The translations under genes were made by a program, and so were the position numbers. A stretch of 64,000 nt of DNA, from positions 59,396,001 through 59,460,000 of the forward strand of contig NC_043010.1 of assembly GCF_006345805.1 (NCBI RefSeq), in the 5' to 3' direction. The DNA comes from Octopus sinensis. Lineage: Eukaryota. The notes below the pieces were generated by a model. The model did no database searches. It was not told where the DNA came from and saw only the letters and a program-made list of their open reading frames with translations. This document shows, in pieces, positions 1 through 64,000 of the stretch. The number at the start of each line of letters is the position of its first letter. Within the stretch, counting starts at the first letter, position 1.

Positions 1-65
1 TTGTCTGTCTTTGTTTATCCTCTCCATATTTAGCCCACTTGTGGGCAAAAAAGAAATAATTAAAA

Positions 66-200
66 TGGTTGGCATTAGGAAGGGCATCCAGCTGTAGAAA
101 CCATACAAAACAGACATGGAACCTGGGCAGCTGCCCAGCTCCTGTCAAATATTCCAACCGATGCCAGCATGGATAACAGACATTAAATGATGATGATGAT
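66..200 (+). mobile_element. 3' tail of abundant RTE-related retroposon (ends in (GAT)n)
   Basis: GGCATTAGGAAGGGCATCCAGCTGTAGAAAC...GACATTAAATGATGATGAT; the same tail follows RTE coding sequence at 59700-59850. Confidence 0.75.
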
Positions 201-766
201 CTCACACACACATTTTGAACATTTTACAGTGGTGTTTATTTTTGTATCAGAAAATATTAGTCAGAATTTAAAGAGTGAATAAAATTTCCCCACCCCTATT
301 CCTGACCTATATATAAAATGGAAGCAATGGTAGTGACTTGGTCAAGATGAATATTTAATGTATCTGCAATCAATCTCACATCTATATATTTTTCGTAAAT
401 GGATTTTGGCAAAATTGGTAAACAAACAAATATATATTGTTGTTTGTTTGAAATAATCAATAAATTAGTCAGAGGATTTCTAAGTGACAAAAAAAATTTC
501 TGAAATGCTTAACAGTGAATTATCATAAATATATTCTCATCCCCCTCACAAAATGAACAACACAACAAAACTTGAGGAGGAAGCAGGGTCCAGGAAATAT
601 GGACGTAAATAAAAGGCAAATGACTTATTCAAATTATGACAATATATTCCTTTGGAAAATAGTTCCCCCTATGCACAAATATGTGCACACATATGCATAA
701 TTCATACTCATACACACACACACACATAGATACAGATATACAAATCTATCTGTATCTATCTAGCTA

Positions 767-1115
767 TCATCATCATCATTGTTTAACATCCGCTTTCACA
801 TGCTAGCATGGGTTGGATGATTTGACGGAGGGCTGGCAAGCCAGGAGGCTGTACCAGGCTCCAATCTGATCTGGCAAAGTTTCTACACCTGGATGCCCTT
901 CCTAATGCCAACCACTCCGAGGATGTAGTGGGTGCTTTTATATGTCACTTGCACGAGGGCCAGTCAGGTGGTACTGGCATCAACAATGCTCAAATGGAGC
1001 TTTTTATGTGCCACCAGTACAGGAGCCAGTCCGACGGCTCTGGCAATGACCATGCTCGAATGGTGTTTTTTACATGCCATTGGCATGGGAGCCAGTCAGT
1101 GGCTCTGGCAACAAT
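767..1115 (-). mobile_element. RTE-tail repeat copy with three ~65-bp internal subunits
   Basis: (CAT)n then CGCTTTCACATGCTAGCATGGGTTGG..., then repeated GCCAGTC...CTGGC units; homologous to 36790-37090, 46150-46495, 54556-54880. Confidence 0.75.
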
Positions 1116-1211
1116 CTATTTATATATATATTTATATATATAATATATGTATATTTTCTTATAAGATAATATACATAGATTCATTTAATTATTTTATTGT
1201 TTTTATCTTGT

Positions 1212-1290
1212 ACCTGATGAGTGACAATATTTAAATTGAATTGATTTTAGTGTAATCAGTTTGAAAATATAGCCACGAAACACGTGTAGT
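1212..1290 (+). ncRNA. Type I hammerhead-like motif with long stem II
   Basis: AC-CTGATGA(1214-1220)-GTG...CAC-GAAA(1277-1280)-CACGTG-TA-GT; palindromic stem III, GUA triplet; stem I only 2 bp. Confidence 0.6.
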
Positions 1291-1522
1291 CTATTTACTA
1301 ATTATATAATATTTATTTATTATTTCGTACTTTATTTAGTTCTAGGTAAACGTTTTATCGTATCTTTATTTTTTTCAATATTGTATGATTTAAGTATATC
1401 ATTATTGAATTGCTACATGATGGTTCTTCTCTAATTTATATATATATATTATATATTGTGAAATTTGATTTAGTATTACTAAATTGAATTTTTCCCTGTA
1501 AGTTTGGAATCATATTCCCTAA

Positions 1523-1608
<86 letters not shown>
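1523..1608. repeat. (TAT)n/(TA)n microsatellite
   Basis: direct reading. Confidence 0.95.
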
Positions 1609-1612
<4 letters not shown>

Positions 1613-1729
1613 ATAAAACTGCTCTCAACTTAACTCTAACAAAATGATGCAGGTAACCAACAATGTATTAAACTTCATTTTCCTTCTGATGATTTAGTAT
1701 TATAAGGTTATTATGCAATCGTCTATATA

Positions 1730-2565
1730 ACAGGTGCAGTTCGATTTTAACAGTTATTTTTTCAAAGCTATAACGGAAGTGACAAAGGAGCATATTCAGC
1801 AACAGAAAGTGCAAGAAATATTACCACAGTATATGGGGATCGGACAATAAGTGTAAGCCAGTGTTAAAGGTGATTCCAGAAATTCCAAGTCGGAAACTAC
1901 ATCCTAGAAGATGAGCCCCATCTTAGAAGATTTGTAGAGCTCGACAAGGACATCCTGCAAACCTTGATGGAACCAAATCCCATCGTAACTGTTGAGAACT
2001 AGCAGAGAAGCTTGGATTTGGTCATCCAACCATTCATTGACACCTATGTTCCATTAGAAAAGTCAGCAAGTTGGGTTAATGAGTTCTTTATAAACTTTCT
2101 GAGTCTAATTGCTGTCACATGTTACTAATGAACCCTTTCTGGACTGAATAGGGATGAGAAATGGATTCTCTATAAAAATGTCAAGTGCCAAAGACAGTGG
2201 GTAGGGAAAGGAGAAGCAACAGCACCCCAGGCTAAAGAAGGTCTTCGCCCACTTAAGGTGTTGTTATCTGTTTGGTGGGATATGAAAGATCAACTGTGAA
2301 CAGCTTAAGTCAGAAAGGAATTGACTGTCTTTGGTTTCAAGACACAAGATGTCCTTCCATCAGGATAATGCACAGTCACATGCAGCAAGGATGACATTCC
2401 AAAGGCTGGAGCAGTTTGAATGGGAAACAATGCCCCGCCTGATATATTTGCTGGACATAGCCCCATCTGATTGTCATTTAGTCTGCAATCTTCAAAATCC
2501 TTTGGACAGAAAATGTATGAATTCTGTAGCTGAGGTCAGAACAGTACTAGAGGAGTATTTTTACT
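1730..2565 (+). mobile_element. Decayed mariner transposase
   Basis: Frameshifted motifs LEDEP, ELAEKLG, GDEKW-like, KVLLSVWWDMK, FHQDNA, DIAPSDCHL (ORF 2331-2711 N-terminal half). Confidence 0.85.
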
Positions 2566-4450
2566 TATACCACTTATTAAAGGTGACTTGGCAGAAAGAA
2601 AAGCATTTACAGCAACAGATTGACTCCTACTGTGCAGGAAGCCAAAGAGTCATTTTTTGGAGTTTTCCTGCAATACCAAGACCCCTTAACTTAAGACAGA
2701 TGATTCCATGATCAATCTTGTCAAATGCTTTAGCCAAATCAAGGTATATGCAAGGGATTATTGAGAACAGTGTTATGCTGCTGGAATAGTTGTGACAGGC
2801 AACTTTGTCCAGTCTGAAAACCATGTTGTGTTTCATCAAAGAGGCTGCTTTCTTCAAGATATGTAATTATTTTTTTAACAGACAATTCAGTCGATAATTT
2901 TAGACATGTGAGATGTGAAAGAAACAGAATCTGTAGTTTTAAGCTTCAGCCCTACATACCTCCCTTCTGTAATGCATGTTACTATTGCTATACCATGCAG
3001 CTTTTCAAGTAGTATCTTTAAGGGTTTTGCAAGGCTGTTCATGCACGTTTTTAACAGAATGCTGAGTTTGAATCTGGTTCATTAATAGCCGTAAGTAGAT
3101 CATCTTTCATAATATCATTAATTTTTAGATGTGTCTCTGCAGTTGGGTTCTGGGGATCAAACATGTGTACTATTTTGTTAAGCATAGGTTGGGAAAATGC
3201 ACTGTTATACTGATGACTCAACAGTGTGCGTATTTGTGATGAATTATTGCTATGTAGTCAAGGCACATGGCTTAGTGGTTAGGGCATTCAGCTCACGGTT
3301 GTAAGGTCGTGAGTTCAATTCCCAGCGATACGATGTGTCCTTTATTTCACGTTGCTCCAGTCCACTCAGCTGGCAAAAGTGAGTAGTACCCGTATTTCCA
3401 AGGGCCAGCCTTGTCACACTCTGTGTCATGGCTGAATCTCCCTGAGAACTACGATAAGGGTGCACATGTCTGTGGAGTGTTCAGCCACTTGCATGTTTAT
3501 ATTTCACGAGCAAGCTGTTCCTTTGATCATATCAGCTGGGACCCTCGTCATCGTAACCAATGGAGTGATCCTTATTGCTATATGATCCAGTTTGATCTAT
3601 TCAAGAGTCAGTCTGGTTATGTGGGGTTGATTTTTCTTTAGCAAAGTGAAAAAACAACTTAGGAATAGATTTTATATTTTCCGTTGCTCAGTGTTCCCTT
3701 AACAAAATTTCTTTTCCATGAGATATTGTTTTGGGTCCAGTTCAATGTTCTTTTATTTTCATATATTTTTTTCTTTATTTCATCAGTTGAAAGTGTTTGA
3801 TATTTTAGCTGCTTTGTTAGTTTGCTTTTGTTATGCATTAGTAGCCATCTATCTCACGGAATCAAGTCCTAGTAGGTAGAAGTGGGTTAATACAGGGCAT
3901 GCTTTCAACTGGCATGCCCCATATAAACATGCCTGGCTGATTAGCTCTTTCTACAGAAACTGCATTCAGGGAGACTTTTGAGTTCTGGACCAGCATTGCT
4001 ACTGTAAGGGATGTTTCTACTGTGGATTTGGTGGTGGCTTGGAGTCATGCTTTTAATAGGGATCAAGTTCCTGGAAGAAGAGGGAAGGCACAGTCATGCT
4101 GTAGACGTAACTTTTCCAGTTGGGAACAGCAGCAGATTTTAGGATTCCAAGTTACACACGTAGAAGCTATTAAGTGTGATTTAGTATTTAGTGGTGGTGG
4201 TGGTGGTGGTGGTGGTGTAAGATGTGTGCTTTGGTGTTGGCTTGTGTTGCTTATATGAATTGTGTCCCAGGTAAATGGGTGAAGTTGCGGTCACTGCATA
4301 GTCTCTTGGGTTGAAAATAGCAGCATATTTTGGGTGTTCATAAATTTTGTTTTATTTACGGTTGCCAGATTTATCGTGGAACTGTGAGGTGTACATTGGG
4401 ATTGAGGTGGACAGTAAGGGGAAGACAGTAGTGATTCTTCACTAATTATA
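2566..4450 (-). mobile_element. Highly decayed CR1/L2-type LINE, interrupted by a SINE at 3260-3570
   Basis: YLDLAKAFDKIDHG RT motif (ORF 2627-2857); extent beyond ~3240 is tentative. Confidence 0.6.
3260..3570 (+). mobile_element. tRNA-headed SINE family C
   Basis: A-box TGGCTTAGTGG, B-box GAGTTCAATTCCC, core TTTATTTCACGTTGCTCCAGTCCACTCAGCTG; TTATTGCTAT on both flanks. Confidence 0.8.
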
Positions 4451-4889
4451 GTAGTAGCAGTAGCAGCAGCAGCAGACCACCTTTGTTGATTGTAAGCATG
4501 TTGTGTAGCCATGAGTCTGTGCAACAGTATAACATTGATATGTGGATGTGGAGGCAAAGAATACATGAATGTGTCTGAGTGGATGTGTTCAAATGGATGA
4601 AATGTGAGATCAGTGTACTTATAAAGAAGCAGGAAAAATTTACTGTATACTCACAGGTCTGTGATGATAGAGACATGAAGGTTGTCGATAAAACTGCATC
4701 TATTATCTTTTGTTTCGCTTTTACTTGTTTCAGTTATTTGACTGTGGTCATGCTGGGGCACCACCTTGAAGGGTTTTAGTGAAACAAATCAAACTCAGGA
4801 CTTGTATGTTTTATAGCCTGGTACTTATGTTATGTTATGGGGGGCATAAACACAGCAACTCCAGTTGTAAAGCAGTGGTGAGGGACAAA

Positions 4890-5390
4890 CACAGATGCAA
4901 AGGATGCATATGAAAGGGGACAGTTGCATCAAGATGTGTCGATCTTTAATTGTAGAGGAAACATGTCGAAGGGGTAGACCCAGGAAGATGTGGAACGAAG
5001 TAATGGGAAAGGGACTACAAATGTCAGGAGTCACAGAGGGATTGACAGGGGGCTGAGACTCCTAGCAGTTTGCTGTGCTTGAAAAGACGTGCCAAGCTAA
5101 GTAAAAAGCATGCAAGTTCATCCCTTGCAGCCCTCTGCAGCTGAGCCTCCCTAATCTTGCTGGCTCATAAGTGCTGGTGCCACATAAAAAGCACCCATAC
5201 CAGTGCTGCGTAAAAGCACCCTGTACACTCTGTAAAGTGGTTGGTGTTAGGAAGGGCTTCCAGCCATAGAAACCATGCCAAACCAAAACAGATATGGAGA
5301 ATGAACAGCCCTTTAGCTAGTCAGCTTCTGTCAAACCATCCAACCCATGCCAGCATGGAACGTGGACATTAAATGATGATATATATATAT
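4890..5390 (+). mobile_element. RTE LINE 3' fragment with tail
   Basis: RRGRPRKMW motif, then the shared 3' tail ending GGACATTAAATGATGAT. Confidence 0.75.
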
Positions 5391-6399
5391 ATATATATAT
5401 ATATAAGGCAAATAAGAAAATGGAGAGGATATAAAACCGACAACCATCAGTCAGTATCTGTTCACTCATCTATTATTATTCATCCATCTCTCTCCATATG
5501 TCTGTTTGCATATTTATTGGCAAATCTCATTCGTTTATTTGTACCACTTAGACACATGTTTGTTAACATTTAATAAATAGATATAATGGAATGTTTACTG
5601 GCTGATGTTTGTTGATTTTGTAGTTGCACCTGCAATGGAGTTGTCACAATCAAACTTTCACAACAAATATTCTTGCAGACATTACTTTACACAAATACTC
5701 TAATATAAAGCAGATGAAATTTACACGTTTTATATATATTCTTTGGTAAAACAAAACATTTACGAACAGTATATTATGCAGCCAGGCTTGCCAGTATAGA
5801 AATTGGATGGCTATAAAAGGAAGATCACAATGATGAAATTAGGAAGGATTCATATAAAATTTAGCAAATTTGATAAATCTGTTAAAATTTCTCTAGATGT
5901 TGCCCTGTGACATCTACTTCCAGGGAGAACCACTTGGTGAATTTGTCTTCTGCTGCTGCTGCTGTTGATGATGATGATGATGATGATGACAATGACAACG
6001 TCAGTGGCAACAACAATGACAGCAACCACAACAACAGCAATGATGATGTTCAGTCTCTAGTCAATCTCAGTCTTGTCAATCTTGTCTTTTTAAGAACACG
6101 TTAGCTAATGTATTTTCTCTTATTTAAGATGGCAGGGTGGGATTTGAGGGGGATTTAGGTACTATTTCTAACAGAACAATCACATGAGGCTCACTCAGGT
6201 AGAAACATGTGACTGAGCTGGAGAATCCGTACCCAAAAAAGTTTACAAGGCAGCACATGAAGGGGACTGGGTCAACTGCAACTTTTAGGTTGAAACAATG
6301 CAAATTGCTACAGTCTTTGCTCTCTTAATGAACCTGTTCCATTGACCACGTTTGTGCTTATTCGAAGATGGCTGCTTTTAATAATAATAATAATAATAA

Positions 6400-6835
6400 T
6401 AATAAAATTATTGTATACAGTGCTCAGGTGCACCACAACTTGTCAAAAAGTGCGTATAAAGTATATGCAGTAATGTACAAATGTCTGGGAAGTGAACAGT
6501 GTATGAGTCAGATACATGCTTGCCATGTGTATGGAGGGGAGAAAATCAGGTGTAGTGTTGGCAAATCTCAGGAAGCATGGAAGTTTTGAAGGATGCAGTG
6601 CTCCGACAACTAACAATTGATGCTGGCAGTTTGTTCCACGCTTCAGCAACTCTCAGCATGAAAAAAATGTTTCCGAAAGTCATGGGAGCTGTGCTGTTTT
6701 CTGAATTTGTAAACATGTCCACAGGTGTTAGACAGGTGGAGTTTGAGAAGGTGCTCAGAGTTATTGTTTGTAAGATGGTTAATAATTTTATGGGTGTCTG
6801 CCAAGTCAGCTGCCAGACGTCGGAGTTTCAATGTT
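6400..6835 (-). mobile_element. CR1-type LINE 3' end
   Basis: LKLRRLAADL...RKHFF C-terminus; tail GTGCACCTGAGCACTGTATACAAT plus (ATT)n; matches 47660-48565 and 53007-53400. Confidence 0.85.
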
Positions 6836-8999
6836 ATCCATCAAAAACAAGTACAAATTAATTAGTCATCTAATGAGGATCTTTAAATATTCTTTTCTAC
6901 TCGAAACACAAGACCTGAAATTTTGGAGGAGGGGGGCAGTTGATTAGATTGATCCCAGTATGCAACTGGTACTTAATTTATCGACCTTGAAAGGATGAAA
7001 GGCAAAGTCGTCCTCAGCAGAATTTAGCAATGAAAAAGTGCAATAAAATAATCTAGAAAGGAAGGGAGTCATTTTACTCACTGCAAAATATGGTTAAATC
7101 CATAATTAGATGACACTCTCAAATCAAATTATCTTGAAAGATTCCATTCTTGATAAAGTCCTATCATAGTAACATTGTGCAAATGAACCTAATCTTTAGA
7201 AGACTCTACTACTATTTCTACCCTACTAATGAAGCCCAAGCAATTCATTCTACCTTGCATCACCAACATTTCTAAACCTATCGAAACTGATTGGACAGCA
7301 AACCTGATTGAATATCCTGCTACTGTTACAATGCATGCTTTTAGCTAAACACTACATGACTAGGTCTGGTCAACTGAGACCAATCTGTGGTTACACACAA
7401 ACAAGAACACTGAATAACAGATTGTTTAACATAATCCAAGACAACAGTGGAGTATGGTACATTCAGCGTTCTGAATCAGAATTTGCTCCCAAAGAATGAG
7501 TCAGCAACCTTCATATTCTGCATCTGAACAAAACTGATGCAACAACAACTTCACTTGTAGCTTTTACTTGTTCCCTAAAGGATCTAAAAACAGGAGAAAG
7601 AAGCAAGGTTTTTGGAGATAAAACATAATTTGTTCAAAATTCATTATTGTATATAAATAGTGTAAGAGCATATTTGATAATTAAGTTATTCACTCTTTGG
7701 TAAAACTTAACAATTAGTATTTTCTGCAAGATTTCAAATCCAGTAATTTAGAATGCTTTTATCAATAACTGAAATATAGAATTAACTAATTAATACAATT
7801 AGGGTTGATGCAATATACGCTTTCTTTCTTTTTTTTTTTCAGTGAAAAGGAATATATTTTACAAAAAAAAAAAAGAAGAAAAAAAACATTAATGCAACTC
7901 TAAGTGCCTCAATTGATCACACAACATATAATTCCTGATTAATTCACCCACAAACAAATTAACTGCTAAATAGTTTTCTTTTCAAAAAAGCACAACTCCA
8001 CCCCTACTAATCATTATTCAATTAAAAATATTAAGATTCAAGACAATATTTTTAGAGACAGTATTTAAACTCAGATATGGTGGGGACACAATAAAAGAGA
8101 TATTATAAAACATCTAGTCTGCCTCCCTATTATCTTTATCTTATATGCAATTCTATCTTTTGCTAAAGAATCCTTACCAAAATAGAGAAGTAAAAATTTT
8201 AATAATTTCAACAAAACTAAAATTTAGATCTAAATAATGTTCTGAATTACAAATCAATACCAAAATAAGACACAATTTTTTTTTTATTCAAAAGTAATGA
8301 AACTGAAATTTAGAAAAATTAAAATAAAACTTTTATGTGATTGACGTATTTTTATATTTAGTAGCTCCAGAAAGAATCAAGTAGAAAGTGTTGATATGCA
8401 GACCAAAGAACTAAGTGGTAGACGCAAGCTTTGCAAGCATTGCTTAAATTTCCTAAAATGCTGCATATCGTAAATGGAGGAAGCACCATACAAGAGTAAC
8501 GCTGTTCCAGATGGCAGTCACATGTGAGACTGCCATTTCTGGGGTAATTGCTGGGGTAATTACATAAAAATAATTTCTTGATGGCAAAATAAAATAAAAT
8601 TATTTTTATGAGAATAGAATATTTACATAATAGCATTTGATTAATTGAATATGTGACTAATAATGCAGATTATACTAAAAAAAAAATTAACAATAGAGTT
8701 TAATGAAACATTTCAATAAAAATTAATGAACTAATCAAATGTCAGACATTCCGGTTTTTTAAATGCAAATCTAAAAAATTATCTAAAGACAAAATTATAT
8801 GAATTTGATTGCACACACTTGTGATGATTTTCCTAAGTGTTAAGCAACAGGGTGGGTAGGGTGACATAATAATAAATGTTTATAACAAGTAAATCTAATT
8901 TATTTTTTTTGTAGCACTTAAATTGATATACACAAACCTTACAGCTATAATTGTCAAAATCAAAACTACATTGTTAATGCTTCACATGAGGAGAAAGAA

Positions 9000-9300
9000 A
9001 AAAAGAAAGGAAGATAAAAGAAAGGAAGGAAGGAAGGAAGAGAGTGAGAGAGAGAGAGAAGAGTGATTGAAAGAAAATCAAGACAGAGTGGTGGGAAGAA
9101 GAAGAAGGAGCCGAAAGAAAGTGAGTGGCAAGTGAAACCTTAGCATAGCAGCAGGTTGGCTGCCTGACTTCTATTTCCAGTCCATCAACATAAAATCATT
9201 GTCACACTACTACAGCAGCAGCAGTCAGATTGGATCTCTTTTATCATGACACATTCCTACAGTTACAGTTGAAGTAACAATGGATATCATAATAACAGCG
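9000..9300 (+). promoter_or_regulatory. Candidate promoter / first (5' UTR) exon of the protocadherin
   Basis: GA-rich tract followed by unique sequence inside a ~3.5 kb TE-poor block; possible donor GCG|GTATTT at 9300/9301; the acceptor at 22393 needs an upstream exon. Confidence 0.25.
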
Positions 9301-11867
9301 GTATTTACTTATTTTCTTTATTCTAACAATTTCTTGCCTTTTTCTATCAACTCATTCATCTCGTTGTCTTTATTTGCAATTGATAATCCAATATTTTTCA
9401 AATTTTCATTGGCATATCAATGTTTATAATATAATGCATCCAATTTGATATTGTAAATGGAAAAAGAGAATTTTTGTTTATTCAAAATATATAAATTCAC
9501 TCTATTTCACCCAATATTTTATTGCAAATAATACAAGCCATTCTATGGAATATGTTTGCTGCAGTTTTCACCCAAATTGTTTTTAGAATGTAGCAACTAC
9601 ACTACAATAATATTGGTACGGCTACTCTTTACAATAGATTTTAAGAAATGCAGAACTACAGGTGGCAAAGAAATATAGAGTGAATATCTACAGAATTACA
9701 ACCTGCAAGAAATATGCTGCCAAAATCATCAAGTATCAAATTATTTAAATTTATATCACTCATAGATATTAAGCATCTTGCGTGCTGCTGTTGAGAATTA
9801 CATTAAAAAATTAATAGTAATAATAATAATAAAATTATAACTTGCTGAGCCTCAAATGAAATATGGCAGACTTACAGAGTTTGGCTTCTGCTAATTCTTT
9901 GAATTTTTCAATCATATGTAAATATAATTTCATCAAAGTATAAAACAGTAATAAAAAAAAAATAGTTGTGTAATAATATTGGAGAAGTGGGTTATATATG
10001 AATACTGTTTGATTGGTTTGCAATAGAGATTTCAGTGATTTTTGGTTTTTCATTTGTGCTTCGTCTGCTTATAGCATATGTGTGTGTGTGTATGAATATA
10101 TATATATGTATGTACATATGTATGCATGCAAAGCTGTGTATATCTAACATTTTCAAATAAAATAATAAAGAAATTGTATTAAATTCATTGATAGTTAACT
10201 TTAGAATGACCAACAGGTACATGCTTTCATTTATACTCAGTGCAGTATAGCAGTACAAATAAGGTAGAATAACAAGATACAGGTTCAATTCCACTGGAGG
10301 GTCATATTTGCATCCTCTTTCATAAACTCTTCCCAGCCATACCAACACTGTTTAAATGTAATTAAAAGAACAGATGTATGCAATAATTAGATTAGATATG
10401 CAAGTTCTGGAAATTTACTTGTAAGGTAATTTAAAAAAGCAAAACAGAATGCTTCCATTGCAAGTTCCAGCTTTTTCCGATACAACTGCTAGTTTTTCTC
10501 AATGGATATCTAATCAACAAAAAGTCTTATTCTCCAGGCTTAATTTGTAACTTGACAGCAAGTTTACAACATTTACTATAATAATTAGTTTTTATGATAA
10601 TTCAGTAACAACAACATCAATAATAATTGTTTCTAATTTAGACTCTAGGCTAGCAATGTTAAGGGAATGGGGTAGATCAAGGCCCTTGACCCCCCCCCCC
10701 CGTACTTAATGGTTACATTATTCTGTCAACTCTGGCAAAGCTAACTTCAGTAGAATTTGAAAACATATAAAGAGCCAGGACAACACCACTAGGTATTTTG
10801 TTCAATGCTTAAGGATTTTACCTACATACCATCCTAATTATTGATCCCAGGGATTGTACTTTATTAGTCTAAAAAATGAGGACAAAATTGCCCCCAGTGA
10901 GATATGAGCACAGAGAGCCAAAATATATTCCACAAGATTTTCTATCCAACATTCTAACAACCCAGCAAACTTGCCATATCAATAATAAAAAAAATTTAAG
11001 CTGAGTTTTAAGGGGAAGGAGTCAGTTGATTAAATCAACCCCAGTACATAACTGGTATTTTATTTACTACCACTGGAAGAATAAAAGATAAGGTTGACTT
11101 CAACAGAATTTGAACTCGGACCATAAAAAGCCATAAATACCAAAAGACTTTTTGCTTGACATTTTTATGATTCAGCCAAATGATAATGGTAACAGTAATA
11201 ATTGTTTCTGATTTACACACAAGGCCAGCAACTTTGAGGGGATGGGGTTAGTTAATATCATTGTTCCCAGCACACAATATTTTCTTTTACCAAACAGCAT
11301 TGACCTCAGCAGGATGGGAACTAAGAACACAACCAGAATAAACATCACCATCCTCTAATGATTCTGCTAATTCACAGCACTATCAATCACTCCACCAAAA
11401 GATGATGATAATGATGATGAGGGAGAGGAGGAGGAGCCTTTCTACTATAGGGACAAATTTAGTGGGAGTGGGGGATAGTCAGTTTTATCAACCCCCCAGT
11501 GTTCAACTGGTACTTATTTCACTGACCCTGAAAGGATGAAGGGCAAAGACGACCTTGGTGGAATTAGAACTCAGAATGTAGAGAGGAGAGAAATGCTGCC
11601 AAACATTTTGTCCAGTGTGTTAACAATTCTGCCTGAATAACAATAATAAGGAGTTCAAATCTTGGCACAAGGCCAACAATGTTACAAGAGGGGATAAGTC
11701 AATTACATCGACCCCAGTGTTCAACTGGTATTCGTTTTGTTGACCCCAAAAGGATGAAAGGCAAAACCAACTTCAGTGGAGTTTGAACCCAGAACATGAA
11801 AGCAGATGAAATGCCACTAAGCATTTTGACCTGAGGGCTGATGGATCTTCCAGCTTGCCACCATATT

Positions 11868-11979
11868 AATAATAATAATAATAATGATAAAAATGATAAT
11901 AACAACAATAAATATAATGATAATAATGATAATAATAATGATGATGATGATAATGATGATGATAATAATAATAATAATA

Positions 11980-12016
<37 letters not shown>

Positions 12017-12163
12017 TAAAAATGATAATAAAAACAATAAATATAATAATAATAATAATAATAATGATGATGATGATAATGATGATAATAATAATGATGA
12101 TGATAATGAAAATGATGATAATGAAAATGATGATGATAATAATAATAATAATAATAATAGTAA
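11868..12163. repeat. Compound (AAT)/(GAT) microsatellite
   Basis: direct reading; source of the poly-N/I/Y ORFs. Confidence 0.95.
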
Positions 12164-13272
12164 TCAGGTGTTGGTAAGAATGTCAAATTGGAAGGAGCCA
12201 GGACCAGATTTAGTTCAAGGGTACTGGTTAAAGAAAGTTAGTAGCTTACATGGGAGATTGAGGGAACAAGTTCCGGATTGCTTGAATGGAGGAGTTGTAC
12301 CTAATTGGCTGACTAGAGACTGAACATTACTATTTATGTAAGGCAAATGCCAGCGTAATATAGCTGATAATTATAGACCAATTACTTGCTTACCATTGGT
12401 GTGGAAGCTGTTAACAGGAATGCTCTCAGAAAGCATTTATGAGCATCTTGACAGCCAGAATTTACTTCCAGAAGAACAGGTTGCAAGGAAGAATTCTGCA
12501 AGAACACATGATTTATTATACATAGACAAAGCAGTCCTAAAAGAAGTGAAAACTAGAAGGAACAATTAATAATAGCATGGATAGATTCTAAGAAAGCCTA
12601 TGACATGATTCCACACTCACGGATAAGTGACTGATTGGGAAAATTCAGTATTGCAGACAACATATGAAAGTTAATTAGCTATAGTTTAGAAATGGAAATT
12701 AGATCCCTTCTCAGATCCCTTAGGGAAAGTTAATATCAAGAGAAGAATTTTCCAAGGAAACTCATTATCCCCTTTAATATTTGTGTTAGGAAGGGTTGGC
12801 ATTTGGAAGGGCATCCAGCCATAGAAACCATACCAAATCAGACTGGAATTTGATGCAGCCTTACAGCTTGCCAGCCCTGGTCAAACGGTCCAACCCATGC
12901 CAACATGGACAACGGACATTAAATGATGATGATGATGATGTTGATTAATCACCCTCAATATAGTATTAAAAATGGCAAAGGCAGGGCATCAGTTTAGAGA
13001 TAGTAAAGGGAAAATTAACCTTTTGCTCCACATGGATGATCTGAAGATTTTTAGTAAGAATAAGAAAGAGACAGATTACTTAATACAAACTGTCTCTTCA
13101 GCAAAGATAGAATGTGGCGTAGATAAGTGTGCAATATTAGTCACAAAAAAAAGGGACTGGCAGTCAGTAGTGAAGGCATTCAATTACCAGATGGCCAGAC
13201 ATTGTAATCGCTGAGAGAAGAAAAAAGTTATAGGTTTCTAAGAGTATTAGAATCTGACCGAGTACTAACTAT

Positions 13273-13430
13273 AGACATTACATTTAATGGATATTTGTCC
13301 TCATCTTGTTTATTGTTAACACAACAATTTGGCTGATATACCCTCCAGCCTTTATCGGGTGTCTTGGGGAAATATCGAACCTGGGTTCTCATTCCTAAGG
13401 TATTTTTCAATGTTATTGTTATTATTATTA

Positions 13431-13485
<55 letters not shown>

Positions 13486-13509
13486 TGTCACTGACTGGAA
13501 TTGAACTCG

Positions 13510-13556
<47 letters not shown>

Positions 13557-13736
13557 TTAAAAAATACCTTAGGAATGAGAACCCAGGTTCGAAATTTCCC
13601 CAAGACACCTGATGAAGGCTGGAGGGTATATCAGCCAAAACATTGTGTTAACAACAAACAAGATGAGGACAAATATCCATCAAAAGTAAATAATGTAAAT
13701 AATGTACATGATTCCTCATCTCTTAAATATAGGACT
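13273..13736. mobile_element. Head-to-head pair of a hammerhead-bearing short element (family H1), inserted in the R4-like LINE
   Basis: ~13275-13412 is the reverse complement of ~13553-13690; TSD GTACTAACTAT at 13262-13272 and 13737-13747; removal restores the LINE frame LESDRVLTIEMKEK. Confidence 0.85.
13604..13649 (+). ncRNA. Decayed minimal hammerhead (H1)
   Basis: GACAC-CTGATGA-A-GGCTG(gagggtatat)CAGCC-AAAA-CATT-GTGTT; two CpG-type changes away from GAAA-CGTT. Confidence 0.65.
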
Positions 13737-14869
13737 GTACTAACTATTGAAATGAAAGAGAAAATTGAGAAAGAGTACATCAGAAGGGTAAGGAAGGTAA
13801 TGAAGCTGAAGCTAAATGGCCTGAATCTAGTGGAGGCTGTAAATACTTGGGCAGTATCACTACTTAGATATTCAGCAGTATTTGTACATAGCAGACATGA
13901 GGAGTTAACTAGAGTCGATATAGCCTCCTGTGTGGGTAATAGTGAGGAAATTTTGTCAAGAGTTGCTAGAATAACAGTAGAAGATAAAGAAATCAAAAAG
14001 CTAAATGAGGTTAAAAAATAGAAAAAAGAAGTAAGATTATCTGACTGACAAGAGAAGTCCCTGCATGGTCGATTTCCAAAGAGAGTGGCAGAAAATAGTA
14101 ATAGTGAGACATGGTTGTGGTTGCAGAAAGGAAGGCTGAAAAAGGAGGCAGAAAGTTTGTAAGTATCAGCACAGGATCAAGCATTAAAGACTAATTGAAT
14201 AAGAGCCAAGATAGACAAAAATCAGGTCGATTCCCAATGTAGATTATGTAAATTAAAGGAGGTTATAGTTAGTGAATGTAGTATGAAAGAATACAAGAAA
14301 ACATGACAAACTAGAGAGAGTAATCCACTGGGAGTTGAGCAGAAAGCTAGGACTTTATTACACTGGTAAGTGGTATGAACATAAACCTGGTAAAGTGCCA
14401 GAAAGAAAGAAATATAAGATGTGGGATTTTAACATTCAGACAGACAAAGTATTAGCAACTAGATAGCCTGAAGAGAATAGAAAGTGCCAGTACTTGACTT
14501 TACAGTCCTAAGTCAATATGAGAAGTGTAGAAAAAATAGCAAAGTACCAGGAGCCAGCCATTTTGTTACAGAGGTTATGGAAAGTGCAGGTAAAATGTAT
14601 CCCTGTAGTTAAAGATGCATTAGGAATTATTCCTAAAGATTTGAACAGTTGAATAGAGGAAATAGGTATAAAATCTAGTTTAGTGCAGCTCCAGAAAATA
14701 GTATTATTCAGCAAAGTGAGGACACTTAGGAAGATTCTTGACATCTAAAGTTACTTGTTGTAGGATTCTAACTTGATGTTAGGAAAGTTTTTCCAACAAT
14801 CTAATCTGTTGTGTGTATATGAAGTAGTAGTAATAATAATAATAATAATAATGTACAGACCAGACCATT

Positions 14870-15028
14870 AACAACAATGGTTGTGTGGTAAGAAGCTTGC
14901 TTCCCAATCACATGGTTCCAGGTTCAGTCCCACTGCGTGGCACTTTGGGCAAATGTCTTCTACTATAGTCTTGGGCTGACCAAAGCCTTGTGAGTGGATT
15001 TGGTAGACAGAAACTGAAGGAAGCCCAT

Positions 15029-15113
<85 letters not shown>

Positions 15114-15305
15114 CCCCTCACCATTGCTTGACAACCGATGTTGGTGTGTTTATGTTCCCATAACTTAGCAGTTTGGCAAAAGAGACCTATAGAATAAGGA
15201 CAAGGCTTACAAAGAATAAGTCCTGGGGCTGATTTGTTTGACTAAAGGTGGTGCCTCAGCATGGCCACAGTCAAATGACTGAAACAAATAAAAGAATAAA
15301 AGAAT
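14870..15305 (+). mobile_element. tRNA-headed SINE family A with internal (TA)/(TG) tract
   Basis: TGGTTGTGTGGTAAG...GGTTCAGTCCCAC...GTGAGTGGATTTGGTAGACAGAAACTGAA...AAATGACTGAAACAA; many copies in the window. Confidence 0.85.
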
Positions 15306-15309
15306 ATTG

Positions 15310-15724
15310 TTGTGAAAGACCAAAATAATAAAGTCTGTTTATTAATTGACATGAGCACACCCTGTGATCATAATATCTTGGCAAGAGAATTTGATAAGCT
15401 CAGGAAATATAAAGATTTGCTAATTGAAATTGAAAAGATGTGGCATCTCAAGACAGTTGCAATAACAGTGATTGTAGGAGCACTGAGAAGAGCAATGTCG
15501 CTGTGAATTTTCTTTCCTATTTTCCCCTTTAGTTTCTTTGTTTACATTTTAATTTTTAATTTTTTCTCTCTATCTTTCTTCCTATTTTCTCTGTCACATG
15601 ACTTTGTAAATGGACAATCTGGTGTGTTTATTTTAATGGCCTACCAATGTATACAGTGAGTTTCTCTGCCCTAGGTGTTGGGAAGACACTTGGCAAGAAA
15701 TGGGAACGGAATTGAAAGGAGATG

Positions 15725-15770
<46 letters not shown>
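15310..15770 (+). mobile_element. R4/Dong-like LINE 3' fragment (RLE endonuclease) ending in (AAT)n
   Basis: CLLIDMSTPCDHNI...KYKDLLIEIEKMW...VIVGALR. Confidence 0.75.
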
Positions 15771-15772
<2 letters not shown>

Positions 15773-16079
15773 TAATGGTTTTTAAGTCAGAAATTTGAAG
15801 AGAAGGGAATAAACGATGGCACTGACTCCAGTGCTTGACTGGTCCTAGTACTTATTGGCCTCAGAAGAATAAAAGACAAGTTGATCCAAGCCAGAATATG
15901 ATAATAATAGTTGTTTTGAACATGAGCAAAAGGACTGAAATTTAAAGGAAAGGTTTAGTCATTTATATTGACCCCACTACTTAACTGGTACTATATTTTT
16001 CGGCCCACGAATGAAGAAAGCCAAAGTTGACTTCAGCTCATATATGGTAAAACATACAAAAAAATAGCATGAAAATAAA

Positions 16080-16410
16080 ATTATAAAATATACTGGCGAG
16101 AAAAACCACAACATGGTCAATATCTTGCAAGGTTCAATAAAGAAGTAAGCCAAAGTGGAAGTCAACAATGGCACCAGTGTCCCAGCCTAAAAGCAGAAAC
16201 AGGAGGGCTGATCCTTGCTGGGCCACAAACAAACGTAAAAAATAAAATCATGGAAACAGATCCTAACATCAAATGTAGGATGTGCAACCAAAACAACAAG
16301 GCAATTGACCACATCCTCTGCAGTTGCCCAGTCCTTGCTAAATCTGAGTATATATATACAGGCATGATTGTGTCGACAGTTACATCCTCTGGGCAATATA
16401 TCTATACATC
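16080..16410 (+). mobile_element. R4-like LINE fragment (CCHC knuckle)
   Basis: LKAETGGLILA, CRMC...HILCSC. Confidence 0.65.
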
Positions 16411-16589
16411 AGGGGTACTGCTTGCATCTTAAGAAAAAGCACAGTCAACCTGAAAGCATCTGGTTCTCTTAAGATGGAAAATATTACAAATTTAACAGAC
16501 TCTTAATTCTTAGAATCTAGTTTCTTTTCCCTTCACTGGCACTCATCTTGTCAGGATACAGAATAGCACTTTCTCAAAAAAGATACAAG

Positions 16590-17230
16590 TAGCGCCATGA
16601 TATATGCTTGCAACACTTATGCCCTGGAGCGGGAAAGGCTGAAAAGACATCATCATCAAGGGAAAGCAACAGCGGCAATTAAGTTCATGAAAGAAGAAGA
16701 GGAGTGAGTAAAAATGACACACAGCTGGCAGCAGGGATCCCAACCATGGGATATGAAGTGGACCTAAGGGAGAGACTGCAGTTTGCCCAGGTTGTCCACA
16801 CAACCCTGAGGCCAGATGTGGTTTTGTGGTCTGATCTTAACTGAGGTCCATGAATGGAAGCAGGCCAAATATGGGAGCCTTCTGCAGGATTGCAGGGAGA
16901 AAGGATGGTAGGTGTGGCTTTTCCTGGTCGAGGTTGGCTGTAGGGAGTTCCCAGTTCAGTCAGCATAGAGGATGCTTACAACCACTGGAGTGAGACGAAA
17001 GGAGTGAAGTGTGACTGTGTGCAGGATGGGAGAGGCAGCTGAAAGAGCCTCTCATAGACTTTGGAGCTAGAGAGAGGAGTTAAGCTGGAAACCAGGAGGA
17101 GATGAAGAGCAGTGATTTGGCCAGCTCTGCTGACCCACCAACAAGAGGGTGGTACAGTTCAGGGTTGAAACACTCAATAAACATTGGATGCTGTCTGATG
17201 ATATCAGTTCCTCCTGGCCAAAGCTCCTTT
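16590..17230 (+). mobile_element. HERO-like RLE LINE 3' fragment
   Basis: VDLRERLQF...TTLRPDVVLWS, EVGCREFP, EAAERAS motifs read across frames. Confidence 0.65.
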
Positions 17231-17884
17231 CACTTTGGAAAAAGCACCTCCTTCTAGGTGTTATTAACATGCTAGTCATAAACAGCACCCATGGAAAAAC
17301 ATTCAATTTGTCTTTACTTGAGGTCTCTAGGTGAGACTTGGAACAGCTTCATATAAAACACAACAACAACAATCATAATAATAGTATCTGAAATCTTTAT
17401 ACAGTCAAATTGGAAATCACCTAAATTAGTGATTCCCAAACTGGGTAGTACTGTCTCCTTGGGGGGGGGGATCTAGTGGGTGTTGAAGTAAAATAGGGCA
17501 ATAATGGGGTAGTGAAAAGAAGGCGTTTGTTGGCAACACCCACCAACTGACTTTTGTCAGGTTTAGAAAATAGTGCTTAAAAATCGATCTGTACAAAGTT
17601 TGAAGTTGGTTTTCTTCTTAAAACAAGAACAAAAATAAAGGAAAAAATCCCGTAAAAGTTTACAGACAAAGTTGGCCATAAAATTCCCCAAAGAATTCCC
17701 AAGAAAGATATATTACTGACCAAAAGCTGTGTGAACAACAACAATAATGCAACAAGAGTAGTAGCAACAACAAAATTCAAAGGAAATACACACATTCAGT
17801 TCTTGGGATCTCATGATACATCATAAAGCTAAACCCTTTATGGATGGGCAACCTAAGGTAATCCCATAAACCGGCCTTTCCCAA

Positions 17885-17930
<46 letters not shown>

Positions 17931-19284
17931 CAAGAACTTATTTTTTAAAACTTGGTACATATTCTATCGATTTCTTTTGCCAAACCGCTAAGTTAAGGGG
18001 ACTTAAATACACACACCACCACCAGTTGTCTAGTGATGATAGGTGACAAAGGCACACACATACACACACACACAACAGGCTTCTTTCAGTTTCCCTCTAC
18101 CAAATCCACTCACAAGGCTTTGGTCAGCCCAAGGCTAGGGTAGAAGACGTGTCTAAAGTGCTACGTAGTGGTTCTGAATCCAATATATGTTACGTGTCTA
18201 TCTTATATAAATCTATATATTTTTGTTCATCCTCATATGTATGCCTACATTTATGTATTCACACACACACACACACAGAAAGAGAGAGAGAGAGGCTGGG
18301 TGGGGCTCGTTACTTTCACTAAACAAATTATTTACAATTTTAATTCCGATGTATTTCAAACAATTGTTGTCTTGAGTTTGTATTTTAAAGTAAAGGTAAG
18401 AGATTATTTCTTATTTTCCATAATCGGTATTTTGACTTTTGTTCTAAGTAAAGTTTGATTTTATCAAAATTATTAAAATCTCGTAACTTTTCAGTATCAG
18501 ACAAACTTTACAATTTCTCTTTGTATATTTACTTTAAACATAGACGTCAATCAATAGACTCCTACAATGGTTAAATTAAGTCATTATAAATATAGATTCA
18601 TATATATATTTTTGGAATTTGTGGAGTATTCAGTTGGAACTCATCATTTTACCAAACCGATTTCTTTGATTTTCTGTGCTTTCAACAATTTTCTCAAAAT
18701 TATATTTTAGAAACTCTATCATTACAAATTTTCTTAAAAGAAGGTATTTAATTTTATATTTGTCAGACTTCCAGAATAGCTGTCTTACATAAATCGGAAT
18801 TTCTGGGAATTTTTCAGCATTTTCCCACATTTCATGAATATCCCATGTTTCAAATTACTCATGAGCAGAGTTTCTTTAAAATAAAACTTTTTAATCCGTA
18901 TTTTTCCAAATGTCTATCCACTTACCACGAACATAGTAAGAGGAGAGGAGGATGGCGGGCGGGGGGGGGGGGGGGTCCACCCCAGGCGGCACTTTTAATG
19001 GGGCGCTACTTTTGGGTCTTCTGTAGGCAATATGCGTTTTTTTTGTGGGGTCCAAATGCAGCAAATGAAAGGGCCACCCCAGGTGGCACACACTATAGCT
19101 ATGCTAGTGCCCCTCACCCATCATCACCACTATGTTTTGTTTAAAATACCTGTCTGGATGATTCCTAGTTATCCATGTTGAAACAGGCATAGAAACCAGG
19201 CAGTTCTTCAACTGGCCAGCTCCTGTCAAACTGTCCAACTCATACCAGCATGAAAAACGGACATTAAATGATGATGATGATTTT

Positions 19285-21900
19285 TCAAGAAATCTCAAAG
19301 CATTTATTATAAGGAGTGTAGTTTCCCTTTCTGGATATCTCTATTTCCAGATTTTCATATTTGTTTAATTTTCTCATTTCTTATAGAGATGTATATCATC
19401 TTTTGGGACTGATATCTAATCCAAAGGTGCTTCCTTTCCTCGACAAAAATAGCCAACTAATTAGCCTTGATTCCACCATCTTTGTGTGCGTGTGTGTAGG
19501 GGCACATCCATGAATATAAACACTTTGTTATTCTATGAGACTTTTGTTGGTGTCTGTTTATTCTAACTCTTTTTTGCTGGAGTGTCATAATTCTGTTATG
19601 ACTTCCAGTATGAAAACCCTAACTCTGTTGATCTGGAGATGTGCTCTTTCTTTGCTAAGACTGAGCAACCAGATAGGATGTAACTAACAGTCTCTTCCCA
19701 GCCTCCACATACTCTATAGTTACTTAATGTATACATATTACCTGATTTTTGGGGGGGTTTCTGATTGAAAAGCTTTAACCCTGTGACCCAACCAAGAACC
19801 CTTCACTTTCAGCTGTGAGTCCAGTGCTTCTCAGTCAATGTTGTGATTTTTCTTTGTCTATTTGCTCCCTTTTCACTGTTTGCAGGTATCAGTCATGCAG
19901 CAGGTTTTCTTAGCATTGCTGTAGAATGGCATTCTGTAACAACATTTTTAGAGTCTAGTTTTTATTTCTCTATTGCTCAGTATGGATCTTTTTTTCTTTT
20001 TCTTTAAACTAAATGTCAATATTTGAGCCAAGAAGAAAGTTTATGTAGAAAGTACTTTTCTAAGAATATCAGGTGTTTGAAGCTGGGTATGATAATTTCA
20101 GGTGGGGTGATTGAACCCAACGTACCTGTAATAATTGATACGATTTTCAGTTATGCTGCTGAGCATCACACATCACATTTACCATTTCTACTTTTAATTC
20201 ATTAAACTTTGCAATTCTTTTCTGCTTTGCAACATTTTCTCTGAAAGAATTGCAATGTCCCTCATTGAAGTATTCTTATATTCCATGTCATGTATAATGT
20301 CTTTGAAGTCTGGTTATTCTGTTAGTCTGAGTGACAATACTCCATAGAATCTTTGCTATACTAGATTCATTCTGGTATGTGATTGTACCACTCATCTGAA
20401 GTGTTGTATCCATATTATCTACAAAGTGACCAATTTAAATTCAGATTGACCTTTCTCTGCTAATAGTCTACAATCTGCTACAGCATAATCGATATTTTAC
20501 ACTTGTTCATATTGCTTACATATGCTTAGCCACGGAAATAATATTTAGTGTTTGATCTTGAACAGCTATGAACAAATTGTTTCTCTCTTTCAATCTTCAC
20601 TCAAACTTGCTTCCCTCTTGATTCCTAATTTCTGACTTTCTTCCTACCTTTGTGTAACTATCCATGTAACTGCATTTCTTCTTAGACATCCTTTTGCAAT
20701 TTATTCTACAGATTTCTCTTCAAGTTTAACAAGTCATAATTCTTTTACTACAAGTATCACTGATAATGCTCTTTTTATTCCATAAATTATCACATTTTGC
20801 TATACAGTCTCCTCTTGAAGTTCAATACTAATTAAGTTCTAATTCTGTTACAACATATTTAAGTAGTTCTTCACCTTTTACAAGGTAAAAGCCTTCAATC
20901 TTCTTCCACACAATCAGAAATGTCAATAAGTTCTCTCTTCCAGACTTACCATTTTATGCATAAATGACTGATATTTGCCTTCCATCATAATCAGGGATTT
21001 TCATGTTTTTCCAATGCATCTACCTCATCTTTTCTCCATTTCGTATTCCTCCACTATTACATATGAAAGAGCACATCTCTCTCTCTCAGCTGTTTTTCTC
21101 TGGCCTACAAATACTGAGGAAAGGTATATTCACTAGGATCATACCCTCTCCCTGTTAAAAAAAATAATTACTGGAGAGTAACACCTCCCTTTCTACTCTC
21201 ACCTTCTCCTCCATCTGGATCTGGAGAAAGACAATGAAAACTTGGGCAAAGGGGAAAATGTCTCTTTTCATTGGTATATTTTTAGTTATTTATTATCTCC
21301 TCAAACAGGTTTTATGGTGCTTTCATGTGTCTGGCATATCAGCCTTTTACCTTCTATAATGACAGGCAGTTGGATACATTTTGGAGGTCTGCTTGGTGTA
21401 GAATCTTGTCCACATTATTGGTGTCTACCTAGATCAGAATTTCCGTTCTAATTTCAGGTCAATGCAATGTTTTACTTTTAGGATTTGTTCCTCTCAGTCC
21501 AGGACAATGTATGTCATCATTCACTAAATGTTCAACTTTTATGGCCACATCCAACACCTTCACTCATTAACTCATCTATGTAGAATTGAGGGTAAATTTG
21601 TCTCTCCTGCATCAGATAGTAGAGTGCCTCTGTGTATGAGTTTCTAAAAAGAGTCAAAATCCGCTGTCTCACAATCATGCATGAGTGACATTGCTTCATA
21701 TCTTTCTCGAGCACTTCTCTACTTAGTTATGTGTGACTTGTTTCATCCAAACAGCCCTTAACCATTGTGCACTGGTATTTCATCTTTCTCCTGGTAGTTT
21801 TCTCCAAAACTCTGCTACCCTCCCCTGTCATCTTTATGAAAGACCCCTTGAGCTTCTGTTGCGTTAGATGTGCTTTGGTTATTTTTGCCGTTCTTGCAAA
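19285..21900 (-). mobile_element. Decayed R4/Dong-like LINE
   Basis: Minus-strand remnants WRKDEVD, FIAVQDQ, EWYNHIP, ILW; 5' extent beyond ~21100 is uncertain. Confidence 0.55.
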
Positions 21901-21928
21901 GGAGTTAGCTTCTGCAGCCCTTTTGTTC

Positions 21929-21966
<38 letters not shown>

Positions 21967-22449
21967 ATGTTTGTAGTCACAATGAATATGGTAATAGTGA
22001 TGATGATGATGCTGATGACAGTATTGGTTTTTTTTACTGATGGTGAAGGTGTTGCTTGTTGGCAGGGAAAATGGCATTGCTAGTCATTATCAATACACTG
22101 GTGGCATCAACTGCTACAGTTTCTGCTACATTCTTGAAACATTGGTGATGAAGGCAGTGGCACTGATGTGGTTGTTGTTGTTGTTGTTGTTGCTATCACT
22201 GTTGATGGATGGATTACAGGTGTTCTTAATTTTCTACACACGCCATAGAAACTTTATGACTGAAAATATTAACTATTTGTTTTAATTGGTTTTTTTAATC
22301 TTAATTGATTTATTGATTATCATTAAATATAAATTATAAACAAAATTTGTTTGAATACATTTTGATATTGTTTCTGTTTGTTTTCTATTTTAGAAATTAT
22401 TGCAACCAAAACCCAATATCTTCAGTCGAGAGCAGTACTAAGCAGAAAT

Positions 22450-24816
22450 ATGTTTCTATCACTGTGTATAGTACTGTCACTCTTGCATGACTGTCTAACG
22501 ATAGATCTAACCTACCGAGTGCAAGAAGAGAAACCTTCAGGAACATACATTGCAGATATTGCTGCTGACTCAACTTTTTTGGACACTATCAAGTCATCAG
22601 AACAAAGTCTGATAACATTCAGTCAGTTGAAAGAAAAGTTAACACAACTGTTCAATGTTACAAAACAAGGAAAGCTTTACACAGCTCAAATACTGGACGC
22701 TGAGTCTTTGTGTACATATAACAAAAAATGTTTTAGAATAGTCAAAGTTGCAGTTCGAAAAACAAAAAGTTTCACAAAAATTTTGAAAATCAAAATAATA
22801 ATAGAAGATATCAATGATCATCAACCAGAGTTTCCTCTGGAACAAGTCAATATTAAGTTTTCAGAAACAGATATTCAAGGCACTGTAAAATCTCTACCAA
22901 ATGCAATAGACAGAGATCTTGGGTTTCAGAATTCACTTATAGAATATAAACTGAAGAAAAAAGAAGACGAGCCTTTTTCCTTATCTGTTTTCAAAAGAGC
23001 AGATGGCATCTCTTCCTTAAGGATTATTCTCGAGAAACCATTAAACAGAGAAATTCAAGATTCATTTACACTTAGTGTTATTGCCAAAGATGGAGGAACA
23101 CCACCAAAGCAGAGTGTATTAAATGTTGTAATCTCAGTTGAAGATGAGAATGATAACCAGCCTGTGTTTTCCAAACCTTTATACAACATTTCTCTAAAAT
23201 CCACTCATGAAAAAACAAAACCAGTTGTTGTGATATCCGCAACTGATTTAGATCTGGGTGAAAATGGGAAAATTTCTTACTATTTCAGTCCCAAAACGCC
23301 TGAAATTTCAAAAAAATACTTCCAATTAAATAAAGAGACTGGAGAGATATTTATGGTTTACAATTCTCAGTTGGATGGAATAACACTTTCTGAGTTATTT
23401 GTAGAAGCCAGAGATGGGGGTAGTCCACCTCTCAGTTCCATAGCAACTGTTTTAGTAAATGTTATTGACCAACACAACAACCCTCCAAATATTGATGTCA
23501 ACTTTATTTCTTCTCAAAATGATAACACAGCAACCATTCCTGAAGATATTAAAGTCGGTAGTTTCATTGCTTATGTGATGGTCACTGACAATGATGTGGG
23601 ACTTAATGGGCAGGTCAGTTGTGATATCAAACATGACAAATTTAAACTACGGTCAATGGGGTCTAAGGAATACAACTTAGTTCTTGAAAAGCCAATTGAT
23701 AGAGAGACACAAGACCATTACAAAATCACTCTCTCCTGTCAGGATAAAGGTCTACCTCCTCTCGTATCAACAGAAAATTTATCCATCCAAGTGACTGACA
23801 TTAATGATGTACAACCAAAATTTACCAAAGATACCTTCCAGTTTCTTACCTATGAAAATAAAGATAAAGACTTCCCTATTGGTTTTGTCAATGCCACTGA
23901 CCTTGATTTAGGACCAGGAGGTCAACTGACATATTTTTTATCAAACAAGGATAAGCCTTCACTTCCTTTTGTAATTACTAGCTATGGATTTATTTCAACT
24001 ACGATGTCATTGGACAGAGAGAAACATGATGTATATAAGTTCCAAGTGTTTGTGAAAGATAATGGAACGCCTTCTCTCAATGACACAGCAAATGTTGTGG
24101 TTGAAATTTTAGATCAAAATGATAATGCACCATTTTTCACCTTTCCTAGTGTTGACCCTTACAATCTAGATGTCCATTACTTTCCACGAGGTAAAAAAGA
24201 CATAACTGTTCTAAGAGCTTCTGACAGGGACAATGGAAACAATGCTTTCCTCACATATGGATTCTTTAAGGGCAATGACAAAAACCTGTTTGCAATAAAA
24301 CCTCATTCTGGTGTGGTGTCTTTTTCTCGTAAAGTTTACCTGGACGATGCAGGAGCATATGAGCTGGTGTTCCTTGTCAAAGACAGTGGTACACCGATGC
24401 AGTCAGCCACAACTACAGTTTCCCTGACACTCACTGTTAGCAATAAAACATCTCCAATGTTGACAGCTGTCCAGTTACAATCAGATAACTTCATTGATGT
24501 AACACTATTGATTATCATTGTTGCAGCAGCTGTAATAGTATTTGTTGTTATTGTTGTTTCTATTACGCTGTGTATTGTTAGGTGTGTTAAACATGGAACG
24601 ACTACAGTAAGAACAGGGAAGAAACCACCATACAACTCTGAAATGAGACAACTCCTAATCCAAACAAACAATCCAATTGGATTAATGAATTCTGAGAATC
24701 TAATCAGTAGAAATGTTCTTCCAAAACGAACAAAACATCAACTTTATCCTGAAAACTTAGCTCAGAACAAATACAAAGCACCAATTATAACAAGAAATAT
24801 TCTCAAGTCAGCACAG
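22450..24816 (+). CDS. Protocadherin, large coding exon: signal peptide, 6 cadherin (EC) repeats, TM helix, proximal cytoplasmic tail
   Basis: Within ORF 22378-24870; MFLSLCIVLSLLHDCLT signal; Ca-binding motifs DINDHQPEF, DENDNQPVF, DINDVQPKF, DQNDNAPFF, LDRE, AxDGGxPP; TM LLIIIVAAAVIVFVVIVVSITLCIV; acceptor TTTTCTATTTTAG| at 22393; donor CAG|GTAAAT at 24816/24817, phase 0. Confidence 0.95.
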
Positions 24817-25161
24817 GTAAATATTAATAACTACAGGTACAACATATTTAAATTTAATCACTTATGTTGAAGTTAATTCTTTTTAATATTAAATACAAAG
24901 TTTCTAATTTCCTGGACTTTTAAATTCTAAACAGTTTACATTTACAATATTTATAATTACACTATATTTTAATTGGTTCAATCTCTGATTATAATATGCT
25001 GCTTATATAAAAAATATAATAATAATTCATCTGAAACAAGTAATATATTTTAGAAATCTATAATGGATGTTGAAATAATTTCTGATAAATATATATATGT
25101 ATATAGCATAACTTCATTTCAGGTATCAACATTTAAGATTAGCTGAAACAGTTCTCATTAA

Positions 25162-25451
25162 TTCTGTTGTGTCTGGGGAGAGTCATTCTCTTTTTGTGTC
25201 TAATAATTTAACACACTCACCAGTAAAATTTCCACTCATTTCCTTCTTTATCTTTTTAAATTTTCATTGTGTCTTGCAACCTTTTCAGTAGCTGTTGACT
25301 TTCAAAGAAGGAAATGAGTGGAAATTTTACTGGTGAGTGTGTTAAATTATAAGGCACTAAAAGAGAATGACTTTCCCCAGACACAACAGAATATACTTCA
25401 ACACACAAACTCACATAAAGAATCTTGCAAACCAAATCCAAAAACGAAATA
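25162..25451. mobile_element. Intronic fold-back insertion of family H2
   Basis: Arms 25161-25249 and 25304-25392 are reverse complements; near-TSD AGTTCTCATTAA/AGTTCTCATAAA at 25150-25161 and 25452-25463; single copy of the same family at 37220-37355. Confidence 0.8.
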
Positions 25452-25594
25452 AGTTCTCATAAAGTTTTTTGACTTTATGACTTAGCTGCTAAGTTTTTAA
25501 CCAGAGGTGGCAATATCTGTGAATAATAAATGTCTCCATAATGAAATATGCTGTGTAGCCCCTTGGCAACCGAATAATATTGATCATATGTGGG

Positions 25595-25870
25595 TAGTGC
25601 AGGAATGTTACTTAGTAGTTAGCTCCTAATTATAAGATTTGATTCCTGGTAGCACATTGTGGTCTTGAGCAAGACCCTTTATTCACATTGCTCTAGTCCA
25701 CTCAGCTGGCAAAAATAAGTTGTAACTGTAATTCTCATTGAGAACCACGTCAAGGGTATGTGTGTCTGTGAAATGCTCAGCCACATGCCTGTTAATTTGA
25801 TGAGAAAGCTGTCCAATTGATCAGGTCAATTGTAACCCTTGTCTTCATAACCTACAGAGCGCCAGTTACC
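25595..25870 (+). mobile_element. SINE family C (decayed)
   Basis: CTTGAGCAAGACCCTTTATTCACATTGCTCTAGTCCACTCAGCTGG core as at 3260. Confidence 0.7.
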
Positions 25871-26063
25871 AGCTATATATGGCTGAACAAGATATTTCTG
25901 AATTTAGACTTGAGACTCTTTAATATATGAGGAGATATTAATAAAGCTCTCCCAGACATGGATTGCTTGCTTACCAAGATTGGTTTATCAAAGCAGTTTC
26001 TAAGAGAGAAGAGGTGGAGGTAGAAAAAAGAAACAAAAGAAGATTATAAAAGCAATTCTTTAC

Positions 26064-26440
26064 AGGTGCAAGAGTGGCTGTGTGGTAAGTAGCTTGCTTA
26101 CCAACCACATGGTTCTAGGTTCAGTCCCACTGTGTGGTACCTTGGGCAAGTGTCTTCTATAGCCTTGGGCTGACCAAAGCCTTGTGAGTGGATTTGGTAG
26201 ACAGAAACTGAAAGAAGCCCATCGTATATATATATATGTATTTGTTTGTGTGTGTATGTTTGTCCCATCAACATTGCTTGACAACCGATGCTGGTGTGTT
26301 TACGTCCCCATAGCTTAATGGTTCAGCAAAAGACACAAATAGAATAAGTACTAGGCTTACAAAGAATAAGTCCTGCTTGACTAAAGGTAGTGCTCCAGCA
26401 TGGTCGCAGTTAAATGACAGAAACAAGTAAAAAAAAAAAA
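26064..26440 (+). mobile_element. SINE family A (intronic)
   Basis: full-length match to 40231-40802. Confidence 0.85.
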
Positions 26441-26860
26441 AGTAGCTGATGATTTATTTTGTGTAGAAATCTTCACCATTATACTGAAATCGTTGGAGTT
26501 TGTTAAGTCGAAAATTTTATATAATAGTTTAATTCATCTTAAAATGATCATAATTATGTGATAACTGTAATAAAGGCATTAGAAGACTCACTTGACTTAA
26601 TCATTCTGGAAAGTTTGAAATTAAAATTAAATAAAAACGAGACACAAAAATTTTATTTCAGTAAATAAAAAATAACAAAATCTCTCTTGATGTAATTAAT
26701 AATTTACTTTTACTTAAATTATATATCCATTTATTATCATGAGTGTATAACCTTAAAATGTCTTAACATAGATAAAAGAATTTTTAAACTCTTAAAAATC
26801 CTTAGTTGTGGTGATTCATTATTACCAAGGGTTGAATACAAATTGTCTTTCAGTGAATTA

Positions 26861-27250
26861 CTCTTTACTCTCTTTTACTCTTTTATTTGTTTCAGTCTTT
26901 TGACTGTGGCCATGCTGGAGCAAATCGACCCAGGATTTTATTCTTTGTAAGCCTAGTACTTATTCTGTTGGTCTCTTTTGCCGAACCACTAAGTTACGGG
27001 AACGTAAACACACTAGCATCGGTTGTCAAGCGATGTTGGGGGGACAAACACAGACACACAAACATATACACACACATGCATACATATATACATATACATA
27101 TATATGACAGGCTTCTTTCAGTTTCCATCTACCAAATCCACTCACAAGGCTTTGGTTGGCCTGAGGCTATAGTAGAAGACACTTGCCCAAGGTGCCACGC
27201 AACTATGTGGTTGGTAAGCAAGCTACTTACCACACAGCCACTCCTATGCC
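26861..27250 (-). mobile_element. SINE family A (intronic, inverted relative to the 26064 copy)
   Basis: reverse-complement match to family A. Confidence 0.85.
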
Positions 27251-27501
27251 TATTGATGAATTGATGAAAATTACATTTAATTTTTGAGAGAAAGTCTACG
27301 AAATCCCATCAGTAAATTCTATAAGCACCAACATTCCCCTTTACAATCATTAAACAAAGTTTGTGTCATAAATTTAATTTATGCAAGAAGCTGATGTAAC
27401 ATGGAATCTCAAAGCAAGGAATTACGACTTGGAAAATTGTTTAATAAAATATTTCATGAAAAATACAAATGCTTCACATTTACTTTTCCTTTTTCTTATA
27501 G

Positions 27502-27663
27502 AAATACAGTGAACCAGTAGTGGCAACATCTAATGATGATGCTATGGAACACCACACTGATGTTCCTGATTATACTTTGGAGACATTACCAGCTCCAAGA
27601 GATGGCAGACACAAATTACGTGAAGGAGGAGGGAGACATTACGAAGAAATTCCAAGTATGTAA
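27502..27663 (+). CDS. Protocadherin terminal coding exon (53 aa + stop)
   Basis: Polypyrimidine acceptor TTTTCCTTTTTCTTATAG| at 27501; phase 0 open frame KYSEPVVATSNDDAMEHHTDVPDYTLETLPAPRDGRHKLREGGGRHYEEIPSM*; GC-richer island in an AT-rich intron. Confidence 0.75.
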   Translation, partial: KYSEPVVATSNDDAMEHHTDVPDYTLETLPAPRDGRHKLREGGGRHYEEIPSM

Positions 27664-30120
27664 GGTAAAAACTTGTCAGTTGTGTTGATATTGTTTTATG
27701 TCACAAATTTCATAAATGTTGTCGAATTTTGTTTACACATTTACTTTTCTTTAATTAATACAGAATAATAATAAATGGGAAAAAAAGGCAGCAACACCAG
27801 CAAAGAAAATAACGAGGAACTGAATAAAGACAGCAACTCCATTCTTTAACCTAATATTTATGATGAAAACCATTCAATCACAGAATCAAGCAGTTTGATA
27901 GAAAACTTTCAAATTTCACAGACATACAGAAAAGAAAAGAATATTGTACATATCCACAATGGCAAATATTTTTACTCCCAATATGTCAGTATTTCCTAAT
28001 TTGAAAAACCATTTTAAAATATAATGTAAGGAAACAGAATTTGGTGCAGTGAATATATACAAGGTCATAATTTCTACTAAAATACTTCAGTTCTATGAAT
28101 CATAGATAACATATCAGAAATAACAAAACTAGATATTCATGTATTTAAAACTATAGGTATGTATGCATTATATTCTTATCAAATTTGTCTTCAAGATTAT
28201 AAATATTTCATTTACATCACTTCAGTGTAATCATTAAAAGCTTCTTTATTTCTTTAAGCCATTTTAAATACTCTAAATATTGAACGAAGAAAATATAGCT
28301 ATTTCCCAATAATTTTCAATGGCTTTCTTTTGAAGTATGACCAATAGAATTATGGATAAAGAACTTAAATCCAGTTTTAGATATTTGGGTCCTGCTCTGG
28401 GTTTTGAGCACATTGATAAATAGGCTATTATAGAAGTTATCATTCTGATACTTTTAGGTTAAAACCAGATTAGGGAATAACACTTCCTTTGTTAAATTAC
28501 ATATTACTAACAATTAGATACAGTTTTCGAGTGTTTGTGAGATTTTACAAGCTTTCAGTTTTATACAAAAGTGAGTAAAATGCTATTTGGCTTCATATCA
28601 AGGCTCATTTATCTAAGTCAATTTGTAATTTGAATACAACATTTTATAGCAATATTTATACTCGCGAGGATTCTAAACAAAACATCTCCATTTACTGAGG
28701 GAATTGATTAATTAGAACTGGGGTGATATGCAATTAAATTATTTTACTTTGAAATGAGAGTGGACCACTTCAAAAACAACTTATGCAATGCAGCATGCTT
28801 CTCTCTTTCTCTCTCTCTCTCCAAATATGTGTGTAAGTGTATGTGTAAATGTGTGTGTGTATGTGTAAGTTAATGGAAATAAAATAAGTTAAATGTTGAT
28901 AACATTATTTTTAACCTTGTAAGTATATCAGGTTTAAGATGATATGTCCATACTTAAAAAAAAAACTATTACATCCACTAGACCTCATCAAGCTAATTAA
29001 TCTGTCCATCCTATAAATATGTCTATTATATATTTCATTATGCAATCTACATCTCATAAGTTGTCATGCAAATCTCTCAACTATATGACTCACCACATTA
29101 ATCTATCTACTATATGCATATTAATAAGTCTATCAAAGATGAATCCACAAAAAATAAAGCTACAATTCCCTCAAATTTAATGATTTCAAACTTACCAAAT
29201 TATCCATTTTAATGCATTAACTACTGAAAATTTTTCCAAAACTGGTTTTTTTTTTCCAAACCAAGCTTTAATATTTTTTCAAACAAGCAATATCATAACT
29301 GAAGCATTTTAGTAAAAAAAAAAAAAAAAAATTGAAGATTTCTCAGAAGCCATTGTGTATATACTATATGGAAGACATTGTTTTAAAAGGAATCATCTAT
29401 CATCCTTGATTTCATATTTTTTATCATTGTAATCATTTCACCTTGTATCTGACAGTTGGTTGATCTAATTAGTTTATTAATATTTTTTGTATATAAATTT
29501 CTTCAGAAATAGTGTTAAAAAGAGATTTTTTCCTCTAAATCAAGCAGTATTTTTCATTTTTCTTATATGGAATATTTAGATATATAATTCTTTAATACAA
29601 ATGCACTGTAAAATGTATTCACCTAATTTAGAATCCTTTGCAAATTATAGTCTCTTATAGTCTCTAGTACATAACCAGCCAGTACCAATTCTTTATCTAT
29701 TTGGCAGAAATTTAAAGCAGTTGCAAATTATGTTTACTTTTCTTATTTCACTTAATTTCAAATGCTCTTTACAAGATTTCACTCCCTCCTATGTGGAAAC
29801 CCGAAAGTTTGGTCCTGTTTTGTTATATATCATTTATGTTAATATCATTGAAACATGTTTCAATGTTTCCTTGCTCATAATTTAGAGCGAGTACAACAGC
29901 AGATCAACCAGCCGAACTTTTTGCTTACCCATGGAAATGTGTCCTTTTATCTTAAACATATTTTATGTCATTGTCAAATATATCCCTCTTTCTTATCAAT
30001 TTTTTTCTAACAAGGAATATTAGAACGTTGTGATTTTTGCATAATTATTATTTTACCCATATATATTGCAAGTTCTACCTGAGATGTCTTTCATAATTTT
30101 TGAATAAAATAATATAAAAT
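27664..30120 (+). other. Probable long 3' UTR of the protocadherin
   Basis: ~2.4 kb AT-rich stretch with no recognisable TE; AATAAA at 30103-30108; possible 99-nt intron 27665-27763. Confidence 0.4.
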
Positions 30121-30489
30121 GGAACTGAGTTATTTATGTATATATACTATCCCACTTTATAATCTTACCTCCAAGGATGGGGAACAAGTTAATAGAACAT
30201 TGTGTTTATTTTGAAAAAAATAAGTAATCAATACAAAGATTAGAAATCGAATTTTCTCTTTAGAAGTTAGAACTTCACAAATTATAACTGCTATAATTGC
30301 ATATATACATACAAACACACACACACACACACATGTATATATACACACATATATGCATATTTATGTTTACATGCATACAAAAATATATATATATGATTAT
30401 AGTAGTATTTGTTGAGTGGAAAGCCATAGTGTTCGTGTTTATTACAAAGGTTGTTTATGGTAAGATGGGAGGAAGTGAGTGAGATATTG

Positions 30490-31000
30490 TCATGTTTAGC
30501 TATCAGAAAAAGGTATCAGTTTGAAATGTCTTAGCATTTTGAAAGTTTTGTGTTTGCAGGAAAAGATTAATTCTGACTTAGGGTTCAGCATTTGGTTCCA
30601 AAATAAAAGAATATGGTTGGATTTATTGGTACAGAATTGGCAGGTTTTGTTGTTTCGTTGGTATGATTGTGCATGGAACACTATTTTGTAATTAATGCTA
30701 AATGGTGTACTATTTGGTTGCAGTGCTCATATATGTTTGGATAGTGAAGTATCATTTTTCCTGCTTGGATTGCAAGAAAGTATGAGCCTGTTGGTTGTAT
30801 TATGACTTGATTCGGTCTGCTGTTGACCCTATATGTGTATGTGGTTGAAGTTGGTTGAGGTTTTTTCATGGTTACAGTTGCACTATAGATAATATTACTT
30901 GTGAAACAGTTTCTGCTTAGAGAGAAGGATGAAGAAATACTGAAGTTGCAATCATTGTTATAAAGTGTGGTTTTCAAATTTTGTTAGTTATAACTGGTTT
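30490..31000 (-). mobile_element. Penelope-like element relic, GIY-YIG endonuclease C-terminal region
   Basis: NCFTSNIIYSATVT...TYTY (ORF 30681-30977) and CQFC...MLNPKSELIFSCKHK (ORF 30496-30681), typical of PLE endonuclease ends. Confidence 0.75.
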
Positions 31001-31799
31001 CAGTTTTTTTCCAATCTGATCTGATAAGGTTTCTACAACTGGATGCCCTTCCTAATGCCAACCACTCTGAGAGTGTAGTGGGTGCTTTTTACGTGCCACC
31101 AGCATGAGAGCCAGTCAGGTGGCACTGGCATCGACAATATAAATATGTATATATACACATATACATATGTATGTACGTACATACATATAATGGGCTTCTT
31201 TCAATTTCCATCAACCAAATCTACTCACTAGGCTTTAGTCAGCCTGAAGCTATAGTAGAAGACATTTGTCTAAGGTGCCATGCTGTGGGACTGAACCCAG
31301 AACCGTGTGACACTGAACTCAGGGACTTCTTTCACTTTCTGTCCACCAAATCCACTAACAAAGCTCTGGTCAGCCAGGACTATAGTAGAAAACTCTTGCC
31401 CAAGATGGCACATAGCAGGATTGAACCCAAGATCGCATGGCTGGGAAGCAAGTTTCTTAACAATACATCTATGTCTGTACTACATGTATATGAGAGTGTG
31501 TGTGTGTTTGTGTGTGTATGAGTGTGTGTGTGTGTGTACGCATGTATATACATATAAATATATGTGTATATATGAATATATAATACACACACACATATCC
31601 TTCAAACTCAATATTTTATTTCTCGTGTATTCCTTTCCATGTTAGTAAATGCTTTCCCATATAAAGTTGCCCTTCATTTTAGAAGCTTTGAGCAAGTTCT
31701 AAGCTGAAGCCCAACCACTCACCTCTGAATGCACTGCATCTCTTAGCAGAAACAGTAATAAGCTATTTCTATTATAAGATGCAATATTGATAATATGTA

Positions 31800-34300
31800 T
31801 AACTTTCTTTTATGCATTTCAGCCCAAAGGTTGTGGCCATGCTGGAGCACCACATGTGTAATCATCTTTTCCACGATCATTCTTATGTTGTTCACTTTTG
31901 GTAAAAGAGGGACTTTGGCATTGCTGTCCTCTTTTGTGTTTCATGCCATGCTGTAGGTTAATCTGGGACTTTGGACATCATGGGCCCAAGTTGTTTCTTA
32001 AAAACATCTGCTCCTACTCCACATAGATCTCTCAGATGTTTTGGTAAAGTATTGAATAGCCATGGGCCCTTGAATCCCAAGCTATTGCAGTACATGGTCC
32101 TCACTTTAGTCAGGATAGCAGGGACATTTGGAACATTGCTGTGATGTCCAGTTTGAGGGCAAGCATAGCTCTCAATGCCAAAGCTTGCTGCCAACCCTTC
32201 CAGGAGCTTCCACGTTTATATCACTGCATATCTCTCCCATCTCCATCCCAGGGAATAAAGCCTCAGCTCTTTTAGTCTCTCCCAGTAGTTCAGATGTTCC
32301 ATTGATGCCATCTTTCTGGTGTAGCGCTGCTGAACTCACTCAAATTCCACCATTAATTTGATGTTGTGAAGTAACTACAGCTGAAAACAGTAGTCCAGAC
32401 ATCTGAGTACAAATGTCCTCCATAAAACAAGCATAGTTTCTTGGTCCCTTGTTCAGAAAGTTCTCAGAATCCATCTGGCCAATCGCCAGGACATTGCCAC
32501 TCTCTTTGTGATATACACATGAAATGAGGTGTTATTGCTCATATCAATCCCTAAATCACATACTGTCCTAGACTCTTGGATTTCCACTCTTTTTGGTGCA
32601 AAGTATCATTGTTGCAGCATCTTAGCACAGGTTAGGTGATAGCAGAAGGCTTGAAAATTTTCAGCATTAAACTGAATGTCATTCTCTTCCACCTATTTAT
32701 ATATGGTGTCTAAGTTTTTCTATCGAAAATCAGCATCACAGGTTCCCTTGACTGCTTGTACTCCTCTTGTGTCATTGGCATAGCTAGTAAGACTGGCTGT
32801 CTGCGTAACTGACAGCATGTCTGAGAGAGCCACCCTAAGACAGTTCCCTGAGACATTCCACTTGCTATTATTGTCTCCTTGGAGAAGACCCCATTGGCTT
32901 CCATTGGCTGGCTTCTGTTTTTTTTAAGAAGTCATGTAACCACCCTCCCAGTTCTACAACTATGCTGAGCCTCCATAGCTTCTGACATATCATCCATGAT
33001 CAACCTTATCAAAGGCCTTTGCAAAATCAAGATATATCACATCTACATTTGAGCAATTCATTTGTTGTTTCATCACCCAGTCATAACGCTGTAGAAGCTG
33101 TGTAAGGCAGCTTCTTCCTGAACACAAGCCATGCTGGGTGCCAAGGAGCAAGTCATTATCTTCCAGAAATGCAATCACTTTCCTCCTGATAATGTGTTCT
33201 GAGATATTGCAGACCTGGGGTGGTTAGAGAGATGTGCCTATAATTTTTATCCTTTATGGATAGGATATATTGTGCCTTCCTTTAACTTCCTGGGAAGTCT
33301 CTCAGTTGCAAGGAAGCTTTTGAAGAGGATCTGGAGTGGTCTTGGTAGATCCTCTTTGTATTTCTTTTGGAGGATTGCAGGGAATCCATCAAGGCCTGTG
33401 GCTAAGTCTAAGCTCATTTCATCAATGGCTGATATTACATCAGTTTGCACTATTTCAATGTTTTCAATAACTGCCATCCCTTTGTGTCAAGCTGTGGTGC
33501 CAAAGAACACATCAGACATAGCTGCTTGCAAGTGTCTCAATGGAGTTGTTAAAACACTTTTATATTGCACTTTCAGTATTTCATTTATCCTCTGGTGGGG
33601 TTTGCAGTCAGTGAGCCATTCTCTTCGAACAGTAGCTCAATCTCGTACTGTACTGAAGCAGATGCTTTTGCAAATCTATAGAAGGCTTTAGGATTTGTCT
33701 TTACATTCTTTTTAGCCCTGACCTCCTGCTCTACCCTCTACTTCTCAAGGGTGTGTTTGAATTCACTTTCAATCTTAAGCAGTGTTTCTTTGAGATAGGA
33801 TTCTTTGCTATCTTTTAGTGGCCCACTTGGAGGGTTTGAGATCTTTTGCTCACCATCTTGTAAGAATCTTCCTATCCTGGGTATTATGTTTTACTGTTGG
33901 GTTGACATTCTTTCTGGAGCAAACTTACTGCATATGCCATGCATGAGTGTCTGTGGCTTTATGTCAATATCTTGCATTGGGAGACTTGTAGACCAGATTT
34001 GCTCAATGACCTCTTCCGGAATACCCTTCTAATCAGCTTTGTAAAAGTTCAGGCTAGAAAGGAGTTGGGTGCTTTTAGTAGCCTGCATGTCCGCAGTTCT
34101 CTGCAGACCATACATTGTTAGTTCTATTAAGTAATGGTCGGAGAGAATCATCATTCACCGTAACATTATGGAGGAGTGTCACACTATTTGTGAAGCAGAG
34201 GTCCTGGACATTTTTACCCCTTGTTAGGTGGAGCACTATTTTTGCTCCATAAAGAACATGTTTGTGAGATGAAACAGAGACTTTGCTTACTTCTGATTGT
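31800..34300 (-). mobile_element. Decayed CR1/L2-type LINE (RT and part of the endonuclease region)
   Basis: ATGLDGFPAI, IYPIHKG, GRSCLTQLL, VIYLDFAKAFDKVDHG, SGMSQGTVLG, GPWLFNTLP. Confidence 0.85.
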
Positions 34301-34433
34301 GTAATGCCTCTGTCATTTATTTAATTTGATATTATGCTCTGTACTCACCCAATGCTTTATTCTGAAGCATATGTATATTGAGTTCTAACACCAGGTTACA
34401 AGTATCACTAAATATATGTGCATGCACATGCAT

Positions 34434-34483
<50 letters not shown>

Positions 34484-35889
34484 ATTTGTATGTATGTGTG
34501 TGTGTACATAGGTATATAAAACTGGGAATAGGGATTCAAGAACTCAAACAACATTCACAGATAGCTCCCCACAGGATGTTCAGATAACAAGAAGAGAATA
34601 GTTCAGTTTGGGATATAAATTAATATCACCGTGCTTCTGAAAATCTCGGAATTATAAAAGTGGAGAGCCAAGTATTGAATGCATGTAAAATGTATTGAAG
34701 AATAATCTTACTCTTTATGTTACAATACAACTATCTGTGTACATCTATATGTATACTAATATCTGTGTGGGATGCTCTGGAACTGATGATGTAACTGCAT
34801 ACAGATTATGAAAAAGCTGTAAACATATGGAATAAATATTTTTATCTCTCACTTCTGAATTTGCTTAATTATACATTCATACATGCATGCATCCACACAC
34901 ACACACACACACACACACTCTAATCATCATGTGTGCATTAGACTGTGTGACAACAAATTTGCACAAAAACCTAGAAATACTTGGTTTCATGAAGAAAGAG
35001 CAAAAGAAACTGATGTGGATTATCTAAATCAAATTTACTAGTGACTCAGTGAAGATTTGTGAGGCATTCCCCAAATTCTCCATCTGAGATTCTTATGTGA
35101 ATAGATGCACACTAGAGCATATGCATCAAGAGTTCAACCAATACATCAACTCAACCACATATTCACAAATATCAGAAACTCTCTTTACTCAAAAAGTAAT
35201 GAAACTAATACAAACCAAAATTCCAGTGTTAATGAATTCCTCGCAGAACATTTATTCATTAAGTCCAGAAGTAAAAGTTATGGTCTTGCATTTAATTATT
35301 TTAGTCATGTGTGTTTCAACACTACATGGCACATATATATTTTATGAATATAAATATCAATCATCATCATCATCATCTTTATCCTTTAATGTTTGTTTTC
35401 CATGCTGGCATGGACTGAGTGGTTTAACCAGAGCTGGGAAGCTGTGCTAGGTTCCAGTCTGATCTGGCCTGGTTTCTATGGTTGAATGCCCTTCCTAATG
35501 CCAACAATTTTACAGGGTATGCTGGGTGCTTTCATGTGGCACTCAAATAAGTGCCTCCTACATTGCACAAGAGCTTTTTATGTGGCACCAGCACAAGACT
35601 CTTGCAGGCCAATCTTCTTCACCAGAGGATATGGCTTAAACACCTCTGCTGTGGAGGACGGGTATAAATATAAATTAATACAATTATATATATAAATATT
35701 ACAGGTGTTAAAAAAAAGTTCTGCAATGATTGTCTTCCTTCTGTTCCTCTTAAGTGCACAATTTCAGGGCTATCATCATCAATGTAAGCACAATGAAAGG
35801 AAGGACTGATGAGATTATTGAAATGCTGGTATGACAGCATGTTGATATGTGTGGTGTGCATGAAGTAAGATAGGGGGGGGGGTTCCACT

Positions 35890-36490
35890 ACATTCCTCAC
35901 AGGTAAGAAATGGAGGTTTAACCTCTTCTGGGTGATCAAATTAGTAGTGATGGAGGATATTCTGAAAGTACTGTTGCGAGAATAGGAATAGAATGGAGGA
36001 AGTTCAGAGAACTATCACCTGTGTTGGCAACAAAAAGAGTCTCTGTCAAGAGTGAAAGGTAGATTATATGATGTTTATGTATGAGTGACTATATTCTACA
36101 GTAGTGAGACATGAGCTCTGAATGCAGAAGACAGATGTAGACTAGAGGGGAATGAAGCTAGCATGCTCTGATGGTTATGCAATATCAACGACCAAGTGCA
36201 AATATGCTGAGAGAAAAGTTGGATATAAAAGGAATAAGGTGTAGCATGCAAGAAAGAAGACTACAAAGGTTTGGGCATGACAGGCATAGGAACGAAGACA
36301 GGTGTATAAAGAAGTGCTGACTGCATAAAGTGGATGAGACGTGTGGAAGAGGAAGATCCAGGAAGACATGGGACGAAGTAGTGAGGACCAATCTCAGGAT
36401 GGAGGGCCTCACAGAGGAGATGACAATGGACTGAAATGTCTGGCGATATGAGGTCCTTGAGAAGAACCACCCACCCTAGCAAAACTGAGT
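35890..36490 (+). mobile_element. RTE LINE 3' fragment
   Basis: RVKGRLYD..., GRGRSRKTWDEVV; homologous to 49500-50100. Confidence 0.7.
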
Positions 36491-37219
36491 TCTGGAAGTG
36501 CTGTGTATTCCACCCACATGTAACTTTAAATTTCTCACACATCCTGTCCCAATAATCCAAACTGCATCCCTCCTCCTCTTCCTCACATTTCCTCTTTTTC
36601 ATGCCTATGTTTATCCCTCCCTCCCCACTCAGACTAATCCTGCCCTGTCAGCTGTATCAGGGGTTGTTGTAGATGCGAATGAACATTCAAAAATTTGGGA
36701 ATGGAGTAGATAAACTCTAGACTACATATGTTTCATAGCTAGCGGAACCTCCACAGAAATAAATTATTCAAACAAGGGCATATATATATCATCATCATTG
36801 TCATCGTTTAATGTCTGTTTTCCATGCTGGCATGGGTTGGATGGTTCAACTGGGGTCTGGGAAGTCAGGTGGCTGCACCAGGCTCCAATCTGATCTGGCA
36901 GTGTTTCTACAGCTGGATGCCCTTCCTAAAACCAACCACTCTGAGAGTGTAGTGGGTACTTTTTACATGCCACCGGCACAGGGGTCAGAGGGAGCTGGAA
37001 TCAACCACATTTGGATGGTGCTTTTATGTGCCACCGGCATGGGAGCCAGATGGGGCTGGCATCGACCACATTTGGATGGTGCTTTTACATGCCAGGATTA
37101 CTCCAAACATTTACCAGTTTGCTCTCAGTTAGGTATTCAAAATAGGTTATTCAACAGTTAATATATAAATCTAATAATATTCTGATGAAACAAGAATTTA
37201 GTGATATATTCCATTGAAT

Positions 37220-37355
37220 ATTCTATTGTGTCTGGGGAGAGTCATTTTCTTTTTGTGCCTTATAATTTAACACATTCACCAGTAAAATTTCCACTAATTT
37301 CTTATTTTTATTTTCCTAAAATTTTCGTTGTGCCTTGCAACCTTTTCAATAGTCT
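37220..37355 (-). mobile_element. Family H2 element with U3-A8 hammerhead-like motif at 37315-37354
   Basis: minus strand CTA-TTGAAAA-G-GTTG(caaggca)CAAC-GAAA-ATTT-TAG. Confidence 0.6.
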
Positions 37356-38299
37356 TATGTAGGTCTATGTAAAGCTGTATAGACATAGAAAAAAAATTAA
37401 AGGTAATGCTATGCCACTTCGTAATAAACCTCATTACCATTGTACACACACACAAGGTGACTCATTTAGTGTTATATATATAAATGTGTAAAGAACCAAA
37501 TGAAATCACTCAAATTTCCCCGTTAACAAATCTGAAGGTGAAAGGGAGATAATTTCGAGAGATCAAGAATTATTTTGCTGAATTTCCGTAATTATGAAAA
37601 AAGGGAAAATCTCAACTTGATTTTAGTGTCAAGCAATCGCAATGTAACCCCTTTGGTCTTGGTTTAGCTTTTTCAGCCTATCAAAGATCTTTTTGAGTGT
37701 AGACAATTATAAATAAACAGTAAAAGAGCTTAGTACCTTTCTAGCAATTGTAATTTGTATAACTAAAACTGAAAGCGCTAAACGAAAGTAACTCTGTGGT
37801 ATGAATATGGATAACAAATTTAACATAGAATGCCACAGATAATAATAATAATACATCCTCGATTTGTAAGACTTTTTAGTGTAGGAACCTCATTTCGAAA
37901 CTGTCATGGTACATCCTCATTATTTTGATCACTTTGGAATGTGAAAGTGGTCAATGGCTCTTATCAGTAATTCGTGTGGCACTGAACCATACGCATTAGC
38001 TAGGTCAAGCTTCTCTTGTTCTGTTTGGCATCCTGGATTGCTTTCCAAATCGAAAAACAGTTTTCAACGCATCCAGGGATCCCAGGGATTCCGGCCTTTT
38101 GAAGATTCATCAACATATCCGTTATTCCTTGACAGAATTCCCATAAAGATCTTGCCTTCCACATATGTCTTACAATGGCACATGTAACAAAACACATGTC
38201 ACTAAAGAATATTACAGGTGAATAAAGCTGGTTACTCTTTCTGATGAGCTGTGGTGCACCTGAGCACTGTATACAATAAGTTTAGTATTATTATTATTT

Positions 38300-38926
38300 A
38301 AGACACCACACAGTACTGGGGGTTTGTACAGTCTGTCAAGTCACAACAAGTACTTTACACAATATATGCACAGTTCCAAGTAGTGCCAATTTTTGCAATA
38401 CACCTAGATTGCAGGGCATTTCTAAAGTTTCCAGATGTTTCTTCAGGTTAGGTAGTATTGAACCCAATGTTCTGATGACAATAGGGACAACCTTTATATT
38501 TGACTCTCTTAGCTGCCACATCTTGGTAATCTCAATTCTCAGGTCTCCATATTTATCAATTTTTTCTCTTTCTTTAATAATAATATATTGATCTCCTGGC
38601 ACTGCCACATCGATTATTGGGCCCTTTTGTTTGTCCCTCCTAAAGGTTACTATGTCCGGCTCTAACACTTTGTCTGTCTGGAAGTCAAAGTCCCAGAGGA
38701 TCTTTGCCTTCCCCTTTTCACCCATTACCTTTTCCAGTGTATGTTGGTACCAAGCACCCGTAGCCTCATATCCATACTTCCAGCATTGCAGCCAGTGAAG
38801 GTCTGGGGGTACCTTGTCATGTCTGCACTTGTACTCTTTCTGTGCAACACTTTCACAAGCTCTAACAACATGAGTCATGCTTTCCCATCCCTTTTCCCAC
38901 ACATTCTGCAGACATTCATTGCAGGG

Positions 38927-38927
<1 letters not shown>
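38300..38927 (-). mobile_element. R4/Dong-like LINE 3' fragment between (TTA)n tracts
   Basis: ORF 38336-38902: RHDKV, ILWDFDFQTD, PDIV, IIDVAVP, EKIDKYGDLRIE. Confidence 0.85.
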
Positions 38928-38962
<35 letters not shown>

Positions 38963-40230
38963 GTTATTATTATTATTATTCAGGCCTTACATCCATTCTC
39001 TCCCTATCAAATCTTCCTCACTTCTCATCTTTCTGACACCCATCCCTCAACCATCCTTCTAACTATGGCACTAATCAGCTGCTACGACAGCAGAATCTAC
39101 ACATATTTTATCCCTATTCTATGCTATCAGTTACTTCACCCGGTTCTTGGAACCACTTCCTTTCAAAATTCATCTCTCATTCTTAATATCACACTTTTCC
39201 ACTTTTTTTCCCACTTTGCTTCCAGTTCTCTCTCAGCTACAACTTAGAACTGCCTTTATTTCCCCTTCGTACCCTTCCAACACTCCCCAACCTTTGTTCT
39301 CCACTCACTTTAGCCACCATAATACACTTCTCATCTCCATCTCCATCACATCTCTCCCAACACCATACTCTCCCTTTTTCATCTCTCCACAGCTGCTATC
39401 CACCCTTTCCTGCACAGCTAATTCTCACCTCCTCCTTCCTCACTTATTTCTTTCATATTTTTCTCCAAACTGACTCTTAACATCAACCACAACTCCTCCT
39501 TTGTTCATTCATCTCTACATTCACCTTTACTACTCCTGCCTAACCATCTGCATCGTCCACACACACACACACACACACGATGATGATAATGTATTTTATG
39601 CATTATGCTTTAAATATATCATGGTTCACAATAAAAATATATATATGTATGCCCTTCTCCTTTAGTTGTTTGCTTTTCACTGTCCATGCCATAATATCTC
39701 CATTTTACAGTATACAAAACCATTTTTCTTTTTGTCTCAAGATGGTGGTAAGGGAGTCCTTCTTTCTCTTCCTCTCTCACTATTTCTGGCCCTCCCCCCA
39801 TCTCTTTCTCTCTGGCCCTTCCTCTCCCTTGCTACTCTCATTTTCTATCCTTTTATCATTGCTATTCTCAGTAATTACACGATACAAAGCAGTAACACTA
39901 CCTTTGCTCCATCACTCCCCTTTTTTCTTTTCATTTCCCAATCGATATTTCTGCATCACATTTAATAAGCAGCTGTCTCTATTTACATTATAATATTTGC
40001 TCTAACCTAATGATTTTCTTGAATTCTTTTTCTTTCTCTTTCCTACCTAAACAACAACACGTTTATCAATTTTATGCTACAAAACCTTATTTTTATCAAT
40101 GTTAATTCACAACAAACTTTGTTACTGCAGCTTCCTCCATATAAATATCTACTTTCTTTGCAACTCGGAAGTTGTTTATACATACATGTAAATGTATGAG
40201 AGTTCACTTACATAAACTCAACAATATATA

Positions 40231-40401
40231 GGCGCAGGAGTGGCTGTGTGGTAAGTAGCTTGCTTACCAACCACATGGTTCAGGGTTCAGTCCCACTGCG
40301 TGGCACCTTGGGCAAGTGTCTTCTACTATAGCCTCGGGCTGACCAAAGCATTGTGAGTGGATTTGGTAGACGGAAACTGAAAGAAGCCCATTGTATATAT
40401 G

Positions 40402-40432
<31 letters not shown>

Positions 40433-40545
40433 ATTCCTGTACTTCCGTATAATTATTTATATATGCATGTATATATACATGTAGATGTAGGTACGTACAT
40501 ATATGTTTGTATGTATGCATATATTTTATTTATCTCCTATATATA

Positions 40546-40594
<49 letters not shown>

Positions 40595-40802
40595 TGTGTG
40601 TGTGTGCTTGTGTTTGTACCCCCAACATCGCTTGACAACCAAGGCTGGTGAGTTTACATCCCCGTAACTTAGCAGTTCGGCAAAAGAGACAGATAGAATA
40701 AGTACTAGGCTTACAAAGAATAAGTCCTGGGGTCGATTTGCTCAACTAAAGGTGGTGCTCCATCATGGCCACAGTCAAATGACTGAAACAAGTAAAAGAG
40801 TA
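40231..40802 (+). mobile_element. SINE family A, near-intact
   Basis: GGCGCAGGAGTGGCTGTGTGGTAAG head, B-box-like GGTTCAGTCCC, internal microsatellite, tail CAAGTAAAAGAGT. Confidence 0.9.
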
Positions 40803-41590
40803 ATATTCAAAGAGAGTTCTGCCTTTATCGGTTGGAAGAGACCAAGTGCAGAAAGGCAACCTTTGTAAGGGGGCCGTGAGGTTGAATAAAATTTGATGCA
40901 GGGAAGAGAGGATCAGCAGCATGACAGAATAACCCGGTTCATCTTGGAACCTGGACGACAAAAAGGAGACCGTTCAACCATGAACAACATTCTAAAAACT
41001 ATGATGGACACAACAAAGACGAGCAATTTTTCTGTCAAGCAAGCATGGCAAAAAGAGACTTACAAGGATGACCATGGTGTGTATGCATGTACACGTGTGT
41101 GTGTGTGTGTGTGTGTATCTATTTCCCTGTTCACCTCAGCTATCACTCTATCGACCATAGCTCACATCTCACCACATATGATGCTTACTTGCTTGCCCCC
41201 CCGCACCCAACCATCTCTCTCTCTCTCTCTTTCTACCTCTTTTCTTTCGTCCATGCTCCCTTCTTCCGCTCTTTCCATCCATCCAACGTTATAACGGTGA
41301 GGATGAATGAACAATATCATAATTTAGGATGGCCCTGGACAACCTGCACACAACACACCTCATCAGCCTTACCACTCCCTTCTCATTTCAATCCCATCAG
41401 TTCCCTCTTCCTTTGCCCCTCTCCTTCAATTGTGACAACTCTGTCACTCTCTTCACTACTACTCTTTCACAACTACAACACTGATCCTCTCACCGTACCC
41501 TGCTCTTTCTCACCATATTGCCAAAACAAATCATCTCTCCCTTTCTCTCTCTCAGGATGTTTTGTATATGAATACATCTATATAAACAAT

Positions 41591-41847
41591 ACAATTGCAG
41601 CGTGGAAGGTATTTGTAAGCCATTTAAGAAACACACAAAAGCCATTCGATTCACTTCAACATTTACGTTTAATTTGTCAAAATATTCGTCGCTTTAAGAC
41701 CGCGACCTGTTCACTTAAATGTTGAAGTGAATCGAACGGCTTTTGTGTGTTTCTTAAATGGCTTACAAACACCTTCCACACTGCAATTGTTTTCGTTTCA
41801 GCACACGATCTCAGATCCAATCACTTGCTATGCAGGTACATCTCCGT
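41591..41847. mobile_element. Fold-back insertion of family H3 with G3-C8 hammerhead-like motif in the loop
   Basis: Arms 41591-41665 and 41716-41790; direct repeat AACAATACAATTG at 41585-41597 and 41848-41860. Confidence 0.8.
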
Positions 41848-42044
41848 AACAATACAATTGAAGATAGGAAAGATAGATAATGGGAATATAGAGATATTTC
41901 AAGAGTTATTGCACTTCCATTAACATCACATCCAACCCATCTTATATGCATATGTGTGTGTGTGTGTGTGTTTGTATTTATATGTATGTATATATGTTAA
42001 TTTGTGTGTATACACATATACGTTAACTTACATACATACATACA

Positions 42045-42385
42045 TTCTTTTATTTGTTTCATTAATTTGACTGCAGCCATGCTGGAGCACCACCTTTAGT
42101 CAAACAAATCGATCCCAGAACTTATTCTATCGATGTCTTTTGCCGAACTGTTATGGGACATAAAAACACCAGCATCTGTTGTCAAGCGATGGTGGGGACA
42201 CAGACATACAAACATATATATATATATATATATACGATGGGCTTCTTTCAGTTTCTCTCTACCAAATCCACTTTGATTGGCCCAAGGCTATAGTAGAAGA
42301 CACTTGCCCAAGGTGCCATGCAGTGGGACTGGATCCCGGACCATGTGGTTGGTAAGAAAGCTACTTACCACACAGCCACTCCTTT
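42045..42385 (-). mobile_element. SINE family A
   Basis: reverse-complement match. Confidence 0.8.
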
Positions 42386-42409
42386 ACCTATATGTATATA
42401 TGTGTATGT

Positions 42410-42507
42410 TTATATGACGCTGTATTTTACAATCCAGTAAATAATAATAATGGTATTTTTATATAAGCTTAAAGTTTATGGCATTCACCATGCAATGACT
42501 AAAAAAT

Positions 42508-42571
<64 letters not shown>

Positions 42572-43070
42572 ATGTATGTTGTGTAGGTATCAGTTAGAGG
42601 GGTTTAATACCTCTAAGGGATAATTAAATCCAGAGTTGCTCCTGGTTATTACCTGGGTAGGTACAGTCTTTTGTAAGGTTGTATGGTAGCAGGGGGTAAA
42701 CTGAAGTTTAAGTTATACAGGAGAAGAAAATGGATAACATTGGGAAACTCGTGGTTTTCGCTGGTATGTCTTTAATTAATTAGATAACAAAGAGGGAAGA
42801 AGCAGAGATGAAGGTCGCATTAACGATCGTTTCAATTTACTGGTTTAAGTAAATCTCTTCAGAATGCGAATATAGATAGATGGACCGGTGAGGATACGAA
42901 AATAATTGATACATATGTGATGGTAATGTAAACAAATGTAGTAATTCTTATATGCCCCGGTATTAGACTATTTTTTTTAGTCATTGCATGGTGAATGCCA
43001 TAAAATTTAAGCTTATATAAAAATACCATTATTATTATTTACAGGATTGTAAAATACGACATCATATAAC
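42410..43070. mobile_element. PLE-like element with ~90-bp inverted ends enclosing an intact hammerhead (H4)
   Basis: 42422-42507 pairs with 42972-43057. Confidence 0.7.
42815..42869 (-). ncRNA. Intact minimal type I hammerhead ribozyme
   Basis: TCGCATT-CTGAAGA-GATTTACT(taaacc)AGTAAATT-GAAA-CGATCG-TT-AATGCGA: 7-bp stem I, full core, 8-bp stem II, palindromic stem III, GUU triplet. Confidence 0.85.
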
Positions 43071-43095
43071 AAAACCATTTGCACTGAAAGCATAT

Positions 43096-43153
<58 letters not shown>

Positions 43154-44985
43154 GGTGGATAAATATAAATATATAAATATATATATATATATATATCAGG
43201 TGACATGCCCGGTAATTCTGGGAATTCCCGGGAAAGCGGTTCCATTCTCATAATTATTTCACTAATCCAAACAACAACACAAAGTATGTAGCCCTTAAAA
43301 CAGTTTTTGTGTATTTATTGAGAATACCGAACTGTCTTACAAAGGATCTTGTTTTTAGGAATTCCCAATAAGTTATGAATACCCAAATTGTGAAGTCAGT
43401 TATGTAATAACATGAAATTAATTACCCTATAGTAAGAGTTCAAATAATTCAAAGTAATTAACTGTGAAAAATGCTTTTGTGCGTTCCCACGAGAATATTA
43501 CCCTCAGCAGTGCTAGTGTTGGTATATTCGTGAATAAGTCACTAACCAAAATAAGTGAATCTATTGTTTAGGAGAATACTGTTTACTTGTTTAAGCATTG
43601 TACTGGATAAATTGAGAAAACTAAAATAGTTCAAAAACAAAGAAATAAGTATATTCAATTTCATTTTTACCAAATAATTTACGAAGGAGGGAATGGGTTA
43701 TTTCCCTTGGAAGCTTAAAATAATTACACCCGCCGTTCAACCACACCCAAATGTTATTCCTCCCGCCTTTTATCTGAAGATTTTTTCGAACTCCATTTAT
43801 ACTTAAATGTGCATGTGAAGTTTAAGAAAACTCGGGCGAGCCATTTTGGCACAAAATGAGGACATACTAATACACACACACACACACACATTTTCAGTTT
43901 TCCCACTCTCTTATTCTTCCTTTCTCTCGGACTCTCCCTCGCTTTCTCTTACTCTATCTTTCTCTATCTCTTTCCCATTTATAAAAAATTAGACTTCCAC
44001 GCTTGAATTACAAATCTGCTTCCACTTTACCATATTGAAAATTTAATTGAAATCGGGCAAAAGGTATCCAATCTAGACCCCCAAGTGTCCGCAAAATCAA
44101 TAAAATCCCCGTTTTCACAGCAAAGCAACCGAAACGTCTCCCAATCAATTTCTCACCTCAAGTTACCCCCTCCTATAAATTTTAATTCCCTTCCAGCCCC
44201 ATTTAGACCCCTTTTTACATAAAAATCCAATTTGTATCAACGTTCGCCTTCTTCATTTTATAGATTAAATAGATATACCCAGCCTTGCTCAGGATTAAAA
44301 TAGTTTATTATTGTTTTACTTGTTTCGGTATTGTAACCCGATTTCATTCAAGTCTACACAGGCCACGTTTTAAAAGATGAGGAATTTTACCCTAGAGGCC
44401 ATGCCGTTCAATTGAGCAAACTCGCTAGCACTTTTAACATAGGTGTGCATATTTTCAGCTCAATTCAACTACATACGCATACATTATATATATATATACC
44501 GGTTGAGAGCTGTGGAAAATGACGAGAAGAGATGACTTCCTAAATGCACAAAAGGTAAGTGCTTATCAAACAGATGAAGAAATTCTCAGTCACAGGAAAA
44601 TCATTCAAACCATGCCAAAGTGGAAAAGCAAACATAAAATGACGACGATGATGATGATGTGTGTTCATTAAAATTGCAACTATGATCTTTTCATTAAGGA
44701 TTTTTTATATTTCCTTATTAGTCTTTTATGCTTAATTAAGAAGAAATAATGTACCTGAACCCATTGGTTTATAAACGTTTTGCAATCCCATTTTCAGAAG
44801 ACAGAGAAGCTGTTAATGGTTGTTCATAAGTTCTGGGATAATTTTGAAACTGAGAAAATCAGTAACACCAGATTTAAAATTATACAATGTTAATTCCTGA
44901 GATTGAGTTAATAACAGGCAAAATCCTCGGCACCAAATTTAGAATTATAAAACAGAAAGTCCAAATAGATTTCATATATTTTTTA

Positions 44986-45087
44986 CAGTTCTATATTTAA
45001 GAGATGAGGAATTATGTACATTGTTTACATTATTTACATTTGACGGGCTACTAAGCCCAAGATTACGAGTTTGATTCCAGGCAGTGA

Positions 45088-45132
<45 letters not shown>

Positions 45133-45235
45133 TAATAACAACAACAACAACATCGAAAAATACCTTAGGAACGAGAACCCAGGTTTGAAATTTCCCCACG
45201 ACACCTGACAAATATCCGTCAAATGTAAATAATGT
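44986..45235. mobile_element. Second H1 head-to-head insertion; tRNA-like head kept, hammerhead deleted
   Basis: TSD ATATATTTTTTA at 44974-44985 and 45236-45247; B-box-like GAGTTTGATTCC at 45067-45078; ACACCTGA joined directly to CAAATATCC. Confidence 0.8.
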
Positions 45236-45610
45236 ATATATTTTTTATTGTTCAATTTAAGTTTAATTTAAACTTCCATAGTTATTCTTATTTTTTTTGT
45301 GGAATTCCAGGTAAAATTTCTGGTCTCTCAATTAGTGTTTTTCTATCCAATTTCACTTTGAGTATTTCATTAAAATCAATTATGACTGCTCCTTGCTGAA
45401 AATGCATTGTGAGCTGATAAAAAAGTTGGTGTTCTAACATAACAGTTTGAATAAGGGAGTTCACAAGTTTCATGCTTAAACTGAAATTTCTATATTTGTT
45501 CTGGGGTCTAATGGCATCACTTATTTTGAAAATGTGATTGTGAAAGTTGAAACATTAATGGATTTAGGAATGTTAGTCTTCCAAACTAATTATAAAGATC
45601 TTATAAAGAA

Positions 45611-46016
45611 TTACTCTTTTACTCTTTTACTTGTTTCAGTCATTTTGACTGCGGTCATGCTGGAGCACCGCCTTTAGTCAAGCAAATCGACCCTGGGACT
45701 TATTCTTTGTAAGCCTAGTACTTATTCTATCGGTCTCTTTTGCCGAACCGCTAAGTGACGGGGACGTAAACACACCAGCATCGGTTGTCAAGCAATGCTA
45801 GAGGGACAAACACAGACACACAAACATATACACACACATACATATACATATATACGACAGGCTTCTTTCAGTTTCCATCTACCAAATCCACTCACAAGGT
45901 TTTGGTCAGCCCGAGGCTATAGCAGAAGACACTTGCCCAAGATGCCACACAGTAGGACTGAACCCTGAACCATGTGGTTGGTTAGCAAGCTACTTACCAC
46001 ACAGCCACTCCTGCGG
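45611..46016 (-). mobile_element. SINE family A
   Basis: reverse-complement full-length match. Confidence 0.9.
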
Positions 46017-46149
46017 CTATAATTGTGAAAAAATATTTAATAAAAAAGATCAAAAGCATAAGTATAGTTACGTTTTTATGTGTGTGTGTGTGTGTGTGTG
46101 CAACTTGTTTGCTGCAAATGCTTAAAATGCCACTTAGTTTAAATTTACG

Positions 46150-46495
46150 ATTCGAGCATGATCGGTACCTGCATTGCCTTACTAGCACTTGTGCTGGTGG
46201 CACATGAAACATTCGAGCAAGGTCGTCGCCAGTGCCGCTAGACTGGCTCCTGTGCAGGTGGCATGTAAAAAGCACCATTTGGGCGTGGCCATTACCAGTA
46301 CGACCAAACTGGCCCTCATGCTGGTGGCACGTAAAAGCACCCACTACACTCTTGGAGTGGTTGGCATTAGGAAGGGCATCCAGCTGTAGAAACTCTGCCA
46401 AATCAGATTGGAGTCTGGTTCGCCAGACCTCAGTCAAATCGTCCAACCCATGCTAGCATGGAAAGTGGATGTTAAATGATGATGATAATGATGAT
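46150..46495 (+). mobile_element. RTE-tail repeat
   Basis: subunits plus GGCATTAGGAAGGGCATCCAGCTG...GTTAAATGATGATGAT. Confidence 0.8.
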
Positions 46496-46934
46496 ATTCT
46501 GTGTTGAAGTTGTTGGAAAAGATCAACTTTGGTCAGACAATCCTGTTACCCACTGGGAAATTTCAAAGACTCTTTTGTTGGCATTCTTGTTTGAATTGCT
46601 TTGAGAAATAACCATTTACAGGTTCATTCCTTATAGTCAAATCATCATTTTCCTCGAATTTTTTCCAATCTTTATTCAGTGAGGACCTAATCATAATATA
46701 TGCTGTATAGTTAAAAAAATATAACATTCACTTTCAGTATCTCCTTTTTTCCCAAGAACTTCAACAAAATAGCCTTTTATGAATTTAGACTAAGCATTTA
46801 CAACTAACAAGTTACTTGATAAAATTATTGGGTAATATCAAGGAGCAAGCAGTTAAGCAAAGATGAGTCTAATTACATGTGTGAATGATCTCAAAATGAT
46901 GATGAGGAGGAGGAAGGGGAGGAGGAGGATTAAG

Positions 46935-47440
46935 ATCTTGTGGGATTTTACAATCCAATATCATTCTCTATAATTGATGCTCAGAGACCAGACATTGTTA
47001 TTGTGGACTAAAAGGAAGAAAGAAGCTAAGATCATAGATATTGCCATACCTGGGGGTGAATGCGTAAGTGACAAAGAACTGGAAAAGGTGGGAAAATACA
47101 AGTTATTAAAAGACAAAATTACAAGAAAGTAGGCAATGAAGAGAGTAACTGTCAACCCAATAGTTGTAGGGGTACTCAGAGCACTAACAACCGAGTTTGA
47201 GGAATATGTCAGAAAAATTGGAGTTGATATGAGGGCAGAGCATGCCTAAAATACTGGTCTACTGAAGACAGGTAGGATTTTGAGATTGCTTCTTGGGTAT
47301 CGAGTATGTTTCGTGAAACTTAACACCTAAGTACCAAGTCTTATGATTTGTGGAAATAGACCCTATGAGACATTTGGCAACAGAATGCTGTCCGCTCTTA
47401 CAGAATGAACCAGAACAAGTAAGCTCAATAGGTGGGAGGT
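46935..47440 (+). mobile_element. R4-like LINE 3' fragment (RLE)
   Basis: KILWDFTIQY, RPDIVIV, IIDIAIPG, EKVGKYKLLK, PIVVGVL. Confidence 0.75.
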
Positions 47441-47659
47441 GGAGTGTTTTTGTCGTTTGTAATATAGCTACAAAGCTTGAAATTTGAGAGGAGGAGAAGA
47501 GTCAAAGATATCAACCACTGTACTTACATGGTATTTTATTTTATTCCCCAGAGAGGGATGAAAGACAAAGCTATTTTGAACACTTGAAAAATCATAATGA
47601 CTTGAAGGGGACATCTAGCATAAAATACGAAAAGCCAAACATATATTTGGCCATTTATA

Positions 47660-48565
47660 ATAATAATAATGAAATTATTGTATACAGTGCTCAGGTGCAC
47701 CACAACTTGTCAAAAGTGTGTATAAAGCATATGCAGTAATGTACAAATGCCTGGGAAGTGAACAGTGTATGAGTCAGATACATGCTTGCCATGTGTATGT
47801 GGGGGGGGGGGGAGAAAATCAGGTGTAGTGTTGGCGAATCTCAGAAAGCATGGAAGTTTTGAACAACTGATGCTGGCAGTTTGTTCCATGCTCCAGCAAC
47901 TCTCAGCGTGAAAAAATGTTTCCAAAAGTCATGGGAGCTGTGCTGTTTTCTGACTTTGTAAACATGTCCATGGGTGTTAGATGGGTGGAGTTTGAAAAGG
48001 TGCTCAGAGTTATTGTTTGTACGATGGTTGATAATTTTATGGGTGTCTGCCAAGTCAGCTGCCAGACGTCGGAGTTTCAATGTGTCCATGCCCAGGGAAG
48101 TAAGGCGTTCAGAATATGGCAAATGCCTGATGGAGGGTATTCTCTTGGTTGCATGTCGCTGAACGGGTTCCAGACGATTAATATCCTGGGCAAGATAGGG
48201 GTTCCAGAGCGGTGATGCAAATTCCAGGTGAAGTCTTACCATAGCTATATAAAGCCGCAGATAGCTCTCCCGCTATCTATCTGCAGCTTGCAAAGGACTT
48301 GGTGAGTGATGCCAAGATACCCTCAGCCTTCTTGGCAATTTTAGCGATGTGTTTTGTCCAACGCAAATCACTGTCGACAATAACGCCCAGGTCACGTTCA
48401 CAAGAAGACTTTTTGAGATTAGTGTTGTGGAGGGAGTAAGTAGACGCTGGGTTTTTCCTCCCAAAATGCATGGTAGTATATTTGCCCACAGCCAGCTTGA
48501 GTTGCCAGTCCATGATCCACTGCTGCATTGTGTCCAGATCTGCTTGCAATAGAGATCTATAGTGT
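47660..48565 (-). mobile_element. CR1-type LINE 3' half
   Basis: LQADLDTMQQW, ERDLGVIVDSDLRW, VRLHLEFASPLWNPY, RKHFFTLRV; tail and (ATT)n. Confidence 0.9.
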
Positions 48566-48585
48566 ACAGGTGATACATGAAGGAT

Positions 48586-50392
48586 AACCAGGTGATACAT
48601 GAAAGAGTCATACCCAATGACTGGTGTAGCAGCATAATAGTCAACTGCTACAAAGGTAAAGGAGACACCCTAGATACAAATAATTACAGAGGTATCAGGT
48701 TGTTGGATCAAGTAATGAAGGTCACGGAGAGGGTCATAGCCCAACTAATTAGAGAGAGAGTCAGTTTAGATGAAATGCCATTTGGGTTCATGCCAGAGAA
48801 AAGCACCACTGATGCTATATTCCTGGTAAGACTGCTGCAGGAGAAATACCCAGCCAAAGATAAACCTCTGTACCTGGCTTTTGTTTACATGGAGAAAGCC
48901 TTCGACAGGGTCCCCCGATCCCTTATCTGGTGGTTAATGAGGAAACTAGGGACAGATGAATGGTTAGTGAGAGTCGCGCAAGCCATGTACAGGGATGCTG
49001 TTAGTAAGGTGAGGGTTGGAAATGAGTACAGGGAAGAATTCCGGGTAGAGGTAGGGGTCCACCAAGGTTCAGTCCTCAGCCCCCTCCTATTTATCATAGT
49101 TCTCCAGGCAATAACAGAGGAATTCAAGACTGGATGCCCCTGGGAGCTCCTCTATGCTGACGACCTTGCTCTAATTGCCAAGTCACTATCAGAACTGGAG
49201 GAGAAGTTTCAGGTGTGGAAGCAAGGATTAGAATTGAAGGGCTTTAGAGTCAACCTAGCTAAAACAAAAGTCCTAATAAGTAGGAAGGTAGACAAACCAC
49301 AAATCCCTTCAGGTAGATGGCCTTGCTCGATCTGTAGAAAAGACGTAGATAGAAACTCTATAAGATGTACCCAGTGTAAGCTATGGACACATAAGAGGTG
49401 CAGCAATGTCAAAGGAAGGCTAACTGGGAAGATAGTTTTTGTATGTGGCAGATGCTCAGGAGCAATAAACACTGAAAATCTGCAGAAAATAACTTTTGTC
49501 ATTTTCCAGGGAGAAAAACCAGAAGTGGTTGATAGCTTCCGTTACCTAGGTGACCAAGTCAGTTGCAGGGGTGGGTGTGCTGAAAGTGTAACTGCTAGAG
49601 TAAGAATAGCTTGGGCAAAGTTCAGAGAGCTCTTACCTCTGCTGGCGACAAAGGGCCTCTTACTCAGAGTAAAAGGTAGACTGTATGACGCTTGTGTACG
49701 AACAGCCATGCTACATGGCAGTGAAACATGGGCCGTGACTGCTGAGGACATGTGTTAGCTCGTGAGGAATGAAGCCAGTATGATCCAATGGATGTGTAAT
49801 GTCAGTGTGCATACTCGACAGAGTGTAGGTACCTTGAGAGAAATGTTGGACCTAAGAAGCATCAGATGTGGTGTGCAAGAGAGACGACTGCACTAGTATG
49901 GTCATGTGGCAAGAATGGACGAGGACAGCTGTGTGAAAAAGTGCCACACCCTAGCAGTTGAGGGAACCTGTGGAAAAGGTAGACCCAGGAAGACCTGGGA
50001 TGAAGTGGTGAAGCACAACCTTCGAACTTTAGGCCTCACCAAAGCAATGACTAGTGACCAAGACCTTTGGAAATATGCCGTGTGTGAGAAGACCAGGCAA
50101 GCCAAATGAAACCATAATCTCATGGCCTATGCCAGGGGCATAACCAGCCCACTTATGCATAACCTTTTCCTTCTTTGGACACTAAAACTCTGCTTGCGAA
50201 GACCTGTTGAGGCAAGTGAAATCAATCAACCAATCAAAAGCAAAATCAAATTTGATGACTGGCGTTCGTGCTAGCAGCTTCCATGCGTATTCATTGCCAG
50301 AGCAGCCAACTGGCTTCCATGCCAGTGGGCACATAGACGGGCACCATTCAAAGATCGTTACGCGGACGTTAAACGATGATGATGGTGATGAT
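48586..50392 (+). mobile_element. RTE-clade LINE, 5'-truncated, RT largely open
   Basis: ORF 48577-49758: YKGKGD, NYRGI, KSTTDAIF, EKAFDRVPR, GVHQGSVLSPLLF, LLYADDL; C-terminal GRPRKTW; tail GGACGTTAAACGATGAT. Confidence 0.95.
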
Positions 50393-50786
50393 ATTTGAAA
50401 TTACTTTTCTGAAAAATAAATAAAAGAATTAGTGATAAAACTAAATTCAAACAGAATGTTTTTTAAATGTGTTAAGAAGAAACATTTACAAATAAACTCT
50501 GAGTCTATCTGCTACATCAACTCAAAACAACTTGTGGGAATTGTTTAGTCATTTAAAGTCTATTTTTCCATGTTGGCATAGGTCGGACGGGTGCCGTTTC
50601 TGAAGCATTTCCTGGCTGGGTGCCATTTCTCTTGCCAACCATTACCTATTTTTGCAAGGGATTTTGTATAATTCCATTGGTCTTCAACTGTGCAAAGCAA
50701 CTGGTCACAATGTTAACAAAGCAAGCAAGTACAGCATCAACATTTTGCTCAGAGAGTGGCAAGTAAATCTGTTAAATGTCAATGTT

Positions 50787-50824
<38 letters not shown>

Positions 50825-51223
50825 CAGGCTTCCATACTGTTTCCACCTATCAATTTCACTTACAAGACATTTGTTGGATTGGAGCTTTAGAAAAAGTCCT
50901 CTGCCAAAGGTACCATGTAGTAGTATTGAACCTGAAACCTTGTGGTTGCAAAGCAAACTTTTTAAGTATAACAACAATGCACACACCTTGTGGACATATG
51001 CATTAAAATATCTCACAGACGATACATAGAGATCCATTAGAAAAATACAGTAGTTATATCATGAAAAGTGCAACAAGAGTGCAAGAAACGAGATAATGAA
51101 GATAAAGACATAGCAATAGGAGAGGCTGCAAAGGAGGATAAAGTAAAGATTGTTGATAACCAATGAAGAGTTAGAAGGCAACAAAAGAAGACATCAAGAA
51201 AAAATAAACATTACGACATGATA

Positions 51224-51522
51224 TCTTTATATATAAAAGTGAAGTTGTGTGTCTGTCTCCTACAATTTAGATTCCTAACTACTCCCACATTTTGCGGTGC
51301 AGTTTAACCAAATTCGGGTATCTTATAGTCGTGATTCATATTGAGCCCTTCTGGGTATTAGCACGCGTCTACAATGAGTCTACGATTTTTAAAAAATGTT
51401 ACCATCATTTTTTCCCATTTTTAATGCATTTTTTTGCTATTATATAAGGGAAGTAACTCTCTAAAAATGCTTATATAGTTATTTCCCTTACAAACCCGAG
51501 CAACGCCGGGCGATACTGCTAA
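51224..51522 (+). mobile_element. Non-autonomous Helitron
   Basis: 5' TCTTTATATATAAAAG; 3' hairpin CCCGAGCAACGCCGGG then CTAA (CTAG-like); inserted between A and T. Confidence 0.75.
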
Positions 51523-52272
51523 TAAGTAATACAAGTATTTTCAAATATTATCGGAAATAACGTAAAGAAAGCAAAATCCAGAGTCAAAAATGATTGCTAA
51601 TGAAGGATGGGTTGAAATGGTAAGTAGAATAACGTTTCCTGGTATTTTATAACATGAAATCTTTAATAACACTTATGAGAAGCACTTTCTAACGTCCTTC
51701 CTTTCTGGCCATATAGGTCAAGAGTTCCATTGGAACAATGAAGTGCATATACTGGCTTCACACAGAATGTATTTGTGAAGGATGTATCTAACTCATGGAA
51801 ATTTCTCAATGTCTATACATGTATGTGTACATTTATCAAGAACATTGTCAGTGCCAAGTGACACTAATGATATATACCATGTGACACTAATATATCTCGC
51901 AACTGATAAAATAACAACAGAATATTGTAAACACAACACAAATTAGACGGATCAAATCACTGACGGTAAGACTCCATGCTTGATTTTTCTGAATAATTTG
52001 ATTTAAATTATTATTTCAAAAGAGTTGGAATTGAATTTTTGTTTATAATTTATATCTTTACTGAGGGTCAACTCATAAACAAAGAATTAATTAAAATATT
52101 CATGACAATGAAATTATATATCTTGTAGAGTGGACAACATCCCAGCTTCTCATTGTTGTTTTAATGTCCCTTTTCTCACTTCATTGAAGACTAACTGGGT
52201 CTGTATATAACATACCAGCAATAATCACAGGTTTTCCATATCCTTTCTGACTCCTAACCTCACCACTGCCAG

Positions 52273-53950
52273 GTTTTCCTTGCTATCCATAATATCCACC
52301 AGGGACAATATATATTTCTTTACTACCCAAAAGGGGCTAAACACAGAGGGGACAAACAAGGACAGACAAAGGGATTAAGTCAATTACATCGACCCCAGTG
52401 CGTAACTGGTACTTAATTTATCGACCCCGAAAGGATGAAAGGCAAAGTCGACCTCGGCGGAATTTGAACTCGGAACGTAACGACAGACGAAATACGGCTA
52501 CGCAGGTCGCCCGGCGTGCTAACGTTTCTGCCAGCTCGCAGATATGGCACTTTTCACCCAGCGCTTAGTGTCACAATATTATCTATCACAATTTTCTTTC
52601 CAGCCTGCATCAAATGATACGTTTAATTCCCGGCCACTCTCTCAAACCACATTTACTCAACTTTTCATTTGGATTAACATCATTCATACATACATCAAAT
52701 CATACTCATTTCTCTTCCAGCCTCCACACATCTTCCATATTCAACTACCACGATTTTCACACAAACATAAAATGCTTTGTTGCCAACAGATAACAATTCC
52801 CTAAACTCCTCTCATCCCTTCTTTATTTGCTAATTACAATTATTAGAAAACAGAACCTATTAATCATTTCCAGAGAGCTATGTAGGTTATGTTTAATGGC
52901 TGATCTGTACTATATCCATGTATTTATTACATATGAAGTTTGGGTTGATGGGTAGAAAGCTATAAAGCTCATTGCAATTTCTGTGATTCCATTATTGACA
53001 CCAAACCAAACCATCTTACAAACAATAACTCTGAGCACCTTTTCAAACTCCACCTGTCTAACACCCGTGGACATGTTTACAAAGTCAGAAAACAGCACAG
53101 CTCCCATGACTTTAGGAAACATTTTTTCACGCTGAGAGTTGCTGAAGCATGGAACAAACTGCCAGCATCAGTTGTTAGTTGTCGGAGCACTGCATCCTTC
53201 AAAACTTCCATGCTTCCTGAGATTCGCCAACACTACACCTGATTTTCTCCCCTCCATACACACACAAGCATGTATCTGACTCATACACTGTTCACTTCCC
53301 AGACATTTGTACATTACTGCATATGCTTTATATGCACTTTTGACAAGTTGTGGTGCACCTGAGCACTGTATACAATAATTTCATTATTATTATTATTATT
53401 ATTATAATGAATTCTTATCTACTTCTTTCATAAACCGTCAGCAAGAACACTTCCCAGATGGCACTAATACTTCATGATTTCTCTAACTTGAATTACTAAA
53501 GTCAGCCTTTAGACTGTTTGGCTCTGGACCATGACTCCAGTTAAGAACTCTTGTAATTTGATACATCGTCATCATCATCATCATCATTATCATTTAAACA
53601 CCCTTTTCCATGCAGGCATGGTTTGGATGGTTTGATTGATGAGGGTGATAAATTGAATATTAATTTAACATCAATTTAAAACCAGTGGCTGGCAGAAACA
53701 TTAGCACGCCGGGCGACCTGCGTAGCCGTATTTCGTCTGTCGTTACGTTCCGAGTTCAAATTCCGCCGAGGTCGACTTTGCCTTTCATCCTTTCGGGGTC
53801 GATAAATTAAGTACCAGTTACGCACTGGGGTCGATGTAATCGACTTAATCCCTTTGTCTGTCCTTGTTTGTCCCCTCTGTGTTTAGCCCCTTTTGGGTAG
53901 TAAAGAAATATATATTGTCCCTGGTGGATATTATGGATAGCAAGGAAAAC
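52273..53950. repeat. 263-bp inverted duplication (52273-52535 vs 53688-53950): SINE family B plus unique flank
   Basis: Non-SINE flank GTTTTCCTTGCTATCCATAATATCCACCAGGGACAATA is also duplicated; two mismatches seen. Confidence 0.9.
53007..53400 (+). mobile_element. CR1-type LINE 3' end
   Basis: same family as 6400-6835. Confidence 0.85.
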
Positions 53951-54555
53951 TGCTCGCTTAAACATTCAAGGGAGGTTGTTGCCAGTGCCGCCGGACTGGC
54001 TCCTGTGCAGGTGGCATGTAAAAAAACACCACATGAGCTTGGTCATTGCCAGTACCGCATGACTGGCCCTTGTGCTGGTGGCACGTAAAAGCACCCTCTA
54101 TACTCTCAGAGTGGTTGGCATTAGGAAGGGTATCCAGCTGTAGAAACTCTGCCAAATCAAGATTGGAGCCTGGTGCAGCCATCTGGTTTGCCAGACCTCA
54201 GTCAAATCGTCCAACCCATGCTAGCATGGAAAGCGGACATTAAACGATGATGATATGTGTGTGTATGTATATATATACATATATATATATATATACACAT
54301 ACATTTATATATATGTGTATATATGTATGTATGTATATATATATATATATATACACACATGTATATATATATGTATATATATATATACATGTATATATAT
54401 GTGTATATATATATATATACATATGTATATATATATGTATACGTGTATATATATATATACATATGTATATATATATGTATACGTGTATATATATATATAC
54501 ATATGTATATATATATGTATATATCTATGTATATATATGCACATATACATGTATA

Positions 54556-57510
54556 TCATCATCATCATCATTTAACGTCCGTTTTCCATGCTAGCATGGG
54601 TTGGACGGTTCGACCGGGGTCTGGGAAGCGAGGAGGCTGCACCAGGCTCCAGTCTGATCTGGCAGTGTTTCTACAGATGGATGCCCTTCCTAGCGCCAAT
54701 CACACTGTGAGTGTAGTGGGTGCTTTTTACGTGCCACCAGCACAGGAGCCAGAGGGGGCTGGCAACGTCCACAATCAGTTGTTGCTTTTTACGTGCCACC
54801 GGCACAGACGCCAGTCAAGGCAACTCTGGCATTGGTCATGTTCGGATGGTGTTTTTTACATGCCACCTGCACAGGTATCACAACTACAATTTCTATTTGA
54901 TTTTTATTTTGATGTTGATGTACTTGACTCAATAGGTCTCCTCAAGCACGGAAGGTCGCCCTACGATCCAAGGTAAGCACAGCAGGCTATCCGGCAAGCC
55001 ATGAACTCACTTCATTTGTTGGGTCTTCGAAGTCACAGCATATCTCCAGAGGTTTCAGTCTTTTGTCATTGCCTCTGTGAGGCCAAACGTTCGAAGGTCA
55101 TGCTTGACCACCTCATCCCATGTCTTCCTGGGTCTACCTCTACCTCGGATTCCTTTAACTGTTTGGGAGTGGCACTTCTTCACACATCTCTCCTCATCCA
55201 TCCATAGTACATAACCATACCAACGCAAACATCTCTCCTGCATGCCACATCCGATGCTTCTTATGTCCAACATTTCTCTCAGGGTGCTTATACTCTGTCA
55301 TGTGTGCACACTGACATTACACGTCCAGCGGATCATACTAGCTTCATTTCTTTTGAGCCTACGGATGTCCTCCGCAGTCATGACCCATGTTTCACTGCTG
55401 TGATTCATGGCAGTTCTCACACATGCGTCGTACAATCTACCTTTCACTCTGAGTGTGAGACCCTTTGTCACCAGTAGGGGAAGAAGCTTTCTAAACTTTG
55501 CCCAGGCTATTCTTATTCTAGTGGTAACACTCTCTGAGCATCCACCCCCAATACTAACTTGGTCACCTAGGTAGCAGAAGCTATCAACTACTTCTAATTT
55601 CTTCCCCTAGAGTGTGATGGAATCTGTTTTCTGAGCATCTGTGGTGTTTATTGTCCCTGTGCATCTGCTGCACATGAAAGCCATCTTCTTTGTTAATTTT
55701 CCTTTGATGTTGCTGCACCTCTTATGTGTCCATAGCTTACACTGGGTACATCTTATGGAATTTCTACCTACACCTTTTCTATAGATTGAGCAGGGCCACT
55801 TACTGAGATGGGGTGGGGTGATGAGTTCGCCTTCCTACTTACTAGAACTTTGGTCTCTACTACATTGACTCTAAGGCCTTTTGATTCTAAACCTAGCTTT
55901 CACACCCGAATTTTCTTTTCTAGTTCAAGCAATGATTCCGCTATGAGGGCCAGGTCATCAGCATAGAGGAGCTCCCAGGGGCAACCCGTCTTGAATTCCT
56001 CTGTTATTGCCTGGAGGACTATGACGAATAAAAGGGGACTGAGGGCTGAACCTTGGTGGACCCCAGAATTCTTCACTGTACTCATTGCCAATCCTAACCT
56101 TACTAACAGCCTCTCTGTAAAGGTCCTTTACAGCCTTTATTAACCATTCGTCAATCTCCAGTTTTCGCATCGCCCACCAGATAAGGGAACAGGGGACCCT
56201 GTCAAAGGCGTTCTCCAAGTCCACAAAAGCAAAGTATAGGGGTTTATCTTTAGCTAGGTATTTCTCCTGCAGTTGTCGGACCAGGAATATAGCATCAGTG
56301 GTGCTTCTACCTGGTACAAAACCGAACTGCATCTCATCTAAGCAAATTCTCTCCCTAATGAGATGGGTTATGACCCTCTCTGAGACCTTCATCACCTGAT
56401 CCAACAGTTTAATACCCCTGTAGTCATTTCTATTTAGAGCATCACCCTTACCCTTGTAGCAGCTGACTATGGTGCTGCTATGCCAGTCGTTGGGTATGAC
56501 TCCATCATGAACTACCTGGTTTAAAATACGGGTGACTAGGCCATAGCCCACACCACCAGATGGTTTAAGCATCTCAACAGTGATTCCTGATGAGCCGGGA
56601 GCTTTTCCTGGCTTCATACCCTTAAATTGCTTTATTTACTAGGGAGCTGTCTATTCAGATACCTGGTCCATCTACTGGGTCAACATTTGGCAGGGTCTCC
56701 TCCTCCCAATCATTCTCCACATCCTGCAGTCTTTCATAATGGCTTCTCCAAGCCTATTTCTTTTCACAATCATTAAAAGCAAGTGCACCATCATCCATGC
56801 GGACACATTTCTCTCCTGTGACATCACAATTTTCTCTCACACACTGTCTTGCTATCCGAAATACCTCGGTTCTTTGGTCCTCACATTGCTGGACATTGGT
56901 AAATTTCTTCTTAGCTACCAAATCCTTCTTTTTTGGATTGGTCTGCTTCTTGGTATCCTTCTGGCCTTGAACCTAAAGTCACTAATGACTAGCCTATGCT
57001 GGGGATTACATTCTTCACCCGGGAGGGTCTTTGTATTTAAGAGCAACCCTGCATCCTGCTGTCTGGTGAGGATGAAATCAACCTGGCCAGCAGAGTCCCC
57101 TGATTGATAGGTTATAAGTTGGCTGTCTGGCTTCCTGAAGTTAGTGTTGCAGATTAAAAGGTTACATGCATCACAGAAATCCAGTAGCCTGGTTCCCTCA
57201 TCGTTTCAGGTGGCAATACAATGGCCACCACGTACCCCAGTGAAGCTACCAGATTCCCGCCCAACATGCCCATTAAAGTCTCCAGCCACAAAGATGAGGT
57301 CATTACCACTCGTCTTTGAGGTAGCCTGTAGAAGGGTATCATAAAAGTGGTCCTTCTGATCATTTGGTAGCCCCACATGTGGGGTGTAGGCAGAGATAAT
57401 TGTAGCTGTGCTGTTCTGCAGGACTAGCCTGAGCTTAAGCACTCTATCACATACCCTAACAACCTCTATGACCTTATCCACCCATTTCTCTGCAAGGAGT
57501 ATGCCTACAC
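54556..57510 (-). mobile_element. RTE-clade LINE (APE + RT + 3' tail), decayed
   Basis: GVGILLAEKW, ISAYTP, AGDFNGHVG (APE); MKPGKAPG, GRSTTDAIF, LLYADDL (RT). Confidence 0.9.
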
Positions 57511-57576
57511 CATATATATATATGCTTATGTATATATATATGAATATATATATATATGCATGTGTGTGTGTATGTG

Positions 57577-57610
<34 letters not shown>

Positions 57611-57611
57611 A

Positions 57612-57945
57612 AGGCGCATGGCTCAGTGGTTAGAGCATCGATTTTACGATGGTGAGGTTGTGAGCTCCAATCCCGGACCAGGCTGCATGTTATGTTCTTG
57701 AGCAAGACACTTTATTTCACGTTGCTCCAGTTCACTCAGCTGTAGAAATGAGTTGCAACATCACAGGTGCCAAGCTGTATCAACCCCGTTGCCTTTCCAT
57801 TGGATAACACTGGTGGCACAGAGAGGGGAGGCTGGTATGCATGGGTGACTGCTGGTCTTCCATAAACAACCTTACCTGGACTTGTGCCTCGGAGGGGAAC
57901 TTTCCAGGTGCAATCCCATGGCCATTCATGACCGAAAGGGGTCTC
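57612..57945 (+). mobile_element. SINE family C-related
   Basis: GGCGCATGGCTCAGTGGTTAGAGC head; CTTGAGCAAGACACTTTATTTCACG core; related copy at 63715-63975. Confidence 0.8.
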
Positions 57946-58553
57946 AGACACTAGCAGAGATACCCAGTCTTGCTCAGGATTAAAATGTCATGATTTATTA
58001 TTGTTTTACTTGTTTTAGTTATGTGACTGTGCCCATGCTGGAGCATGGCTGTTGGTCACACAAATCGACCACAGGATTTATTCTTTGTAAGCCTAGTACT
58101 TATTCTGTCAGTGTCTTTTGCAGAACCACTAAATTATGGGATTGTAAACACAGCAACATCGGTTGTCAAGCAATTACAGTTTATTTAATGTTATTATGAT
58201 GGTTAGGTAGTTTTCACTTGTCTAAATTAAGAGAGATATTACTTACAAATAGGAAATATCCCCATAGAAGTAGTTTCATGTATACTGTGGAATACTTAAT
58301 GATCTACTTATGAAGCAACACGATTTATTACTTATAGTAACGGTATTGGTGCAGTTCATCATCATCATCGTTTAACGTCCGTTTTCCGCGCTAGCACGGG
58401 TTGGACGGTTCGACTGGGGTCTGGGAAGCCAGGGGCTGCACCAGGCTCCAGTCTGATCTGGCAGAGTTTCTACAGCTGGATGGCCTTCCTAACGCCAACC
58501 ACTCCGCGAGTGTAGTGGGTGCTTTTTACGTGCCACCTGCACCGGCACGGAAG

Positions 58554-58752
58554 CCAGCTGGCTTTAGGCACACTTTCTGTGCCCTTATGGTATTTGCAAA
58601 GGGAGGTCTTCCCTCTCTCGTAAACCTAAGTGATACGCACAGACTGCAGTTTCTAGGTATTTGCCGTGCGTGTCACTTAGGTTGACGAGGGAGGGATGAC
58701 CTCCCTTTGCAAATACCATAAGGGCACAGAAAGTGTGCCTAAAGCCAGCTGG
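58554..58752. repeat. Near-perfect 199-bp hairpin (87-bp arms, 25-nt loop)
   Basis: CCAGCTGGCTTTAGGCACAC...GTGTGCCTAAAGCCAGCTGG; 4 non-Watson-Crick positions; loop on the minus strand contains GAAACTGCAGTC. Confidence 0.95.
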
Positions 58753-60554
58753 AGACGATGATCTCCTGGGGCTAAAAAGCTACAGATTCCATCACACTCT
58801 AGGGGAAGAAATTAGAAGTAGTTGATAGCTTCTGCTACCTAGGTGACCAAGTTAGTATTGGGGGTGGATGCTCAGAGAGTGTTACCACTAGAATAAGAAT
58901 AGCCTGGGCAAAGTTTAGAAAGCTTCTTCCCCTACTGGTGACAAAGGGTCTCACACTCAGAGTGAAAGGTAGATTGTACGACGCATGTGTGAGAACTGCC
59001 ATGAATCACAGCAGTGAAACATGGGTCATGACTGCGGAGGACATCCGTAGGCTCAAAAGAAATGAAGCTAGTATGATCCGCTGGACGTGTAATGTCAGTG
59101 TGCACACATGACAGAGTATAAGCACCCTGAGAGAAATGTTGGACATAAGAAGCATCGGATGTGGCGTGCAGGAGAGATGTTTGCGTTGGTATGGTTATGT
59201 ACTATGGATGGATGAGGAGAGATGTGTGAAGAAGTGCCACTCCCAAACAGTTAAAGGAATCCGAGGTAGAGGTAGACCCAGGAAGACATGGGATGAGGTG
59301 GTCAAGCATGACCTTCGAACGTTTGGCCTCACAGAGGCAATGACAAAAGACTGAAACCTCTGGAGATATGCTGTGACTTCGAAGACCCAACAAATGAAGT
59401 GAGTTCATGGCTTGCCGGATAGCCTGCTGTGCTTACCTTGGATCGTAGGGCGACCTTCCGTGCTTGAGGAGACCTATTGAGTCAAGTACATCAACATCAA
59501 AATAAAAATCAAATAGAAATTGTAGTTGTGATACCTGTGCAGGTGGCATGTAAAAAACACCATCCGAACATGACCAATGCCAGAGTTGCCTTGACTGGCG
59601 TCTGTGCCGGTGGCACGTAAAAAGCAACAACTGATTGTGGACGTTGCCAGCCCCCTCTGGCTCCTGTGCTGGTGGCACGTAAAAAGCACCCACTACACTC
59701 ACAGTGTGATTGGCGCTAGGAAGGGCATCCATCTGTAGAAACACTGCCAGATCAGACTGGAGCCTGGTGCAGCCTCCTCGCTTCCCAGACCCCGGTCGAA
59801 CCGTCCAACCCATGCTAGCATGGAAAACGGACGTTAAATGATGATGATGATGATATACATGTATATGTGCATATATATATATACATAGATATATACATAT
59901 ATATATACATATGTATATATATATATACACGTATACATATATATATACATATGTATATATATATATATACACATATATATACATGTATATATATATATAC
60001 ATATATATATACATGTGTGTATATATATATATATATATACATACATACATATATACACATATATATAAATGTATGTGTATATATATATATATATGTATAT
60101 ATATACATACACACACATATCATCATCGTTTAACGTCTGCTTTTCATGCTAGCATGGGTTGGACGATTTGACTGAGGTCTGGCAAACCAGATGGCTGCAC
60201 CAGGCTCCAATCTTGATTTGGCAGAGTTTCTACAGCTGGATACCCTTCCTAACGCCAACCACTCTGAGAGTATAGAGGGTGCTTTTACGTGCCACCAGCA
60301 CAAGGGCCAGTCATGCGGTACTGGCAATGACCAAGCTCATGTGGTGTTTTTTTACATGCCACCTGCACAGGAGCCAGTCCGGCGGCACTGGCAACAACCT
60401 CCCTTGAATGTTTATCACATGCCACCGGCACATGTGCCAGTAAGGGGATGCTGGTAACAATCTAAATGTATACATACATATATGTATGTATATATACATA
60501 TATATATCTATGTTGATCAGATTGGGGCCTGGTGGACCCTCCTGGCTTCCCAGG

Positions 60555-61915
60555 CAAATGGTGACCTGTTGTATTTATAGAGTCCTTTATGTGTCTCAAT
60601 TGTTAGATATTTAGAGCATTCACTGTCTTCTCTAATTTGTAGGTATGCATCAGATAGATCCAATTTAGAAAATACCTTGCTTCCATTTAATTTTGCAAGA
60701 ATATCCTCTGGAGTAGGTAGCAAGTAGTGGCTTCTTTTAAGACATTCATTTAAACCAGTGGAAAAACCAGCAGACACTCTGATTTTGTCCCTCTTTTTCT
60801 TAACATGCACAGTTGGTGAGGCCCATTGACTATATTCCATTTTTTGAATAACTTCAATTTTTTCTAGTCTCCCTTAAATTAATCTGTTCTAATGATGTGA
60901 ATGGTACAGTTTGTTTTTGTTTAAATACTGGTATGGTATTTTCTTTTATTTGAAACCATGCCTTCATCTTGGTACACAGACCTAATTTATCAGTCAGAAC
61001 TTCAGGAAAAATACTTTTTAATTTCTATTTTTTCAATTCATTTGATGACTTACGATAACTGAAGGAAAGACCATTCACATTTTTACAGAAAATATGGGGA
61101 GGTCCCATAAGTTAAATAATTCCATCCAGTTAGTTCTGAATAAATTTGTGGCATTATTTAACACAAAAACTTTAGCTTTTAAGGGTTTTTTTTCATGAAA
61201 TGTAATGTTACTTATCAATTTTCCCTTAAAATATAACTTTTTTTCCTGAAACACCATGGGCAATATTTGAAGTTTCATTTAATTTAGGTTTCCCAGTTTT
61301 TTAAATGTATCTGTTAATTATTGACATACTACTGCCTGTATCCAATTATAACTTCACATTTGTGTTATTAATTTTTACATACGCAAATTTCCTTTAAGGT
61401 TCATTTGTATTTTTGTCAACAATAATCCAGTTATGTGAATTTTTTTCTATTGAGCTGTTTTTTAGGATCTGTCCTAGGGTGACTTTTTGTGGCCTATTTT
61501 ACCACACTTCAAGCTATTTATATTTTTAAATGAACAGTTATTTTTTAAATGTAAACCATTGTACCCATAACATGAATTCAGTCTTGACAGTTTTTGTTAT
61601 CCAATACCAACTGACACACTTGAACATGAGAGCAATCTTTCTCTTCAATTTTAATTGCATCATGTCGTAGATTTATAATCATCAGACATTCTGTTATGGC
61701 TTGCAGAGTTAAATTCTGGTCCTGTTCTAAAACGTATATCTGCGTCTTTGTTTGCAGTAAGCCCCTGAACAAAAATTAAACACTTGAACATGTCCAGGGT
61801 CAACTCATTCAATTTGAAATTCTCACACTTTCTGTTAACCGCTCTGGCATAGGTGACGAAAGCTTCATAATCTTTTTTCACCAAATTCAAACATTGCCAG
61901 TGAGTATTGAACAGT
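60555..61915 (-). mobile_element. Gypsy/Ty3 LTR-retrotransposon relic (gag, protease, RT start)
   Basis: WQCLNLVK...FKCLIFVQGL (gag-like), LDTGS (protease), SQWASPTVHVKK, FSKLDLSDAYLQI, THKGLYKYNRSPF (RT). Confidence 0.85.
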
Positions 61916-62053
61916 AGCACTTTCCTCAGCCACAAGAAAGACGATGCCACCTTTATCCTTTCTAGTCAGCCCCGTGCATTCCTTACTCTTTCACTCTCTA
62001 CTGACAAATAACAACTTCTACACTAACAACTACTGACCAGCAAGCCAACCTTG

Positions 62054-62462
62054 GGAACTTTTCGGTTCGAACGGCAGTTTTTTTAAATAATTTCCACGTA
62101 ACTAAACACTTTTAAACTTTGTATACTGGTAGAATGTGTTTATAAAACATCTTTTTCTCTTGGCTTTATTGAGAAAATTCGATAGTTTGTAAGATATTTC
62201 TTGTTTTTTTCTTCAATTTCTGCAATTTCAACCAATCAATGACGTCTATTGAGGTGAAAACATTCTGTGCCGTATGAATATGTCCCTCGTTTAAGAAACA
62301 GATTGGGTTTATTTACATTTCTGAAGAAAAAAAGATACCCTTCCCCCACCTCTAACCCTAAAACAGATTGAAATGCAATAGATCGATACTAGGGTTATGA
62401 TTATGGGTGACAATTTCATATGACACCGCTAGAAAAAACTGCCGTTCAAACCGAAAAGATGC
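62054..62462. mobile_element. MITE with ~30-bp TIRs and 8-bp TSD (Merlin-like, tentative)
   Basis: GGAACTTTTCGGTTCGAACGGCAGTTTTTT / AAAAAACTGCCGTTCAAACCGAAAAGATGC; CAACCTTG at 62046-62053 and 62463-62470. Confidence 0.8.
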
Positions 62463-62535
62463 CAACCTTGTTGTCCCTATCGCTAGAACTGCTACTGTCT
62501 CTTTAAATGCTTGTCGGGCAAACGAATAAATATAT

Positions 62536-62577
<42 letters not shown>

Positions 62578-62940
62578 CATTGTGTACAGTGCTCAGGTGC
62601 ACTACAACTCATCTAAAGTGCATATATAATCAGGTGTAGTTTCGACGGATTTCGGAAAGCATGAGGGCCTTAAGGATGCAGTGTCATGTAAATAATATTT
62701 CCTTTGGATGCAGTGTCATGTAAATAATATTTCCTTTTCCTTGGTGTTGATTCTTCGATGTTCACTGGTTGCTCAGACGCGAGAACCTTTAGGCGTTACA
62801 TCAAGTCGCTACATTCAGTAGAGGCCTACATCATATCGATCTGATATGGCACATCACTTTCAGCCCGCCACACACGAGATGCTGAAAGCAGAATCCCGCT
62901 ACAAAGCTATTGTTTACCAATTTCTATATAAAACAAACAT

Positions 62941-63093
62941 ACTAGGGGCTGCTGAAAGGTTCCTTGCTTTGGATAAAAGAAAATATAGGAGAATCAGTTA
63001 ACTAAGCCTTGTGAAAGATCTCAGAAGGTTGGACCTCCAGCCTGGCCTTTCACGACAAACTAAAAACTAGGAAGTTTTTTAGCACATCCTCAA
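62941..63093. mobile_element. Short mariner-type MITE (decayed TIRs)
   Basis: AGGGGCTGCTGAAAGGTTCCTTGCTTT / AAAACTAGGAAGTTTTTTAGCACATCCT. Confidence 0.5.
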
Positions 63094-63139
63094 CATAAGG
63101 TTGAAAATGGGGCATACCTACACAAGCGTGCTCCCCAAA

Positions 63140-63625
63140 TTTATGTCCCATAACTTCATGAAAAAGGGATATTTTTTAGTGAAAATTTCTACAAATACGC
63201 TTCAGATGGTGCAGATTCCGATTACATCGGGATTTGGGACGAAAACTTTTTCCGAGGCTGGAGAGAGGAGTTTCAGAAAATTCATACAACTCAGTCATGT
63301 TCCCTCATAACTTTCAGAAAAATTCTCTACAAATACTTTTCAGAGCGTGTAGATTGCGATAAAATCGTTATTTAATATGTAAAGAAAAAGAAAAAAGAAA
63401 AATCGGTGGTTTTGTGCAGATGCATAGGGACAAATCGCACAGATCTATATTGAAATTAAAACACGATATTTCGAAAAAAAAAATGTGATGTGTATCAGTA
63501 TGTATGTTTTTTTCGCTACAAATTTCGATATAATTGGAGTCTGCACCATCTGAAGCACATTTGTAGAAGATTTCCTTTTAAAGAAATCCATTTTTGTGGA
63601 AGTTAGGAGGTAACGAAACAGGGAG
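63140..63625. mobile_element. Non-autonomous DNA element with ~90-bp imperfect inverted repeats
   Basis: TTCTACAAATACGCTTCAGATGGTGCAGA pairs with TCTGCACCATCTGAAGCACATTTGTAGAA. Confidence 0.55.
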
Positions 63626-64000
63626 GGGGAAAATATCTTGTGGGGGGAATAACGAAAACGGAAGTAGTTCTTGACAGGTTCTCGGTATTACTGAATGTCA
63701 TCCTTCACATGTGAGGGCACATGGCTTAGCTGTTAGAGCGTCGGGCTGACAATCATGGGGTAGTGAGTGCGATTTACGGACTAGACTGGGTTGTGTTCTT
63801 GAGCAAGACACTTTATTTCACGTCGTTCCATTTCACTCAGCCGTAGAAATGAGTTTCAACGTCACTGGTGTCATGCATGGGTGACTGCTGGACTCCCATA
63901 AACAAACTTGCCGCGGGAGAGGTGGGGTAAATTTCTAGGTGCAAACCCATAGACACTCATGACCGAGGAGGCTCCTCCTATCCTTCACATACAGAAACAG

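Follow-up and report, generated by a model that had tools for sequence, protein, structure and literature searches.

A decayed minimal hammerhead motif in a truncated Penelope-like element with Hydra-clade motifs, lying in a MITE-like repeat of the octopus protocadherin array

The window analysed here is a stretch of 64,000 nucleotides from Octopus sinensis, whose genome (2.72 Gb, about 30 large contigs) carries protocadherin arrays. On its plus strand the window contains an 834-aa protocadherin-type exon (22366-24870, Pfam Cadherin), part of a long same-strand array on contig C14, the next listed exon lying ~90 kb downstream. Between the listed exons at C14 59,418,501 and 59,509,166, a minimal type I hammerhead motif is found on the minus strand (42815..42869), antisense to every protocadherin exon listed in the interval 59.10-60.71 Mb of C14. 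The motif lies in a fragment (42581..42953, minus strand) that appears to be the 5'-truncated pseudo-LTR of a Penelope-like element (PLE) of Hydra type and consists of 3' UTR, ribozyme and tail; a (CA)/(TA)25 microsatellite (42507..42580) adjoins the 3' end of the element. Four further stretches of the window, 48574-49758 (plus strand), 55958-56635, 38336-38986 and 60517-60873 (all minus strand), have motifs that we take to be those of other retroelement reverse transcriptase (RT) or nuclease fragments. The stretches 54202-55606 and 58803-60171 have near-identical translations, possibly reflecting a local duplication or an assembly repeat.

The motif carries all core letters of a minimal type I hammerhead, as the initial annotation had stated. 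Read on the minus strand, it is composed of a 7-bp stem I (42869-42863 with 42821-42815), the core segment CUGAAGA (42862-42856), an 8-bp stem II (42855-42848 with 42841-42834) with a 6-nt loop and a G10.1-U11.1 wobble closing its base, and the segment GAAA (42833-42830), all of which had been read correctly, and the core conforms to the hammerhead pattern of CUGANGA, GAAA and UH. G16.2, U16.1 and U17 correspond to 42824, 42823 and 42822, and the predicted cut after GUU, between 42822 and 42821, had likewise been placed correctly. The statement that all three stems are present held for stems I (open-ended) and II, both of which occur in the minimum free energy (MFE) fold, and failed for stem III, which in the predicted monomer fold is limited to 2 bp around GAUC, with a pairing probability of 0.047 for A15.1-U16.1. 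Co-folding predicts that stem III forms in trans between two RNAs through an 8-nt palindrome reaching from A15.1 to U16.1 (42823..42830, minus strand). In the window copy the self-complementary stretch is a 10-mer that also takes in A14 and U17, both of which are required to be unpaired.

A strict descriptor found the motif once in the window and in none of 200 dinucleotide shuffles, and a palindromic-stem-III descriptor found no second palindromic hammerhead in the 64 kb. The idea that the motif arose by chance in AT-rich DNA could draw on a loose core-only pattern, which was at chance level (9 matches against 7.09 expected), and on Rfam: the scan that the initial annotation had called for was run and returned no hammerhead in the window, either at the gathering score or at E<=10, where only microsatellite-driven miRNA matches appeared. 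The fold z-scores, -2.5 at 55 nt and -1.2 at 86 nt, were modest. This idea is refuted, and retains next to no probability, by the shuffles, by a position that is the one expected for the pseudo-LTR of a PLE, and by the exact 21-nt 3' half of the ribozyme, which has 104 matches in the genome (101 with A17, that is GUA, and 3 with U17, that is GUU) against 0 for reversed controls. The window motif is thus a genuine type I hammerhead motif. Cleavage activity is predicted only for a palindrome-linked dimer, and the dimer conditions proposed in the initial annotation were apt.

The 400 bp around the motif proved to be a dispersed repeat with 579 candidate matches in the genome, 40 of which were scored at 80-88% identity (self-match aside). 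Family copies have ragged 5' ends and fixed 3' ends, the latter falling into two clusters about 135 nt apart, near 42714 (short) and 42581 (long) in window coordinates. The segment between them (42581..42713, minus strand) would be a tail of ~130-140 nt, which leads into the start of the next ORF in tandem copies. A TA run was present within 24 nt past the end in 59 of 70 pieces ending at either cluster, the microsatellite next to the window copy being the family's usual target signature; insertion into (TA)n, a mark of the Hydra clade, was therefore seen here as well. Among 78 insertion sites, 18 had pieces on both strands and 17 of these 18 had outward-facing 3' ends, an arrangement matching the inverted 5' pieces that have been reported from PLEs (PMC8557442). 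The ribozyme core starts 549-622 nt past the ORF stop in four of five copies measured (the fifth was not parsed), and in the copy L117 an ATG follows 63 nt beyond the long 3' end; the ribozyme would therefore sit in the pseudo-LTR, ~300 nt before the next ORF in a tandem arrangement. With ~3.5 kb from the ATG to the 3' end in L117 and a period of 5,597 bp in its sister L111, these elements exceed the length of <3 kb towards which Hydra-clade elements tend, a tendency that is not strict in the paper describing the clade.

Many copies of the family are short and non-coding, type I hammerheads are carried by retrozymes, and an origin of retrozymes from PLE pseudo-LTRs has been proposed in the available text of a preprint (bioRxiv 10.64898/2026.07.22.740005), all of which would suit a window element that is the monomer of a non-LTR retrozyme, non-coding and spread by circular RNA. 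We consider this very unlikely, as no head-to-tail array exists at the window locus, no fixed monomer length is seen, and the ragged 5' ends of longer copies continue into a nuclease ORF.

This ORF, into which the longer copies run upstream, is broken and ends in a GIY-YIG-type nuclease preceded by an RT; the order of RT and C-terminal nuclease was seen when the intact ORF of a sister family was compared with own-family copies by tblastn, domains being called by motif. RWK was found in L121 and L120 and DKT in L115, and the remaining RT and nuclease motifs were read by eye as FDITMG..GLYRDD, a CxCx5C linker, VVYQC..YIG, CxLC and CxH, with no CCHH. The Hydra clade is defined by RWK, DKT, CxCx5C, CxxC and CxH in the text available to us (PMC8557442), and the motifs of the element agree by eye with the Hydra alignment published there. 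We therefore assign the element to the Hydra clade of PLEs, an assignment made by motifs and not by a tree. Assignment to Naiad was considered and rejected, the nuclease being C-terminal and the motifs fitting Hydra. Pfam returned no RT or GIY-YIG family match for seven element proteins, and a search with the longer proteins gave one unnamed match among 1,691 candidates. No intact ORF was present among the own-family copies examined, in which matches of at least 74% identity had open frames of 97-428 aa.

The fragment is flanked by two inverted arms (42410-42506 and 42973-43069) of 97 nt that are 95% identical (92/97). The initial annotation had placed the motif inside a ~650-bp unit with ~90-bp inverted ends; the arms do exist, and the single unit dissolves, since they belong to an unrelated family that is MITE-like by anatomy. 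This high-copy family, to which loci L062-L080 belong, has ~160-170-bp inverted ends, lies in (TA)n and measures ~410-430 bp when whole. On the plus strand of the window, the right terminal inverted repeat spans 42947..43096 (1,511 candidates, 40 scored) and the left arm, cut at both ends, spans 42410..42506, the labels left and right being biased by the query. The retroelement fragment and the arm meet at a 5' junction with microhomology of 6 of 7 nt (42947..42953). An independent contig from sequencing run X1 bridges this junction (42907-43016, 2 differences), and the junction is therefore not an assembly artefact.

If the ribozyme were the cargo of a mobile 650-bp unit with 90-bp terminal inverted repeats, arms and ribozyme should travel together, and the likeness of the arms might seem to point that way: at 92/97 it exceeds the arm-to-arm identity of 14 other MITE copies (82-92.5%), and both window arms carry a rare AA, an arm variant with four exact matches in the genome, the window one included. 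A young MITE would account for such likeness, and so would an inverted duplication that arose on insertion. The cargo reading is contradicted by the copies themselves and is extremely unlikely: the MITE arm occurs in 0 of 68 other ribozyme-covering pieces and the ribozyme unit in 0 of 19 other MITE loci, the core of whole MITE copies is a different one, in the place of which the retroelement fragment stands at the window locus, and the left arm has no outer terminus.

The window copy was compared with 41 other copies, 25 of them chosen by overall similarity and 16 via the upstream nuclease; 27 rows chosen by the ribozyme pattern, and the window copy itself, were left out of this set. Position 17 (42822, minus strand), which is U in the window copy, is A in 40 and G in one of the 41, and a private G at 42816 (minus strand), present in 0 of 41, stretches stem I from the 5 bp of the family to 7 bp. 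The family form is thus a GUA site with a 5-bp stem I, and the motif had been called fully intact on account of letters that are private changes: its intact-looking 7-bp stem I, 10-nt palindrome and GUU result from two substitutions, each found in none of the other 41 copies. Over 373 columns, 11 letters in total are private to the window copy, which is the level of ordinary decay. Variants common to more than two copies were absent from the core (0/528 letters), frequent in loop II (40/239) and present outside (537/10,061), and position 11.1 alternates between C (18 copies) and U (22 copies), both of which pair with G10.1. This pattern suggests that the ribozyme was under selection in the source lineages, with the reservations that the copies are not independent and that rare variants alone differ little between core (10/528) and outside (340/10,061). 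In an older subfamily (L117), stem II differs while the core, the palindrome and A17 are retained. Among the copies, the more frequent variants within stem III (42824-42829) and stem I (42867-42868) are C-to-T and G-to-A changes at CpG, as expected for methylation decay after insertion. Contigs from 4 of 24 sequencing runs were compared with the window, and every one over 42822 carries A17. None of them was attributed to the window locus, and they therefore neither confirm nor refute U17, which rests on the assembly.

Co-folding gave a high probability of stem III in trans (A15.1:U16.1) for the window copy (0.98) and for two GUA copies (0.92). For the two GUA copies, the MFE structure of the 55-nt dimer was exactly the active double hammerhead; with 86-nt flanks the MFE was no longer the active form, trans stem III still having a probability of 0.91-0.92. 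Position 17 is predicted to be unpaired in the dimer with a probability of 0.99 in the GUA copies against 0.14 in the window copy, where U17 pairs with A14 of the partner (0.85). The closed form of the window-copy dimer was predicted at -33.2 kcal/mol and the active form at -30.8 kcal/mol, a gap of 2.4 kcal/mol that could be overcome, nearest-neighbour energies leaving aside Mg2+ and tertiary contacts. U17 is thus predicted to stabilise a closed, inactive dimer. In the order of NUH cleavage sites GUU stands below GUA (PMC8879150, as far as its text was available). Published Hydra ribozymes, the octopus one included, commonly have U17 (PMC8557442, File S2), and GUU is therefore not disabling by itself; the longer stem I of the window copy could even help. 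On account of the closure by 2.4 kcal/mol and the place of GUU in the NUH order, the window copy is predicted to be a worse cleavage target than its GUA sister copies, and not the best direct experimental target that it had been proposed to be.

These predictions bear on whether the window copy might still be functional, and possibly co-opted, as a ribozyme cutting a minus-strand RNA of the protocadherin cluster and pairing in trans with whatever RNA has an identical palindrome. Its core letters and both stems are intact, with a stem I longer than that of the family, its palindrome is common to other families, and the X1 contig spans the locus junction at a depth of 3.9, from a library guessed to be RNA. 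The library type is indeed a guess and contigs are strandless; moreover, the motif is antisense to the listed protocadherin exons, its private letters are at the level of ordinary decay, and the predicted U17-A14 pairing would close the site. We therefore regard this reading as very improbable.

With high confidence, we interpret the window element as a 5'-truncated PLE with Hydra-clade motifs that lies at (TA)n inside a MITE-like repeat and carries a minimal type I hammerhead in its pseudo-LTR; the active family likely cut its own RNA as a palindrome-linked dimer, and the window copy is predicted to cut poorly and is likely idle in vivo. As predicted by folding, two family RNAs would pair via the 8-nt palindrome to form a double hammerhead, and in the window copy the pairing of U17 with A14 would close the cut site. 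By analogy with published PLE biology, read-through RNA from tandem copies may be cut ~300 nt before the ORF start, yielding unit-length RNA, a step in which the element's protein probably helps; the nuclease would then nick (TA)n, and reverse transcription may begin at either of two internal positions, which would produce the two 3' ends, short and long. At the window locus, early 5' joining via microhomology may have removed the MITE core. Under this interpretation the ribozyme of the family probably trimmed tandem transcripts and the window copy would be a relic. Published work, as far as its text was available, provides the frame for these steps: metazoan minimal hammerheads did not cleave as single motifs and cleaved weakly as dimers (PMC4209133), and the PLE ribozyme of the green anole required its protein for cutting, with RT initiating at two internal positions (PMC11167929), a behaviour that would account for the two 3' ends of the present family. 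Mutants of the anole ribozyme left insertion in vitro unaffected (PMC11167929).

To estimate abundance, 60 evenly placed 10-kb stretches (599,800 bases) were searched with the palindromic-stem-III descriptor. Five hammerheads were found (40 shuffles gave 0.025 on average, the reversed sequence none), corresponding to a density of ~8 per Mb, to ~0.5 per 64-kb window and to 22,700 genome-wide (95% interval 7,400-52,900). Hammerheads of the window kind are thus common in this genome, with an estimated number in the tens of thousands. Four of the five sampled hammerheads have 60-77 nt between the core halves, in the helix II region; the three of these four that were scanned with Rfam were all missed, and at the gathering score no hammerhead match was obtained at ten loci with related ribozymes. 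Two long-helix families that were followed up have 2,216 and 2,511 candidates in the genome, and in one fetched copy of each a Hydra-type nuclease lies upstream, in sense. When 12 long-helix representatives were folded, an extended helix II was predicted in all 12 and trans stem III was favoured (P>0.5) in only 7; the dimer model is therefore not uniformly predicted.

A young Hydra-type family with an intact 960-aa ORF is represented by L111 (2749-5628, plus strand) and L112 (2693-5572, minus strand), copies that are 98.7% identical and have a tandem period of 5,597 bp; its hammerhead has 85 nt between the core halves, a palindromic stem III and a position 513 nt before the ATG. A second family with long open frames (914-923 aa), like the first a sister family with intact ORFs, is found at L113 (2788-5556, minus strand) and L114 (2389-5130, plus strand) and has many genome matches at 55% identity; it has a version with a 55-nt helix II and a nuclease linker without CxCx5C, and L114 carries an inverted 209-bp 5' piece. 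Many further hammerhead families have 51-85 nt between the core halves; they lie on the plus strand at L209 (7866), L009 (148) and L025 (2205) and on the minus strand at L163 (7177), L196 (9993), L213 (7618), L036 (541), L071 (2889), L120 (868), L134 (981) and L008 (1292). Their stem III palindromes are of at least six types.

The core search of Craig et al. used a 7-17-nt spacer in addition to relaxed structure descriptors (PMC8557442). In a literature search on octopus and cephalopod hammerheads, on long helix II and on Hydra with Octopus since 2021, Craig et al. 2021 proved to be the one relevant paper; the search did not extend to articles under subscription, to Repbase/Dfam or to supplements of bioRxiv preprints. 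Prior description of the long-helix-II variants was not found in this literature; the work of Lunse et al. on dimer-cleaving PLE hammerheads, also outside the scope, may already contain them. As a separate matter, long-helix-II ribozymes were considered as the source of the Naiad 'HHR_half_core' entries, an idea that was unsupported: six 11-nt strings are absent from the available supplement (PMC8557442), and the two followed-up families have a Hydra-type nuclease upstream.

Tentatively, and with somewhat more doubt than belief, we put forward that the octopus genome holds an undescribed radiation of Hydra-clade PLEs with on the order of 20,000 intact-looking hammerheads, most of which would combine a 50-85-nt helix II stem-loop with an 8-nt palindromic stem III and would be missed by Rfam and short-spacer descriptors. 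The palindromes, of at least six types, might allow pairing and cutting only with a matching palindrome and so act as a family-recognition code, and L111/L112 would provide the first workable Hydra system.

By itself the window motif is of minor importance: hammerheads of PLEs have been described from many animals, an octopus Hydra family with a ribozyme has been published, and the window copy is a decayed fragment. Its hammerhead is real, but both the ribozyme class and the transposon clade are known ones, and only the family is new. What it does provide is a naturally occurring test of the dimer model that turns on one base (A17 against U17). The wider value lies in the many families, the long-helix-II variants and the intact young copies that this genome appears to hold, which could serve for testing cleavage, partner choice and (TA)n targeting; the role of hammerheads in PLEs is unsettled, and Hydra elements are known from few families. 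The long-helix-II families and young intact elements are better targets than the window copy.

Several known systems resemble the one described here, and the following comparisons refer to the available text of each source. With non-LTR retrozymes (PMC7229834; bioRxiv 10.64898/2026.07.22.740005) it shares the occurrence of type I hammerheads in repeats of animals; those elements form tandem monomers of fixed length, whereas the window element is the truncated end of a coding element. Poseidon PAc of the green anole (Frangieh et al. 2024, PMC11167929) likewise has a pseudo-LTR ribozyme near the ORF start and two 3' ends defining a tail, but belongs to another clade and is cut 26 nt inside the ORF, compared with ~300 nt upstream of the ATG here. 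The minimal hammerheads of Cervera and De la Pena (2014, PMC4209133) have in common with the window family the type I topology, a helix II of 7-8 bp, a helix I of 4-5 bp (5 bp in the family, 7 bp in the window copy), a palindromic 15.2-16.2 region with loop 3, the location in pseudo-LTRs, the predominance of single truncated copies and the predicted dimer. The palindrome of the window family, at 8 nt, is longer than theirs, and two features that are typical of them without being obligatory differ, namely the bulged base between A9 and G10.1, absent from the helix II fold of the window copy, and the G10.1-C11.1 pair, replaced by G-U in the window copy and in 22 of 40 relatives. With the Hydra-clade PLEs, including Hydra-1_Obim (Craig et al. 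2021, PMC8557442), the elements share a C-terminal GIY-YIG nuclease, RWK, DKT, the CxCx5C linker, CxxC and CxH replacing CCHH, (TA)n targets, a hammerhead near the 3' end and inverted 5' pieces. The ribozyme of Hydra-1_oBim differs in stems, loop and palindrome, placing the window copy in a different family, and the 11-nt core-palindrome string of the latter is absent from the available supplement (PMC8557442), in which line breaks could hide a match. Hydra PLEs are described there as 'generally <3 kb', with a tail of 30-40 bp for PLEs; in contrast, the units found here are longer, the tail of the window family measures ~140 nt, and copy numbers, unlike those in the Hydra description, reach hundreds to thousands per family.
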